A stretch of DNA of 63,835 nucleotides, filler included, from Neoconidiobolus thromboides FSU 785 (lineage: Eukaryota; Fungi; Entomophthoromycota), in the NCBI GenBank assembly GCA_025603075.1. It is 9 parts of 9 records of this genome, joined end to end, with 100 filler letters (N's around TTAATTAATTAA, not from the genome) between each part and the next. Parts side by side here need not be neighbours in the genome. Positions count along the whole stretch, not along the records: positions 5,339 to 7,919 come from MU626846.1; 8 more parts are not named here. One strand, written 5' to 3'. The notes beneath the pieces are model-generated. The model was not told the DNA's origin. It ran no database searches and saw only the letters and a list, made by a program, of their open reading frames with translations. The translations under genes were made by a program, and so were the position numbers. Below are positions 1 to 63,835 of this stretch, one piece after another; positions within the stretch are counted from its first letter, which is position 1, and each line of letters opens with the position of its first letter.

Positions 1-90
1 CGCTTCTCGTCAGATCAGCGCAGTTAAGCAAAGTACAGCATATTTAGTACTATAGTGGGAGACCATATGGGAATAGTATGTACTGTTGTT
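1..90 (+). rRNA. 5S rRNA, 5' ~30 nt missing at window edge
   Basis: Contains 5S hallmarks GATC..CGCAGTTAAGC, TTAGTACTATAGTGGGAGACCATATGGGAATA; GCATAT can pair with GTATGT (helix V); followed by a T-rich Pol III terminator. Confidence 0.85.
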
Positions 91-487
91 TTTGTTTTGG
101 AATACTATAAACTATAAAGCTAGCAAGTTGATTTTTTATATAAATACTTAATCTGAAAATGATTTAAAAAGCTTTAGATATATCAAAAATGTTATTTAAC
201 TTGTTAAAATTAGTTATAAACATTAGTAGAATCTAAATAACATGAAAAAATTTCAAGTGTAATATTGAAATGACTGTTTTTATTAAAAGTTTTAGTTTTT
301 TAGAAATAAGATATACGGGGTTGTTCCAATTGGTTTCAGAATTTACTTAGAAGTTAAGCCAAATCTTAAATTTTTAAATTTGTATCCAATATGACGGTTA
401 AATCTAAAAAGCTCAAAATTAAATCTCTTTATTTAAAACTTATTTAATTGTTTCCTTTTCTTAAATAGCTAATTTCCCTAATTATAT

Positions 488-586
488 GGGGATGTATTTT
501 TGTGTCTAAGAATTTTGCTAACAAATTTTCCGCTCAAATAGTGCTTAAAAAATAGAAAAAATAATGAAGTCAAAAAAAACACTCCC
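488..586 (+). mobile_element. 99-bp MITE (GGG..CCC), ATAT TSD
   Basis: ATAT-GGGGATGTATTTTTG...AAAAAAACACTCCC-ATAT. Confidence 0.9.
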
Positions 587-840
587 ATATGCTTTATGTT
601 GTTTCTGTTAGATATTTAATAGGTATACAATACATATCTATGATTATATAATTATATGAATACACTTATTTGGCTTTGTTTTTTGTTGAAATAGAAATAA
701 AATGCAAACTTTCATAACTAAACTTCGAAATGGATTTTTTGGGAATTTTAATACAACAGGGAGGAGTACACAATATAAACATTGTAATTCGTTTACATCA
801 ATTTTAAGAGCTACTTATAATTTATAACAACTCAGGGTTT

Positions 841-1695
841 ATGGGATTTTACAATAAAAGGAAACTAACAAAAGATATATTATCAAAGTTTACTATCGAT
901 AATAATAAACTTAATCAACCAATGTGTAAAATCAATGCTTTAACAGAAACAGGAAATAAAAATCAACAAGTAGCGCTATTATCAACTATAGCTTCAGTAT
1001 ATTCTTTTGATGAATGCAAGAGTTTTGGGTTTAATAGAAATAGAAATCAATATGATTATTCAAAAATAAGTAATAATAATAAAATATCAGCATTATAACC
1101 TATTATTAAAAATACAAAAAAAATTAAAGATAGGCAAATTGAAATTATTATACAATATTTACTAAATGATAACTATTCCATCAAGATTTAATAAAAAAAT
1201 AATGATAGTAAAATACTCATCAAATAATATATATATATGGGAGTGTTTTTTTTGACTTCATTATTTTTTCCATTTTTCAAGCACTATTTAAGTGGAAAAT
1301 TCGTTAGTAAAATTCTTAAACACAAAAATACATCCCCATATATTAAATAAAAGTAGAACAATGATATATAGTAAATATTTTAATGATTTAAAAGATAAAG
1401 CAGTAGCTAGGTCAACATTTTTTAAATATATACCAACTAATTTCAAAAATCCAGCAAGAAAAACGGATCTATGTAATATATGTACCAAGTATACAGTTAG
1501 AAAAAAGTTATTTGAAAATAAAATAAATAAACTAATAAAAAACAAAGCAGAAATAGAAGAAATTTCCAATAAAGAAGAAAAATTATACAAATTACATAAA
1601 TTCTGTGCTGACACTCAAAAAAACATATTTAATGAAACCATTAAAAAATTAAATAATAAAAGTTGTATAATAATTTTAGATTTTAAACAAAATAT
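841..1695 (+). pseudogene. Sola-like transposase, N-terminal part to first catalytic Asp (frameshifted, MITE-interrupted)
   Basis: ORFs 841..1098 and 1292..1807; CxxC, H..A..Q and DFKQN (Asp codon 1679-81). The start of ORF 1292 is MITE sequence. Confidence 0.7.
1239..1337 (-). mobile_element. 99-bp MITE in outer transposase
   Basis: ATAT flanks at 1235-38 and 1338-41; family consensus. Confidence 0.9.
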
Positions 1696-2643
1696 GGGGT
1701 TGTCTGGGTTAGTTTCATTTTTTTATCCAATTTTAAAAAAAAAATTAAATCAAAAGTACTCGGACACAGTTCTAAATCATTATATTATAGCTTATGTTCT
1801 AAGTTAGCTGAATTTCTACTAGATCTTAAATACGTATTCTTATAAAACTTTATTGAGAAACGTTTATTATCGACTGCCTTATAACCAACATTGCAAATTT
1901 ATTATCAAATAAATAAACTATTTTAATGTTATAATTGCATTATTAATATATTGCCAAGTTAACAAATAGCTGCATGGAAGGGAGTGGTTAGCCTCAAAGC
2001 TATGATTAACTATCTTCATATAATACAAGCAATGTAATAATATTTTTTACATGTTATTACAGTTACTTGTTCTTTGACTATTTATTAACTTAGCTATTAA
2101 TAGCTTAAGTAATCTTAGCATTTAATAATATATTTATATCATTCAACAAACCACTTAGTAAATATCGATAATTTTAAATTCTCTGTTATTTTCGTAAGGT
2201 AAGCGCTGGGATTGGTCTTTTAATTTTTCTACTTTTCTACAGACTCTATAACTTCAATTAGAACTATATCGCTTTTTTTATGTATCGGATACTGGATAAC
2301 AATGTAGTCTGTTATTATGTTTAATAAAGTGTAAATACTTCTTAATGCCTTGTATCTCTATCATTCTTTTTGTATTTTTGTTTCTTCATACTTTTTAAAA
2401 ATTATATCTGTTTTCCCTTATCAATAGCCGAGTTATTAATTTTATTATGCTCGCAAATAAAAGTCTCAAATTTTGAAATTAACTGATTAGTATCTTCTAT
2501 TTTACCTAACGCTTCAAAACTACTTTTCCATTTTGAAAGGTTTCCAAAATGTCCATCAACTATACTTTTTCCATGATGCTCAGCAAAAAAATTAAGATCA
2601 ACATTCAAACTACTCTTTATTTTATGAATTTCTTTAAACATAT

Positions 2644-2741
2644 GGGAGTGTTTTGTTTGACTTCATTATTTTTTCTATTTTTAAGCGCTATTTGAGCGGA
2701 AAATTTGTTAGTAAAATTCTTAAACACAAAAATACATCCCC
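2644..2741 (-). mobile_element. 98-bp MITE in inner transposase
   Basis: ATAT flanks at 2640-43 and 2742-45; removing element plus one ATAT restores frame LHY-MFKE. Confidence 0.92.
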
Positions 2742-3069
2742 ATATAGTGTAGAAACTCTTGGGATCTAAAATGATTTCCTGTATCTGCCCATATATTGAT
2801 TTTTGTAAACTTCTTAAATAAAAGCTCTGTGAGATCAAATCAATTAAACAATCTCCTCTATATACTGAATCATGATTTAATATTTTAGATAAATATACAC
2901 TAAACCTTGATACTGATATAACTTGTTTATTATAATGATCTAGATTTATTGAATCTGGTCTTGTTCCTATTTCCACATTTTGTCTAAAACCTAAAATCAT
3001 TATACAACTTTTATTATTTAATTTTTAATAGTTCCATTAAATATGTTTTTTTGAGTATCAACACAGAAT

Positions 3070-3532
3070 TGTGAAATATCGCTTTGCCAGTCCCATGGTT
3101 AATTATAGCATAATAATCGCCTAAGCTGTCGTGTTCTCGATTATAGAGACAATTAGTCCCATGCTCTTATTCTGATTTGTTAAGAGAATTTCTATCTTCG
3201 TCTCAAAGAATATTCTCCTCTCGTTTTGATATTTATACTTATCGGAGTATAAAAGAGATTCTAAAACATAATAGCTCGAGGCTTTTTAGCTGAATTATTC
3301 CCTGATATCTCGGACATTTAATAAAGCCATTAAGTTTTCTTAATAGTATTTTACGTAGATTTACATTATTATTGTCTGTTATATTTGTCTTATATAGCTT
3401 GTAACCTATTACGTGCAATTCCTCATAATCCAAGTCTATCTTAGTCACATAAACTAAGATCTTTCGACTTATAGTGTAGTCAACCAGCCAATAGCTGTTC
3501 TTGACTCCAAACAGTGAGTACCAGATTTCACA
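3070..3532 (-). mobile_element. 463-bp solo-LTR-like element (TGTGAAAT...ATTTCACA), GAAT TSD
   Basis: GAAT at 3066-69 and 3533-36; empty site in paralogous transposase at ~1600 (ACATAAATTCTGTGCTGAC); homologous copies at 22426 and 62688-63212. Confidence 0.8.
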
Positions 3533-3798
3533 GAATTTATGTAATTTGTATAATTTTTCTTCTTCATTGAAAACTTCTTCTATTTCTGCTTTGTTTTTTA
3601 TTGCTGTATTTATTTTATTTTCAAACAACTTTTTTCTAACTGTATACTGGGCACATATATTACATAAATCTGTTTTTCTTGCTGGATCTTTGAAATTACT
3701 TGGTATATATCTAAAGAACGTTGACCTAGCTACTGCTTTATCTCTTAGATCATTAAAATATCTGCTATTTATTATTATTCTACTTTTGTTTAATATAT

Positions 3799-3896
3799 AG
3801 GGATGTTTTTTTGTGTTTAACGATTTTACTAATAATTTTTGCGCTCAAATAATGCTTAAAAGATGGAAAAAGTAATAAAGCCAAAAAAGATCCCCC
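3799..3896 (+). mobile_element. 98-bp MITE in inner transposase
   Basis: ATAT/ATAC flanks; same transposase position as the 1239 copy. Confidence 0.85.
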
Positions 3897-4133
3897 ATAC
3901 ATTATTTGATGAACATTTACTATCATTATTTTTTTGTTGAATCTTAATAAAACAGTTGAATCATTTAGTAAATATTATATAATAGTTTCAATTTGCTCAT
4001 CTTTAATTTTTTTTGTATTTTTAATAATAGGTTGTAACGTTGATGTTTTATTACTATTATTACTTATTTTTGAATAATCATATTGATTTTTATTTATATT
4101 AAATCAAAACCTTTACATCCATCAAAAGAATAT

Positions 4134-4232
4134 GGGGATGTATCTTTGTGTTCAAGAATTTTAATATCAAATTTTCCGCTCAAATAGCGCTTAAAAAATG
4201 GAAAAAATAATGAAGTCAAAAAAAACGTTCCC
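4134..4232 (+). mobile_element. 99-bp MITE, ATAT TSD
   Basis: ATAT at 4130-33 and 4233-36; empty site at 999-1002 in the outer copy. Confidence 0.92.
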
Positions 4233-4360
4233 ATATATTGAAGCTATAGTTGATGATGGCGCTACTTGTTGATTTTTATTTCCTGTTTCTGTTAAAGCAT
4301 TGATTTTACACATTGGTTGATTAAGTTTGTTATTATCGATAGTAAACTTTGATAATATAT

Positions 4361-4459
4361 GGGGATGCATTTTTGTATTTGAGAATTTTACTAACAAATT
4401 TTCCATTTAAATAGCGCTTAAAAGATGGAAAAAATAATGAAGCCAAAAAAAACATCCCC
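4361..4459 (+). mobile_element. 99-bp MITE, ATAT TSD
   Basis: ATAT at 4357-60 and 4460-63; empty site at 875-878 in the outer copy. Confidence 0.92.
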
Positions 4460-4522
4460 ATATCTTTTGTTAGTTTCCTTTTATTGTAAAATTCCATAAA
4501 CCCTGAGTTATTGTAAATAATT

Positions 4523-4618
4523 GAGAGCGTTTTTTTATTTCATTACTTTTTCCATTTTTAAGCGCTATTTGAGTGAAAGGATTGTTAATGAAATTCTTAA
4601 ACACAAAAGAATATCCTC
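4523..4618 (-). mobile_element. Degenerate MITE copy
   Basis: Family core TTTTTCCATTTTTAAGCGCTATTTGAG...AATTCTTAAACACAAAA. Confidence 0.8.
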
Positions 4619-5238
4619 ATTATAGCAAGTTTAAATAAAAAGGTCTAGTTTTAAGCTTTTTAAATAAAACACAAAAATATAAAAAAACTAGATCTAACAA
4701 ATTCGAATTATTATAATAAATAAGTTGTATCAGTATCAAAGTTTAGTGTATATTTATCTAAAATATTAAATCATGATTCAGTATATAGAGGAGATTGTTT
4801 AATTGATTTGATCTCACAGAGCTTTTAGGAAGTTTATAAAAACTAGTTTGAATTTTAAAAAAATTTATAGAACAACAATATTTTAAATATTAATCAATTA
4901 ACTTCAAAACTTAAGATTTTTGTTCATGAGCATAATAAAATTATTAACTTAATTGTTACTATTAATAGTAAAAAAAGCAGATATAATTTCTAAGTATACT
5001 AAAACAAGATGGAAATCGATCATGAATTGTTAATATTACTCAAGTTAATAATAGATAAGCTAACAAATAGTCAAAGACGAGAATTATAATAATATGCAAA
5101 AACTACTAATTATATTGGCTGTATTATATAAAAATTGTTATAGTTTTAACTAATTACTTTCCCCTTATCCAGCTATTATTAACTTGATAAGATATTAGTG
5201 ATATAATTGAAATATTAAAATAAGCCATTTATTATTTA

Positions 5239-5338
5239 NNNNNNNNNNNNNNNNNNNNNNNNNNNNNNNNNNNNNNNNNNNNTTAATTAATTAANNNNNN
5301 NNNNNNNNNNNNNNNNNNNNNNNNNNNNNNNNNNNNNN
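5239..5338. other. Artificial 100-nt contig spacer (also 7920-8019, 13590-13689, 30700-30799, 57065-57164, 59558-59657, 61085-61184, 62588-62687)
   Basis: Identical N44-TTAATTAATTAA-N44 design, giving stops in all six frames. Confidence 0.98.
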
Positions 5339-5454
5339 TAACTTACAACATATCTTATAACAAATAGTTTAAAAGTGCTAAGTACTTTTGTTTTTTAATA
5401 AATAGTTTATCTTTATATAGTTCTAAGCAAAGTCCTAAAATATAAAATATAAAA
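5339..5454 (+). repeat. Left arm of inverted repeat bounding the HMG contig
   Basis: 115/116 identical to the reverse complement of 7804-7919; both arms run to the contig ends. Confidence 0.95.
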
Positions 5455-6104
5455 TCTTGAAAGTTAGATAAAAGAAATCAAATCAATTCCGACACCCCAT
5501 GTAATGCCTTTTGATGTTCAGTAGCGCTTCTTTTTTGATGTATTTTAGTTAGTTTTTTGCTATTTGTCATAACTAACATGGTTTTTTTTAACTTATATGC
5601 TATTTATTTATCCCTTATTTGTTATAACTAATAATATCTTTTAGAGTTTAATAGATATTTTATCATAATGTTATTTCATAACTAATAAAACTTTATAGGA
5701 CTTAGTAAGAATTTTTATTTTATTTGTAATAACTAATCGAACTCTTTAAAATTTAATAGGGATTATATTTTAGTAGTTATTTTATCTATTAATATATGTT
5801 GTGGGATATCCTACCGTTCCTTAAATCCTTAAAGGAGTTACTATTAAAACTGAGTGATTTGTAATAGCCTGAATATATGTATCAAACACTAAACAATTGA
5901 TATTTGTTTGGTCTATTATTTTTTACTTACTGCACACCTGGATACTCCTTTGCCAGTCAATCAATTCCCCTTTTATTATTTTTTTAGCTAACAAAATTTA
6001 ATCCTGTATATCTTCCTCAAATTAAAAGAAGCTTTACTTAAGAACGGTCTAATATCATTGGCTGAATTTAACTTATTAAAATAGGTTTAATTTAAATTAA
6101 AAAG

Positions 6105-6492
6105 ATTTGACTTAAATTAAAAAAAATTTAACCTATATTGGTAAAGGGTTTAAACATATGATTTCTATAAAAATCACTCAGGTGATGCATTCAATAGCTT
6201 ATATTCCTTATATTTATATTCTATTATTCATGCTAACACTAGCTTAATTTTGTGGCAAAAGTTATTTTACAAATAGCTGTGTATTTAACAATGGCCTACA
6301 ATTATTAAGGAAATTTGATTTAAATTAAAAAAGATTTAACCTATATCGGTAAAGGGTTTAAACATATGATTTTTATACAAATCACTCAAATGATGCATTC
6401 AATAGCTTATATTCCTTATATTTACATTCCATTATTCATGCTAGCACCAGCTTGAAATTTTGTAACAAAGGTTATTCTACAAATAGCTGTGT
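6105..6492 (+). repeat. Tandem ~180-bp direct duplication upstream of the HMG gene (6105-6282 / 6313-6492)
   Basis: Shared GGTAAAGGGTTTAAACATATGATT...GATGCATTCAATAGCTTATATTCCTTATATTTA...CAAATAGCTGTGT, about 90% identical. Confidence 0.9.
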
Positions 6493-6618
6493 TGCTTAAT
6501 TACTTTTGTTTCAATTTTAAAGAGTAAGTATTAGAAAAAGAATCTAAAGAGGATAAATCAAAAATAATTAGCCACCAATCAACCTTGACGTTATACCAAC
6601 AATCAACATACAACTAAA

Positions 6619-7209
6619 ATGCATAGCCCTTTAAGGTTAAATGAGCACCTGCTTTTTTTGGACGAAAGTAAGTTTGACTACCTCATTGAAAATGGCGATG
6701 GTATCAGAATGGAGCCTTTGAAAGATGAATTTTCTTTAGACCAGAAAGATTGTTTTTTTATCCCAGAAGGTCATTATCCTTTATTAATTTCAAAGTCATT
6801 TGCAGAAAAGATAATTATCAGAAAAGATGAAGATAGCTCAAGCGAAAGCAAAACATTATCTAAAACAGATGATACTGACAAAATACCTAGGCCTGCAAAT
6901 GCATTTATACTTTATAGGAAAGATAAACATAAGGAGATAAGTAGTACAAACAAAATGGCCGACAATAAAAAAATATCACAGATTATTGGTAGAATGTGGA
7001 AACATGAAGGCTTTGAGGTTAAACAAAGATACTTGGAGATGGCTGAAGCCGAGAAATCCATACACAAGACAAAATATCCTAACTATAAATATAAACCTAG
7101 GCAAAATATAAAGAAAAGGAATAAACCTTCACCAAAGCCATATTCTACTACACAAAATATGGAGCTCTATGATACACTGGATATCAACTTGGAGCCTATA
7201 TTTAAATGA
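6619..7209 (+). CDS. MATA-type HMG-box transcription factor (SexM/SexP/MAT1-2-1/ROX1-like), single exon
   Basis: KIPRPANAFILYRKDKH...NKKISQIIGRMWKHE...KQRYLEMAEAEK..HKTKYPNYKYKPR. Confidence 0.92.
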   Translation: MHSPLRLNEHLLFLDESKFDYLIENGDGIRMEPLKDEFSLDQKDCFFIPEGHYPLLISKSFAEKIIIRKDEDSSSESKTLSKTDDTDKIPRPANAFILYRKDKHKEISSTNKMADNKKISQIIGRMWKHEGFEVKQRYLEMAEAEKSIHKTKYPNYKYKPRQNIKKRNKPSPKPYSTTQNMELYDTLDINLEPIFK

Positions 7210-7803
7210 TTAGTAAATAAACGCTTAATATTCTTGTATAATTTTTCATAAAGCTATTAGAATTAAAAATATTTTATGTTTACATAATAGTTGCTTTTTT
7301 TCAAAAAAATCTTGAGAATATTACACATACAACCGTTTTGATAATATGAAGATCAAGTTATCAAACAAAGAGATTGAAGCCTCCAGAGCTCCTGAAGTTT
7401 TTTAAATTTATTTAAGATAATACCAAATATGATTGATTGTCTTTTATAAATCATTGTTCGCTTTAAATGAATTGTAAATGATATACAAAGTTTAAAACTC
7501 AAAAAGCAACAAAAAATATTTGATATGAATAAGCGTTTGATATTTATTAATGCCAAGTAAACCAAGGAGAAAAGGTTAGGTTTTGTTATTTAAAAGTACA
7601 ACTAAAAAAATTGTGTTTTTTTCGCTTAAAAGGTTGATGGTCTAAATAATTTATTAATTATAATAAAATTTTGAATACTCAAATTGAACAACTTAAGAGA
7701 CCTAGTGTTAGTGGAGATGTCCAAACTGGTTTCATTTTTTATTCATTTTTTAACTTAATTTTGGATAGGATAACCAATAAAATAGTATTAAAATAAAGCC
7801 TAG

Positions 7804-7919
7804 TTTTATATTTTATATTTTAGAACTTTGCTTAGAACTATATAAAGATAAACTATTTATTAAAAAACAAAAGTACTTAGCACTTTTAAACTATTTGTTA
7901 TAAGATATGTTGTAAGTTA
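7804..7919 (-). repeat. Right arm of inverted repeat bounding the HMG contig
   Basis: Reverse complement of 5339-5454 with one substitution. Confidence 0.95.
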
Positions 7920-9194
7920 NNNNNNNNNNNNNNNNNNNNNNNNNNNNNNNNNNNNNNNNNNNNTTAATTAATTAANNNNNNNNNNNNNNNNNNNNNNNNN
8001 NNNNNNNNNNNNNNNNNNNTTTAATACATAATGTTTTAATGTATGATATTATAAGTCAAATAAACTTATTTTTATCTTAGTTAATAAAACATGATAAAGT
8101 AAAGTGTTTGATAAACCATATTGTTGTTCCATCAACCTAATAAAAGTAAGCTACTTTAAGCTATAACTTTTCTTTACTCCATTTTTAAAGACAGTATAAA
8201 TTTATACAGCTACAACCTCATTAATTAGTATATAAAGTGCCATCATTGCTACATCCAAGTACTATAAGCCATAAGTTTTTATTACTATCAATTACTTTTA
8301 AAATAAAATCTACCTTGATAATTACTATAATTTCATCTATTTCGTCTATTTCATCTATTCCATCTATTTTTGCTTATATGATATCCCAAAATAATATGAA
8401 AATTTCATTAGATACAGAAACTGGTGTAATTGAAAATGTAATGCCATCAAGCTCATTTAACAATATGAGATGATGTGTTGTGGTTTGGTGAATAAGGATA
8501 TTGGTTTCCAATTGTCAAATATAATATAGCTGAATAAATGATACTGTTTAATAATTAGTTACTCAATAATGGGCTAATCTGTCAAAGTTTTCAAGTTCCT
8601 TCCACTCACTCTTATAATCGTTAAAAATGAAAGCGATAGAATTAATTTCAAGTAATCATACATAGACTCTATAACTGGTTTATATGTGTCAATTCAATAA
8701 AATTAATCAAAACTTGAATAAATATATATATTATTAATTGATATCAAAGATAGAAATTAAAGTGATGACTTTAAAAGTGTTATTTACTTTGAACTTTATA
8801 TATATTTGGTCTATATTAGTAAGTTAACTTAACATTTAATTATATAAAAAAACTCTTATAATTTATTTAAAGGTTCAATAACTTAACTTTATAGTAACAA
8901 GTAGATACATTATTAAATAAAATTTGTAAATATTTGAAATTTTTATGATCTTTGACTTTCTAAATGCCTATAAATAAACTTTCTGTATCTAAATAATAGA
9001 TTATTTTATAAAATAAGAAATCTTTTTTTAATATAATTGTTTTATTATTTTTTAGTAATAATTACATAATTTCATATTTTTGAAAAGTTTATTTTTGTGG
9101 TTCTTTATATAGTTTTAAAAGTAAAATATTCACTACTTTAAGTTTAATCAGTATAAATGTATATAAAATAAACACAATATAAAATTAACATATA

Positions 9195-9358
9195 TAGCTG
9201 CTGCAATTCTTTTGTGACTAATTAGCTACTTATTTTAGAAAAGTTATACTAAAATTTAGCTAAAATATAGACATTAGGCTATAAGAAATATTAGGTATAT
9301 GAATAATTTAATTATAAAAATTACCATTAAATAAGTCCCAAAAGAATTACAACAGCTG
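9195..9358. mobile_element. Putative 164-bp Tc1/mariner-type MITE
   Basis: TA-(T/C)AGCTG(C/T)TG(C/T)AATTCTTTTG(T/G)GACT terminal inverted repeats (~26 bp, 4 mismatches) with TA on both sides. Confidence 0.5.
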
Positions 9359-9902
9359 TAAAACAAAACCCTAACCTTTGGCTCTAACCTAGTACCCAAT
9401 TCAATACTAAGTAAACACTGTTAACAGTTTATAATATCCATTTTTTTGATCAGAATTAAACACTATCTAGAGCTACAATTCTTTTTATTGTAACACCTAC
9501 ACCTGTCTGATAGTCATATTTACTAAGTTTTCAATTCCTAATCCAATCAATCTATCATAAAATTTCATAAATTAGCTAGGTTTTTTAAATTTTAGCTATT
9601 ATTATAAATTCTTTCAAGATTGATTTAGTTTTCTAATCAAATACAGGATAGTTATTGATTACATTATAATGAATTTTTCATGTATAAGAATAAAAACTAC
9701 TTACTATTAAAGAATATGTGATATTACAATTCTTTAAATCCACATATTGGATTCACTTAAAAGCTTCGATTACTTTTGAAAGAGTCTGTTATTATCTGAG
9801 ATTCAAATAGTATAAGCCATCATTTTTCAAAAGCGGTAAAACTAAAAGCAGTAGAACGGAAAATTTACATTTTTTAATTCTTTTAAATCAAGAAAATTAA
9901 CG

Positions 9903-11364
9903 ATGGCTAAAGAACTCAAACATCAAGTAATGAAAGCGTTAGGATATGTACCAGTGGTATTATGTTTAATGGTAGTGTTTTGGTCCTATTATGCATTCAA
10001 TTTTGTCTATTGTTTAGATGTATTTATTAAGATTTTTGAGAATACAGGACTTGGTAAGATTTCATTTTTAAATGATTAAATGAATATTGAATTGTTGAAA
10101 TTATAAGCGGCTTTCCTGATGAGTGTTTATCATGTACTATTTATTTTTTTCATATGGACTTATTTAATGGTCGTTTTTATACACCCTGGAACGCCTAAGC
10201 AGGTAAAGCAAAAAAAAATTCAATAAGAAAAAAAGCTTATACTTTTCATTAGGCATGGGAAGAATTAAAAAAGAAAGAAATAGAAAGACAGCAAGCGTTA
10301 GAAGAAAATCATAGTTTTCTAGATGCAGAAATAACACCTCTACAACAAGTTAAAATTATTGAACCTGAGCAATTGACTAAATTATTACCGGATAATAGAG
10401 GGAATTCAACGTCGAATGACGGCCCTGTGTTTCAGATGATCACTGTTAAACAAAGTGGTGAAAGAAGATTTTGTAGAAAATGTAATTTTGATAAACCAGA
10501 TAGAACCCATCATTGTTCCATTTGTGGGGAGTAAGATTTGACATTTTCATAACTGCGTTCAATTGTTAATTTGTTTTTTTTAGATGTATTTTAAAAATGG
10601 ATCAGTAAGTATCATATTCATCAGAATAATAATCAATAGCTAAAATATTTAATTTTAATTCTATTTTAGTCACTGTCCATGGTAATTTATCTTTATTTCT
10701 TTTCTAAAGTTAAATTAATTTTTTTAATAGGATTAATAGTTGTGTTGGATATCATAATCAAAAATATTTTTTATTGTTTATATTTTATGCCAATTTATTT
10801 TGCTTATTTATAGCGTTATGTCTAATACCTGGAGTTATTCACATCTTTTCAGATCATTTAGTAACTTCAATATCTCTCTTTAAAATAACAATTAATAATT
10901 CAATTCCATTCTAGCCTGTATCTATAAATGAAATCCAACTTGTATTTATGCTATTGATCTCAGGATTATTTGCTATCCTATTATTGTTTTTTGTTGGATT
11001 TCATATTTATTTATTAGTCAACAATCGTACAACAATCGAAAATTTAGAAAGAACAGTTTATAAAGTAGATGAAGAAGATGAGCCTACTGCTTCCAAATAT
11101 TTAAATGTTTTTAACGTTGGCAAATGGTAAGATTTTATTCATATTGTTTAATATAATAAATTGAAGTTTTTTCTTTTAGGCGAAATTTTACCGAAGTGTT
11201 TGGTGATAATATTATACTTTGGTTTTTACCTATAAGATCGGTGTAAGCTTAAAATTCATTTTACTCTTTTTATCTATTAAAATATCAATTCTTTTAGAAA
11301 AGGAAATGGAATTGTTTATCCATTAAGTGCCTATGCTTATAATACATTAAGTACTAGAGATTAA
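9903..11364 (+). CDS. PFA3: DHHC palmitoyltransferase (Pfa3-like), about 9 exons
   Basis: Spliced: [46 protein letters not shown]; TTIE motif; GT-AG introns. Confidence 0.85.
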
Positions 11365-12853
11365 ATATAAGTTGATCCGTTTTTAATATTCAATTTGTAA
11401 ATTAAATACATTGCATGTTAATAATTATTAAATAAAGTAGCTTAAAATATAAAAGTGTGAGTGTTATATCACCATTTCTTTTGTAATTAAGCTGGTTTTT
11501 AAATGTTTGTTTGAGATTTTATTTAATTTAATTTTTAGTTGTAATAGATTTATTTAACAAAGTGGATAAGAACTTTATAAAATTGTATAAAAGATCATAA
11601 TTACATTAAAGGTAAAGTTCATCGAAATATTTAAAACTCAAAGTTCAAAAAAATCCAAATATTTACAAGCTTTGTGCAATACTGTAGTTGCAGGTATGCT
11701 GAGACTCGTATGAAGCTTTGGAAAACAAGTGTTATTGAAAAACTAAAGGTTTAACAGAATTGAAAAGCAGTGGAAACGGTTTGATAAGATTATGAAATAA
11801 ATTTATATATCAAAAATGTTAAATCTATATTTAAATGCTAAAGTTATTACAGCCAAAGTTGAATCCATTGCCAATATTAATTAGGAAAATGTTTTTTTTG
11901 GACAGGAATTCATATGATTTTAAAACTGTTTTAAACATATCCTTAACCAAAATGTTATTCATTTCAATTATTCTTTATTATTTTAATAAAATGAAATTAT
12001 AAAAATATTATTTAGATAAGGTAAAATTCTTGTAAAAATTTTCATTTCATAATATCAATTCTAGTAATAATTATTTTAGATTCGAAAAAGCTTCATATTG
12101 ACTCAATATCGCGTAGTTTGTATTCCAGATTTAAGTAGATAGGATAAAACCCCTAGTATAATATCTCTAAAATACAAAATATCAGCTCATCATCAGTGAA
12201 TGAACTTGATGGCATTTTAATATGATTTTTATCAACTTTAATATCTGCGTTGCTTTTTATATTGTTTCAAGGTATCAAATAAGTGGTAGGTGATAAGATA
12301 GATCCAATCACAGTAAAAATCAAAGTGGATTCATTGAGTAAATTGGTATAACAATATTAAATTTCTAGTTTTGAGTATTCAAACACTCTATTTGTGCTTT
12401 TAATACTAGTTGATGAACTTGAGCTTTAGAAACTTATCTTTTTCAAAATGAACAGATTGATATTAAAACTCAAAACTTGAAATAATCCAGTTCTATTAAG
12501 TTTATGGTACAATGAATTTATAAAACACTTTGCTTTAACACTCTTGTTAGCTCGGAAAGAATAACTTAGCTATACTAATAATCTAATAATATTAAAAAAT
12601 TTATATCCATTAAAGACTTGAAGGCATTAAATTACTATAGTAATCATTTCTTTATCAAAATCATACAGTTTCAACGAAAAATGTATTTATTTTAATATAT
12701 TAATGAATAGAAAGGATACTATGTTCTATACTATACTAACAAATACTGCATTTTAAGTTTTATGGCAAACATATAAGTTTGTATTATAGTAAGTATAATT
12801 AGAAAGCCAAAATTAATTTAAATATTCCTTTATTAGTTATCATTAATTAAGTA

Positions 12854-13589
12854 TTAATTTCCAACAAGGTTTAATACATTAATAACTTGCCCAATATCTT
12901 TTTCTTGTTGACGAATAAAGTTAATGTCTAGATGATTCATTTTAATGAATTTTTCAGATAATGGCTTAGCAGTAGCTACCTTTTTGGTTTCAGAACGAAG
13001 GAAAGAGTTAACATTATGTATACCCATTGGTGTATTCACGGCTCTTTGAATCTTATTTCTTAAGGCAGTAGTGTTAGAATTGGCAGGAACTGCAACTTCA
13101 CTACTTAAAATACTTCCATCATTATTACTTGTACTCACATTCATAATTCTACTATTTTCTCTATGCTTATGCTTATTCTTATTCTTATTAACTTCAGAAG
13201 CGATTAGATTTATCGTATTTTTTTTATATGATGAAAATCGATTATAGTAGTAGCAAAAACCATTTGCCCTTGTATTTAATGTTTGTGATACTTGTATATT
13301 ATATGGCATTAATTTATCATTTGAATTGACATTTTTACCATCTATTTTACCATTATAAGTGTTTGATACTCTTGGATTACGTTCTTGCCATTCAAACCAT
13401 AACAAATCAATAAAAGCATGATGTAAATAAAAGATAGGATCATTTGAAGAATACATAGTACTAAAATCTCCTTTATCTCCACCAATATTCATATGAACTG
13501 CACCATGAGGAGCACCTTCAATTTGTTGACGAAATTGATCAAATGTTTTACTTCTACTTAATATTAATTCCAGTGCCTCTCTAGATACA
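12854..13589 (-). CDS. Tyrosinase (type-3 copper protein), 5'-truncated by gap
   Basis: CuB site EGAPHGAVHMNIGG...SSNDPIFYLHHAFIDLLWFEWQ; frame open to contig end. Confidence 0.9.
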
Positions 13590-13689
13590 NNNNNNNNNNN
13601 NNNNNNNNNNNNNNNNNNNNNNNNNNNNNNNNNTTAATTAATTAANNNNNNNNNNNNNNNNNNNNNNNNNNNNNNNNNNNNNNNNNNNN

Positions 13690-16600
13690 AATACAATCAC
13701 AATCTTGTACTGTAGAAAGACGATGAGCAATAGTAATCGTTGTTCTACCTTCTGCAGCTTTATCCAATGCAACTTGGACTACTTTTTCAGAATCAGAATC
13801 TAAAGCTGAGGTAGCTTCGTCTAATAACAACAACTTAGGATTCAAGAGTACAGCTCTAGCAATAGCAATTCTTTGTTTTTGGCCACCAGATAATTTACCA
13901 CCACGTTCACCAACTCTAGTATCATAACCTTCAGGTTGTTCCAAAATAAAGTTATGAGCATTTGCCATCTTAGCAGCATTGACAATTTCTTCTTCACTTG
14001 CATCAGGTCTACCATAAGCTATATTTTCTCTAATAGTTAAATCAAATAAGACTGGCTCTTGTCCTACTATGGCCATACCAGATCTCAAATAAGGCAAATT
14101 CCATTCTTTAATATTAGTTCCTTCTACATGTAATGAACCAGAGTTCAAGTCATAGAATCTCTGAATTAAGCTAATTACTGTAGATTTCCCTGAGCCTGAA
14201 GACCCAACTAAAGCTACTCGTTTTCCAGCTAATATGGAAACATCCAATCCCTGGAGAATAGGTATATCCAACCGTGTGGGATATGAAAATCTAGCATTAG
14301 TTAGTTTTACATTCCCAGTTAATTTAGCTGGATGGGTACCATAATCTTCATCACAGTTAATAGTCGATTTGCGATCTAATAATTTAAAAATGTCTTGGGC
14401 TGCAATTTTAGCTTTAACATAAGTGGTGATTTGAGACGATGAATTTCCTAAAGCAGACCCAGTAAAAACTACTGAAATTACTACCTGAAACATCTGGGCA
14501 AAATCGTACTCTTTGTTTATTACTAAAGTACTTCCGTACCAAAAGGCCAGAGAATAAATAATAAATGGTGCACCCATAGCAAAGCTATAACCAAAAGATG
14601 CTTTATAAATACTAATTAAAGTGGAAATATGCGCTTTGGCTACCAAATTTTCATAATCTTCTAGGAATACCTTTTCTTTGCTAAGCCCAGTAACAGTACG
14701 AATGTTTTTAATAGATTCAGTTGCAATTTGAGAAACTTGTTCATAACTTTGTTTAGCATTACTATTCAAATCCTCCAATACTTTGATTTCATAAAACACC
14801 ATAAGTGCAGCTAACGGTATACACACTAAAACAACCAAAGTAAGTTTCCAGCCATAATAAAAAGCAATCCCCAATCCCACACTAAATGAAGAAATAGCCA
14901 TTAAAACTGGGCCCGAAACTTTGGACACCAACTGTTGAACGTTTTGAGCTTCAACAGATAATTTAGCACACAATATTCCAACTCCATGATCAGGGTTGTC
15001 GTAAAATGCAATTTCTTGATTTAGTAAATTTTTAAAGGCCTTTAATCGAATCTCGTAAGTTATGGACTCTCCAACGTATTCTAAGGCTCCTACTTTAAGG
15101 CTTACAGTGATAAAAGTAAAGGCTCCTAATGCAACAAACATTAAACAGTAAAATTTAGCGTCTGCTATTCCTTTTTCGTGAAACTCAACTGTAGCAATCT
15201 CAATAAATGACACAGATATCTGGCCCAATATTAGAGAATATAATGGCGCTATAGCACCAATACATAAGGATCCGATCATCCCTAATAAAGTAATCCTTTT
15301 CCATGAAGTAGTCATCATTAACACTCTTATTAAAGATGAAAATTGCTTTCCAGTTTTTGTTCCTTCCAAAATAGATTTATTTGACTTGATTTTAATTATC
15401 TCGTTTTCTTTCTCATCAAAAGTTAGTACTGTAGTTTCCTTCATTGTTTTATTTTTTTGTTTATTTTTTGATAACTCTTTATTGATCAAATAGCTTTGGT
15501 CTTCATTTTGATCTTCTTCAGTACGTATCTTCTGTGATTCAACCAACCCAGCGTATATACCTCCCTCTTTTAATAATTCTTCATGGGTACCTTCTTCTTC
15601 AATCTTACCATTACTAAAGACTAAAATTTTATCTACGTCTTTAATTGTAGATAGACGATGAGCAATAACAATTGTAGTACGATTTCTAGAAGCATTATTT
15701 AAAGCAATTTGAACAATTTTTTCAGATTCCGAGTCAAGGGCAGATGTAGCTTCATCTAATAATAATATCTTTGGATTCTTAATTAAAGCTCTTGCAATAG
15801 CAATACGTTGTTTTTGACCACCTGATAATAGAGAACCTTTTTCACCAACCTGAGTTTCATAACCTTCAGGCAAAGTCATTATAAAATCATGGATATTAGC
15901 TAATCTACAAGCTTCTTCAATTCTTTTTTGAATTATTTCACCATCCTTTTGTTTTCCGTTGTATTCATCATTAGACAGGCCAAACAGTATGTTTTGTTTA
16001 ATGGATGTAGAAAATAAGATAGGCTCTTGACCAACGATACCAATATGGTTTCTTAAAAATTCAACGCTGACATCTCTTATATCTGTTCCATCAATAGTAA
16101 TTGATCCCGAGCTTACATCATAAAACCTTTCAATTAATCCAATTGTAGTGCTTTTTCCAGATCCTGAGGGCCCAACCAATGCTACAGTAGTTCCAATGTT
16201 AACTTTTAAATTTAAATTGTTTAATGTGGTAATATTGGAACGCGTTGGATAAGAAAAAACAACATTGTTGAATTGAATTTCACCTTCGAAATTTTTTATC
16301 TTTCTTTCTCTTTGTTTGGTTGATTCAGCACATATAAATGGATTGATTTTAGATTCTCTTTCAATAACTTGAAATAATTTAGCTGCTGCTCCTTGTGCAG
16401 TTGCTAATGCAGCCAGAAACGGTGAACTATGTCCAATTGATAGAGCTCCTAAAACAACTGAAAAAAATACTGAAATTACATTCTCTGGCTTGTAACCCTC
16501 CTCTGTAATTAGTTTACTCCCATACCACATCCCAAGCGAATAAGTCAAAAGTACAATAAATTCAATCCCTCCAATACTAACTCCAGAAATGATTGACCTT

Positions 16601-17391
16601 TTGTGACCATCCTTACGTGCTTGAAAAAGTTCTTTTTCATACCTTGCAGTTTCTCTCCTTTGAGACCCAAAAGAATAAATGGTTCGAATGGATGATAATA
16701 CTTCTTCGGCTACCGAACTAGCTTTACCATATGCATTTTGACCTCCAGTAGATAATAAAGCAACTACCTTGGTAAAAAGGACAGCAACTAAAGTAACTAA
16801 AGGCATTACACTCATTAAAACCAAGCTAAGTTTCCAACCTTGAGTAAAAGCTACAATATAACCCGAAAGAAAAGTAGAGAAGTTTTGAATCATGAACCCT
16901 AGCTTTTCAGAGATACCATCTTGTACTAAATGAATATCTCCAGATATACGAGAAGCTATATCCCCTGAAGAAACAGTATCAAACCAACTAATTTCTTGAG
17001 ATAAAATTGCTTTATAGTAGTTTCGCCTTATACGCAATGCTTGATTTTCACCTACTACCATCCATAAGCTCATTTGCCCATAAGCAGCAACTAAAGTTGC
17101 AATACCAACTCCTAAAAATTGAAGGCATAATATTGTAACCGTGGATTTAAGGGTTTCAGCAGCCAATATTGGATCGTTCGAAGAATTGATAGCATAATTT
17201 CCAAAAGCACCTACAATTCCAGAAAATAATAAAGCAATTAAAGGTTGGGAAACGCCATTTATGATTGAGAATATAAAAGCAAATGTCAAAATAATCCAAT
17301 CGTTAAATGTGGCAAACTTCCATAATTTTAAAATTGGAACTGGAGGAAGTGATTCTGCTTCATCTTTTTTATTTTTTTTTTTGAAAAACAT
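13690..17391 (-). CDS. MDR1: Full-size ABCB/MDR1-type multidrug transporter, intronless, 3'-truncated by gap
   Basis: Two TMD+NBD halves; GPSGSGKST and GSSGSGKST Walker A, LSGGQKQRIAIARA signatures, LLLDEATSALD. Confidence 0.95.
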
Positions 17392-18611
17392 TTTTATAGT
17401 TTACGTTTTTAAAAGAATAATTGTTTTCTTTTATATTAATTTTATATTCATTATCTGATTATCGAATTTTTATTTCCGGACTTCCTTGTTTGGTAATTTT
17501 GATTTTAGTTTTATTTTGTCAAGTTCATTTCACTCCGGCTAAATTCATTAACAATTTTCCATATATAGAGGCTTCAATCATCAACTTTTAATAATTTTTT
17601 TCCAAACTTTGACTTCCTTTTAATAAAAATATATAAATTTAGCCTTATTCACAGTACAACCCTACCGTCTAATTATAAAAAAGTGACAATAATAGACTAC
17701 TTAATATCTTTAGTAAAATCAAAAGTAATACCAGTATTCTGAGATCTATTATTCAGCACCAAAAATGTTATACCCTACTTAACTTCCCATTGCATTAAGC
17801 TAGGGATGTATTTTAAAGTCATCTGGTAATTGTGGACAATCTTAGATTATTTTAGATTGAGATCAACTTTATTCTAATTAAATTTTTTCGCTATTATTTC
17901 TAAAAACAAGTTTAAAAGTATTCTTTAATAAACGATAAGGCTATGTTATTCATTTAAATATTGATAAGAGATATTATAATAAAGTAAAGCGATATACACG
18001 TCTTTATAAAAATGATTAGATAGAAAGTTTATTCGATTTAAAATGGTTGTTTCTATCAAATAATAAGCCATAGTAGCGAAGAAACCAAGGGAACAAAAAA
18101 GAGTTATTTTTAAAAATACATTTTTTTAATAAAGCTACGTCAAAGAAAATAATAACTTTTGCTTATTTCTATTGTACATCCATTACTTTAGCTACTACTA
18201 TTTTACAAAATTCTATTCAGTTCTTGGATTTACTATTTTTACGAGAGATAAAAATTTAGACTTAAACAATAGACTGAAAATAAATATATGACAACATAAA
18301 CATGTTGAAAAAATAAAGTTTTCTGTTCCTTAATAGCTTTTTCTGGGATAAAATGAGCTTGGGACTTCTTGAGCTATTAAGAGACATTTTTAGTCGGTTC
18401 AGAAAGTTACTAATAAATACCTTTTTAGCCCCTTGGGCTTGTGCCTATAACAATCCCAGGATACTGTTAATAGTTTTTTCAAAATAACCAAATTCTCATC
18501 CTGTGCTTTCTTTTTGTTTTATATAATAAACGTATTGTTAGTCTTTTGAACTAGCAAGTGTTTTTCTAAAATTAGTTTTAAAAATCAGACTATTAGAAGC
18601 TAGATACATAT

Positions 18612-18709
18612 AGGGATGTATTTTTTATTTAAGAATTGTATCAACAATCCTTTTGTACAAAAAATGTTTAAAAAATCAAAAAAGTGATGAAACTAAAAAA
18701 AACATCCCC
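18612..18709 (+). mobile_element. 98-bp MITE, ATAT TSD
   Basis: ATAT at 18608-11 and 18710-13; family consensus. Confidence 0.8.
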
Positions 18710-18912
18710 ATATAGTGTTAAAAAGATAAAACTCTTTATAAACTGTTTTAAATGTTCTATTCTTTTTATGATTTTACTAATCTTAATAGTTTAATATATA
18801 ACGTTGCTTTTTTCATAACTATAAGTGTTCACATTCATAATAATATAAGGCGCTATAAAAGCATTTTCGCTTTACACTCAAAAAATAGATACTTTTAAAA
18901 ATATAATTTTAT

Positions 18913-20370
18913 TTATACTAGAAGCTCATCAAGGAATGCTAAGACTTTGCCTTTAGCCTCAGTGACTTCTTTAGTATCTGTAGGATTAAACGAAGATAAA
19001 TCGGCACAATGAGATGCACCCTTAATTACAATTGAAGGCATAGAGCTTTTGGTTGACTTTGTTATAGAAAGAGGCATCCAAGGATCAAGATCTCCATTTA
19101 CAAATAAAACATTATCAACTTTAATATTTTTCCCTTGGTATTTACGATTAGTTTCATCAATATTTGGTCTTTTTGGGCCATTAGGACCAAATATAAACTC
19201 GCATGAGAGATTTCTAAAGTATGGCACAGTTAAAAGTTGGGAACGAGCTGAATCAAATCCTTCATGAGGAGCTACTTGCCAGTACCCAAATTCAGTACAA
19301 GATTGGTATAGCCATTGGCGATAAGCTTCAGTTGGTGATGGTTTATTGGTATTTTTATAATAAGAGTAGTCAACAAAATCTTTGCACTGGTAAATGCTTA
19401 AACGGCTCTTGAAATCCCTGGCAAAGTCATTGAGCTTTTCTGTACTAGTACCATTTAATTTAAGAGTCTTACAGTACTCTTCAACATTTCCTGGTCGATT
19501 GTTGTTATTGTATTGTACAGTACCTGATACATAAATTAGAGCTAAACCAAAAGCGTCATCAGCAACATCACCACAAGAAAATTTATCTTTTAATGCCTTT
19601 TTCTCCTGTGTAGTTCCTTTGAGTAACACTTTGTTAATGGCTTTGAAATTTTCAACGTAGTAATTGGCGCATTGTTTTCCTCCGTTCTCTGCTAAAGATC
19701 TTTGAACCTGTTGATCGTATTCAAAAAAGTCTTCTTTAGCTTCAACTGGTGCAGAGGATGCAATGGCACCATGGAACACTTCAGGGTGCTTTAAGCGAGT
19801 CCATGCTGCAAGATTTCCAGGATAACTTCCTCCTGCAAGGATCCATTTAGTCTTTTCAGTTTGGTAAGATAGCCTTTTTGATTGAGGAAGCTTAATATTC
19901 TTAGCAAAATATGCTAAATCATCAATAGCCAACTCTGAAGTTAAATATTTCAAGCTACCGAGGGTTAAATCTGGTTTGGGGTAGGAAACACCATAAAATC
20001 GATGTTCTAGGGCATAAACCACACCATTGTATTTTTCAGCAGCTTTGGCTATAAGAGAATATTGTGTCCATCCGCCATTTAATTCCCCTTCACCGCCTAT
20101 GAAAAGAAAAGCAGGTCCACCAGGTTTATAAAACTGATCATTTACAAAGTATCTTTGCTTCCAATACACTTTACTGTCTTTGCCTCCGTCATGGGTTAAT
20201 GTCTGGTTAAACCATTGCTCAGCTACAGCATTAGATACTCTGGAGTTAAACTGATCTAATATACTGTCATCAACCCTTAAGGTGGTTAATTTCGGAACTG
20301 CCACAACACAACCAAGTAAAAGTAAACTCAAGTAAAGCTTCATAACAATTAAGTATTTTTTTGATGTCAT
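18913..20370 (-). CDS. Secreted serine carboxypeptidase, family S28
   Basis: Signal peptide; WKQRYFVN, IGGEG, LEHRFYGVS, GGSYPGNLAAW nucleophile motif, NGDLDPW, GASHCADL. Confidence 0.93.
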   Translation of the reverse strand: MTSKKYLIVMKLYLSLLLLGCVVAVPKLTTLRVDDSILDQFNSRVSNAVAEQWFNQTLTHDGGKDSKVYWKQRYFVNDQFYKPGGPAFLFIGGEGELNGGWTQYSLIAKAAEKYNGVVYALEHRFYGVSYPKPDLTLGSLKYLTSELAIDDLAYFAKNIKLPQSKRLSYQTEKTKWILAGGSYPGNLAAWTRLKHPEVFHGAIASSAPVEAKEDFFEYDQQVQRSLAENGGKQCANYYVENFKAINKVLLKGTTQEKKALKDKFSCGDVADDAFGLALIYVSGTVQYNNNNRPGNVEEYCKTLKLNGTSTEKLNDFARDFKSRLSIYQCKDFVDYSYYKNTNKPSPTEAYRQWLYQSCTEFGYWQVAPHEGFDSARSQLLTVPYFRNLSCEFIFGPNGPKRPNIDETNRKYQGKNIKVDNVLFVNGDLDPWMPLSITKSTKSSMPSIVIKGASHCADLSSFNPTDTKEVTEAKGKVLAFLDELLV

Positions 20371-20980
20371 AAATTCGAGGGTTAGTATTTCTTATTTATA
20401 GCCACTGTTTGTTTAATTTATGGTAAAGTCACTATTTTAAATTTTGGTCATTTAGTGAATTTGAATTCTCAATGTGACTCTCTTAGATGTTATTAGCATG
20501 ATCATTTGAAGGTTTTATTTTCATTTTGCTTCCCTTTTTTATGGAATTTTGATGCTATTTGGGCGGATTTTAATTTATGAAGTTTAAAAAAATCTAATGA
20601 TTTTCCTTATAACGCGTTTAATATATCAATTATAATATATTATTGTATAAAATAGAATTTTATTGTTTAATCTTAAATTAATCCAAAATTATACTCCTTT
20701 TTTTACACGTTTAGGTATCAATTACTAATTTAGTTTTAGCTTTATTTATGGTCAAATTTTCAATAAAGTTATAAAATATGAAGTATTAGTAAAATACAGC
20801 ACAGCCTGACCTCAAAAACTATTTTAATAAAGGTAGAATGACTAATTGGTTAGAATATCTAACCATTCTACATTTTTTAGGTATCATCATATTAAATTCT
20901 TTAATTTTTTTATATAATATATCAATTGGCTTTGTACCAAATAATATGATATTAGCTTGATAATATCAATATGTTTTAAT

Positions 20981-21078
20981 GAAGATGTTTTTTTTGGTTT
21001 TATTACTTTTTCTATCTTTTAAGCGCTATTTGAGCAAAAAATTATTAATAAAACCCTTAAACACAAAAATACACCCCT
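20981..21078 (-). mobile_element. Degenerate 98-bp MITE
   Basis: Family core AAGCGCTATTTGAG...TTAAACACAAAAATACACCCC. Confidence 0.8.
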
Positions 21079-21333
21079 ATATTATTTAATATAAATAATT
21101 TTTTTTAAAACAATTTTTAAACTAATGAGTTATCTTATACTTTTTATATACTATAATTATTACATTAAGTGAATTAGTTTATAATTCATTAAAATAAAAT
21201 ATAAAAATACACTTTGAAATAACAAGATATGATAATATTAATTCTAGTAAAATAGTAAATCTAAAATTTTAATAGTATATATAAATATTATTACTCAAAC
21301 AAAACAAGAAAAGCAAAGATTTGCTAAACAAAT

Positions 21334-21406
21334 GGTCCCGTGGCCCAATGGATAAGGCGTCTGTCTACGGAACAGAAGATTCCAGGTTCGATCCCTGGCG
21401 GGATCA
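21334..21406 (+). tRNA. tRNA-Arg(ACG)
   Basis: Full cloverleaf: GGTCCCG/CGGGATC acceptor, TCTGT-CTACGGA-ACAGA anticodon arm, CCAGG-TTCGATC-CCTGG T arm; T-run downstream. Confidence 0.97.
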
Positions 21407-21542
21407 TTTCCTTTTTGCATTTAATTAGTTTTAAACCCTATTATATAGTAAAGTATAGATTAGATTTTAATAATGTATACTTTTCTATTATGATATATAG
21501 CATCCTTTTTGGAAAATAGTATGACCTAAATAAAACAATATT

Positions 21543-21622
21543 GGAGCTGTTTTTTTAGTTTCGTTATTTTTTAAGCGCTATTTGAATGAAAAAATGTTAG
21601 TAAAATACAAAAATACATCCCC
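21543..21622 (-). mobile_element. Internally deleted MITE copy
   Basis: TTAAGCGCTATTTGAA...GTTAGTAAAA...AAAATACATCCCC. Confidence 0.7.
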
Positions 21623-22016
21623 ATTATTAGTTAATTTTTCAATTTTAAATTTAAAATTGAACTTTTTATTTAAAAGTTTTATAATTCTTTAATAATGCTT
21701 AATAAAGTAATATATAAAATTAGTTAATTTAAAAAATAAAGCTAATTGTAATAGTATTTTTAAACAGTTTTTTAAATAATTAAAATATATTGTTTAAATA
21801 GCTTCTAATTAAAAGTATTTTTTATCTAAAAATTCAGATTTTAATTATAGATCAATATAAATTATTTGTCTGATTATTAATAAATACTATTTTTAAAAAC
21901 TAGCTTATTTAAGCTAATTTTCAAATAATTAAAACTAAGCTAAATAGTAATTATTTTAATTTTTTATAGTACTTTTATTGGTACTTTTAATTATAGCATA
22001 AGTTCATTTTTGATAT

Positions 22017-22115
22017 GGGGATGTTTTTTTTGGTTTGATTATTTTTTTCATTTTTTGAGCTCTACTCGAGTGGAAAGATTGTTAGTAAAATTCTTATACA
22101 AAAAAATATATCCAC
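22017..22115 (-). mobile_element. 99-bp MITE, ATAT TSD
   Basis: ATAT at 22013-16 and 22116-19. Confidence 0.82.
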
Positions 22116-22280
22116 ATATATTTGCTATAATTGTCTTATAGCAATGTTTTATATATCATATCAATATAAATTTTTTTAGCTAGTTTATTTAAATCAGTTT
22201 TTAAAACTTGAATCAAACAACTAATTAGCATTAAACTTATGGTAATATTTATATAAATAAAATTATCCTTGAAAACTTTA

Positions 22281-22375
22281 AATATGTATTTTTTTTAAAG
22301 AATTTTACTAACAATTTTTTTGCTTAAATAATGCTTAAAAAATAAAAAAAGTGACGAAGCTAAAAAAACATCCTC
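22281..22375 (+). mobile_element. Degenerate MITE copy
   Basis: AAGAATTTTACTAACAA...AATGCTTAAAAAAT...AAAAAAACATCCTC. Confidence 0.7.
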
Positions 22376-22425
22376 AAATATTTTTTTATTTAAAAATTAA
22401 CTTTGAATTTATTTTTTGTATGTTT

Positions 22426-22889
22426 TGTGAAATCTGGTACTCAGTGATTACAGTCAATAACAGCTATTGCCTGGTTGACTACACTATAAGTCGAAAGGTC
22501 TTAGTTTATGTGACTAGGATAGACTTGAATTATGAAGAATAGTGCATAATAGGCTACAGACTATGTAGGACAAATAGAGTAGATAGCAGTGCTGTAAATT
22601 TTACATAAAATACTATTAAGTAAACTTAGTGGCTTTATTAAATGTACGAGATATCAGGGAATAATTCAGTTAAAAAGCCCCGATTTACTGTGTTGTAAAA
22701 TCTCTTTTATACTCTGACAAGTATAAATATCAAAACGAGAGGATAACATTCTTTGGGATGAAGCTAGAAATTCTCATAGCAAATCAAACTAAAAGTGTGA
22801 GATTGATTGTCTCTGAACTCGAGAACACAACAACTTAAGTGATCATTATGGTATAGTCAATCATGGAGCTGACAAAACGATATTTCACA
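22426..22889 (+). mobile_element. 464-bp solo-LTR-like element (TGTGAAAT...ATTTCACA)
   Basis: Homologous to the reverse complement of 3070-3532; flanks GTTT / GTAT (imperfect 4-bp TSD). Confidence 0.8.
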
Positions 22890-23891
22890 GTATCGAATAA
22901 AAGTTATTTTATATATATACTAACTTAAAAGGCTATACCATTAGACTATTGGTTGTTTTGTTGATTATAAAATATTAATGTTTCTTAACTCAAAATACTT
23001 ATATTTATGTTTGTGTTTATTTTTAAAATATTTACTATTAACCTATTTAAACAAATATAGCTGTTATAATGTTATAACTTAAAATTATTATAAATATGGA
23101 AGTTATTTTTTTAAAATCACTATGTTAATTAAAACCATATCAAATAGAAACATATTGGACAAAATAATTTTACTTATATAAATTAGTTTAAGTAAAAAAT
23201 TTTGAGATTGATTTAAATTTTTAATAGTTTTCAACGATTCAATGAAATAAAGTAAAATATAAAAACTAATTCTATAGCTTATATTTTAGTTATTTAAATA
23301 ATTAGTATGCTTTTTTATTAAATTTACGTTTTTTGCTTAGTTTATCTTTATTGTTTTTATTTAAAAAATGTTTTATTATATAATTAAATTTCAAACTTTT
23401 TTTATATTTCTAGTCTTTTAGTATAAAATATTTCATGTTTTTTTAGCTGTTATATAATGTTTTAATATAAATATTTATTTATCATCATTACCATAACTCT
23501 ATATTAAATATTTTTTTATACTTTATGTTTTTCCAAAAAGTTTAAAATTAAACCAAAGCTTAGTTTCTATAAAAACAAGTAAAATTCTTAACATAGTTTG
23601 AATATTAAATAAGTTTTTGTACTAAAATTTTTAATAAATGAAAACCCAAAAAAAATAAAAGTAAGGAAATAAAATATATAAATATTAAAATCAATTTTAA
23701 TAGCTGCTGGAAATCCTTTGACTTTATTGACTGAATCAAAATCGAATTTTGGGAGCAGCTCAATTTCTTTAGAGTTTACAGTTTATTTTGGCAATTTTTT
23801 GCTAAACAGTCAATTATCAAATTTAATGGGTTATATAGATGTTGCCACTGAGTTAAACAAGGTAAAAGTAAAGAGTTACTAGAACCTGAAT

Positions 23892-23964
23892 GGTCCCGTG
23901 GCCCAATGGATAAGGCGTCTGTCTACGGAACAGAAGATTCCAGGTTCGATCCCTGGCGGGATCA
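23892..23964 (+). tRNA. tRNA-Arg(ACG), identical to 21334 copy
   Basis: Same 73-nt cloverleaf. Confidence 0.97.
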
Positions 23965-24009
23965 TATATTTTATAACTCTTTCTTTTTTTAAGCGTTCAA
24001 ACAAAATAT

Positions 24010-24106
24010 GGGGATGTATTTTTTGCTTAATAATTTTACTGACAATTTTTCCACTCAAATAACGCTTAAAAAATGGAAAAAGTGGTGAAATCAAAAAAAC
24101 ATCTTT
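24010..24106 (+). mobile_element. 97-bp MITE, ATAT TSD, between two convergent tRNAs
   Basis: ATAT at 24006-09 and 24107-10. Confidence 0.85.
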
Positions 24107-24242
24107 ATATTATAAAATCGACTTACATTATGTAATAAAACTTAATCAATCTTAAGTATTACAACCTAATTGATAATAAGGAGTTTGTATCTCCAAACTT
24201 GTTCAAAAGTTTAGATTTATATTGTAAAAATGATGCAATAAA

Positions 24243-24314
24243 CTTCCTCACGGGGAATCGAACCCCGGCCGTTCCGGTGAAAGCGGAAAATCCTAACCAC
24301 TGGACCATGAAGAA
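24243..24314 (-). tRNA. tRNA-Glu(TTC)
   Basis: Minus strand TTCTTCA..GTCC AGTGGTTA GGAT..TTCCG-CTTTCAC-CGGAA..CGGGG-TTCGATT-CCCCG TGAGGAA G. Confidence 0.96.
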
Positions 24315-24690
24315 TTAGCTGTTTCTATATCTTATATCAGCAATTAATATATAAATTACAATTTTTTTTTAAAATAATGAAGCTAAAAGCATTTTCATAT
24401 TTTCTAACAATAATTCAACTAATTTTTGGCTAATTCAGTATTAACAATCCCATTAAACTCCTATAAATAATAACTTTTTTAAGTTTCTCTAAATAGTTAG
24501 AACTCGATTTTAAAATAATAAAGATAGTTAACAATTCGTAAAATTACTTAATTAAAAATAAATACATATGTTCTTTATTTCAATCTTCCATTGAAGCCCT
24601 ATAATTTTGATTTTTTCTCCTCACCATATATAGTCAAAAAACTCATCATAAAACCACTCCTATACAACTTCATCATTGTTTCTTCTAACT

Positions 24691-27600
24691 TTAATACAAT
24701 GGTGGTGATAAAGGAGGCGTATACCCCTTCTTTTTCTCTATCTCCATTTCCTTTCCTTCTTCTCTTCTTTCCACATTCAGTCTTATCATCTCCTTCTCTT
24801 CCATTTGATTAAACACTTCCAATTCCAACCAATCTTCATAATTACACATAAAATCGATATCTAAATCCAAATTATCATTATCATAACCGGAATGAGCTAC
24901 CAATTTGGTTAAATTCATTTGTTTCATTTCATTTATTAATGACATTTCTTTTTCTCTTTCAAGTGTTGGTGAATAATATTGAGTATTTTGGATACTTCGT
25001 TTAGTACTAAATTTCGATAATGAATTCACTGATTTTGAATGGTATACTGTTTTTGTAGTGCCATTGGAGCTTATTGTTGTTGGATTGGTATCATGGGCAC
25101 TATAAGATCGCTGTGGCATTACTGGCATCATGGAAGTCATATTACTTTTATTGCCATCATTTAAATTACTTGCATTATTGCTTTCCATTGGATTTCCCAT
25201 TAATAAAGTATAACATTCTATTTCAGGGTAATAATACTGATTATAACCATTAATTAATTGTTTAATGGATAATGTTTGTTGTTCTATTGAAGAACCAAAA
25301 TCATAGGGTAAAGCCCAATTTTCATTAAGTCCTTGCGTACTAGTTAGAAAGATTTGAGTAATGATTTTCATATTGTTTTGTCGCCATTTACGACCTAAAA
25401 AGGGAATTTGGGATTTAAAAATTTCCATAATGTAATGGTTCAGTTTGGGATGTCCCACTTTTAAGACGCGTTTTAAAATAGCCTAAAAGACAGTAAGTTG
25501 GTGAGAGTAAGTATAAATTGAGTTAACTTACGGAGGATTTAAATTGAACTAGCATAGCAATTCGAGCTAATTTTTCTTTAGTTAATAAATGTAAGATTCG
25601 AAAGAAATTAATAGATGTATATATATTTCTACCCGGTGGAAAGGGCAACTTTAAATTATTGGCTTCTTCTTTTTTATTTGTATCTAATTAAAATTGTTAT
25701 CAAATTTAATCTTATTAATAAAAATTTATTTATTGATTACCTTTGACTTTATTACTTGGTTTCAATAAAGCTTTAAAAAAACTAAATAAATATTAAAAAT
25801 TAATCAACTAATTAATATAATTATAACTGTAATTAATTAATTCAACTTACCAAAGATGATCACATTCATTTCTTATTTTATTAAATGTATTGAAATCTTG
25901 TAAACCATATAATTTTAATATTAATAAGATACCATTCGAATCACTTATCATCTGGGAATAATATTCAAATTTCGTTGCATGTTGAACTTTGAATCCTTTC
26001 AGTAATATTAGTAATATAGATGAGATTGCTTTAGCTACTATTTCTTTATGTCGAATATCATCAATTTCATCCGCTGATAAGTGAATAGGTGTATCAAATG
26101 GTGGTTTTAATTCTCCATCTTTATTACCTTCGTTAAATATTAAATTAGTTAATTAATTAGTATTGTGTATTATATGTTATATATTAGTATTATTATAATT
26201 TACTTACCAAATGGATTTTTTTGCATTTGCATACCCATCATCATATTATCATTGTTATTGCTACTATTAGATTGTGGTGATGGTATTGTAGCTAATAATA
26301 ATTTTAGTAATACAATAACAATGGAATGAGATTCAGGTAATAAATCTATCTATAAATAATAGTAAATAAAATAATAAATTATGTAATATAATACAATAAT
26401 AAAATGAACCAACTTACATATAATTCTTCTATTAAATTTAATCGAAGCTTTAATATCCTATCTTCTTCTTCTTCTTCTTCTTCTTCTTCTTGTATTTGAA
26501 TTTCGTTTAATGCTATTGTTGGTGTATTTTCATTTTTATTTTTGTTTTCGTTTTCGTTTTCATTAATTTTTTGATTATTATTATAAAAATTATCTGGTAA
26601 TTTGGTTTCAGGATCATTAAACAAATCAAATAAATCAATAGAGACATCTAATAATTGAATAAAATCTAATGGAAAATATAAATTATTGATAAATAGTTCC
26701 GCTGCTTCTAAAATTGGTTTAGGAGCAATAGAATGCTGTTTTGTTAATGGTAATAAAAAAGGGGAATCGGAATTATTATTATTATTCATTAAATCGTTAT
26801 TTAAATAGTGTTTTTGTTCCGAATTATTATTCAATATTCTTGGTGAATGAAATGTCCATTTTGCTAATGTTGGTGGGGTTGTATAATATAAATTGCTTAA
26901 TTCCGAAAAACAAGATGGATATTTTTTACTAAATGTATAAAAAAATAGATTATACTCTTCTGGTTTGACTTTGGGCTGATCTGGTAAATGAATGATTTAG
27001 TATAATATTATAATAATAATACCGTTGTAATTTTATTCAATTTACCTTTACTAGGTTTTGATTTTAAATTATAATTTTTTCTTTGAAGCTCCTTTAGTTG
27101 CTTAAATGTATTTAAATCACCATAAATCGTTACTAATACTTTCCATAACAATAAAAGTACCTATTAATAACATAAATAAAAATACAATCAACTTATTGTT
27201 ATTATTATCATTATTGTATTAATCCTTGTTTAATATTAAATTACTTACTTTTTTAATTGGATAACCTTTAAAGCTTTTTTCTTTTAATTTAGATATTAAA
27301 TTAAATAAAAATGGACATATTTTAGGCTCAAGTGAAACTAAATTAATTATTATTATAGATAAAATTACTTTGATTATTGATAATAATGATATCAACTTAC
27401 CTAATTCTTCTAAAAAACTTATACTGTTTTTATTTTTATCTTTATTTTTACTATTTTCTTCTCTAGGTCTATTGACCTCAATTAAGAGATATAACAATGA
27501 TAATAAAATACTTAGTTCCAAATTAATCTCATTCATTTGATTAGTATCAATAGTAGATCCGTTCATAAATAAACTAAATAAATATAAAATAAAACATTAA

Positions 27601-28447
27601 ATTTATAAACAATAAACAATAAATAATAAATAACAAATAATAATAAATAATAAATAATAAATAATAAATAATGGGTAATAGATAAACTTACTTTACTAAT
27701 TTATCATGTTGCATACTAGCCATTTTTAAAGCTTCAAAATAATATTGAATTGCTCCCAATTTTTTTAATCGTTGGTTATTTTGAATCAATTGATTAATAT
27801 GTTCTGTTGGTGTTTCATGATCTCCAAATTGGCCTATTTAATTTTAAATTTCAAAAATTATCTACATTTACTATTATTATTAATTGAATCTTACCTTGAG
27901 CAAAATATAATAAACATTGACTTGCTCTAAATCTTCTATCTCTATCTGCATGTTCTAAAGATTCTAACCAAACGTGTAAAATAGTTTGACTTTCTTGTTT
28001 TGAATTAGCATACCAATCTAATTTCAATTCCAATTTAATGTCCTTTCTTTTTTAAAAAAAAGTAAGTTAAAACTTACCACCACAGACATCTAAAAAAGTC
28101 TTTTGATTATCAATATGTCTTGTTAGTTCAGTATATGAAAAAAATTCGTCAATTTCTTGAGCTATAGAGAATTGTAAATCATAATCAAAACTTGATTTAA
28201 TTTCTTTAAAATCTTCTTTTTGTTCTAAATAATCTTTAATCTGAGTAATTGTTAATGAATCTTTGATATAACTTTCTTCAGGAGTAGATGGAATGGAAGA
28301 TGGATCCGTATATTTCTTTTCTTCTTTTTTGATATTTTGGACTAAATGGTATTCCGCTTTCATCCGTTGTTGAAAACTGGATTTACTGTTGCTAGTGTTA
28401 GTTGAGTCGAGACCAAATATAGGCTCCTTAGGAAACTGAGTACCCAT
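24691..28447 (-). CDS. FAR11: Far11/STRIP-family STRIPAK subunit, multi-exon
   Basis: QEIDEFFSYTE, RFRASQCLLYFAQG, PIKKV, QIPFLGRKWRQNNMKIITQIF and CNYEDWLELEVF; joins ORFs 28067, 27851, 27219, 26379, 24691. Confidence 0.88.
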
Positions 28448-29438
28448 TTTTGTTTTTATTATATTGTTTGTTGTTTAAATGATGTTTGTGACTTTTTAAA
28501 AATTATTAAACTAGTAAATGAACAAGAAGATTTAAATAAAAGTGTCATAAAAATGCATGTTAATTTTAAGAAAATCAAAATTCCAATTTTGTAGATTTTT
28601 GAAATTATGACAGATTGCTTTCTCAATTCAATATTCAAAAATTGATATTAAATCAATAACAACAATAATAGATTCTTTTCCCTTTATCGTATTGATAAAA
28701 GTAGTTGGTATGTAGCATAGAAACATTGATTTGAGATGATAGAATATAGTTTATTTATTATAAACAAGTTATTAAAATAACAAGAAAAAAGAGAAACTAT
28801 AATAAATGTAATTAAGTGAAAAATATCATTATTATGAATTTAAGATTGTTCTATATTAATACTTGAAAACACTTTATTTTTAATCTTTAATTTTATATAA
28901 TATTTTTGCATTTTATGTGATGTAAAAATAAACAAATTAGTTTAAAAAAATAGAATGTAGCTTTGAATTTGAGAACTTTTATGAGAATTCAAACCAGTTT
29001 TGCCCAATTATGAATAATTGCTGAAAATTGGTCAATTATTAAGCAAATGATTTGAATTTTCGTTCTAGTTTTCAAATTTCAAGCTGTATTACTTTTATTA
29101 AATAGATTTCTTAAGCTAATTTTAGAACCTTTAAATTTCTCTACTTTTAATTATTATATTGTTTAATAAATAATATAAATAAAACATTTTATTTTTATTT
29201 TTATAGGTTCTATGACATAAATAAAAGTTAAAAAATGATATTATTAATTTAACATCACCACTTTAATGAAAATCAAATATAAGAATTAAGTTCTCGAAAA
29301 ACTTATCTAATTTTCTAAATTTAGTCAAAAGTTCTATAAAATTATTCTATATCTGTTCTTGATAAATTAAAATTCATTACTCCTAATTAATCACTTTTCT
29401 CTTCATTTCTCACTTGAAATTTTATTTTAAAAAATCAA

Positions 29439-30699
29439 ATGTTAACTACTAACCATTTCTTTCGATTACTTCCTTTGTTATTTCTACTATCATTTATAAC
29501 TTCACAAAAAACAAATACTTCAATTCCATCAAGGTGTTATGATCATTACCCTACATTTAATGAAAATGGACCGAAGAGTATAATAAAATCAAATGATTGT
29601 AGTACTAATCCAACCCAACTTCAACCCGTTAATTCCCTATTAAAATCCAACTATGGTAAATATAATGGGAATCATACTATGATAACATCTTCTGATAGTA
29701 AAGTACAAGTATATTTATCTTGTGTTGGTACAAAAGATTTATGTAATAATATAGAAAACGGGTTTATTTCAACGGCATTATTTTTAGAAAACATTATTAA
29801 TTTTACTCAACCTATTTTAATTAAAGCTTCCTTCTATCCTTTTTGTCAAAGTATGGGACAGTGTCCAGAAGGTAGCTCCTATATGGTAGGTCAAGCAGGA
29901 CCATTAAGGAGTTTACCTATTTCAGATGATAAAGGAGCAGTACGATTATATCCACAAGCATTATATAAACAATTAATGACTTCTAAACAACAGGATATTA
30001 AATATAGTCAATATGATATATTTGCTGAATTTAATTCAGAAGCGCCTTATTATTTTCCTAATTCTAAAGTTAAAGGCGGTGATAGAGTTAACTTTTTGGA
30101 TGTAGTTTCTCATGAATTATTACATGGCTTAGGTTTTGCTAGTTCTATTAATGATAATTTCAATACTGGTTTAGTAACTTTTTATCCGGATATTGTATTA
30201 AAAGAAATGAAAGATTCCAAATTAATCAAAGTTCAATTTATTCAATTCATATTCGATAAATTTTTAGTAATTAGTAAACCAGATAATTATGTAGAAAAGT
30301 ATTTGAATTTGTTTAATCAAAATAATTTATTGGACCCAGTAAACCCATTAAAAGAAGGAAGTAAACTAGGAAATATAGCAAAGGATTTAACAAAACAAGT
30401 GACTATTAAAGATAATCTATTTTTCCAAATTAATAAGGATACTTTGATTACATTGGAAACTTCTTTAGTTCCTTATGCACCAGGTTCTTCCATTTCTCAT
30501 TTAGACAAATCCAAATATTTAAATACAGCTGATTCTTTAATGTGTTATAGAATGGAAGATAAAGATATTTATGAAATTATGAAATCGATTGGGACCTGGA
30601 ATACAGCTCCTTATGGACCAAATACATTAGCTATTTTAGAAGCTATGGGATATACATTAACCAAAAATCCATCTCAAGAGCATTCTTATAATATGTTAT
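29439..30699 (+). CDS. Secreted zincin-like metalloprotease, 3'-truncated by gap
   Basis: Signal peptide; GQAGP..S, LYPQAL, DIFAEFNS, HELLHGLGF zinc motif, PGSSISHLD, SLM (Met-turn-like). Confidence 0.82.
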
Positions 30700-30799
30700 N
30701 NNNNNNNNNNNNNNNNNNNNNNNNNNNNNNNNNNNNNNNNNNNTTAATTAATTAANNNNNNNNNNNNNNNNNNNNNNNNNNNNNNNNNNNNNNNNNNNN

Positions 30800-31345
30800 C
30801 ATATCAATTTTCATCTCATTCCTTTAGTTCATGATGTTTTAATTCAAAAAATAGCTTCTTTTTATCTTCATTAAGGTTTAATAGTCGATTAGATAGTAAA
30901 ATATTGATTTATAATAACTCTTCAAGTCCTTTAAATTTTTTATACTCTTTATTGTGGCATCATTTCTAGTCATTGATTTGATATTCCTTATTACAATACT
31001 TCACTTTTTTACAACTGGCATATTGTCTAAGTTCCTTAATAATTGGAAAATCTTTATCTACTCTTTCACATGATATGGATTCATACTTTACTTAAATAAC
31101 TATTACATCATCCAGTTATCTTATATTTATGTAAAATGCTCACTAATGCTTCTTCAAATAATAATGTATATTTAATAACATCAAATTATTATATAAATCA
31201 AATTTACTGAAGATTTGAATTTAGCTTGTTTCAATTAATTGGCATGTAAACTATAGCCTTTTATTTTATTATGCCTTAAAGTTAACTTATCCTTTAGTTT
31301 TTCTTGCACTATTTTGATCCTTTTTAGACTAAGTTGATTTCGCAT
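30800..31345 (-). pseudogene. SMYD (SET-MYND) pseudogene, tandem duplicate of the adjacent gene; 30800-31288 is the left inverted-repeat arm
   Basis: MRNQLSLKRIKIVQEKLKDKLTL vs MRAQLSSKSINIIEEKLRDKLTL; CKKVKYCNKEYQIND*K*CHNKE with in-frame stops. Confidence 0.85.
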
Positions 31346-32114
31346 TGGATCGAACATTGATACTAAAAAGAATAAAAGATATAACTAATTTTCATTATTT
31401 TTTATAAAAAATGGTAATAAACTCGTTGACTTGAATCAAAATTTGAGCTTGAATATACATTAGCTTCTAATTTGAGCACAATAGCAGTAATAACCACAGT
31501 TGAAAAAATAAGATAAAAGCTAGTGAACATGAAAAATCACTTCAAAGAACTCTATAAAATAGAACTTTACATAATATGAGTATTAAACAAATAGCTATTG
31601 GCCTTAATTTCATAAACTTTTACCCATTTCAATAAAGACAAATCTATTCCAAATTTACACTTAATGGCGTTAATACTTTACTAGCATAAATCCAGTCTTC
31701 TATTTGAGGTCTGAAATTTAGGTTCCATAATTTTAATTCACATTGCAATATGAAAGTTGTATTAAATTTAGCAAAGATGCTATTGATATTGAAAATACCA
31801 GTCCTCATAATTGAATTAGACTAGACTAGCATTAATATCAAGGTTAGGGTTTAAAGGTATAATATTAATAAAATATATTAGAATATGATCCAATATTTGA
31901 ACAAACAATATTAATTAAAAATCAAACTTATTTCAAAATATTAACTATAAATTAACATTACTATTATTTTACTTTATACCTTTATTTTAATTAGATTAAT
32001 AACCTTTTTAAAAATCGATTAATATATTGTCATCTATATTTCAAATTATACATTTCGAAAGGGTGCTTTGGTTTCTTTTTAATGCTGTATAACATCAAGC
32101 CTTAAAATTTTAGA

Positions 32115-33707
32115 TTAATATCTTAATTGAGACTGATAAATAACCAAAAGTTTAATAATATCAGAATCAGAATGATGGGTAATCTTTAAGTTATTCAATG
32201 CTAAATTACAACTTTCCAATACTTTTCCAATTTCTGTTTCTTTTGGCTTCAAACTTGTATCTAAACATTGGTATGATTGATATTTAGCTAACATAGCAAG
32301 TAGTGAGCTTTTTACCGAATGGTATTTATTATTAAATATTTTTAAATATTTTTTCAGGTTTTCTATAAATTGTTTCTCATTTTCTATATATTCGATTTTC
32401 TCACTGCTACCTTCTATTGTCATTAGTGATGTTAATTGTTCAAGATAATAGAAAATTAAATGTTGATAGAGCATTTGCTTTAAATAATGTTCCTCTCCTA
32501 AACAAATAATTTCCTTTTCAATTTGCTTTTTTTGTTCTTTTGTTATCAATCTCTTTACGTTATTTAACGTCTTTTTAAGCTCAACTAACTTATCCGAATT
32601 AGGTTTTAATTCCATTCCACATCTTTTACAACAGATCTCTATTCCTTTACTACATTTTTCGTTTAATATATTTTCTTTACTACAATTTGAGCAAAAGATT
32701 AACTCTAAAGGATCGATATCCTAAAAATGGGATTTAATATCATTATCTCAATAAAATAAAAATAGTAATGGTTACCTTTCTTTTTTGATCTTCCAAACAT
32801 AAATTACATTTACATTCAAAATAAAAATTATCTAATAGCCTACTTTTTCTAATTGAATATGGTAATCCAGGTTCCAGATAAGAAATCGTGATTTCTTCTT
32901 CAGGTTGAATATCCTTTAAAGCTTTCAAGACTAATCTTGTGCCCATAAAACCCACTGTAGTATTATTTATACAGCTATGGTTAATTAAAGAAGCAATAAA
33001 ATAACAACCAAGTCCTAAGTTGACCTGTTCTTCATCATTAATAGTTAAACAATTAAATTTAATCCTTGACCAAGTTTCTAATATTTCTATTGGATTTGAG
33101 AACTCTTTTTTAATATCAATAAAAGATGAGCTCATTAAACTTAATTTTCCATATTCTTGCTTATCTTTTGTATTCAAATCATGATAAATTAGCTCATAAA
33201 ATTGCCCTTTCTTATCTTCATCAAGTTGCAACAATCGATTTAAAAGTAATATTGAAGCTTCTAATAATTTATCCTTTCCTTTAATTTTTTTGCATTCTTT
33301 ATTATGAGCTTTCTTCCAATCTTCTAATTGACATTCTTTACTACAGTACTTTACTTTTTTACAATTAGAACATTGCTTTAGTTGTATTGAGTTAATATTT
33401 TCACCCGAAAATAAACCTTTTAAATTATATGGGTCTGAGTTCAATTTAAAACAATTGTTACATCTTCGAGTTATGTTATCGATAAATAACACATTTGCTA
33501 AAGCTTCTTCTTCAAATAATAGACTGCCTTTAATAAGGTATGTTAATGATGAGAGTGGAATGGATGGCTGAATTAGTTCTTACCTTGTTTTATTAACTGG
33601 ACAGAGTGTAAGCTGTAGCCTTTGATATTATCATATTTTAATGTCAACTTATCTCTCAGTTTTTCCTCTATTATATTGATGCTTTTGGAACTTAGTTGGG
33701 CTCTCAT
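32115..33707 (-). CDS. SET and MYND domain lysine methyltransferase (SMYD-like), 3 exons
   Basis: CNNC, CSNCKKVKYCSKECQLEDWKKAHNKEC (MYND), LINHSC and EEITISYL (SET), post-SET FECKCNLC; ATG at 33707 with a GT-AG intron. Confidence 0.88.
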
Positions 33708-34247
33708 TGTAATTGAAATTAATCGTGAAGGTTATTAAAATAAAAAATTGTATTTTTTTAATTTTTGTAAATCATCAAATTTATTGGGTTTTAATCAAAA
33801 CAGGAATTTTTAGTTAAGCTTAAGGCTACATTTTGTAAGTCTGAATACAATATCATTAAAATTATATCTACAAGCAGTGAAATAGAATAGAACACAAACA
33901 ATATATATTAATCAAAATCATCACATAAGACTATACACAACACATTAAAATAGAGAGTACTAAACGAGTAATATATCAATTTAGCATAAAGCTTCCACTT
34001 CCAAAAAAAGTTGATGCAATTTCCCAAATATAGAAAGGATGATGCTAAATTATTTTATAGTCAAACCTAGTCATCCCATCTCAATTGAAAAAAATAAATA
34101 TATATTTAAGGAGATTAGAAAAGGGGTCATTGACTAAAATTCATTCAGTTTTAAAATTATAAACTTCAGTTCTGTTTTTTATTAATATTATAATATTTTT
34201 ACGAAATATATATATATATATATACAATATAAAAAAAGAGATAAAGA

Positions 34248-35715
<1,468 letters not shown>

Positions 35716-36083
35716 GGGGGAAAAATAAAAAAGAATAAAAAAGTAGAATAGTTAAATTTTTTGTATTTTTATTACAATTGAAATAGATGACTATTGCTTT
35801 TAAAAAAAGGGCTTAAACCTACTAATTTTAAGTCTATTTGAAAGTATAAAATAAGTATTTAAAACTTAAACTATAGAGTATATTAAGCAAGAGTTAGTAC
35901 TCTATTGTAATATTAAAGATATCTTATTTCCTATGATATGGTAACAAAATACAAAAAACAATCGAAAGTTTATTTTATTTCCGATCTAATTTTAATCAGC
36001 TTTAAAATTCCAAAAAAAATAGGATCATACTAGTTAACTAAATCTTTTATTATAAACAACCAAATAGCATTCCCAACCTTTTA

Positions 36084-36960
36084 TCAATTTTTAATATTAA
36101 ATAATTTAATCAATTTCTCAGCTTCTAAATCAATAAATTTATTATATTCAATTGGTAATTTCTTTTCCTCATTATTATTTTCTATCCTATTTATCTTTTT
36201 ATATAATTCAGGATTAATTTCTTTCATTGATTTTTCAGACATTGATTTTAAATATTTGATTCCTTCATTCGACGAGTTGTTTTGATATAATTTCTATTTT
36301 TAAATGCAAGATTAGTATATTTATTTTATTACGATAATATAATAAAATAAACAAACTCACCAAAATATTTTGAATTTCTTCATTTTCAAATAGTCTATCT
36401 GGTAAATAATTGGGCTCTTTAGTTAACCTGTCTATAGCTAATAAAGTTATTAATTTTAAGTAACTTTGATACATTATAATTTTATGATTCTATTTACCTT
36501 TTTTATCTACCATATTTTCCTCACCAAAATTGAATATTTTTATTAATTCTTCAATTTTTTCTTTGGAAAAATTAAATGTTAAGCCTGGAATTCTTAGTTT
36601 TTCTATTGTTTGATTACCATTTATTATTCTATTTACTATACTTATTACTATTCACTTACTGTTATTTTCTGTTTCCAATGTTTTAGATAAACTATCATCT
36701 TCCATTAATTCCATAGCTAAACTATCGATATCATTATTTATACTTGAACCCTTTTGGTTAATATTAATTAATTTATATATTAATTCAACACTATATCCTT
36801 ATTTACCTCAGTTGAATTCTCTTCATTATTTTTACGTTTAAGATTGTTATTGGTTTCGGGTAACTAGATTAGAGTTAAGTTAAGGCTTATAGCTAGCAAA
36901 TCGTTATTGATAACTTACTAATCTTATAAAACGTTCTAATTCTTTCCTTTCTGAGCGCAT
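36084..36960 (-). CDS. Hypothetical multi-exon protein (~200 aa), no family recognised
   Basis: Several open segments joined by GT-AG introns (MRSERKELERFIRL..., YQSYLKLITLLAIDRLTKEPNYLPDRLF...); includes ORF 36265..36474. Confidence 0.45.
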
Positions 36961-37127
36961 ACTTGGTAGAGTGAATATTTTATCAAAAAAATAATTAAAT
37001 AAACAAAACTGAGTTTTTTAAGTTACTCTTCTCAATTATTTAACCAATAAAAATTATTTATAAAGAGCAAAAAAACTCCAGTTTCAAGCTATTTCAATTA
37101 TTTTTTCTTATTTCTCAATTACAAATT

Positions 37128-39693
37128 ATGATTCATAAAAAACAAATTAATCCAGTAAATACAATATTATATATAATAATGGCAATTAGAGTATTAATGA
37201 AACATATACGGTTTTAGTTTTTAATATCTTCTGACAGCCCCGTTGCTTCAAATGAATCCAGTGTCAAAAGATATAAAATAGATAAGTTGGAATTAATTAG
37301 CAATAATGAAAAAAAAATCGAAAGAGAAGAAAGTTTTAATTCTACTGAAAATAAGGAAGAAGAAGACGAATTAAAACTGGTACTTATTTTATTTATTACT
37401 ATTATTTGATATTATAGAAATTAATGGGATTTAATTAACATTTAGTTTGTTCAAAGTATTAATCAAATTATTGAGAATGAAAAATTGAAATCAAAAGTAA
37501 TAAAAGAAAATACTATAATTCAACCCGATAAAAAAGATACTACATTAAATATAGACAGAATTGGAGTTAATGTTATGAAAGAGATTGTTGATAAGAAACA
37601 ACCAAAAGAAAATAAAAATAAACCGATAATTCAAAATAATAAGAAAATACAAGTAATATAATGCAAAATGGATTTATATAAATATTAATTATTATTTTGT
37701 TTAGTTTTTGATTAATAGTGGTAAAATATTCCAAGAGTTAAATATTCAATTTGAAACTCAGATTAAAACTTTGAAGTAAGTTAATAATAATAATAATAAC
37801 TTTTTTATTCTAAAGAAAATCAAAATTGATTCATTTATTTAGTCAACAAAATAAAAATATTGATTTCGATGAATTATCAACTTATATTGATAAGTATACG
37901 AAAGTTATAAAAGAATATGTAGATGATATTAAAGTAATTTATATAAATAACTAATAGTTAACAATCAATAACTAATAAATTTAAATTTAAATAGGAAAAA
38001 ACATACTTTGAAAGTATTTTAGAAACAAAACTATATCGACAAATATCATGCTTGTGGCAATTAATTGATATATTATATATAAAAGAAAATAATGATAAAC
38101 AATTAAAAGTGTTAGTATTAACTTGGTTAAAACAAAACTTTGAAGGTAAAATATTTGTTGTTCTATTATTTGTAATATGACGTATTAATTAATTTTAATT
38201 TATTATAGATTCTTCTATAGTAGATAGTAATAATTTATTGAAATTAGATAAGCCAGAAAATGATTCAAAATTTATTGGGACAATACTTAGGTAAATAAAA
38301 TTAATATTATTAATATATAATAATGATAACAATTTGAATTAAATTAGATGCTTAATTTATGGAAATAATGAAATAGCTATTAAATTATTATCTAAAATTA
38401 AAAAGGATAATATTGTAGATTACTTGGTTGTAGGTATTTACTAGATTATAGGATAGCGATAGTACTAACAACAATACTAATATTATTTATTTAAGGAATT
38501 AATTAAAGAGTTAAACACTGTAACTTTAGATGAAAGTAAAAATAAAGAAATTAAAGAAAAAAGAATTAAAGAATGGAAAAAAAAAAAAGAGTTAAATGTA
38601 TTAAATATTGATGACATATTTAATTATAAAAAAGGAATAATTGATATTATTGAATTATTAATAATCGAAACAAGAAATCCAAAGAATTTGTTTTGTATAT
38701 TAATAGATTATGAAATATCACTTATGGGCTCAATGAGTTATTTTTTGAGATTTTATTTTGATAAAATTAATAAAAAAGGATTTGGGTAAGTTGATGTATT
38801 AATATTGCTTTGTAATTATTTATATTTAATTTTTATTTAGTACATTAATTCAATTTATTAATAAGTTTGTAAAAAAAAACCAATTTGTCATTGGAAAAGA
38901 AAATAATAATAAAGAAAACGAATTATTCAATAATTGTATTCAACAGCTATTATGTAATGAGAGTGAAAAGGTAAATTAATAGAAGTAATATAATAATATA
39001 ACATTAATAATAATGATATGGTAGTTTATTAAAAATATGGATGAATATCCTATTTGGTTTCAATTACATTTCATTGATTTAATGGAAAAGAAAATGATTA
39101 TTAATAAGGAAAATAACTTATCCGAAATGTTAAATAGGTAAGTAGAATGTGTTTCTTTAATAATATCAATAGTAATTTTATTTCAACATAGAAAATCCAT
39201 AATTGAAAAGAGAGAATTAAATATTCAGAAATATATTGAATCGAATTTAATATTAACTAACGATATTGAAAAAACAAAAGAAATTAATTATAATGAATAT
39301 TTAAACATAATGTTTTTTTATATTTCAAATTTGGATTGTACATTATTGAGTAATTTATTTATGGTAAGAAAATAATAGAACGTTTTATATTTTAGTAAAA
39401 TGTATTTATATTAATACATTATTTTTAGATAACGGATAAAATTGAATTAATCAATAATTCTAATTTAATAGTATTTATAAATCAATTGCTTTTACTGTCT
39501 TTAAAATACAAGTTAATTTATTTACATGATTATATTTGTAAAGTAAGTTTAATAATATTTATATAAATAATAAACACTAATATTGAACAAATTATAGAAA
39601 GTAATTGCGTATTTTAAAAGAGAAGAAAATGAAGTTTATTATATACTCTATAAAGGACAAGTTAAGAATCCACACTTAATAAAAGATGATTGA
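37128..39693 (+). CDS. Nup85-like protein, paralog A, multi-exon, extra acidic N-terminus, apparently short C-terminus
   Basis: LWQLIDILYI...LVLTWLKQNF...PENDSKFYWDNILRCLIYGNNEIAIKLLSK and PIWFQLHFIDL resemble Nup85 conserved blocks. Confidence 0.6.
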
Positions 39694-39722
39694 TATTAAT
39701 ATTAATATTGATAACGAATGAT

Positions 39723-41788
<2,066 letters not shown>

Positions 41789-41938
41789 TATTTTTTATAG
41801 TTGGTAGGTTAAGACTAAAAATGAAAGTATTTTTTTGATTAAAAATTAATGGTATTCAAAGGGAGAGAGAATTAGGAAAATGATTGGTTCTTTTAAAAAA
41901 TGGATTTTTTTTGAAACTTCAATTGTAAACTAGCAAAT

Positions 41939-42037
41939 GGGGGTGTTTTTTTTGACTTCATTACTTTTTCCATTTTTTAAGCGCTATTTAAGTGGAAAAT
42001 TTGTTAGTGAAATTCTTAAATATAAAAATACATCCTC
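41939..42037 (-). mobile_element. 99-bp MITE, followed by a half copy at 42042-42100
   Basis: GGGGGTGTTTTTTTTGACTTCATT...ATACATCCTC-ATAT. Confidence 0.88.
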
Positions 42038-42424
42038 ATATCTTTCCCTCAATAGCACTTAAAAGATGAAAAAAGTCCTAAAGCCAAAAAAAACATCCTC
42101 ATACAATGAAACAAAGTGATGAAAGAGGTAACGAAAGGATATACAAAAACAAAGTAGGTGTCTATGTTGGCATCAAAATGCTAAAAAGGCTTTAAGGTAG
42201 CAAATCAGTATTATATTATTTCAACTACATAAAAAGAAGTCCAAATTGTTTACTAATTCTATAATGATCATTTAAAAAATTATTAAACTTCACTGATAAC
42301 ATATTAAATAAGTACTAAAATTTGATTATAAAGCTTGAATTACAAAGGTTATAAAGTGATTATATTGTAAAATAAATGAATTAATAGTCAGCTTAATGAT
42401 ACAAATTAAAACAACAAAAATTAT

Positions 42425-42523
42425 GGGGATGTATTTTTGTGTTTAAGAATTTTACTAACAAATTTTCCACTTAAATAGCGCTTAAAAAATGGAAAAAATA
42501 ATGAAGTCAAAAAAAACACCCCC
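42425..42523 (+). mobile_element. 99-bp MITE, TTAT TSD
   Basis: TTAT at 42421-24 and 42524-27 (non-palindromic, so a true direct duplication). Confidence 0.92.
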
Positions 42524-42755
42524 TTATGTTATTAAGTATAAGATTTAGTATATCAATTAATTTAATTATATTAAAATTTTGTTTAATAGTAGCTAAATAC
42601 AGTCTAAGATACTATTTTTGATTAAAATAAAACAAAACTAAATTTAAGTAAATCAAATTAAATTTAAATAAGTCAAACTAAATAAATATTAATTACTTAT
42701 AGTTTTGTCAATGTTACATAACATAATTACATTAACTTATTATTAATTAATATAT

Positions 42756-42853
42756 GGGAGTGTTTTTTTTGACTTCATTATTTTTTCCATTTTTAAGCGC
42801 CATTTGGGCGGAAAAATTATTAGTAAAATTCTTAAACACAAAAATACATCCCC
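42756..42853 (-). mobile_element. 98-bp MITE, ATAT TSD
   Basis: ATAT at 42752-55 and 42854-57. Confidence 0.9.
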
Positions 42854-43172
42854 ATATATTATTTTCAGCTTATTTTATTTAAAAAATAATATAAAACTTG
42901 GGATTAAAACAAAAAAAATAAAAAATAAAACAAAAAATGTGAAAATAAAATATAAAAAATCATAAAATGAAAAAAATTAGCGATAATTTGTCTTATTTAA
43001 TTAAATTTCTTATTTAAATTATAACTAAATTAGTCATAAGATTATAATTATTGTAAAAGTTAACACTCAACAGTTAGAGCTAAAAACAATATTTACTTAA
43101 TTAACTGACTATAAAGCAAAAAATCTTAGTTTATATAGCCAAATTAGACTTAAAATAATAAAAATAATAAAC

Positions 43173-43262
43173 AAAGATGTTCAAGTTAGTTTCAGAATTT
43201 AATTAGAAATTAATCCAAATTTTAAGCTTTCAAATTTATAAGAAGCCGAAAAAAACACTCCC
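43173..43262 (+). mobile_element. 90-bp second non-autonomous derivative with Sola-like left end and MITE-like right end
   Basis: GTTCAAGTTAGTTTCAGAATTT resembles 317-345; ends GAAAAAAAACACTCCC-ATAT. Confidence 0.55.
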
Positions 43263-43538
43263 ATATATTTATTTGGCCTTATTTTATATTAAAATAAAAA
43301 TAAAGTATAAGCTTTTATAATTAAACTTTGAAATTGTGAAATACCATCTGAATTTGTAAGTAATTTTGTAAATTATTTATTAGCATTAGTATCAAAATTT
43401 AAGTTTTGGCAACACAAAGATCTAAAAATTGCAATATAAAAAAAAATAAAACATTAACTTTTTGGTACATTTTTACTAACTTTAGCATAAACCCAAATAG
43501 CATTTGTTAATAAAAATAGGATATTAAAAATCTCAATT

Positions 43539-46125
43539 TTACTTAACCAACAATCTAAAGCAGGCAGCTTGAATCAATTTATAAGCATCTAAAACAGGAT
43601 TTAAATCCACTAATAATAAACTATCATCTTCATTCTTTAATCTCAATTTTAATTGTGTTTGTAAATTGTGAATTTGATTAACTTGTTCTATTGTAAAATT
43701 AGAATTATGATCTAAAATAGGTTATTTACTGTTATAAAACCAGTTAATAAAAACTTACTGTTAACCACTTCAGTTGCCTTAAATAGTATAACAAATTTAA
43801 TAAACCAAGGGATGGATATTGTTTTGAAATTTATCAATTGTAATAATATATTTGAACTTTGCTCATAATTTTTATTCTAAATAATTTATCATTATTAATC
43901 AAAAATAGACTTTAATATTACTTACTTCTAACGATTGATCAAAATCCTTTAATAATCCCCAATAGTCTTTAAATTCGGTCAAATATTGAATCAAATTACT
44001 GACATATTCGTTATAATAGGAGTGATCTATAAATAAATAAATAAATAAGTGGTACCAAAAGGAAATATATATTAATTTACCATCCTTAAAATATTTCATC
44101 AATATAAAACAATAAATGTTCTCTTTTAATTCATAATCTTTTTCTTTTAATTGAATCAAATATTTAAAACTTAATATAATTTGTTTTTGTTGCAATAACA
44201 ACTCAATAAATCTCTAATTTTAAAATTAATTATTTTCGATTTTCACCTATTGTTATCTTTTTAATTACCTTACAAATAAAATTAAATTCTTTAATTAATT
44301 TTAACTTATTACATAGATATAATAATCTATCAACAAATTTTTTGTTTTTTACTGAGATCTTCTCAATTACCTAAAATTTAAAATATATTAATATACTATT
44401 ATATTATTACTATAAAATCAAGCCTACCTTTAGCGATATTTCAAACTCTATTGGTTGGATTTGGGCTAAGTAAAATAAATTTGTATCTACCAGATAAGAT
44501 TCTGTTGTAATATTTAAACAATTCATAAAATTAATTATTCCTTCTTTCTTTTGGTGCATTAAAAAAGATCTATTTAAAATATCAATAAGCATATTGATTC
44601 CTTTAGAGTTTCAATAAAATTTTACTTTTCACTTACAACTTCTCTCGATTGGTAAATCCTTTCACTTTTTAATATTAAATCACTTAAATGAACTTCCATC
44701 CACGGATCAATTTTTCGACAATATAATATAAACTAAAATAAAAATAAAAATAATAACTTAAACATCAAATTATCTCAATACAAATCCTTACATTTTTCCA
44801 TTCTTTACAAAATAAAAAATAAAAACTTAACTCAACATCTTGTTTACCAATAATATAATATTTTTTACATATAGCAATTATTTCACTATAAAATGAAAAT
44901 TTTAATTACTCTATTTTAACTTAATAAACCCAAAAAACTTACTCAATCTGTTCAAACATAACTATTGGAAATACAAGGTTTAATAAACTAACAAATAACT
45001 CCATCCAACTTTCAGTATATTTGACAATAATATTAATTAAATTCTCCATATCATCACTATATCCTGCTACTATTTTTAATAAATCTAATATTACTATTCG
45101 TTCTTCATATGAATTGATACTTTCTTTTTTTTCTTTGATAATGTCAGCTTCTTCCTTATTAATACTATTTTTTGCTAATAAGCTCTTTTGTTTTTTCCAT
45201 TCAGTTAGCTTAAGTCCATATTCTTCTATTGTTTCATGTTGTGAATTAAACATCGGCTCACTTTGATAAATTAACTAAGTTTAAAACACATACATTATTC
45301 CTTATTTAATAATTATAGAATTATGCTTACTTTAATTAATTTTATTATTGGTGTTTGTGGTAAATAATCAATTAATTTTAACGCTGTTTTTTTCTGTCCT
45401 CTTAATACGCACCTAAAATTATTTGTTAATGTGTTAACTACAATTGGTTTTAAATTTTAGAATAAAATTTACTTCATGACCATAGGCAAAAACAACTCAT
45501 GTTCATGTGGTACTCTTTGATTCATAATAAAATTGATCTGTGTTGGAGTAGTTACTAATATAATAAAAACATTAATTCCTTTAAATTACTATCCATCACA
45601 AATCTCATTCACTTTACATATAAAATTATCGTTGAACCAATTAATATATTTTTCAGAAAATAACTCTTTTTTTCCATTATCTCCAAGTATTAAAGTAACT
45701 AAACTCCAGATTTTTTTTATCCATAGAAATCTATTGTATTCAAATTGGACTTCTTCTGTTTCTATATTCTAGTTTATTTAATGGATAAAATATTTATTAT
45801 TGAATATCCTAAATTACCTTAATAACTTCCAAGTAAGCATCAATTTGTTGCATATATTTTTTGTTGAATAGATTTAATTGTGTACTTGTTAAACAAGCTT
45901 CACCTTTTTTTTTATTAAAACTTAACAATCATTAAAATTTTATATTTCAAAATTAAAAACTTAATTGCTTACTCAAACCCAGTTTCTTCTTTATAGACCT
46001 CATTAACCTCCTTATAAATTGACGAAGAATATATAATTAACTAATATCTAATTAGCATGTTGTTGATTGAATCATTATAATCCGTTTACTTGATTCTTGG
46101 AATATAAATAATAATTCAACGTCAT
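43539..46125 (-). CDS. NUP85: Nucleoporin Nup85, paralog B, multi-exon
   Basis: IWSLVTLIL..YINWFN..PHEHELFLPMVMKCVLRGQKKTALKLI; LLKIVAG..ESWMELFVSLLNLVFP; joins ORFs 44939, 44410, 43899. Start codon uncertain. Confidence 0.65.
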
Positions 46126-46319
46126 TATTTTAATAAAGCTATTATTTTTTAAAAATAAGACTTTATCCCTAATCCTTACTTATTGCAAAAAAGGGTACTG
46201 CAATTATTGCAGTTAACATAGTCATGACAAAACCATAAAAGTGGCTTAGCTTTATTCTAAATATTTCAGCTTAAAAAAGTATTTTTTAATCTCGATTAAA
46301 TAACAAAACAATAAACAAT

Positions 46320-47123
46320 ATGGATTATGTTGAATCCTCTCGGAGTCCCTTTAAATGTATATTTCCTTCTATCAATTGGAATTTATTTGGTACCAATCAA
46401 CGAAGTTTTTTAATTTATTCTTCTGGTTTTATTGTAAGTAAATTTCCGTTCTATTTTAATTTCATTACTTTTTAGCAAAAGTTGAAAATTTGATTGATAA
46501 CTAACCATCTTAAATAAAAAGTTTGCTCTCTCTTGGTGGGTTTTTGTTGATGGTATAATATCTAGTCATTTAGCTAAAGATAACCCAACTCCTCCTGGTG
46601 TTGAAGATTATATTGTTGGAGCTATTTCGACGTTTGGGATGATTATGTAAGTTTTTTTAAATCTCATTAAATTATAAAAAATGATAATTTTTAATACTTA
46701 TTACTCATTAAAGTGTTAATTCCATTGATCCAGCATTAATTAAAGGAGAATCCTTTTCTTACTCTAGTTCAAGTGTAGCTTGGAAAGCAAGATTATTATT
46801 ATTTTTTGGTATTACTTGTAATGTTGGGGCTTTAATCGGGGCTGCGGTAGGTTTTATTAATCATTTTAATCTAACTGTTTTAATATTTTTAAAAAAAAAT
46901 GATAGACCATTTCAACTATTAAATATTATACCAAAACTACTCCAGTAAGTTACGTAGGTACTGGCTTATTGTTTGAGACTTTTGGGATTTTAGTGAGGTA
47001 AACTGATGATAATAATTGATTTGGTTATTTTTTAATTTACATATTTTATTATTTAGTTGTATTATTTTATGGACAGCTCAATCAATGGAAGCAGATGGTG
47101 TTTATAATATTGTATTAAGTTAA
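46320..47123 (+). CDS. VPS68: Vps68/TMEM50 (UPF0220) family membrane protein, multi-exon
   Basis: GWWVFVDG, VEDYIVGAISTFGMI..NSID, AWKARLLFF. Confidence 0.85.
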
Positions 47124-47314
47124 AAAATTATAAATTCTTCAAATTAAATATCATAAAAACTATATTATCTTCTACTTTATCTATTTATTTATTTATTTAT
47201 TTATATAAAAACTAATATAATTAAAAAAACTAAGTATAAAATTAATCCGATTTTTATTTGATAGAAATCGCATTTAGCTATATCAAATAAACAACACTTC
47301 ACTTAATAAAACAA

Positions 47315-50155
47315 TCAAAAATAGGCAGGACAAGAAGTAGAAAAAGGCAATAATGGGTTAGAATCAATACTTGGATCGTAATTATCAGAATCTTCATTAA
47401 ATTCACATTCTCTTTTTATATTTTTAACTTGTGATTTATTACTAAATTTATTATTATTATTATTATTTATGTTATTGTTGCTATTTATATTATTATTATT
47501 ATTAATTGTTTCATCATATAATTGTTTCATCCACATATCATAATACATGCCATTAGGGTTATTCATCAATTCGTTATGTGAACCTCTTTCAATAATTTCG
47601 CCTTGATTTAAAACTAATATAATATCTGCTTCAATAATAGTACTTAACCTATGAGCAATAATTAAAGTAGTTCTACCTTTTGTAATTGATTTTAATGAAG
47701 ATTGAATTTGTCTTTCAGTTGTTGTATCTAATGCAGAAGTAGCTTCATCTAATAATACAATTTTTGGATCTCTTAAAAATGTTCTTGCTATTGCTATTCT
47801 TTGTTTTTCACCACCTGATAATCTTAATCCACGTTCACCTACTTTAGTATGATATTGATCTGGGAAGCTTAATATTCTTTCATGAATTTGAGCTGCTTTT
47901 GCTGCAATTTCAATTTCTTGCTTTGTTGAATTAATTTTTCCATATAATATATTATAATATAAATCTTCATTGAATAATACAGAATCTTGTGGTACTACTC
48001 CTATTGATTTTCTTAAATCTTTTTGTTTCATATCTCTTATATCTTTATTATCAATTAATATTTGGCCTGAATTAATATCATAGAATCGAAATAATAGTCT
48101 TAATATAGTTGATTTACCCCCGCCAGATGGACCAACTAACGCAACTGTTGAACCAGAAGGTACTTTAAATGATATATTTTTTAATATTGATAATCTACTA
48201 TCGTAATGAAATGATACATTTTTAAATTCAATTTCCCCTTTTATTATATTAAATTCTTTTACATTTAAGTTATCGTTAATTTCAATCGGCACTTTAAATA
48301 AATCTAACATATTTTCCATATCAATAAAATTCTTTTGAATTGTTCTATAATAACCACCAAACCAATTTAACGGACCATATAACTGATCAATATAAGCAAT
48401 TATCCAAATAAATTCATTTAAATTAATTTGTTTATTAATTATACGATATGCTCCAATTAAACATCCAACTAATAGTCCTATTTGTATTATTATGTTTTGT
48501 AATGTATTTAATATGGAAGATACTACTTTAGTTTCTAAATCAGCATTTTGATATTTATCAATTGATTTAGCATATTGATTTACTTCAAATTCTTCATTAC
48601 CAAAATATTTAATTGTTTCAAAGTTTAATAAAGAATCAACTGCTCTTGCTTCCATTTCATTATCTAGTTTATTACATCGTCTTCTATATTTTGTTCTCCA
48701 ATCCGTTAATTTAACTGTTAAGATTATATATAAACTAGTAGTTAAAAATACTACTCCTCCAATATAAATATCAAATTTTGTTACAAATACTATTATTGCT
48801 ACTCCGATATCTATTAATGTTGGTATTATATTAAATAATACTGCATTTAATACGGATACTACACTAGCTACCCCACGATCTAATAAATTTGTATTTTATT
48901 ATTATTTATTCAATTATTTAATGTAGTTTTTTTTTATTTTACCTTGAACCCTTAATATCTCTCCAGTTTTACGGTTAAGATGAAATCTAATAGATAAATT
49001 ATGTAAATGTTGTAACATACTAACAGAAAGTTCACGAGTAGTATACTAAATAAATATTTTAAATATACAGATATTACATATAAAAAAACAAATAATATAT
49101 TACCTGGCTTACAGGAATCCAGACAAAGGTTTGAACATTATTTAATAACCCAATACTACCCTGTAATGATCTTAATAAGACAAATATACCAATTTCCATA
49201 TATGGTATATTTTCTGTTAATGGCTTATCTTCAGAAGATAAGGCTTTAATAACTAAAGAATATTGCCTTGGCATTAAAAAATTCACTAATCTACCCGCTA
49301 TTATTTGTTTAAAAAAATAGTGTATTAAAAATATTATCATATAAATTTAATCAATAGAAACTTACCCAACATTAAAATGATGGAAATTATAATTAATATT
49401 TTTAACTTTATTGAATCTTTGGGCCATAAAAAAGGTAATATTTGTCTTACTTTACGATTAAAATGCTGAATGCCCTTAAATTGATTTGTACTTAATTCTT
49501 CCTCAATCGCGTTTTTTTTACGTTTATTTTTTAAATAAAAATTACACTCACAATTTGTATTCTCTTCACTTTCCCTTTCTCTTTCATCCCAAGATAGCTT
49601 AATAATGGTATAAAGATAAATTTCATAACAAGTAGTGAAAAAACTTAATAATAATTGAGAAATGAAGATAATAGAATAGACTATTGTTATTTTATGGAAT
49701 TGAATAAGCAATGAGACAAGGAGTATTAGACTACTGATTAATAGTGAACGTAATACAATTATAAAATTCAACTTTAATTTTAAACTTTGATAATGATAAT
49801 TAATAATCAATTGAAAATTTAAAAAATAATAAATACTTATTACGCCGCTTATTAACTGATTTAACAATTTCCCTTTGATATTTTCTTTTTCTTCAATTTC
49901 AAATTGAATATAAATAAATTGAATTAATGTATATAATAGTAGAATAGTGTTTAAAAATATTTGGATTTTATTGATTTTGTTGATATAAATTGTTGGACAT
50001 TGAATATTTGGTTCTTCATTTAAACTAGTATAATTGCTTGTGGTGCCACTTGTTCTCAATAGACTAGACAAACTTTTATATTTTAAACAAAGTAAGCTTA
50101 AGGATAGATAAGTGATCCATGATATGGGTAATACGATTAGTAGATATATGATCAT
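47315..50155 (-). CDS. HMT1: ABCB6/Hmt1-type half ABC transporter
   Basis: N-terminal TM extension, FHLNRKTGDILRV.DRG, VDSLLNFETIKYF, PLNWFG.YYR.IQ..FIDMENM, GPSGGGKST, LSGGEKQRIAIAR. Confidence 0.9.
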
Positions 50156-50676
50156 TTTTAAATTTGATTTTTTTTTGTATTGTTTTATTAAAAAATAAGA
50201 AATAAAAAAATAAAAGTTGAAAATTTTGTCATTTTAGTTTTATATTATGCGAACTTGAAATTTAGAGTTTTTATTTTTAGTAAAAATAAAGGTGTAACTG
50301 GTTTGCTTAGTAAATGGTCCTCTTATTTTTTTATAAGCTTTAGGAGTTTAAAGAATGATTTCAGTAAATAGATTCGTAATTAATTAAATTAAAATAGTGA
50401 ATAATATTACTTAATTTATTAAAATATATTTATGTTAACTTTATAAGTTAATTCACATTTTACATTTAAGATGTTATTAAAACTATCTATAAAAAATAGG
50501 TTATATTATATTTTGTTTTAAAAAACCTTAGAGCTCTAATAAAAGTACTTTAATAAAAAATATTTAAATTTGAATTCTTAAATTACAATTATAGCAGTAT
50601 TTATTAGCTCAAAATAGATAAATATTTTTTGTGTCACCTTCCTTCTCCTTCTTGATTCTTTAAAGAACTTTTCTTT

Positions 50677-51088
50677 TTAATTCTTTGAATACCTTTTCTT
50701 TTTTAATATTTTCTCTTCAATCTCTTCCACTTCTTCCAAGACTTCTTCTTCATCTGCCTCCATCACTTGTGGTCTTGGAAAAAAATTTTGACTAGCCATA
50801 AAACTAAAAAAGAATAAGCCAATCAATTAATAAAAATTAATTATAAAAACCCATTTATCAATCATCATTCATATTATTTTGTATAATTAAACTTAAATTC
50901 AACAATAAAAAAACTTACAATGAAGCTGATACTTCTGCTAGTTTTAATGTATGTTCAGCATTTGCTTTCACTTCATATAACAAACTGGAAGTTGTGAATA
51001 CGCTATCTTGTAATTGAACTAGTTCTCGGGTAAGATTTTCATATAATTTGATTCGCTTTTCAACATCCTGTTGGGTGCTTTTATCCAT
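50677..51088 (-). CDS. HSK3: DASH complex subunit Hsk3-like, 2 exons
   Basis: KRIKLYENLTRELVQLQDSVFTTSSLLYEVKANAEHTLKLAEVSASF|FMASQNFF matches the Hsk3 pattern; intron 50804-50918. Confidence 0.7.
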
Positions 51089-51544
51089 CTTTTTGGGTTT
51101 ATGATAAGAATGATTGACCTTTAATGTTTCCTTTTTCTAAAAAAGCTTCGTTATTGGACCTCTAGAAAGAATATAAAAATTGAAAAACCAAAACTACTTT
51201 TTTTAAAATTAACAAACTTTCAAGTTTATTGCAGAAATTGCAAAGTTGAAATTATTTTTAAGATTACTATCCTTTGTTTCGATGTGTTAATACTAGTACT
51301 TTAGATTATCTATTTAAAACAAATACTATGTTTTATTAATTGAATAAAGTGGCTTTATATCAATCCTTTTATTATATAGTTTAATTAGATTTTTTATTAG
51401 TTAATAAACCGTAACTAAACTCCTCCCATTTTTTAAAATAAAGCAAAATAAAGCAAAAGTTTCAAGAATCAAAACGTAATTTCTACAACGAAATAAACAT
51501 CAAAGCTTGTAAATTTAAAAATATTTTTTTTTTATCTTATAAAA

Positions 51545-53975
51545 ATGCCACCTTTAAATACATCAACTCAATTATTAACTATAATAAAAAATAAGATACA
51601 AAATGGCGAACAAGAAGATTCTGTTATACCCAGTATGAAATCAATTGAAAAAGAACAGATTGAAAATATTATCAATGGTTTGAAAAATGAATTAAAAGGA
51701 GTTAAGGTAAGTTTTTTGATTGTTTGGAACATGAAAAAAAGTTGAAGAATTGATGTTTTTTTTATCATATAGGAAAAGAAAGATGAGTTAATTAAAAAGA
51801 AATCTAATAAGTTGAAGGATATTAATGAGTTCGGTGATAAAGTATTGAATAAAAGTATTGAATTACCTGAAAAATTAAAAGCAATTGAAGAAGAGATTGT
51901 AAATAAAGAAGATAATTTAAATATTCAGTTTGGAGTCTTGATGGAGAAATATAACAAAGCTCAAGATAATTATAAAATTCAAATAAAATTCATTAATAGT
52001 TTACAATATTTTAAAGAAGTAAGTTAATTTTAATGTTATTATTTTAAATTTTAATATGTTTTTCATTAGGTAAATAAAATTAAAGTTAACTTATTAACTC
52101 AGATTAACGATAAAGACTATTTAAATTCAATTTATACCTTTAAAAATTTAAATGAGCTAATCAACAATGACAAAGTTGAAAATAATAGTTTAATTATACA
52201 AAAATTAAAGGTAAAATAATAATATTTTATTAGATAATAATAAAATTTATAACATAATAATAATAGGATCATTTGTTATTAATTAAAACACAATTAATTG
52301 GATATATTGATGAAGAATTTAATAAAGAGATTAGTATCAATGAAAAAGAAATGATAATCAATAGGAATTTTATTAACGAAAATAATAAAATAGTTAATCA
52401 AGAAGAGAAAATAATAAGTAGAATGGAAGATTTATTGTTATGTAATGAATTATTAAATCAAAATGAACAAATAAATAAAATAATTAATTTTATTAATAAA
52501 CAAATAACAGCTATTATTAAGGAAAGTATTACTATTAATTATAAAGAGAACGACAATGAAATTCATATTCAGTTGACCAAAGATAAGAATCAAATGGAAT
52601 TAAGTAACAAATTAAATAACATATTACTATTTTTAAAATATATGAATACGATTTATCAAATTAATAAAATTAATGTAATTCAACAACAATTAAAAACGGA
52701 ATTTATTTATGACTTAGTTATTACATTAGTTAATAAAGAATTACCATTATCAAAGAATGGGATCGAACATTATAAAAATAAAAATTATCAACAAGTAAAA
52801 GAATTTGATAACAAAATTCAACAATATATTAATGTAGAGAATAATAATAATAATACAACATTAACAAATTACTTTAATAAATTAAATGACATTTATTTAA
52901 TTAATAAAAGAAAAGAGTTGATTTCATTAATTCGAGCTATTTTATTAGAAGAAAAATTCAATGTACTAGAAATTAATGAGGAAATTAAAGAGAATGAGAA
53001 TAGTATTAATATTAGTATCAACAATTTAATAGTTAATTTTGGACTTCCATTAACACTAAATAAATTGAATGTACCAGATACAATTGTTCGAATTATTATC
53101 AACTTTGAAGCTTATTTAAAAGAATTAGAAGATTACGAAAGGTAACTAAATAATTTTGATTTTTATATATTTATTTTAATTTATATTATCATTTGATTTT
53201 TAGTTCTGTGATTATTATTCAATCAATAAGAGATAGTATTAATTTATATATTATATTATTACCATTACGTCAAAAAATTCATTTTGATGAAAGAATATTA
53301 TTATTTAATGAAATGATTTATTTTATTAAAGAATTAATGCGATTACAATTTATTTATAGTAACAAAGGAGAAGATAAACAAATTGATATTGAATTGATGG
53401 ATTTTATTAAAATAATATTAAAAAAAGCAGATGAATTAATTATAGAAGAAGTAGATGAGTTCACATTACAAATGAAAGATATGTTAAATAATAATAATAA
53501 TAAAGGAATTGTATTTGAGAAATTAGAAGATAGTAAACAAATTAAAAAAATTGAAAACAAAATTCAATTAATAATTCAATTTATTAATAACTTTATACAA
53601 CATTTTCACTTATTAAATAATAAAATGATTCATTATTTATTATTAAATAAAATAATTATAATTATCAATGATTATTTAATTAATCAAATATTAATTTTAA
53701 ATGATATTGGTGCTAAAGAAAGTGATTTAATTAAAGATTTAATTGAACCTTATTATTTAATATTAAAACAAAGAAGCTTTGATCAACAATTTAATAGTAT
53801 TAAATTAGATTATTTAATTCATTTTATATTAATTAATTCTTTAAAAGATATAAAATTAAAATTGAATGATTTATTAATTTATTTCAATAAAGAAGATTTA
53901 ATTCATCTTATTTTGGCTTTATTTAACCCTTCAAATAATAGAGATCAACTTATTACTTTAATTGAAAATAAATAA
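51545..53975 (+). CDS. DSL1: Dsl1/ZW10-like tethering subunit, multi-exon
   Basis: Helical protein joined from ORFs 51545, 51812, 52273, 53193; C-terminal ILNDIGAKESDLI and IHLILALFNPSNNRDQLI resemble ZW10/Dsl1. Confidence 0.6.
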
Positions 53976-54062
53976 AGTATATTTTTGTTACTTTTTTGTT
54001 ATTATTCTATTTTTATTTTATTTTTATTTTATTTTATTTTATTATTTAGATTTGTATTATTA

Positions 54063-55275
54063 TTATTGAATTCTTTTTAATAATTTTTTGAATTCAATAA
54101 TTTTATAATGTAATGGAATCCAAATATAGTCTTTACCATATTTAGCATACATCAATCCAACACTAGCACCCGTAAGATGGGCCTAAGAAACAATATTATA
54201 AATAAAAACATTAAAAATATCAGCTTAAAATAAAACTTACAAAATGATCAAATGCTCTCCAACCTCTTACAATCCCTGTCAAATCCAACAACATAAAAGC
54301 AGCTAACATCCATTGTAAATCAAACTGTAAAAATGGTAAAAACATAATATTTGCTTTAGCTTCTGGAAAATGATAAGCAGTATAACCTACTAATGAAAAA
54401 ATAGCACCCGAAGCACCCAAACTAGGGATCAATTTAGATGCTTGATAAAATTTAGGCAATAAAGAAATAGCTGTTCTTCTTCCTAAAGAAGCAAAGATTC
54501 CACTAGTAAGATAAAAAGCTAAAAATTGTTCTGGTCCAAGTAATGTGCAGGAAATAGTGGCAAATGATTTAAGTGCAAACATATTAAGTACCAAATGCCA
54601 TAAATCTTTGTGACTAAATACACTGGTTAATAAAGTATAATATTTATTAGAGGTTGGATAATGTAAAAAATGAGTGTTTAAAAAAGGTTGAAATTTAGGT
54701 ATTCTAAATGCTAAGAAAACTAAAGTATTAACTGCTATTATAGAATAAATCATTTTATCTTGCTTGGTTAACAAAGTTAACTCAGATTTAATGAAATCAA
54801 TTCGATTCAATATTTCTGTTTTTATAAATGTCCACCCATCTTCTTCTATTTGATTAATTGGTTCATTATTTTTATTTAAATTAAACAAATTTTCTAATCC
54901 ATTTTGAATCATCTGAATGGAATTATTTGACATTCTATTGACTGCACTATTTTTTATATTATATTGATAGATTAATGCAGATACGGTAAATATTAAACTG
55001 GATGTTATAAATGTAAACGATAATGCCCCTCCCATATTACCTGTATTGGGATCATACTCAGACTCTTCTTGTCTTTGTCCTTGTTGTGGGGCAACTCGAT
55101 AACTTGGTGTAATTCTACCTAACCGATAATTCTTTATAAAATTTAAACTAGGTTGATTAATTAATCGCTGAAATTTTAGTGGCTTGACTAAAAGATTGTA
55201 ATTTATCGTATACTTAGTCATGGGCTTCAATTGTCTAAGAGTTAGTGCAGATAATAAATTTTTTGTTTTGATCAT
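54063..55275 (-). CDS. PCP1: Mitochondrial rhomboid protease (Pcp1/PARL), 2 exons
   Basis: Presequence-like N-terminus; SVFSHKDLWHLVLNM, LGASGAIF catalytic Ser, spliced FDHF|AHLTG catalytic His. Confidence 0.9.
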
Positions 55276-56575
55276 TTTTTTTGATTTCGAGAAAGTAAAA
55301 GCTAAGTTTAAAGTTTTGGTAAGTTTTAATCGGCTAAAATAAAAATTCAACATTTTCTAGAATAATTAAGTTGATTGTTTTGTTAGGAATTCTATGTTTC
55401 TATTAAAAATAATTTAAATTGAAATAGAAAATTAATGTATATTGTCATTTTCCATTTTAATTAGACAAAGTTACAATAAAGTTATCTTTTTCAATCGGTT
55501 TTGATAAAAACCATTGTTATTTTATCTTTTCATAAATTTCAATTATTTACACCAAATCCAGAGTGGTAAAGGTATAATATTATAGTAGTAAACAGTTTCC
55601 TCCAATAAACTAAGCTTTGTTTAGTAGAATAAATTGGTTATTGCAACCAGTAATATTAGTACTTTTTTCAGTAGGGGATAAAGATATTAATGAAAAACTT
55701 GATAATGAACATTATTAAAGTCACTTATGATATAAAAGGATCTTACCTTTCGCTCTGGTCAGATTTTTGTTTCTATTCTACTACTAAGATGGGATAGCTA
55801 GATTTGTATTTATAAAATATTGACACCATCAAGTTTAACTTTAGAGACTTGGAATTACTTTTATTGAAATAGATGAGAGTTTGTGGCACTAGAATCAATA
55901 GAGCATTTATTTAATTTCCACATTGTAATTTACATTATAGATATTTTTTAAATACATTTTTTTACATGCCTTTATGTCATATTGTTTCCAACTGAAGTTG
56001 TAGTAGCTGTTATTATCAGGATCGCTAATCGAATCACCTACTCTCCAAAGTTTGATGCTATGATTAAAGAGGATCTAATAAGAATTGAATATAATGTAGA
56101 AAATAAAGACGAATATTAAAGTTATAACTAACTTTAAAATGTATATATTAAGGTTAGATGTAAAATGTGGTTAATTAATACATTTTATACTCATAGAAAG
56201 TATATAAGCAATTGGCTATCTTCCTTTGGATATCTATTTTTTAATACTGACTCTATTATTTGTTCCTGAAGATATGCTTTTAAATTCCTTTAGCTATGTT
56301 AATTCAGTTAACTTGATCCAAAGTATAGATTTTATCTTACAATTGTTTGAGAAGACTTCAAAGATACCCATTTCTATTGGTTAAGTATTGGACTTTACCC
56401 CTTACATTATTTCAACTTATCGGCTGGTAGGTCACTAAGTTTGAAGACCTCAACGCCCTTGTAACTTTCATATACAAATCTTTGCTAACTATATCTAAGT
56501 TGAGAGGTGATGTAAATTCAAACTCAAATTTTGATTTAAGCCAACAAAATTTATCTTTTTTTTATAAAAGCTAAA

Positions 56576-57064
56576 AAGTTAACTTTAAAGCATAATAAAA
56601 CAAAAGGTTATAGTTTACATGTCAATTAATTGAAACAAGCTAAATTCAAATCTTCAGTAAATTTGATTTATACAATAATTTGATGTTATTAAATATACAT
56701 TATTATTTGAAGAAGCATTAGTGAGCATTTTACATAAATATAAGATAACTGGATGATGTAATAGTTATTTAAGTAAAGTATGAATCCATATCATGTGAAA
56801 GAGTAGATAAAGATTTCCCAATTATTAAGGAACTTAGACAATATGCCAGTTGTAAAAAAGTGAAGTATTGTAATAAGGAATATCAAATCAATGACTAGAA
56901 ATGATGCCACAATAAAGAGTATAAAAAATTTAAAGGACTTGAAGAGTTACTATAAATCAATATTTTACTATCTAATCGACTATTAAACCTTAATGAAGAT
57001 AAAAAGAAGCTATTTTTTGAATTAAAACATCATGAACTAAAGGAATGAGATGAAAATTGATATG
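56576..57064 (+). repeat. Right arm of 489-bp inverted repeat (SMYD pseudogene copy)
   Basis: Reverse complement of 30800-31288, about 7 transitions and no indels by eye; ends at contig end. Confidence 0.95.
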
Positions 57065-57165
57065 NNNNNNNNNNNNNNNNNNNNNNNNNNNNNNNNNNNN
57101 NNNNNNNNTTAATTAATTAANNNNNNNNNNNNNNNNNNNNNNNNNNNNNNNNNNNNNNNNNNNNT

Positions 57166-57342
57166 CTTACTCCAGTATCAAATCAAATGTCCTTTATACA
57201 AGCTAAAGGTATCGATATTTATGGTACTGCTATTTTGATATTATTATCAAGTTTTATTTCATCATTATACTCATTATTTTTTCTGTCTAAACTTGGGTAC
57301 AACTTCTATAAGCAAATATCCCATAAAGCCAAAACTGAATAA
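57166..57342 (+). CDS. C-terminal fragment of a membrane-anchored protein (5'-truncated by gap)
   Basis: Frame open from contig start: LTPVSNQMSFIQAKGIDIYGTAILILLSSFISSLYSLFFLSKLGYNFYKQISHKAKTE*. Confidence 0.45.
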   Translation, partial: LTPVSNQMSFIQAKGIDIYGTAILILLSSFISSLYSLFFLSKLGYNFYKQISHKAKTE

Positions 57343-57529
57343 ATGAATGGCTTTTTTGTTATTACCTTTGTAAAAGTTGTTTTGGTTTATAGTATTTATT
57401 AAAGAATGGACTACCAGTATAGTGTTTTTATTAATGAGATTTAAAACTATAACTTGCAAATAATGAGTATATCAAACTAAACCGACTTTAATTATAAAAA
57501 AATTCAAGTAGAAATTTAATAGAAAACAT

Positions 57530-57560
57530 AACTATAACTATAACTATAACTATAACTATA
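57530..57560. repeat. (AACTAT)5 microsatellite
   Basis: AACTATAACTATAACTATAACTATAACTATA. Confidence 0.9.
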
Positions 57561-59436
57561 AGTGAGCATAAATATTTTGGCAATATTTAAAAAGTTTATA
57601 ACTATCTAAACCGATTATATATTATAACAAAACTAGTGTATATAAGCAAAAAAATAGTATAAATATGAATAGAGATGGTTTTTAGCTTATAGCTGACCAA
57701 GTTTAGCGCTATCTTCAAATAAACATTGTAGTTAAAACATTGACTTTTGGCATTTTACAAGTAAAAAATATTTCATTAATTTTTGTATTTTATTATCACT
57801 TTGTTAGAACTGTTACTGTTTGAGACCTAGGCTAAAATTTCACTTTACCTCTCTATATTTAGATAGTTTTTTTGCAGCTTTTCAACCTATCACAGTTATC
57901 TCAAAAAAAAAGAACAAATTCTTTTGAATTTTGTCTAATAAGGAGACACAAAAATGAAAAAAACAAACCATTAGTACAAATTAATTTTTTATCAAAACTA
58001 AACTTTTTATCACAAAAGTTTACTTCACTTTAATTTTAGTTATTATTGAAAATCCTTTTGGAATATGTTCGAATATTTTTTTGAAATAGTCATGATAGAC
58101 TAGAAATACTGTATATTATTTGCTATAAAGGCAGCATAATTCATCAACGTAAATGAGATAAAAAGACTCAAGATAATAAATGAAAATAAAAGTTTTTATT
58201 AAGTAAAAATCAAAACGTGAACTCCAACAAACTAGTTAAGGCTAATAATTTTCAATTTTTCAAGCATATTTATCCTAATAGAGGTTGGGGCGGTGGATTT
58301 GCCTTAGAAAAAGCTCCTATAAATTAATCAATGAGAGCGAGTTTGAAGTTATTGATGGTGAGTTCAGCTAAAAGAGAGATCAGTCTCCAACTGGTACTAG
58401 AAGATGACTTGCGAGCGATCCCTAAACCGTAACCACTTTTTTTCACCAAGGTCAGCTTACAATTTTTTTAAAAGTCAAGTTTACCAATATTTTTCAAGAA
58501 TAACATTTACTATTTTATTTACTAATAATTGTTCACCAAATAAATCGATGGGTAAAAGAACATTAAAACATCAGCTCTTATTTTATATCATAATTTTAGA
58601 AGCTTATAAACATTGATCAGTTTGTTAATTAAAATGTTATTTGTATTAAATTAGCATGTGTTATCAGATCAAGTAGTTAAAATATTTGTAAACATACTAT
58701 GAAAGCCAAAGTGTGCTACTACACCAATTGAATGATGAACTTGATTTAATTTGATAAGTATAATAGAAATACTATTTTAAATCCGAATTCGGAAATCAAG
58801 TTTAACCATTTATAGTTTATGAGTTTAATAATTTGATATTAATGAGAAGAACACTATGACTTAGTATTAAAATATATTTGTTTTACTGTGAAAAGAAAAG
58901 GTGACTGATTGCGTCAACTGTGATTAATAGCAATAGTTAGCCTTGTATCGGTTCTTTCGTTCCCATATTTAACTTTCTAAAAAGCTATAGTATTAGTATA
59001 ATGCTCTCCATTTGGACGTTATTTATAAATCAAATATTGATCATTGTTTAGAATTAAAAATATTCAATCGGTAAAATTGAAATCAATTGTTGATACCACT
59101 AATTTTATACTATCTAACTGATGATGACTAATTAAATCATTTAATCTGATAAAGTTCTTTTGAAGCCCTTATCCTTTTATTTCTTAAATTTTTGCATCTA
59201 TAAGTTTTTTCATTATAAATAAGCCGAATCATCTCTATAGGTGCATAGTCGGAAAAAATTAGATAGGGTTCATAATTTAGGAATATAGTCCGAAATTTCC
59301 AAGTATAAATTTAACTAAATTGATAAATAGCGTACAGAAAGCAGCAAAAATAATGAGTATATAAAGGCTGTATAAAAGATAAAAATGGTATAAAGATTAA
59401 AGTTAAAAAATAACCCAGATTAAAAATACATTTAAA

Positions 59437-59557
59437 ATGAAACTATTATCATTAACACTTGCTTTTACATTTTTAGATTCGTTAAATGGATTTAGTGGTA
59501 AAGGAGAGTTATTTGATAGTAATAGCAGTCCTAAATTAAATGTTGTAGTACACTCAG
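59437..59557 (+). CDS. N-terminus of a probable secreted protein (3'-truncated by gap)
   Basis: MKLLSLTLAFTFLDSLNGFSGKG..., TATAAA upstream, frame open to contig end. Confidence 0.45.
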
Positions 59558-59658
59558 NNNNNNNNNNNNNNNNNNNNNNNNNNNNNNNNNNNNNNNNNNN
59601 NTTAATTAATTAANNNNNNNNNNNNNNNNNNNNNNNNNNNNNNNNNNNNNNNNNNNNC

Positions 59659-59730
59659 CTTCGTCAATGTGGTCCAGGAACTCGTTGTCAACAACAAGGT
59701 CAAGACAATGTCTTCTGTAATTATGCCTAA
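59659..59730 (+). CDS. C-terminal CBM19-like chitin-binding module fragment
   Basis: LRQCGPGTRCQQQGQDNVFCNYA* (CxPGTxC...C pattern). Confidence 0.55.
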   Translation, partial: LRQCGPGTRCQQQGQDNVFCNYA

Positions 59731-60428
59731 TTCTATAAAATATTTAAATAAAAATATTTATTGCAAAATTTATCTCTGAGGTCTATTTTGTATAAATTAT
59801 AATACAGTTAGGAGTAGTTACTTAAAATCAAACTTGTATACTTTATTGGTTTTTTTGCTATATACAAATCTCTAATTACGTTTTAGAGATTTAGAGGTGC
59901 TCAAATGTTTTATTCAAGAAAAGAGATAAAAGAAACCATAAAACTAAATTTAAAATGCATTTAGATACAATTTTTAGTCTAAATAAATGCTATGAAATAT
60001 AAACACTGAAAAACATTGCTCTCATTTGATAAAATAAAAAATATAGAGAGAGAGACCATTTTATTAAAAAACACTGCTTTCTTAAAAGCTTTATTTTTTA
60101 TTCTCTTTAATGTTTGTAAAATAAGAAATTTAATAAAAAAAAATAATTTGAATAAATACCTTTTGAGCAAATTATACTTGTGATTTACCTAAACTAGAAA
60201 ATCCACTCATAAACATTAAGAAGATATGAGATTCATAATGCTCACATTCAAAAATCGCGGCCATATTTTGAGGCAAAGAGACAAATAATCAAACGATGGA
60301 GAAAAAATAAAATTGATATGATAGCTCCGCTAAAACGATGGAAGAATGCTACAAGGTAAATAATAACAACTAATATACGTAAACAATCCGCCTCGGTTTT
60401 TGCAAATATTATCATCACTTAGGCTAAA

Positions 60429-60665
60429 ATGAAATATATTTCCTATGCTATTTTATTTTCTATTTTTACCTTTCATTTAGTTTGTTAGCTCTCAAAAGTC
60501 CCAATCCATAATATTGTAACGACTAAGACCATTGTCTCAGGGTCACACTTTGTAGCCAGTGGTTACTACTTTGTTTATAGTGAAGACTATTTCATGCATC
60601 GAAACTGTGCTCTAGAAGCTGGCTGTAATCTAACCGGAAGCAATACATGTTACAACAAAGTTTAG
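60429..60665 (+). pseudogene. Small Cys-containing secreted protein with a single in-frame TAG
   Basis: MKYISYAILFSIFTFHLVC*LSKVP...RNCALEAGCNLTGSNTCYNKV*; stop at 60486-88. Confidence 0.4.
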
Positions 60666-61194
60666 TTTTTAAGATGTTTAAATAAATATTTAAACCTGTA
60701 ATTATTTAAAGATGATTTAGGTTAATGCTTTAACTATAAATAGAACTATAAGAACGAATGTATATAAATAACCTAATGCATAATTTAGTATATATTTTTA
60801 TATACACTGTTTTTATAGTCTCGTAGTTAACTAAATCTGTTATTTTAAAAAAAGGGATAGATAAAACGCTGATTAAAAACCTTCTTGCTAGTGAAATTTG
60901 ACAAAATAAACTCTGCATTTGAATTTGTCCAAAAATAAGCTAAAAATTAACGAAAAATAAATGACGGAGAAGGTAGATAAAATTGAAGAATTAACTCCGT
61001 GAAAAAAGGGGTAGAGTAACCAACAATAAAGCAACTAGAGCTAGGCTGTCAAAAGATGATATATAAAGAAAAAAGAGAAAGCTCNNNNNNNNNNNNNNNN
61101 NNNNNNNNNNNNNNNNNNNNNNNNNNNNTTAATTAATTAANNNNNNNNNNNNNNNNNNNNNNNNNNNNNNNNNNNNNNNNNNNNACAATTTTAG

Positions 61195-61305
61195 TCCACA
61201 AATTGATCCATTCATAAATGGGGTTCAAAATGTTCCAAATGTCTTTGGCTCTTTCATTGGACCAAATGGATTGTTTAACTCTATTTGGGGCACTGGCAAA
61301 CAATA
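61195..61305 (+). CDS. Last exon of a small protein (rest in gap)
   Basis: After TTTTAG acceptor: TIDPFINGVQNVPNVFGSFIGPNGLFNSIWGTGKQ*; TATATAAA just left of the gap. Confidence 0.35.
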
Positions 61306-61760
61306 AACTTTGTTTTTATTAATACTTTTTTATCACTGTATATCATTATCATCTTCATTGCTGTGTTTTTATAATTTTACGGCTTTTTTTATTGTCTGTT
61401 ATAGCTTTTTACTGTATAAAAAGTAATAAAGATAAAATTCATAAATAAATTAGTTACTTTGGGTTTTTTATTTAATGTTTTTATACAATTGGAACTTATA
61501 GATAAATGCTTAGAAAAAAATCGCTCAGTTTAGTAAATTTTGAAATTTAAGATTTTCAACTTTAAAATCAGACAATAAGATTTGATTTATAATATTAGTC
61601 CAATATTTAAGCTCATGCCGATAGTTTTTTTAAACAATAAAATAGTCATTAAAAACAAGGGATCTGCTATCTAATGTCATGATAATAGACAAAGTTTATC
61701 TAAAATTAGCATAGATATATTCTATAAACTCAAAACCAATAAAAAAATAGCTTAACATTT

Positions 61761-61859
61761 GAGGATGTTTTTTTTGTCTTCCATTACTTTTTTCATTTTT
61801 AAGCGCTATTTAAGCGGGAAGATTGTTAGCAAAATTCTTAAACGAAAAATTACATCACC
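61761..61859 (-). mobile_element. 99-bp MITE, ATTT TSD
   Basis: ATTT at 61757-60 and 61860-63. Confidence 0.85.
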
Positions 61860-62687
61860 ATTTAATAGTGTTTATTTAAGGTAGTAATAACAAAAATACG
61901 AATCGATCTTTTTTAGATTGTTCATTGCTACAAATATACTATTTTATTTAAGGTGATGTAAATGATCTAAAGTGAAGGCATGAGTTTATTAATCTGAGAT
62001 TAAGTAAGAGCATCATCTTTATCGGTTTAATGCTTAAGTTTTTACATTGCTTTTCATCGGTCTTTGAGCAATATTGAATACATCTATGTCCATTGTGATG
62101 ATTTCTTTCCATTATACTAATGCTTCTAATAATCATCAATGTAAATTATTTAGCATACACTTTGCTCTATTCTTAAATAGCTTTTAGGCAAGAAGTTTAG
62201 TAAAAGCCCATTTTTACCATGAATAAACAATCTTAATGCTATTTCAGGTCAAATTGTAATATATAGCATTGTATAACACTTGTTACACAAAAGGCGATAT
62301 TGTTTTTTATTATTTTTTAACCTGATATTTTGCTTTGGTTTTCTTCAGTAATTCTGAGGCTTTTATAGAATTCGATAATACCTTTTTCGAAATTTAAAAT
62401 ATTCTGATAAATAAATAGCTAATTTTTTTAATGCCATATCTTTTTTAAACACCAAAACAAATTAATCGAAAACAAATAATGATAAAATAGTCAAACCTTT
62501 TTTGTAAATAAAACTAAGTCTAATAGCGACACTTTATAGTTTTAAACTTTATATGTATAATGGCAATCTAATATTTGCCATTACATANNNNNNNNNNNNN
62601 NNNNNNNNNNNNNNNNNNNNNNNNNNNNNNNTTAATTAATTAANNNNNNNNNNNNNNNNNNNNNNNNNNNNNNNNNNNNNNNNNNNN

Positions 62688-63212
62688 TTTTCTCTGAACT
62701 CAAGAACACAACAGCTTAGGCGATTGTTATGTTATAATTAACCATGGGACTGACAAAGCGATATTTCACAGCTCTATGGTTGATTATAATATGGCAATCA
62801 CTCAAGTCGTTGTATTCCCAAGTTCAGCCACAATCAACCACATGCTCTTATTTTGACTTACTATGGGAATTTCTGTCATGTAGTCCCAAAAGGCGTTATC
62901 TCCCATTTTGATACCCATACTTGTTGAAGTATAAAAGAGATTCTTCAACATAATAACCTGAGGCTTTTTAACTGGATTGTTCCTTGACATTATGCCTTCA
63001 ATAAAGCTGCTGAATTTCTCTGATAATATTTTACGTAGGTTTTACACTAGTATTGTCTATTCTATTTGCCTTACATAGTCCATAGCCTATTACATGGTAT
63101 TCTTCATAATTCAAGTCTATCTTAGTTACATAAACTAAGACCTTTCGACTTGTGGCTAGTCAGTCATGGAAAAACTGCTTTTGACTCTAATCACTGAGTA
63201 CCAGATTTCACA
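62688..63212. mobile_element. Two solo-LTR-like copies in opposite orientation (62688-62770 and 62771-63212)
   Basis: Both end in ATTTCACA and align with 3070-3532 / 22426-22889. Confidence 0.75.
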
Positions 63213-63244
63213 AAGTCTTTTGAATTGAACTTTTCTTATTCAAT

Positions 63245-63342
63245 TTTAAGCTTTTTAGATTTAATTAATTATACATTAAGGACTTACAAATTTAACTTAA
63301 AATTTGATTAAGTGAATTCTGAAACCAATTTGGGATATCCTT
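63245..63342 (-). mobile_element. Fragment of Sola-like element left end
   Basis: Reverse complement AATTGGTTTCAGAATTCACTTA...AAATCTAAAAAGCTTAAAATT matches 325-420; ATAT flank. Confidence 0.6.
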
Positions 63343-63835
63343 ATATACTTTTTTAAAAAAAGGCACAGGCTATGGATATTTTAAAACTACACATAAATTA
63401 AAATTCTTAAATATTGAAATTTCAAGTTGTGTAGCTAACCTTATGTATTTATCAACCAGTCAATCTTAATTAATAAAGTTACTAATAGCTTAGCAGGAGA
63501 CAACACAAAAAAATAAAGATCAAGTTATTGTATGAGCACATTTTAAAAAGGGAGGATTACAACTAAACTTATCTAGTTTAATAAAACTTGGATTGATGTT
63601 GATGAATCAGTTTCCAATTAATAAAAGCTATTACTAATTTCTCTATTTTTAAGAAATTGAAGACTGATTATATCACAAACAATTTATTTATCAAGTGGAA
63701 TAGGGAGCAAAGTAGAAATGTAAGATCATAGAGAACTTCATAAACACATTATTTGTAAAGCGAAATATAAAGTGTAAGCAAAATCTTTGGTGGGAAACAT
63801 TGTAAAAATACTAGAAAGAAAGGTAGTATTAAGCT

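Follow-up and report, generated by a model that had tools for sequence, protein, structure and literature searches.

In Schizosaccharomyces pombe, the inverted repeats IR-L and IR-R are boundary repeats of about 2 kb that surround the roughly 20 kb of mat2/mat3 heterochromatin and act as chromatin boundaries, while in Saccharomyces cerevisiae the meiosis regulator IME4 is controlled by an antisense RNA. The sex locus of the Mucorales holds the HMG genes sexM or sexP between tptA and rnhA, and, to our knowledge, flanking inverted repeats are not part of it. Among the budding yeasts, flip/flop MAT regions are described in Ogataea polymorpha, Komagataella phaffii, Pachysolen and Ascoidea (PMC5720833, PMC4238957, PMC6692504), and the invertible region of these systems carries two opposite sets of MAT genes at its ends (PMC6692504). 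Outside the Mucorales and Dikarya, mating genetics is poorly known, and this has been stated for the Zoopagomycota in particular (2023 review, PMC10386755).

The locus described here comes from Neoconidiobolus thromboides FSU 785 and occupies positions 5339-7919 of the window, the 63,835-nucleotide stretch of joined genome parts that was analysed. It is a short-read contig of this AT-rich fungus that was left unplaced in the source assembly. A preliminary description had proposed that it is a mating-type-like HMG gene standing alone in an invertible or mobile cassette. The new element reported here is a spliced antisense RNA over the HMG open reading frame (ORF) at 6619-7209. Our preferred reading, held with slightly better than even confidence, is that of a static regulator gene flanked by a passive repeat, with low expression caused by antisense transcription.

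The HMG gene and its relatives

The intronless ORF at 6619-7209 (plus strand), the only one longer than 70 aa in the contig, encodes a protein of 196 aa that matches the Pfam HMG_box family at residues 89-157 (6883-7089, plus strand) with an E-value of 1.9e-16. In the predicted structure, the box forms three helices with pLDDT values of 92-98, whereas the N-terminal region reaches only 59-69 and is uninformative. The closest solved structures are SRY and SOX, as for a box of the sequence-specific SRY/SOX/MATA class; among named relatives, MAT1-2-1, Mc and MatMc come closest, with 37% identity to Schizosaccharomyces Mc and 32% identity, across residues 4-167, to PNEG_02275 of Pneumocystis murina, the MatMc protein of that species (PMC6747714). 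A Basidiobolus protein is 45% identical, and Basidiobolus supplies the best match with the full architecture; Kickxellomycotina account for 9 of the 30 named best matches. By sequence comparison, these closest matches suggest an origin in an early-diverging lineage.

Residues 47-56 (6757-6786, plus strand) read FIPEGHYPLL, a form of the FIPEGxxPLL motif common to Schizosaccharomyces Mc, Pneumocystis MatMc and relatives from Basidiobolus, Entrophospora/Glomeromycotina and chytrids. Across 22 sequences, P49 and P54 are invariant and G51 is nearly so. The same motif also occurs in many MATA-HMG paralogues unconnected with mating, for example in Glomeromycotina, so that it is no proof of a MAT role. 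The product is a MATA-HMG factor of the Mc type, with the architecture of Mc and MatMc, which bears out the earlier assignment of an intronless, mating-type-like gene of the MATA class and provides a concrete candidate regulator. Further searches returned little: a word-indexed protein search gave zero matches, an exact look-up placed the protein sequence in none of the public assemblies on record, and a metagenome scan for relatives yielded distant HMG boxes only, at 50% identity or less.

The cassette was found in all four DNA runs, and two of the four hold an additional copy of the gene that is 8-9% divergent. Among the ten differences listed for the ORF between isolates, six are synonymous and seven fall at third codon positions, a distribution that speaks for selection on the gene. 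Presence across isolates, a point raised in the preliminary description, is thus established for every DNA run, and for that same reason the locus is a poor fit to a presence/absence idiomorph. Around the HMG genes of the Basidiobolus locus and the metagenomic locus used for comparison, no flanking inverted repeats were found, and this speaks against a flip-flop cassette, the reading in which recombination between the arms inverts the segment.

The inverted repeat and the contig ends

The contig is bounded by arms at 5339-5454 and 7804-7919 that form a 116-nt inverted repeat, identical at 115 of 116 positions (99% complementary), as had been described before. They enclose a unique segment of 2349 nt (5455-7803). 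The sole mismatch lies at 5434 in the left arm and 7824 in the right arm, which is base 96 counted from either contig end. The contig terminates within the repeat because the graph of an assembler working at k=96 was unable to pass it. One assembler that uses K=96 is ALLPATHS-LG. With the mismatch exactly 96 bases from each end, the shared stop base of both arms, previously taken as a feature of the cassette, is the break point of the k=96 assembly graph and has no biological meaning. In the source run, k=31 contigs confirm this logic independently, since they break at 5404 and 7854, that is, at the mismatch plus or minus 30 nt. The contig ends are therefore uninformative on where the repeat ends, and more generally the k-mer size of an assembler can yield a pattern of arms stopping at the same base that looks biological.

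The left arm is truncated by the contig end. A k=31 arm contig of 126 nt from the source run reaches 31 nt past position 5339, in agreement with the earlier expectation that the repeat continues into the gap. Its depth is 870, against 462-485 in the k=31 contigs of the unique segment; three unrelated long contigs served as a depth reference, two at 444-447 and the third at 634.7, and Logan contig depth is a proxy only for copy number. The roughly twofold depth of the arm relative to the single-copy segment indicates a two-copy repeat. The inverted repeat is therefore real, present in two copies and at least 147 nt long, and it is not a high-copy element of the kind that, according to the preliminary description, might flank many unrelated genes. 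A metagenome scan with the outermost 40 nt of the arm gave no match.

Both arm junctions are reproduced by independent k=31 contigs of the four runs. Run X2 shows the same break points as the source run; in run X4 the contigs break symmetrically, at 5425 and 7833, and arm depth is 53 against about 25. These observations bear on the reading that the repeat is an assembly artefact, in which one end sequence was joined in both orientations to a contig with a single such flank. Assemblers can indeed create or inflate inverted repeats at contig ends, as in the DISCOVAR cases (PMC6692504), but the recurrence of both junctions in four runs, the mismatch that ties each arm to its own inner flank and the doubled arm depth make this explanation extremely improbable.

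At the inner edges of the arms, similarity is lost abruptly. The best local alignment between the two inner flanks has a score of 29, compared with 25.3 +/- 3.0 for shuffled sequence, and 41 of 300 shuffles equal or beat that score. The inner end of the left arm is a (TAAAATA)n microsatellite with a 7-nt unit. Such an edge is a plausible microhomology breakpoint and would suit a long palindrome or inverted segmental duplication, whose kilobase arms would have been assembled elsewhere at twofold depth, with the HMG gene merely central. The arm depth and the continuation of the arm beyond the contig are in keeping with this view, and arms longer than the library inserts would more readily account for a 2.6-kb contig that stayed unscaffolded. 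However, the k=31 arm contig ends just 31 nt past the contig edge, so that the copies or alleles must differ there. We consider a long palindrome rather unlikely; it differs from the static, passively flanked gene in the length of the repeat only. The unplaced status of the contig could also be explained by two orientations or by long arms. Every contig examined breaks within the arms, and orientation is consequently not readable from contig data.

Several shorter repeats are present. Three exact copies of the 16-mer TATTTGTNATAACTAA lie within 5561-5736 (plus strand) at spacings of 55 and 105 nt, and weaker copies occur within both arms; seven matches were counted against 1.3 expected, and none of 200 shuffles reached seven. 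Upstream of the ORF, 6096-6492 holds a tandemly duplicated sequence whose period is about 208 nt; its two units (6096-6282 and 6304-6492) are 89% identical. The motifs GGGGTGTC (5491-5498, minus strand) and GGAGATGTC (7713-7721, plus strand) are separated from the arm edges by 44 and 91 nt, and the latter also falls 22-30 nt beyond the point where the antisense RNA contig ends. The preliminary description had read them as an outward-pointing pair resembling Sola-like termini. Both motifs are present at 5498 and 7713, but the Sola-like pairing is unsupported: they differ by an indel, their flanks share no other similarity, neither has a supported function, and the pair carries no weight. A degenerate inward extension of the inverted repeat linking the two was rejected, as its score fell within the shuffle range.

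The short sub-repeats within the inverted arms, together with the TATTTGTNATAACTAA copies in the arms and adjoining the left arm, would be in keeping with a mobile element, either a composite or a foldback-type transposon with a transcription factor gene captured between its inverted ends. Against this, there are two arm copies per genome, and every run with the arm also has the middle segment; the contig (5339-7919) has no transposase ORF; the inner flanks lose similarity past the arms; the Sola-like motif, an 8-9-mer, was picked post hoc; and the cassette sits at the same arm junctions in three differently labelled isolates. A transposon, composite or otherwise, is accordingly very unlikely, and the count of arm copies and the lack of a transposase speak against this part of the earlier proposal.

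A spliced antisense transcript across the ORF

A single RNA contig covers the locus. It spans 6196-7691, is 1361 nt long at a depth of 619 and omits 7196-7330. The omitted 135 nt carry the splice signals of an intron on the minus strand, with GTATGT at the 5' end and TACTAAT 13 nt before the terminal AG, and RNA depth inside it is zero. A plus-strand splice reading was rejected because its borders would be CC..TA or CT..AC. Exon 1 (7331-7691, minus strand) ends, with the RNA contig, 113 nt inward of the right arm. Exon 2 (6196-7195, minus strand) spans the entire HMG ORF, whose stop codon lies within the intron, plus 423 nt upstream of the ATG. Since the splice signals are on the minus strand, the transcript is non-coding and antisense to the whole ORF. 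Its longest minus-strand ORF is 49 aa, on which ground a protein gene of that strand, such as a homeodomain partner, was rejected. Rfam returned no match on either strand of the contig.

The main transcript of the locus in one RNA data set, its strand read from the splice signals, is thus a spliced non-coding antisense RNA. Some sense mRNA of the HMG gene may also be present, given that contigs drop rare variants. The earlier statement that the contig holds one gene remains correct for protein-coding genes and fails for the locus as a whole, which the antisense RNA also covers.

These features can be arranged into a mechanism in which a single-copy HMG gene, situated in a unique segment of 2.35 kb between two inverted copies of the repeat, is crossed over its full ORF by a non-coding RNA starting about 110 nt inward of the right arm. 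By analogy with some mating and meiosis genes of yeasts, this RNA most likely keeps expression of the HMG gene low in vegetatively growing cells. The repeat, for its part, is most likely a passive flank, either a low-copy repeat pair or the inner boundary of an inverted duplication, and it might allow rare inversion by homologous recombination, with no dedicated switch involved. Two testable hypotheses on the control of the gene follow, one from its position between repeats and one from the dominance of the spliced antisense RNA.

Comparison with known systems

The flip/flop MAT regions are the systems that the locus most invites comparison with. As in those regions, an inverted repeat encloses unique sequence with a mating-type-like gene, and short-read assembly is interrupted at the repeat, which here is real and present in two copies. 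In short-read data, the signature of flip/flop MAT regions, whether proven or inferred, is a short inverted repeat reaching the contig ends (PMC6692504), and the present contig was left unplaced. In a flip-flop cassette, recombination between the arms would invert the 2.35-kb segment, and its orientation would set HMG expression by a position effect exerted from outside, by a silencer, centromere, telomere or promoter. In run X4 the arms match each other without a difference as far as the inner edge, while those of the source run have one mismatch, and this is compatible with gene conversion between the arms. In contrast, the known regions have opposite MAT gene sets at their ends, and their inverted repeats measure at least about 2 kb (PMC6692504, PMC5720833), with a silencing centromere or telomere beside one end. 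The present region, known from contigs alone, has one coding gene and 147 bp of proven repeat; opposite gene sets at the segment ends are absent, the minus-strand ORFs being 49 aa or shorter. Moreover, the unique segment contains both the HMG gene and the point where the antisense RNA contig ends, so that flipping would leave their mutual relation unchanged. We regard a flip-flop cassette as decidedly unlikely. Less probable still is a one-gene switch for sexual identity, in which the segment inverts and its orientation, together with the antisense RNA, sets expression; if true, it would represent an origin independent of the budding-yeast flip/flop systems.

The static, repeat-flanked gene that we favour shares with the Mucorales sex locus, by description, the feature that an HMG gene is the candidate for determining sex, in a fungus of an early-diverging lineage. 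Unlike that locus, the contig (5339-7919) contains neither tptA nor rnhA, and the second copy in two isolates, just 8-9% divergent, is not an idiomorph. As with IR-L and IR-R of S. pombe, inverted repeats bracket a region with an Mc-type gene, a likeness known here from sequence alone. The antisense RNA resembles that of IME4 in that a non-coding RNA from a downstream start crosses the whole ORF of a putative regulator of sexual development, although here the RNA is spliced and its regulatory effect, proposed by analogy, draws on one RNA data set.

The comparison with the mat1-M Mc gene of Schizosaccharomyces and MatMc of Pneumocystis concerns the protein above all. The surroundings differ, as the contig has no recognisable partner gene Mi or Pi and no known cassette homology boxes, and its flanking repeats are inverted rather than direct. 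The protein itself, at 196 aa, is similar in length to Mc and MatMc (179-232 aa), is 32-37% identical to them along most of its length and presents the same elements in the same order: an N-terminal F[IV]PxG[FY]xP[ILV]L motif, a linker, the HMG box and a short basic tail. The full Mc/MatMc architecture in Neoconidiobolus indicates that this type of protein, including its N-terminal motif, is older than the Dikarya.

The HMG gene and its protein family

The contig at 5339-7919 (2581 nt; G+C 21-33%) carries a single substantial ORF, at 6619-7209 on the plus strand, which encodes a protein of 196 aa; the remaining ORFs, of 51 and 70 aa, are not protein-like in appearance, and an Rfam search of the piece returned no match. 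The Pfam HMG_box model matches residues 89-157 of the protein (E 1.9e-16), the nearest solved structures are the SRY and SOX boxes (E about 1e-12), and in the AlphaFold model the three-helix box is confident (pLDDT 92-98) and the N-terminus uncertain. Among 1.84 billion cluster representatives there were 7012 matches, none above about 54% identity, box included. The best matches with names are fungal: proteins from Basidiobolus ranarum (45% over 117 aa), Diversispora and Entrophospora (the latter 33% over 180 aa), Jimgerdemannia, and the Kickxellomycotina Smittium, Furculomyces, Mycoemilia, Linderina and Coemansia, together with MAT1-2-1 proteins of Pezizomycotina, Schizosaccharomyces Mc (37%) and P. 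murina PNEG_02275 (32% over residues 4-167), the MatMc of that species (PMC6747714).

Similarity to these relatives extends outside the HMG box to an N-terminal motif, FIPEGHYPLL, at residues 47-56 (6757-6786, plus strand), which is matched by FVPEGYTPLL in Schizosaccharomyces Mc, FVPHGFQPIL in Pneumocystis MatMc, FIPEGYYPIL in Basidiobolus and the recurrent form FIPEGFEPVL in the Entrophospora (Glomeromycotina) protein. When 22 such proteins are aligned, P49 and P54 never vary and G51 hardly does, and the motif lies 20-160 residues N-terminal to the box in 35 of the 163 proteins fetched. Its general form, F[IV]PxG[FY]xP[ILV]L, precedes the box in fission-yeast Mc, Pneumocystis MatMc, Basidiobolus, Glomeromycotina and one chytrid (P0008, P0012, P0151, P0122, P0073); no description of it was found in the literature examined. 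MATA-HMG genes are strongly expanded in Glomeromycotina. Since the motif occurs in many MATA-HMG proteins, it defines an Mc-like subfamily, with no mating-type role implied. The HMG box, the matches to MAT1-2-1, Mc and MatMc, and this motif support the preliminary description of the gene as mating-type-like. Ten differences between isolates are listed for the ORF; six are synonymous and seven are at third codon positions, a pattern that fits a gene under constraint.

Structure, copy number and extent of the inverted repeat

The two ends of the contig, 5339-5454 and 7804-7919, are confirmed as inverted arms of 116 nt that are 99% complementary, with a sole mismatch at 5434/7824, base 96 counted from either contig end. 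A (TAAAATA)n microsatellite forms the inner edge of each arm, and similarity ends immediately past it: when the 296-nt inner flanks are aligned locally, the top score is 29, a value reached in 41 of 300 shuffles (mean 25.3 +/- 3.0). The motif pair, likened to Sola-like termini, that had been placed just inside the arms (5498 minus, 7713 plus) found no support: each motif occurs once, the two differ by an indel and are not equally far from the arms, and their flanks are otherwise dissimilar. The termini used for that comparison belong to pieces outside this genome stretch. Three exact copies of TATTTGTNATAACTAA start at 5561, 5616 and 5721 (5561-5736; spaced 55 and 105 nt), far upstream of the ORF, with weaker copies inside both arms, giving seven matches against 1.3 expected, a count reached in 0 of 200 shuffles. 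Their core resembles an HMG-type AACAAA site, a likeness of little weight in DNA this AT-rich, and the copies could be binding sites or a decayed minisatellite.

The two arms had been noted to end on one and the same base at the contig edges. ALLPATHS-LG uses K=96, and a de Bruijn path at k=96 enters a shared node by k-1 = 95 bases and then halts, so that contig ends of this kind are expected; the contig starts with the first 96-mer holding the arm-distinguishing base (5339-5434) and ends with the mirror 96-mer. Independently of the k=96 assembly, the graph logic is reproduced at k=31: the Logan contigs of the source DNA run end at 5404 and 7854, 30 nt outward from the mismatch in each arm. 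Because the coincidence matches assembly-graph behaviour at both values of k, the shared stop base is an effect of the assembler and is uninformative on the true end of the repeat. The same signature accompanies IR-flanked MAT regions, where short IRs reach the ends of short-read contigs, and IRs at contig ends can be inflated by assemblers (Krassowski et al., PMC6692504).

The repeat itself is real and, as had been guessed, runs past the contig edge. In the source run, the arm contig spans 126 nt, comprising 5339-5433 and 31 nt outside the piece; the identical stretch thus reaches 31 nt past the contig end, so that the repeat measures no less than 147 nt. At the point where the arm contig ends, its copies (or else a pair of alleles) differ or diverge. 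Its word depth of 870, against 471, 485 and 462 for the unique contigs of the locus, indicates about two arms per genome, contig depth being not a copy number and serving as a proxy within this one pure-culture run only (three unrelated long reference contigs: two at 444-447, the third at 634.7). Each arm is connected to its own inner flank. Break points in organism B are the same as in the source run, and those in organism C are symmetric (5425 and 7833), meaning that its arms are identical as far as the inner edge; arm depth there is 53 versus about 25. When the arm alone was searched, matches were confined to five runs, all of which also hold the middle (5455-7803).

An assembly artefact is excluded by the independent contigs, the roughly doubled arm depth, the linkage of arms to their own flanks and the recurrence in organisms B and C, and a high-copy element by the same depth and by the presence of the arm only in runs with the middle. 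A composite transposon, also proposed at the outset, is judged unlikely with about two arm copies per genome. The source run and organism B carry the 5434/7824 mismatch and organism C lacks it, a distribution that could reflect either gene conversion between the arms or a young mutation.

Antisense transcription across the HMG gene

In the RNA run, which carries the same organism label as the source run, a single contig, of 1361 nt and depth 619, falls between 6122 and 7774; RNA depth elsewhere in the piece is 0-6. It covers 6196-7194 and 7330-7691, skipping 135 nt for which there is no RNA contig at all, the bin values of 206.5 and 71.2 being exactly what the exon parts contribute to those bins. 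On the minus strand, the skipped part starts with GTATGT, carries TACTAAT 13 nt before its end and ends in AG; a plus-strand splice, whose borders would be CC or CT at the start and TA or AC at the end, was rejected. As canonical splice signals exist only on the minus strand, the spliced RNA is minus-strand. Its start is near 7691, 113 nt inward from the right arm; it spans the whole HMG ORF and 423 nt past the ATG, and contains no ORF above 49 aa. The contig end at 6196 falls inside the first copy of a tandem duplication upstream of the ORF (6096-6282 and 6304-6492; period ~208 nt, 89% identity).

Because the antisense intron includes the HMG stop codon, a complete sense mRNA has to cover that intron; no assembled contig of the RNA run does so, giving no complete sense mRNA contig, although contigs lose rare variants and sense mRNA may still exist in this run. 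The dominant RNA species at the locus in this sample is antisense. By analogy with mating and meiosis regulators of yeast, we infer that the antisense RNA may keep HMG expression low under the condition sampled, which was presumably vegetative growth.

Isolates, related loci and known mating-type systems

The cassette was found in all four DNA runs (1.00, 0.95, 0.83 and 0.79 of sampled words). Organisms B and C hold an additional version that diverges by 8-9% and spans, at the least, 6393-6654, 6914-7058 and 7203-7504; it is at about half the depth of the main version in B and equal depth in C, and absent from the source run. This version is either a recent duplicate or an allele, the sample then being heterozygous or mixed. 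Its flanks appear to have no more than the ~35 nt at the inner edge in common with the arm (loose ends: 5436 in B, 7825 in C), and the pattern looks unlike idiomorphs of the sexM/sexP type.

Basidiobolus ranarum is homothallic, and its HMG gene has a neighbour on the same strand, 935 nt away, that is also an HMG gene but with another architecture (L010:4570-7357, JASJQH010000272.1). One product has 375 aa and an N-terminal box, the other 241 aa, Mc-like with the FIPEG motif; the boxes are 51% identical, and the pair represents a possible paired HMG locus. No IR flanks the HMG gene at this locus, nor at that of a metagenomic relative, which has ordinary neighbours; the repeat-flanked arrangement is therefore not conserved in the family.

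Of the originally proposed invertible or mobile sex-determining cassette, the mating-type-like gene and a genuine two-copy repeat continuing beyond the contig stand, whereas the coincident ends and the motif pair do not. On balance, we lean towards an Mc-type regulator gene, flanked by repeats and under antisense transcription, that is static or recombines only rarely. A switch that flips this one gene seems improbable, as the two opposite gene sets that define flip/flop systems are absent here.
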